Source: Pseudomonadota bacterium (lineage in GTDB: Archaea > Thermoplasmatota > SW-10-69-26 > JACQPN01 > JAJPHT01). Taken from it: DNA of 10,578 nucleotides. The DNA is taken from the NCBI GenBank assembly GCA_021325135.1, contig JAJPHT010000041.1:1-10578 (forward strand), given 5' to 3'. Under the pieces are notes generated by a model. It did not search any database, was not told where the DNA came from, and worked only from the letters and a program-made list of their open reading frames with translations. The position numbers and the translations under genes were made by a program. This document shows positions 1 through 10,578 of this stretch, one piece after another (the first letter of the stretch is position 1; each line of letters begins with the position of its first letter).

Positions 1-965
1 CCAGCGCCGCCATGGCCGGCTTCAAGGTCGTGAGCATCCCCTCCGCGCCCGACGGCGGCGTGGACGTGGAGGCGCTCAAGGCCGCGCTCTCGCCGCGCAC
101 GGCCGCGTTCATGATCACGAACCCCTCGACGCTGGGCATCTTCGAGCGCAACATCCTGGAGATCGCGAAGCTCGTGCATGGCGCGGGCGCGCTGCTCTAC
201 TATGACGGCGCGAACTTCAACGCCATCATGGGCGTGACGAGCCCCGGCGCCATGGGCTTCGACATGGTGCACTTCAACCTCCACAAGACCATGACGATCC
301 CCCACGGCGGCGGCGGCCCCGGCAGCGGGCCCGTGGGCGTCAAGGCGCGCCTCGCGCCCTATCTTCCCGTGCCCGTCGTCGAGAAGCGCGGGGAGAAGTA
401 CGTCGCCGAATACCACCGCGCCAAGAGCATCGGGAAGGTCAAGGCGTTCCACGGGAACTTCATGGGGTACGTGCGCTCGCTGGTCTACGCCAAGATGATG
501 GGCGGCGATGGGCTCACCGCCGCCTCCAAGCGCGCCGTGCTCAACGCGAACTACATGCGCAAGGTCCTGCTGGAGCGCATCCCCGGCGTGGAGATGCCCT
601 ACCAGGAGCTTCGCATGCACGAGTTCGTCCTCTCGGCCACCAAGGCGAAGAAGGAGAAGGGCGTCCGCGCGCTGGACGTGGCGAAGCGCCTGCTGGACTA
701 CGGCTACCACGCGCCCACGGTCTACTTCCCGCTCATCGTGGACGAGGCCATCATGGTCGAGCCCACGGAGACGGAGAGCAAGGAGACCATGGACCGCTTC
801 TGCGACGCCATGGCCCACATCCTCAACGACGAGGACCCCGAGGTCGTGCGCGCCGCGCCGCACAACACGGCCGTCGGGCGCGTCGACGAGGTGCGCGCCG
901 TGAAGGAGCCGCGCCTCACCTTCGACATGCATCCCAAGCAGGAAGAGATCGGGAAGCCCGTCTGA
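1..965 (+). CDS. gcvPB: Glycine dehydrogenase (decarboxylating) subunit 2, glycine cleavage P-protein beta chain; 5'-truncated by the window edge
   Basis: The frame is open from the window edge (SAAMAGF..., tail of the NPASA motif). Diagnostic motifs are MITNPSTLGIFE, YYDGANFNA, the PLP-lysine motif HFNLHKT, PHGGGGPGSGP, AVLNANY, DVAKRLLDYGYHAPTVYFP and MVEPTETE. Confidence 0.96.
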   Translation, partial: SAAMAGFKVVSIPSAPDGGVDVEALKAALSPRTAAFMITNPSTLGIFERNILEIAKLVHGAGALLYYDGANFNAIMGVTSPGAMGFDMVHFNLHKTMTIPHGGGGPGSGPVGVKARLAPYLPVPVVEKRGEKYVAEYHRAKSIGKVKAFHGNFMGYVRSLVYAKMMGGDGLTAASKRAVLNANYMRKVLLERIPGVEMPYQELRMHEFVLSATKAKKEKGVRALDVAKRLLDYGYHAPTVYFPLIVDEAIMVEPTETESKETMDRFCDAMAHILNDEDPEVVRAAPHNTAVGRVDEVRAVKEPRLTFDMHPKQEEIGKPV

Positions 966-1017
966 GCGCCGGAAAAGGGGAAGGCCCTTGCACCAGGGCC
1001 CATCCTCGTCCTCCCGC

Positions 1018-1407
1018 ATGGAAGACGAGGCGCTGATGGACCTCGGCCTCGAGGTCACCTCGTGGGCGAACGTCGTCCTGGGGCTCGGGATGGTCCTCAC
1101 CAGCTACTTCGCCCGCGAGGCCACCGCGACGCAGGACCACGCCACGCTGGCGGTCGGGCTCTTCGTCGCCGTGCTGGCCGCCTTCGACGCGTGGGCCGCC
1201 TGGCGCGGCCGCGGCGCCGCCGCGCTCTGGCCCAGCGTCGCCAACGCGGTCCTCGGCGCGGGCCTCGCGTACTACCTCTGGTGGAGCGGCGCGGAGGGCT
1301 CCTTCCTCTACGTCGCGGGCGGAGCCTCGGTGGCCATCGCCATCGTCGCGCTCTACGACGTGTGGGCCTCGCTGCAGGCGCCCTCGCGGAGCCGGCCCAT
1401 GACGTAG
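1018..1407 (+). CDS. Small 4-TM membrane protein, SPW-repeat-like (129 aa)
   Basis: ATG at 1018 preferred over TTG at 988. Four hydrophobic segments form two internal repeats (TSWANVVLGLG / PSVANAVLGAG) resembling SPW repeats, although the SPW tripeptide itself is absent. GC3 is high. Confidence 0.7.
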   Translation: MEDEALMDLGLEVTSWANVVLGLGMVLTSYFAREATATQDHATLAVGLFVAVLAAFDAWAAWRGRGAAALWPSVANAVLGAGLAYYLWWSGAEGSFLYVAGGASVAIAIVALYDVWASLQAPSRSRPMT

Positions 1408-1484
1408 GGAGGGGGCCTCGTTCCGGGGGCCCGGCGATGCCCTGAAATGGGGGCGGCGCGGAGGCTGTTAGCTGGTCGATCCCC

Positions 1485-2168
1485 GTGCGCCTGGTCGTGA
1501 CCCACCTCACCCGGATGAAAGGGGGCCACGTCTGCGTCGCGGGCCAGGACGTGAGGGGCGGCGCGTCGGTGCGCCCCGTCCTCCAGGGCCAGCGCCTTCC
1601 GCGATCCGCGCTGAGCGCCGAAGGCGGCCCCTACGGGATCGGCGGGATCGTGGAGCTCTCCGGCGCGAGGCCCTGCGGACGCGCCCCCGAGGTCGAGGAC
1701 TACGCCTACGTCCACGCGCAGCGCGTCGGATCGCTGGACGCGACGCGGTTCTGGCAGGCGCTCGCGCGCGTCGCGCGCCCCTCGCTCCAGGCGATCTTCG
1801 GCCCGGAGATGGAGCCCCAGGGGAGGACCGCCGCGCTTCCCCTGGGGAAGGGCGCCGCGTCGCTGGGCGTGCTGGCGCCGCGGTCGCGGCCCGTGCTCAC
1901 ATTCTTCGACGACCACCCGAGGCTCAGCTTCCGCGACGAGATGGGACCCTTGGACGTGGCGCTCACCGACGTCCGCCTCGTGCAGGCCGACCACGCGGCG
2001 CTCGACCCGAGGGCCGTCGAGACGCTCCGGAAGCTCCTTGCCGCCGGGGAATGCCTTCTCTGCGTCGGCGTCGGACGCCCGTGGGCGCGGGAGGAGGGCG
2101 AACCGCCCCGGCACTGGCTCCAGGTCAACAACGTCCACGTCCCGGGGACCGTGGACTGGAGCGCCTAG
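1485..2168 (+). CDS. Dual OB-fold-domain protein of the type associated with DUF488 (227 aa, GTG start)
   Basis: N-terminal LVVTHLTRMKGGHVCVAG...VRPV, central PEVEDY and SLGVL, and C-terminal LCVGVGRPW...HWLQVNNV match my recollection of the dual-OB family. It lies directly against two DUF488 genes. Confidence 0.7.
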   Translation: MRLVVTHLTRMKGGHVCVAGQDVRGGASVRPVLQGQRLPRSALSAEGGPYGIGGIVELSGARPCGRAPEVEDYAYVHAQRVGSLDATRFWQALARVARPSLQAIFGPEMEPQGRTAALPLGKGAASLGVLAPRSRPVLTFFDDHPRLSFRDEMGPLDVALTDVRLVQADHAALDPRAVETLRKLLAAGECLLCVGVGRPWAREEGEPPRHWLQVNNVHVPGTVDWSA

Positions 2169-2602
2169 AGGTGGCGGACCTCGATGGGGCCCCACTTGCT
2201 CGCGAGGTGCTCGACGACGAGGCGGCGGTGGCACTGGTGCGGCTTGTCCTCGCTGCACAGGAGCGCGGTGGGCACCGAGAAGAGCGAGCGCGGGATGCGC
2301 TCCTCCACCTTGCGCTCCGCCATGAGAGCGAGGAAGCGGCGCTCGTAGTCCGGCCACGAGGCGCCCTCCTTCTTGTAGGAATCGAGGAGCTCCTGCGTGG
2401 GCGCCAGGAGCGGCTCGTGGACGTACTCGGCGCCGCAGATCTCGCGCAGGAAGTAGCGCAGGTCGTCCTTCTTCGTGAACCCGGCCAGCTGCGAGACGTT
2501 GTTCAGCCTGACGTCCACGAGGCGCCGGATGCCCGCCTTCCTCAGCCGTTCGAAGAACTCTTCGGCGGATTTCTTCGTGAAACCGATTGTGGCGATCTCC
2601 AT
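2165..2602 (-). CDS. DUF488 family protein, paralogue B (145 aa)
   Basis: Start placed at ATG 2602 (MEIATIGFTKKSAEEFF) with GAGG 8 nt upstream. Motifs: TIGF, LVDVRLNN.SQLAGF, Y.H...LAP, ALLCSE....CHRRLV. Confidence 0.88.
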   Translation of the reverse strand: MEIATIGFTKKSAEEFFERLRKAGIRRLVDVRLNNVSQLAGFTKKDDLRYFLREICGAEYVHEPLLAPTQELLDSYKKEGASWPDYERRFLALMAERKVEERIPRSLFSVPTALLCSEDKPHQCHRRLVVEHLASKWGPIEVRHL

Positions 2603-3132
2603 GCGGGTTCCTCGGACGGGTCGAGAATCGAGCGTTGCCTCGCGCGGCTCTCCTTGGCGTGCAGCGCGGCTTCGGTCTCCACGGAGCCGTCGCCCCGGAC
2701 GTGCCGGACGTCCACGCCGCGCTCGCGCAGGACGCGGGAGAGGAGGAGGTGGCGGTGGCACTCGGAGGGGTCCTCCTCGCTGCACAGGAGCGCGACGCGA
2801 TAGCGGCGGGCCCAGACGCCCAGGCGCTCCAGGCCGGCCTCGAACGAGGGCGAGCGCGCCATCTTCCAGTAGAGCGCGTGCCCCTCCTCGTCGTAGCTCT
2901 CGGGGTCCTCAGGGCGCCCCCCAAGCTCGCGCCCCAGGAAGACGTAGTGGATCTTCTCCGCCAGCAGCCGGGCCTCCAGCGGCTCGCGGTTGAAGTGCGG
3001 CGAGAACCTTGAGTAGGGGCTGGAGCGGACGTCGGCGACCACGTCGATCTCGTGCATCCGCAGAAGCTCGACGAGCCTCTCCACGGGGGCGCTGGAATGG
3101 CCGATGGTCCACACGTCCAGAGCCCGGGCCAT
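2542..3132 (-). CDS. DUF488 family protein, paralogue A (196 aa)
   Basis: Motifs: WTIGHS, VADVRSSPYSRFSPHFNRE, YVFLGRELGGRP, ALLCSEEDPSECHRHLL, V.HVRGDG. Its 3' end overlaps the start of paralogue B by 61 nt. Confidence 0.9.
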   Translation of the reverse strand: MARALDVWTIGHSSAPVERLVELLRMHEIDVVADVRSSPYSRFSPHFNREPLEARLLAEKIHYVFLGRELGGRPEDPESYDEEGHALYWKMARSPSFEAGLERLGVWARRYRVALLCSEEDPSECHRHLLLSRVLRERGVDVRHVRGDGSVETEAALHAKESRARQRSILDPSEEPAWRSPQSVSRRNPPKSSSNG

Positions 3133-3163
3133 GAGGTCGCCGGTTCGGGCTACTGCGCGCGGC

Positions 3164-3229
3164 TACTTAATCGTCCCCTAGGGGGCGGCGGAGAGGGCCA
3201 CGGCCGGGCGGCTTCCACTGCATTTCAAG
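3164..3229. promoter_or_regulatory. Candidate divergent archaeal TATA boxes for the DUF488 pair (minus) and the kinase gene (plus)
   Basis: Minus-strand ATTAAGTA at 3164-3171 lies 32-39 nt upstream of ATG 3132. Plus-strand ATTTCAAG at 3222-3229 lies 24-31 nt upstream of GTG 3253, which is leaderless spacing. These are the only AT-rich patches in the spacer. Confidence 0.5.
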
Positions 3230-3252
3230 GCCCGTCGCCGCCATGCGGCGGC

Positions 3253-4341
3253 GTGGAGCGTCGCATCGGCCTCGTGGTGAACCCCGTCGCCGGCCTCGGG
3301 GGCGCCGTGGGCCTCAAGGGGACGGACCGCAAGGCGGAGGAGGCCCTCGCGCTGGGCGCCAAGGAGCGCGCGCACTCGCGGGCCGTCGCGTTCCTGCGCG
3401 CCCTGGGGGAGGACGCCACCGTGCTCACGGCCGCCGGCCGGATGGGCGACGCCGCGTGCGAGGAGGCGGGCGTCTCCTCGCTGGTGGTGTACGCGCCGCG
3501 CGAGCCCACGACCGCGGAGGACACGACCGCGGCGGCGCGCGCGCTGGCGGAGGCTGGCGTCGACCTCCTCGTCTTCGTCGGGGGCGACGGCACCGCGGCC
3601 GACGTCGCGCGGGGGCTCGACGGCACGGGCGTCCCGGCGCTGGGCGTGCCCGCGGGGGTCAAGATGTACAGCGCCGCGTTCGCGGACACGCCGGAGGCCG
3701 CGGCCATCGTCGCGCGGACGTTCGACGCGACGCAGGCGCGCGAGGTGCTGGACATCGACGAGGACGCCTTCCGGCGCGGCGAGCTGAGGGTCGCCCTGCG
3801 CGGGGCGCTGCGCGTGCCCACCCACGCGCGCGTGCAGGCGGGCAAGGTCGCGGGCGAGGACGACGAGGTGGAGGTGGAGACGCTGGCGCGCGCCGTCGCG
3901 GAGTCGCTGGAGCCGGGGCACACCTACGTGCTGGGCGCCGGGACGACGATGCACGAGGTGAAGCGCGCGCTGGGCGTCGCGGGCACGATGCTGGGCCTCG
4001 ACGTCGTGTGGATCGACGAGGAGGGGAAGCCCCATCTTCTCGTGGCGGACGCCCGGGAGCGCGACCTGCTGGAGCTTCCGCAGGGGCTGGAGGTGGTGGT
4101 GTCGCCCATCGGCGCGCAGGGCTTCTTCCTGGGGCGGGGCAACCTGCCGCTGACGCCCGCGGTCCTCGCGCGCCTCGCGATCCCTTCGGACGTGCGCGTC
4201 GTCGCGACGCCCTGGAAGCTCCTCATGACTCCCGCCCTCAAGGTGGACACGGGGGACGCCGCGCTCGACGCGCGCTTCCCGCCCTTCATCCCCGTCCTCA
4301 CCGGGCACGGGCAGACCAAGATGATGCGCATCGCCCGATAG
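3253..4341 (+). CDS. ATP-NAD kinase family protein (COG3199-type predicted polyphosphate/ATP-dependent NAD kinase; 362 aa)
   Basis: GTG start at 3253 (MERRIGLVVNPVAGLGG.VGLKGTD). It carries the GGDGT signature, LGVPAGVKMYS, G.GTT, T.LG.DV, SPIGAQGFFLGRGN and LKVDTGD. Confidence 0.88.
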   Translation: MERRIGLVVNPVAGLGGAVGLKGTDRKAEEALALGAKERAHSRAVAFLRALGEDATVLTAAGRMGDAACEEAGVSSLVVYAPREPTTAEDTTAAARALAEAGVDLLVFVGGDGTAADVARGLDGTGVPALGVPAGVKMYSAAFADTPEAAAIVARTFDATQAREVLDIDEDAFRRGELRVALRGALRVPTHARVQAGKVAGEDDEVEVETLARAVAESLEPGHTYVLGAGTTMHEVKRALGVAGTMLGLDVVWIDEEGKPHLLVADARERDLLELPQGLEVVVSPIGAQGFFLGRGNLPLTPAVLARLAIPSDVRVVATPWKLLMTPALKVDTGDAALDARFPPFIPVLTGHGQTKMMRIAR

Positions 4342-4477
4342 GAACGAAACCCAACGATGGGGCGGATTGGCATGGCGCGCGAGGCCCGCCCCAGGGGAAA
4401 ACCGGGTCGAACCTAGTAGCTCACTAGTCCATGGATCAAACTCATATGGGCGAGTGCCCATGCGATTCCCGGGCACA

Positions 4478-5170
4478 ATGGGCTTTACGGAAGTCGTCTA
4501 CAAGATCCGGAGCGATCTCTATCCGCTCTGCACCTACACCGAGGCGCACCCCGACGTGAAGGCCGTCGTCAACCAGACCTCCTGGGACGACGACACCGGG
4601 CAGGGCAAGTCGGTGATCACTCTCCTGGGACCCGAGGAGAAGCTCGGGCCCCTCGTCGAGGCGCTCACACCGGTCCACGACCGCATCGAGACGCTGGCGC
4701 AGTCCAAGGAGCAGCTCGTCCTGCGCACGCAGGCGCGGCTGGACACCATGAAGAAGGCGGGCAACCCCGCCGCCTTCTCGCTGGACTACTTCGGCGAGGA
4801 CGCGGTGGCGCAGCCCGCGCTGATGAAGGACGGCTACCTGCACGTCCGCCTCCTCGTCGCGAGCCGCGTCGACCTCGCGGACCTCCTCGCGCACTACGAG
4901 AAGGGCGTGAAGGAGGGGCGCTGGAGCGACTTCAAGCTCATGCGCATCGACGAGTTCGACCCCGAGTCGCAGATCGCCGGCGCGTTCACCGAGAACCTCA
5001 CGCAGAAGCAGCTCGAGGTCATCAAGACCGCCCTCGCGCTGGGCTTCTACAACACCCCGCGTGATATCACGCTGGACGACCTCTCCAACATCTTCGGCAT
5101 CAGCAAGGCCGCGGTCCACAACCGCCTCCAGGCCGCCGAGCGGAAGGTCATCGCGAAGTTCTTCGGCTGA
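4478..5170 (+). CDS. Bacterio-opsin-activator-type (HTH_10) transcriptional regulator (230 aa; alternative start 4460)
   Basis: C-terminal LTQKQLEVIKTALALGFYNTPRDITLDDLSNIFGISKAAVHNRLQAAERKVI fits the HTH_10 consensus. A candidate BRE/TATA (CAAACTCATAT, 4437-4447) favours the 4478 start. Confidence 0.88.
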   Translation: MGFTEVVYKIRSDLYPLCTYTEAHPDVKAVVNQTSWDDDTGQGKSVITLLGPEEKLGPLVEALTPVHDRIETLAQSKEQLVLRTQARLDTMKKAGNPAAFSLDYFGEDAVAQPALMKDGYLHVRLLVASRVDLADLLAHYEKGVKEGRWSDFKLMRIDEFDPESQIAGAFTENLTQKQLEVIKTALALGFYNTPRDITLDDLSNIFGISKAAVHNRLQAAERKVIAKFFG

Positions 5171-5173
5171 AAA

Positions 5174-5355
5174 CCGGCAGAATGCCGGCAGAGATGATTG
5201 TTCGTTCGTTCCGAGCAATCATCAGGGCCGGGGGATCCCCGCCGAAGGCGGGGCGTCGCCCAACGCGCGAGCGAAGCGAGCGCGTCGTTGGGGGCCGCAG
5301 GCCCCCAGCTTCACCACCGCCGAACGCCGGCCCCCAGGGGGCCGGCGTTCGGCGG
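5174..5355 (+). repeat. Cluster of six inverted repeats/hairpins (REP-like or structured intergenic element)
   Basis: CCGGCA-GAA-TGCCGG (5174-5188); 12-bp stem GATGATTGTTCG/CGAGCAATCATC (5193-5223); CCCCGCC-GAA-GGCGGGG (5237-5253); ACGCGC-GA-GC-GAA-GC-GA-GCGCGT (5263-5285); TGGGGGCC-GCA-GGCCCCCA (5289-5307); perfect 19-bp inverted repeat (5317-5355). Confidence 0.8.
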
Positions 5356-5412
5356 AAGCCCAACAGTCAAGCACTCCTTATGGGGTTGCCTGGCGTCCTT
5401 GGGTCTGAGACC

Positions 5413-7125
5413 ATGCGAGCCGCCCACTTCCCCCTCGCCATCGTCCTCGTGCTGCTCGTGTCCGCGTTCGCGCCCACGCTGCCGCACGCCTGGGCCGCCA
5501 GCTCCACCGAGCGCTACACCGTCGAAGGCGCCGTCCTCTCGGACGCGGGCGCGCCCATCGAGGGCGCCAGCGTCAGCGCGTACGTCTCCGACGGCACGTT
5601 CTCCGCCAACGACCAGGCGACGACCGACGCGCACGGCGCGTTCTCGCTCCTGCTGCCCGCGGGCGAGGGGAGCGTCAGCGTGTTCTACGCCAAGTGGCGC
5701 GCCTCGGACGGGCAGCCGATCAAGGTGGGGGGCAACGTGAGCGGGCTCGCGTTCACGCTGAAGACGCCGCCGCCCAAGACGGCCATCGTCTCGGGCCGCG
5801 TGCTCGACGCCAGCGGCGCGCCCGTGGAGGGCGCCACCGTGCGGCTCACGCAGTACTGCTGCGTCGTCTACGACGCGCCCACGCCCGCGAGCCCGCCGCC
5901 CTCCGACGTCGTCCAGAGCGGCTCCGCCTCGGGCGGCTCGGGAACGGCCAGCTCCAGCGTCGCGCGGCCCATCATGCCCGTCTACTACGGCGACGACCCC
6001 GACCCCGTCGTCACCGGCGCGGACGGCGCGTTCACGTTCACCACCTACGCGGGCCCGCATCAGCTCACCGCCGACGCCAAGGGCTTCGCGGAGACCACGG
6101 AGCGCGTGACGCTCGCGGAGAACGAGACGGTGAAGCAGGACGTCACGCTGGAGAAGGTCCCGCCCGCCGACGCCGCGCTGGAGGGCAAGGTCGTCGACGC
6201 CTCGACGGGCAAGCCCATCGAGGGCGCGCAGGTCTACCTCTACAACGCCGCGTGGGGCCGCAGCAACTGGACCACCACCGACGCCACGGGCGCGTTCCGC
6301 GCCCTCACGCTCCCCGGCTGGACGCAGGTCACCGTGAGCGCGGACGCCAACCGCGGCGTCCCCATCGCGATGGACGACGCGACGGCCAAGATCCGCGCGC
6401 CCGACGCGCCCATCCCCGGCGCCTCGTACTACCAGTACGCGCACGTCCTCACGCTAGCCTCCGGCGCCAACGCGCTCACCGTGAAGCTGGAGCCCAAGCC
6501 CCAGCCCGGCGTCGTCCTCGTGGGCTACGTGGTCGACCCCGTCTCCAAGACGGGCGTCCCCAACGCGTACGTCAACGTCTGGAACCAGGACGCAGGCGAG
6601 TGGGGCGGCGCGCAGACCGACGACTCGGGCTCCTACAAGCTCCTCGTGCGCGCGGGCCACTACACCATCAACGCCTACGCCGACGGCTACCTGGGCAGCC
6701 AGGAGTCGTTCGTCATCCCTGACGGGGAAGCGCAGCACCGCATGGACGTCCAGGTCCTCAAGGGGCAGACCCGCTACTCGCCCTGCGACGACTGCTACCC
6801 CGGGCCCATCATGTACGAGAAGGGCATGGCCGCCGGCGCGCCCACCAGCGCGGTCGCCCCCGCGCCGCCCGCGGGCGCCGAGAGCGCGCCCGCCCGCGAC
6901 GCCAGCGCGCCCGCGGGCGCGACGAGCACCGCCTCCAACGCGCCGCAGACGCCCACCGGCGTCCAGGCCTACAGCGGCAGCGGCGGCGGGCTGGGCCCGT
7001 ACCACGCCGACGCCGCCGGCGCGCAGACCCAGGCGCCCGCCCCCGGCAAGGCCGTGCCCGCGCCTGCGGTCGTGCTGGTCGTGGGCACCCTGGCCCTGCT
7101 CGCCCTCGCGCTGAGGCGGCGCTGA
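5413..7125 (+). CDS. Secreted cell-surface protein with four carboxypeptidase-regulatory-like (CarboxypepD_reg) repeats and a PGF-CTERM-like sorting tail (570 aa)
   Basis: Signal peptide MRAAHFPLAIVLVLLVSAFAPTLPHAWA. Four repeats of G.V.D..G.P[IV].[GN]A.V...T..[DH]G.[FY]. An Ala/Pro/Thr/Ser linker is followed by VPAP, a hydrophobic helix and terminal RRR. TATA-like CTTAT at 5377-5381. Confidence 0.85.
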   Translation: MRAAHFPLAIVLVLLVSAFAPTLPHAWAASSTERYTVEGAVLSDAGAPIEGASVSAYVSDGTFSANDQATTDAHGAFSLLLPAGEGSVSVFYAKWRASDGQPIKVGGNVSGLAFTLKTPPPKTAIVSGRVLDASGAPVEGATVRLTQYCCVVYDAPTPASPPPSDVVQSGSASGGSGTASSSVARPIMPVYYGDDPDPVVTGADGAFTFTTYAGPHQLTADAKGFAETTERVTLAENETVKQDVTLEKVPPADAALEGKVVDASTGKPIEGAQVYLYNAAWGRSNWTTTDATGAFRALTLPGWTQVTVSADANRGVPIAMDDATAKIRAPDAPIPGASYYQYAHVLTLASGANALTVKLEPKPQPGVVLVGYVVDPVSKTGVPNAYVNVWNQDAGEWGGAQTDDSGSYKLLVRAGHYTINAYADGYLGSQESFVIPDGEAQHRMDVQVLKGQTRYSPCDDCYPGPIMYEKGMAAGAPTSAVAPAPPAGAESAPARDASAPAGATSTASNAPQTPTGVQAYSGSGGGLGPYHADAAGAQTQAPAPGKAVPAPAVVLVVGTLALLALALRRR

Positions 7126-7129
7126 GCCC

Positions 7130-7159
7130 TCGATCGGGGGGCTTCGGCTCCCCGGTCGA
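7130..7159 (+). terminator. 13-bp RNA hairpin with a C(UUCG)G tetraloop just after the surface-protein stop codon (3'-end or stability element)
   Basis: TCGATCGGGGGGC-TTCG-GCTCCCCGGTCGA. Two G.U pairs and the UUCG loop indicate it folds on the + strand RNA. There is no U-tract, so a role in termination is uncertain. Confidence 0.5.
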
Positions 7160-7202
7160 AACAACAAGGAAAGCTCATACCCCGATGCCGCGCTGATCGT
7201 GA

Positions 7203-7331
7203 ATGATGGGATGCACCAGCGAAGCCAGGTTCAGCGTGCGCGGAGCCCTGCTCCTGCGCGAGGAGAGGACGTACCATCGGGGCCATCTGGCCACCGAGAC
7301 CCTGGTGGTGGAGCCCCTTCGGGTCGCCTGA
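7203..7331 (+). CDS. Putative small protein, 42 aa (MMGCTSEARFSVRGALLLREERTYHRGHLATETLVVEPLRVA)
   Basis: Translated by hand; it is not in the ORF track. 34 of 40 non-Met sense codons end in G/C. BRE/TATA-like GGAAAGCTCATA (7168-7179) sits at leaderless distance from ATG 7203. The ORF fills the gap and ends 9 nt before the convergent gene's stop. Confidence 0.6.
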   Translation: MMGCTSEARFSVRGALLLREERTYHRGHLATETLVVEPLRVA

Positions 7332-7340
7332 GCCGCCCTT

Positions 7341-7703
7341 CTAGGAGATGAGGGGGAACGACACCATGTTCTCCAGCGCCGAGCCGGTGCTGTTGACCTG
7401 CTCGTAGCTGGGCGGCTGGACGGGCAGGTTGCACAGCGAGGGGATGATGAAGGCGCCCAGCGTCATGCCGGAGCCCACGTCCTCCTGGAAGGCCACGCCG
7501 ATCACGTCCTCCGCCAGGTAGGGGTACACCAGGAGCGGGCCGCCCCAGTTGGCCGTCATGAGGTTGATGCAGCCCTCGTCGCCCGGCTCGCCCGACCCGA
7601 GGCTGGGCGGGGTGACGGGGGGGTCGGCCGTCGAGAATGGCATCGCGAGGGCCATGGAGACGGCTGCGAGAAGAAGGACCGCGATGCGACTGACGACGGC
7701 CAC
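7341..7703 (-). CDS. Small secreted hypothetical protein (120 aa, GTG start, two Cys)
   Basis: GTG at 7703 with GAGG 7 nt upstream and TATA-like CTTATC (7741-7746, minus). Signal peptide MAVVSRIAVLLLAAVSMALAMPFSTA, then a Pro/Gly linker and a domain bracketed by two Cys (GCINL...SLCNL). No C-terminal anchor. Confidence 0.7.
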   Translation of the reverse strand: MAVVSRIAVLLLAAVSMALAMPFSTADPPVTPPSLGSGEPGDEGCINLMTANWGGPLLVYPYLAEDVIGVAFQEDVGSGMTLGAFIIPSLCNLPVQPPSYEQVNSTGSALENMVSFPLIS

Positions 7704-7740
7704 GTCGATGCCTCGGGCCCCACAAGCGCCGTCCCGCTGT

Positions 7741-7818
7741 GATAAGGCTTGTCGTGCCCGACGCGACCGGGGGAAACGCCACGTTTCCCCGGCGAAGTCC
7801 TTGGACGACAAAGTATAT
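7741..7818. promoter_or_regulatory. Symmetric bidirectional promoter with a central palindromic operator
   Basis: Minus strand: ACGACAA-GC-CTTATC. Plus strand: ACGACAA-A-GTATAT. Central GGGGAAACG-CCA-CGTTTCCCC (7770-7790). TTGTCGT (7749-7755), ACGACAA (7805-7811) and the palindrome are all centred on 7780. Confidence 0.7.
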
Positions 7819-7845
7819 CTCGGCCCGGACGGAAGTGCGCGCGGC

Positions 7846-9453
7846 ATGGTCCCCGTCCGCGTCGCCCTCGGCGTCCTTCTTGTCGCCGTCGTCGCGGCCC
7901 CCCTCGTCGCGGCAGCGCCGGCCAGCGGAGGGCTTGACGCGCAGGGGATCCTCCACCTGGCGGGGCCCCTGGTCGCGGACGCGAAGTCCGGCGACCTCGT
8001 CTGGAACTCCACCCGGGCCCCCGACCTCGCGCTCGCGGGCGAGGGCATCCACCTGGAGCGGATCGGCACCACGCGGACCGTCCAGCCGACGCCGGTGGGC
8101 GACGTCGTCATGGGCAACGCCAACGTGGACGACACCGTGGACGTCGCCTCGGGCCGCATCACCTTCTCCACGGGCGAAGGCCAGCAGGTCGTGGCGCTCC
8201 AGGACCTCGGCGCGCTCCACCTCACGGGCGCGCAGGCCGACGTGCGACCCGTCGCGGGCGCGCGCCTGGCCTCCATCAGCCTCACCCAGCAGAGGGACGG
8301 CTTCTCCTGCGACATCCAGCAGAAGTGCCTCGCCACCCTGGGCACGTACCAGATGGACGGCGCCGCGGGGACGCTGGAAGGCGCGCTGGCGATCTTCGTG
8401 CGCGGGCCCGCGGTCCACGTGGTCGACGCCTCGGGGAGCGAGCGCGTCTTCGGCTCGGGCCAGACCTCCACGACCACCACCACGGGAGCCCAGCGCGACG
8501 ACACCTGGGTCCTCCTCACCATCCAGAAGGCGACGGGCTCCTTCTCGGCCGCCCCCCACGCGGCCTACCTCGCGGCGCCCTCGCTCCAGGGCACGGCGGC
8601 TTCGCTGGACGCCGCCACCGGTGCCCTCTCCGTGGGCGGCAAGGCCTACCGGGCCCACGACGAGGCGGTCGAGGCCGCAGGTGCGCTGCGCATCGCCCTC
8701 GCGCCCCTGGCCCCCGGCGACTTCAAGGCCGCGGGAGAGGTCGTCTACGCCTCGGGGTTCCACGCGGACGTCGCGGGCGACGTCACGCGCATCAACCTCC
8801 ACGAGGCGCCCGTCTTCGAGCAGCCCGTCGCGCAGGCGGTTGGCATCGCGGCCCTGGTCACCGCGGCCGTGGCGAGCGCCGCGGCCTACTACTGGCCCCT
8901 TCTCTCCTTCCACCTCGCGGCGCTCGGGGCGCCCCTCTACACGCGGCTGAGGCAGCCGGAGATCCTCGACAACGACGTGAGGAACCGCATCTACGACATC
9001 ATCCGCGCGAACCCGGGCATCAGCGCCCGCGCCGTGCACCGCGAGAGCGAGCAGAGCTGGGGCACCGTCGTCTACCACCTGCGCCAGCTGGAGCGGCACA
9101 ACCTCGTCGTGAGCCGCACCATGGGCCGCACGCGCAACTACTACGAGAACCACGGGAAGTACAAGGGCATGGAGGCCCAGCTCGCGTGCCTCCAGGCGCC
9201 GCGCGCGCTCACGCTGGCCCGCGTGATCCTGGACAACCCCGGCGCGACGCAGGAGCAGCTCGTGGAGAAGTCCGGCTACCCGCAGCCCACGACGTCCTAC
9301 TACGTCCGCAAGCTGCGCAAGGCGGGTCTCATCGACGAGGCGCGGGAAGGGCGCTACGTGCGCTACCTGCCCGCCCAGGACCTCGCGCGCTTTGTCCAGA
9401 CGGCCGATCCCACGCCGCTGGGCAGCCCGACCCCCGCCGGCGTCAACGCGTGA
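7846..9453 (+). CDS. Membrane-anchored transcriptional regulator: signal peptide, ~300-aa extracellular domain, TM segment and two tandem winged HTH domains (COG3398-like; 535 aa)
   Basis: Signal peptide MVPVRVALGVLLVAVVAAPLVAAA. Gly/Thr/Ala-rich, apparently beta-rich ectodomain with CDIQQKC. Hydrophobic AVGIAALVTAAVASAAAYYWPLL...PLYTRL. wHTH1 RNRIYDIIRANPG...WGTVVYHLRQLE; wHTH2 VILDNPGATQEQL...TTSYYVRKLRKAGLI...EGRYVRY. Confidence 0.85.
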   Translation: MVPVRVALGVLLVAVVAAPLVAAAPASGGLDAQGILHLAGPLVADAKSGDLVWNSTRAPDLALAGEGIHLERIGTTRTVQPTPVGDVVMGNANVDDTVDVASGRITFSTGEGQQVVALQDLGALHLTGAQADVRPVAGARLASISLTQQRDGFSCDIQQKCLATLGTYQMDGAAGTLEGALAIFVRGPAVHVVDASGSERVFGSGQTSTTTTTGAQRDDTWVLLTIQKATGSFSAAPHAAYLAAPSLQGTAASLDAATGALSVGGKAYRAHDEAVEAAGALRIALAPLAPGDFKAAGEVVYASGFHADVAGDVTRINLHEAPVFEQPVAQAVGIAALVTAAVASAAAYYWPLLSFHLAALGAPLYTRLRQPEILDNDVRNRIYDIIRANPGISARAVHRESEQSWGTVVYHLRQLERHNLVVSRTMGRTRNYYENHGKYKGMEAQLACLQAPRALTLARVILDNPGATQEQLVEKSGYPQPTTSYYVRKLRKAGLIDEAREGRYVRYLPAQDLARFVQTADPTPLGSPTPAGVNA

Positions 9454-9518
9454 GCGACGCGGGCGCCTCGCGACGGGCATGGCGTTTCTGGCGGCCCCGC
9501 GTTTTGGAGCGTCAGGAG

Positions 9519-9563
9519 GTCACGCGACGGGGCCGCCCGGGGTCACGTGACCGGTCACGTGAC
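9519..9563. repeat. Three copies of the palindromic decamer GTCACGYGAC
   Basis: GTCACGCGAC at 9519-9528; GTCACGTGAC at 9542-9551 and 9554-9563. The last two together form a perfect 22-bp palindrome. Confidence 0.75.
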
Positions 9564-9659
9564 TCCTGATCCCTGCGGGCGTCCTGGCGCGTCCAAGCTT
9601 GGAACCTGACCCGAGGGCAGGCCAAGGCGTCCCGGGCCGGAGGCCGAAGCCGCTCCGGC

Positions 9660-10135
9660 CGAATCTACAAATAGGGGGTGTGAATTGGGGGGCCCTACGC
9701 GCCCGCGCTTCCCTCGTGGAGGCGGGGGCGAAGCGCGCGACCGCGGTTCGATCCGCGACGCGCGAACCGGGGACGGCGAAACCATCAAATATGATGGTGG
9801 CGTACGCGCCCTTCCCGACCCGGGCGACTGGGCGGGCGTCGGGCACCGATCCCGACCTCTGGCGGCCTGGCCGCCATGCGAGACGGACGCGCGAAATCCC
9901 TAAATAGGGGGCGTGCGTACCAGGGTCGCCCCTCCGGCATCTGTCCGGTGGAAGCGGCGATCGGCTCCGGCCGGTCGTGAAGGCCCCGGTGCGCGAAACC
10001 TTCAAATAGGGAGCGTGCATTCGTCGCCTCCTGCCCCCGACCGGGGACAGGCGAGCGCCGCAAGGCGCGATCACGGACCTCAGGTCCGCTGCATCCGGAT
10101 CCTCGAGCCCCCTGGGTTCAGAGAGGATTCAAATA
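9660..10135 (+). promoter_or_regulatory. Five tandem BRE-TATA promoters upstream of the 16S rRNA gene
   Basis: CGAATCTACAAATA (9660-9673), CGAAACCATCAAATA (9777-9791), CGAAATCCCTAAATA (9892-9906), CGAAACCTTCAAATA (9994-10008) and GAGAGGATTCAAATA (10121-10135). The AAATA cores are spaced 118, 115, 102 and 127 bp apart. Confidence 0.8.
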
Positions 10136-10159
10136 CGAGAACCGCGTTCTCGCCCGAGC

Positions 10160-10507
10160 CCTTCGGACCCTGTGCGGGGCCGAGATGGGCGCCACGGACG
10201 CTGACGCGCCGAGCGGCCCTTCGGGCTGCGTTGACAGCGTAGATCCAAGCCGTGGGACAGCGAGTCGCTGACTCGGAAACCATTCATGTGAAGCCGGGAG
10301 AAACCCGATTGCGCGTGGCTTCGGCCGCGTGGCAAGCGTGACCTCTCCACAGCTGAGATTCGAGCCAAGTTGCTACGTGCACAGACCCTAATAGCGAGCA
10401 CAGCGCGCAACGCGCTGATCGCATTACAAGGACAAGGAGCGGACAAGTTCCCTCCCCTGCGAGCACATCGCGCGCAGATGGATGGTGAAACTTGCTTCAC
10501 TCCGCCA
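10160..10507 (+). other. 16S rRNA 5' external transcribed leader (structured)
   Basis: Non-coding, and lower in GC near the gene. It holds several hairpins (GCGGCCC-TTC-GGGCTGC, CGAGTC-GCT-GACTCG, CGCGTGGC-TTCG-GCCGCGTG, CAGCGCG-CAA-CGCGCTG) and a long imperfect stem at 10436-10503 abutting the mature 5' end. The 5' boundary is approximate. Confidence 0.6.

Positions 10508-10578
<71 letters not shown>

Follow-up and report, generated by a model that had tools for sequence, protein, structure and literature searches.

We conclude from the sequence that the window, by which we mean the whole 10,578-nucleotide stretch of DNA that was analyzed, probably carries a cassette that recurs in Thermoplasmatota, here in its fused form with two genes. 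Its components are a secreted mini-protein, a receptor that crosses the membrane once and a regulator with tandem winged helices (wHTH). We read the window as the fused form because relatives of the receptor ectodomain carry either wHTH or TPR tails and have soluble wHTH neighbors. The ectodomain family, defined on the ectodomain alone, comprises 340 clusters at 50% identity and is strongly expanded in one soil lineage; among 90 representatives the tail contains PF24266 together with HTH_24 in 44/90 and TPR in at least 20/90. Three TPR-tailed receptors in the genome adjoin soluble PF24266 tandem-wHTH genes, and 3/5 of the non-wHTH ectodomain paralogues have a gene for a soluble pair of this wHTH type next door. 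Such split arrangements, with a soluble tandem-wHTH gene as the neighbor of a TPR-tailed receptor gene, strengthen the link between ectodomain and tandem wHTH; taken together, the fused and split forms connect the sensor with a defined wHTH output. The cassette looks like an undescribed kinase-free route from the cell exterior to a gene switch, in a domain of life where the relay of outside signals to transcription is largely unknown, and in the window it makes up a compact circuit, two genes with 142 bp between them, in which the candidate partner gene and the promoter boxes are conserved.

The regulator gene runs from an ATG at 7846 to 9453 (+) and encodes 535 residues within an enclosing open reading frame at 7549-9453 (+). 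We prefer this ATG because the GTATAT element at 7813-7818 lies ~30 nt upstream and because homologues share that Met; the start at 7819 favored in an earlier note on this DNA is less likely in view of the spacing from the TATA-like GTATAT and of the homologue N-termini. Its features point to a transmembrane transcription regulator that is predicted to present a beta-rich ectodomain with a disulfide loop to the outside. A signal peptide, or signal anchor (residues 1 to ~27, 7846-7926, +), precedes an all-beta ectodomain with a conserved C155-x5-C161 loop (residues 28-330, 7927-8835, +), a transmembrane helix next to a conserved juxtamembrane LYTRL (residues 331-356, 8836-8913, +), winged helix 1 (residues 372-440, 8959-9165, +), winged helix 2 (residues 443-520, 9172-9405, +) and a disordered C-terminal tail that ends in G-V-N-A and the stop codon (9406-9453, +), an ending found again as G-V-[QN]-A-COOH in most orthologues. 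Hydropathy gives two peaks, with window centers at residues 10-21 and 336-340, the peak over the transmembrane segment reaching 1.89 (Kyte-Doolittle, 19-residue window), and the AF2 model draws a continuous helix over residues 328-361. Some 10-15 residues separate the wHTH pair from the inner face of the membrane. The residues just before the membrane segment are acidic and the Arg content is 11.8% in the cytoplasmic part versus 4.3% in the ectodomain, which fits an N-out/C-in topology. The earlier note had proposed this topology and this chain, from signal peptide through a ~300-aa ectodomain with a Cys pair and a transmembrane segment to two cytoplasmic wHTH domains; Pfam, hydropathy and the model confirm the chain and support the topology, and the YYWP and GAP motifs that it placed on either side of the membrane segment are present as claimed.

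The ectodomain is modeled with confidence (residues 24-330, pLDDT 93.4, pTM 0.89) as an all-beta domain with strands of ~20 residues each, and Cys155 and Cys161 are conserved at 90% or more in the homologue alignment. It belongs to no Pfam or NCBIfam family. Foldseek against the PDB returned no match at E ≤ 1e-3 (TM ≤ 0.12), the highest Z among 48,161 chains compared by VIA-align was 3.2, with none at Z ≥ 5, and profile searching of the PDB sequences yielded 0 matches at E ≤ 1. On the predicted model, we thus appear to have an ectodomain fold for which no PDB counterpart was found, a missing match being no proof of a new fold, and the family offers structural biology a confidently modeled extracellular domain without a PDB match. 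An internal repeat, suggested by the long-short-long pattern of the strands, was discarded on hhalign probabilities below 5%.

Opposite the regulator, a GTG-initiated gene at 7341-7703 (-) encodes a 120-aa secreted two-Cys protein, in the divergent layout described previously. Its coding-potential score of 73 from a codon-usage caller trained on the genome, a GC3 of 0.88 and homologues with the same two Cys support the view that this small ORF is real and conserved. The signal peptide of ~26 residues has a conserved Pro22 and an A-x-A type site; Cys45 and Cys91, 46 residues apart, and Pro88 are invariant, and the C-terminus is P-L-I-S, corresponding to P-[LIVT]-[LI]-[PS] in orthologues. We considered such a hydrophobic-Pro C-terminus as a mark of receptor partners and rejected it, as -LP ends are common across the small secretome and not enriched beside regulators (3/17 versus 27/224, Fisher p = 0.36).

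The two genes are separated by 142 bp of intergenic DNA (7704-7845), within which both divergent promoters are conserved at the DNA level in their BRE/TATA boxes. The small gene has a Shine-Dalgarno-like CGAGG at 7711-7715 (-), 7 nt before the GTG, where orthologues carry GGAGG, and a promoter at 7741-7755 (-) composed of a BRE-like ACGACAA (7749-7755) followed by a TATA-like CTTATC (7741-7746), which is kept as CAC[GA]ACAAGNYTTATC at most orthologous loci. The regulator-gene promoter (7802-7818, +) consists of TGGACG, an overlapping BRE-like ACGACAA and then the TATA-like GTATAT; TGGACG is invariant at 8/8 aligned loci, and the genome (3.77 Mb) contains the pattern GGACG-NN-AA-N2-3-TAT a single time. 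Midway between the promoters lies an exact 9-3-9 palindrome, GGGGAAACG-CCA-CGTTTCCCC (7770-7790), which is unique in the genome and is the sole perfect palindrome of the intergenic DNA. No orthologous intergenic region contains it, and for this reason it was dropped as the conserved operator, though it may serve as a site locally. The k-mers common upstream of small secreted genes were Shine-Dalgarno-like words only.

We hypothesize that the ectodomain would serve as the input and the wHTH pair as the output, and that the divergently encoded, fast-evolving secreted two-Cys protein would be the cognate partner of the ectodomain, either as ligand or as co-sensor. Occupancy would change the action of the tethered wHTH pair on the common 142-bp divergent promoter region, the likeliest site being the conserved TGGACG/BRE-TATA box of the regulator's own gene, such that an autoregulated loop would result; the pair could act either while tethered or after cleavage. 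Taken as a whole, with cognate partner and promoter action included, this explanation has in our judgment about an even chance of being correct. We note that the genome holds at least four PF02163 (S2P) genes and that PF02163 occurs in all 14 control genomes, so this family does not discriminate for intramembrane proteolysis. A bolder version, in which every receptor has a private ligand in its own secreted mini-protein and ~ten orthogonal kinase-free channels, fused or split, lead to DNA, seems to us unlikely. If true, such private-ligand channels would carry extracellular protein signals of self, kin or community and would represent an archaeal equivalent of quorum sensing by peptides, with an ectodomain fold that is absent so far from solved structures as its basis.

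A tethered sensor-regulator could also treat the small secreted protein purely as a regulated target, perhaps co-regulated with a surface protein, with the ectodomain sensing some other envelope or environmental cue and turning on secreted or surface genes from the divergent promoter; we regard this as a serious possibility, though a doubtful one. The common divergent promoter with both BRE/TATA boxes conserved is compatible with such an arrangement, as is the diversity of the neighbors at paralogous loci, which are either FN3-like, bearing a Cys hairpin, or rich in Cys (4-11) and have no detectable homology to each other. The profile of the small protein recovered only the window's own protein from the genome and no paralogue, ruling out homology among the small partners within reach of that search; partners at paralogous loci are thus alike in class and not in sequence. 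The upstream neighbor (5413-7125, +), which encodes a cell-surface protein combining a signal peptide and five CarboxypepD_reg domains with a Ser/Ala/Pro linker and a C-terminal membrane anchor, is likewise syntenic at the orthologous loci where upstream DNA is visible, a point of context that would suit a co-regulated target. Against a role as target only stands the clearest split cassette (C19), in which the small gene is divergent to the receptor gene and lies 91 nt upstream of the gene for the soluble regulator, in the same orientation as that gene. Judged from this arrangement, it is the ectodomain-bearing gene and not the wHTH that consistently accompanies the small gene. Moreover, across the orthologous loci the wHTH pair is nearly invariant, whereas identity falls to 20-58% in the ectodomain and to 20-33% in the small protein; rapid evolution of both extracellular parts beside a nearly frozen wHTH fits co-diversifying partners and so favors the cognate-partner explanation.

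The pairing itself recurs widely. Some 40 full-length regulator homologues were collected, all from Thermoplasmatota MAGs or metagenomes; orthologues were present in 6/8 genomes belonging to one family and in 0/7 genomes from the order's remaining families. A divergent small secreted two-Cys gene is present at 10/10 orthologous loci with DNA, the same divergent pair appears in the gene tables of 5/5 metagenome contigs, and the pair is kept down to 35% regulator identity (L018). The whole neighborhood is syntenic among orthologues, comprising PolB, the CarboxypepD_reg protein, the pair, an FHA protein and a kinase, and orthologous conservation alone is therefore not proof of a functional link. 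This region-wide synteny, together with a shorter homologue (P0042, 379 aa, L004) that has no small secreted neighbor, would agree with an adjacency that is merely inherited, or that is fortuitous given how many small secreted proteins the genome encodes, between genes that are functionally unlinked. Small secreted Cys genes make up 241 of 3619 called genes (6.7%) by a gene caller and signal-peptide criterion that are crude (1453/3619 calls are below 190 aa), and at this abundance some adjacency is expected by chance. Yet the genome contains 10 ectodomain genes (hmmsearch, E ≤ 0.01), each with a divergent upstream neighbor (10/10), and at 8/10 of these paralogous loci, which occupy unrelated genome positions, that neighbor encodes 84-178 aa that include a signal peptide and two or more Cys, compared with the 6.7% background. 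In addition, 14/27 membrane-tethered wHTH paralogues have a small secreted Cys gene within two genes where ~5.8 would be expected, a count reached in 1/2000 resamples of all genes and in 3/2000 of other signal-peptide-bearing large proteins. An absence of any functional link is, on these figures, quite improbable, and the recurrence of the divergent pairing, which the earlier note named as a check, is borne out at orthologous and paralogous loci alike. Two further ORFs downstream, at 9520-10074 (-) and 10129-10500 (-), were rejected as genes; they have zero coding potential and lie within the rRNA leader.

Pfam assigns PF24266 HTH_HVO_0163_N at residues 376-440 (51.3 bits, cut-off 31) and a second wHTH at residues 455-500 as HTH_24 (52.6 bits, cut-off 21.9) or MarR_2 (40 bits, cut-off 27), so that the protein scores above the gathering threshold of PF24266 and continues into a second wHTH. 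Winged helix 1 is nearly invariant among orthologues, and its wing at 425-440 is of low confidence in the model. The best structural matches of winged helix 2 are ArsR/SmtB and MarR repressors (Z 12-13, rmsd ~3 Å, 93 residues), including CzrA (Z 13.1, rmsd 2.8 Å, 93 residues) and SmtB (Z 12.9). The similarity to ArsR/SmtB metalloregulators is at the fold level only, given that NF033788 scores 54.1 bits, below its cut-off of 55; the SdpR model NF033789 scores 29 bits against a cut-off of 100, and fold searches with the full-length model gave matches to the wHTH domain only. The wHTH family has 48-52 paralogues per genome with varied input domains, ~27 of them membrane-tethered in this genome. 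Although an operator for the wHTH pair was not identified and ScpB appears among the Foldseek matches (3w6j_E, 2z99; probability 1.00 but TM 0.36-0.37), a protein- or DNA-tethering module of the ScpB-like kind that anchors at the membrane without gene-specific regulation is highly improbable in view of the repressor matches and of a paralogue number with varied inputs that is the pattern of a regulator family and not of a housekeeping tether.

With a predicted DNA-binding domain and at least one predicted transmembrane region, the regulator falls under the definition of transmembrane transcription regulators (TTRs) used in the survey of Demey et al. 2023, which included archaea (PMC10269533). 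Archaeal one-component regulators in the membrane are therefore no new idea, the TTR class having been described for archaea in that work. The regulator shares with TTRs the combination of membrane region and DNA-binding domain in one chain, the single-pass form, which is the commonest TTR type (PMC10269533), and lineage-specific expansion. It differs in its ectodomain, which has no described family, and in number, with ~27 tethered members of one wHTH family compared with 4 ± 2 TTRs in the average archaeal genome (PMC10269533). The characterized archaeal examples are ArnR/ArnR1 of Sulfolobus acidocaldarius (PMC10269533), whose HTH is at the N-terminus (PMC13286277), whereas here a C-terminal wHTH pair follows a signal peptide and a large ectodomain. 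A keyword literature search found nothing on Thermoplasmatota TTRs with secreted Cys proteins, no result for COG3398 and only incidental mention of HVO_0163.

Among bacterial systems, ToxR/ToxS, TcpP/TcpH and VtrA/VtrC of Vibrio likewise combine a membrane wHTH regulator with an adjacent gene for a small extracytoplasmic protein; in the Vibrio systems this protein cooperates with the outer domain of the regulator, whereas its binding is hypothetical in our case. Partners of the ToxR/ToxS type inhibit proteolysis or promote dimerization (PMC10269533). The Vibrio pairs are unrelated in sequence to that of the window, and their regulators are N-in with an N-terminal OmpR-type wHTH, the reverse of the window regulator; the opposite topology to ToxR noted previously holds in domain order and in an ArsR/MarR-like wHTH (Pfam, hydropathy, fold matches). 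ToxS-type partners are membrane-anchored, lipocalin-like and co-transcribed, whereas the small protein here is apparently secreted with a cleavable signal peptide and is divergently transcribed. The ArsR/SmtB and MarR repressors that share the fold of winged helix 2 are soluble homodimers with one wHTH per chain, in contrast to the tandem wHTH on a membrane tether described here. SdpC/SdpI/SdpR of Bacillus subtilis is also kinase-free and encodes together a secreted disulfide protein, a membrane transducer and an ArsR-type wHTH; likened by description, it compares best with the split form, a TPR-tailed receptor plus a soluble wHTH. SdpI is polytopic and lacks a large ectodomain, and a sequestration step would be unneeded in the window, where a single chain is both receptor and regulator.

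Two divergent genes occupy 7341–9453 of the window, whose G+C content is 70%, and both were called by a codon-usage gene caller whose training set was 699 long ORFs from this genome. The + strand frame of the large gene is open from 7549, and its homologues support ATG 7846 as the probable start of a 535-aa protein, preceded by a BRE/TATA-like element (ACGACAA-AG-TATAT, 7805–7818). Of the earlier note's description of a divergent pair, the reality of both genes was upheld by the gene caller and by homologues, apart from its start codon for the large gene, which is the less likely one. The encoded regulator begins with a hydrophobic segment whose end is of the A-x-A type, followed by ~300 residues containing little Arg or Lys, a second hydrophobic segment (residues 331–356) and an Arg-rich C-terminal stretch of 170 residues. 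Pfam places PF24266 (HTH_HVO_0163_N) at 376–440 and HTH_24/MarR_2 at 455–500, with no match in residues 1–370; NCBIfam adds ArsR-type matches at near-threshold level only. By the definition of a published survey (PMC10269533), the protein is a transmembrane transcription regulator (TTR). It differs from the characterized archaeal TTRs ArnR and ArnR1, and from ToxR/CadC, in its reversed domain order, its tandem ArsR/MarR-like wHTH output, its undescribed ectodomain, its conserved, divergently transcribed, secreted partner gene and the great expansion of its family. The pair's likeness to ToxR/ToxS-type co-component systems is one of logic alone. A literature search found no paper on this ectodomain/tandem-wHTH regulator family.

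AlphaFold2 modeled the whole regulator from a 34-sequence alignment with a pLDDT of 88.6 and the ectodomain by itself (residues 24–330) with a pLDDT of 93.4 and a pTM of 0.89. The modeled ectodomain consists of beta structure throughout, many of its strands being ~20 residues long, and has the C-x5-C pair in a low-confidence loop. Against the PDB, Foldseek returned no ectodomain match at E ≤ 1e-3 (TM ≤ 0.12), its weak rows being secretins, porins and aerolysin-type toxins, which are long-hairpin proteins; the best of 48,161 representative chains compared by VIA-align scored Z 3.2, none reaching Z ≥ 5, and PDB sequences yielded no match to a profile. These searches of solved structures identified no known fold for the ectodomain model, a negative that falls short of proving a new fold. 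The second wHTH superimposes on ArsR/SmtB and MarR repressors at Z 12–13, and because a single long helix spans residues 328–361 of the model, the first wHTH would begin ~10–15 residues past the membrane.

Full-length homologues of the regulator number ~40 (41–68% identity, 520–560 aa), all from metagenomes or Thermoplasmatota MAGs, and among the collected genomes orthologues occurred in 6 of 8 from a single family of the order and in none of 7 from its other families. The cytoplasmic part is almost frozen, with residues 365–510 holding most of the nearly invariant alignment columns; ectodomain identity is 20–58%, with Cys155, Cys161 and a few Gly conserved. Most of the aligned orthologous regulators (alignment A1) end, after a variable disordered linker, in G-V-[QN]-A-COOH (window 9439–9450, residues 532–535), a possible signal for docking or degradation.

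In a search of 1.84 billion representatives, 340 proteins matched the ectodomain profile at E ≤ 1e-3, 51 of them at E ≤ 1e-10; almost all have lengths of 450–560 aa and an N-terminal copy of the domain, and a Pfam scan of 90 of these relatives identified PF24266 plus HTH_24 tails in 44 and TPR repeats in at least 20. Ten genes of this genome carry the ectodomain, which is fused to the wHTH pair in five (the window, C40, two on C30, and C21), so that the window holds the fused version of the ectodomain/wHTH cassette. Three of the five non-fused genes have a Pfam-detectable TPR tail, each adjoining a soluble PF24266 tandem-wHTH gene, and Pfam detects no tail in the other two. At the clearest split locus, on contig C19, the receptor gene and a small secreted gene diverge, and 91 nt downstream of the latter lies the gene for the soluble regulator. 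This fusion/fission pattern argues more strongly than any other evidence for signaling by the ectodomain-TM module via this type of wHTH pair, and it also points to an association of the small gene with the receptor. Beyond the topology, domain content, family structure and conserved gene pair that these analyses show, we propose that an extracellular input would be received by the ectodomain, that the tethered wHTH pair would alter transcription from the divergent promoter region, and that the secreted two-Cys protein would be the ectodomain's partner, ligand or co-sensor, a combined model that we regard as the most probable reading and about as likely as not. Release by intramembrane proteolysis is possible, the genome encoding at least four S2P genes of a family (PF02163) that is also present in all 14 control genomes and so does not discriminate.

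The 142-bp intergenic region carries a BRE/TATA-like box (7741–7755) and an SD-like CGAGG on the small-gene side, and on the regulator side a composite TGGACG + ACGACAA + GTATAT box (7802–7818), which occurs once in the genome, and a conserved CGGAAG (7830–7835). An exact 9-3-9 palindrome at 7770–7790, unique in the genome, was rejected as a conserved operator; it sits in the variable center and is absent from every orthologous locus. Since TGGACG is invariant in 8/8 aligned loci, the promoter-proximal box is the conserved candidate operator. The conserved promoter boxes would also fit a small protein that is only a regulated target, a reading we consider less probable than the combined model; the arrangement of small gene and receptor on C19 speaks against it.

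The − strand frame from GTG 7703 encodes 120 aa, comprising a signal peptide and a mature part with two Cys; it has a clear coding score of 73 and a GC3 of 0.88. A divergent small ORF is present in all ten orthologous loci with available DNA, down to 35% regulator identity (GC3 0.77–0.96), a conserved linkage of the kind that the earlier note proposed to look for; its products all carry a signal peptide, an invariant pair of Cys with an invariant Pro ahead of the second, and a P-[LIVT]-[LI]-[PS] C-terminus, and a profile search matched only Thermoplasmatota 'hypothetical proteins'. The order CarboxypepD_reg surface protein (+), 102–115-aa gene (−), regulator (+) recurs in 5/5 metagenome contigs with readable gene tables. 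In the closest orthologue (L013:1042–1359, −) no ATG, GTG or TTG stands at the expected place behind GGAGG and the frame opens CTC CTG, pointing to either a non-canonical start or a fault in the assembly.

That the two genes lack a functional link is improbable. Orthologous conservation alone is weak evidence of a link because the wider neighborhood is also syntenic (PolB upstream; FHA protein, kinase and cupredoxin downstream), and the paralogues supply evidence that is independent of it. The 3.77-Mb genome holds 48–52 copies of the tandem-wHTH module, 27–29 of them with a signal peptide, a variable ectodomain of 50–860 aa, a TM and then the wHTH pair; archaeal genomes carry a mean of 4 ± 2 TTRs (PMC10269533). 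The upstream neighbor is divergent at 10/10 ectodomain genes and is, at 8/10, an 84–178-aa protein that combines a signal peptide with two or more Cys, against a background of 241/3619 called genes (6.7%); the recurrent pairing that the earlier note proposed to survey is present among these paralogues too. Such a gene lies at most two genes away from 14 of the 27 membrane-tethered paralogues (~5.8 expected), a count reached in 1/2000 resampling draws from all genes and 3/2000 from other signal-peptide-bearing large proteins, these figures being approximate given the crude gene caller and signal-peptide rule. The small-protein profile detected no homology among partners of different paralogous loci in this genome. 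A non-regulatory tethering role for the wHTH pair is very improbable, given the repressor-like structure of the second wHTH and the many copies of the module with varied input domains.

Fifty-nine called proteins of the genome end in -Leu-Pro-COOH, 45 with an N-terminal signal-peptide-like segment (for example C42:18039–20973, C23:16319–16893 and C40:224910–225164). LP, the C-terminal dipeptide found most often by a wide margin in the small secreted Cys proteins (28/241; next LA, 9), also ends 7/10 orthologues of the window's small protein, and could be a sorting or recognition signal. The surface protein at 5413–7125 combines five CarboxypepD_reg domains with a stalk rich in Ser, Ala and Pro and is anchored by a C-terminal TM segment that ends RRR; its gene lies directly upstream of the pair at orthologous loci with visible DNA and is absent beside paralogous loci. 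Directly upstream of it is an HTH_10 (bat-type) regulator gene (4454–5170), also found near a shorter regulator homologue in the locus L004. A conserved set follows the orthologous regulators (L003 6977–11572; metagenome contigs), comprising an FHA protein (−), a ~198-aa protein, a Ser/Thr protein kinase and cupredoxin-like proteins; the window has an rRNA operon leader in its place. Two abutting copies of GGTCACGTGAC at 9539–9566, ~90 nt past the regulator stop codon, form a 14-nt perfect-type palindrome that could be a terminator or binding site. No protein gene was called in 9454–10578, and the window runs out within the 5′ part of a 16S rRNA gene (ATTCTGGTTGATCCTGCCAG at ~10509; 10509–10578). 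The 1-kb non-coding stretch ahead of it looks like a multi-promoter rRNA leader, with four or five tandem promoter-like CGAAA-N4-6-AAATA(G/T)G elements (9660–10140), of which a repeat search returned 9662–9686, 9895–9919 and 9997–10021, with similar ones near 9779 and 10125.
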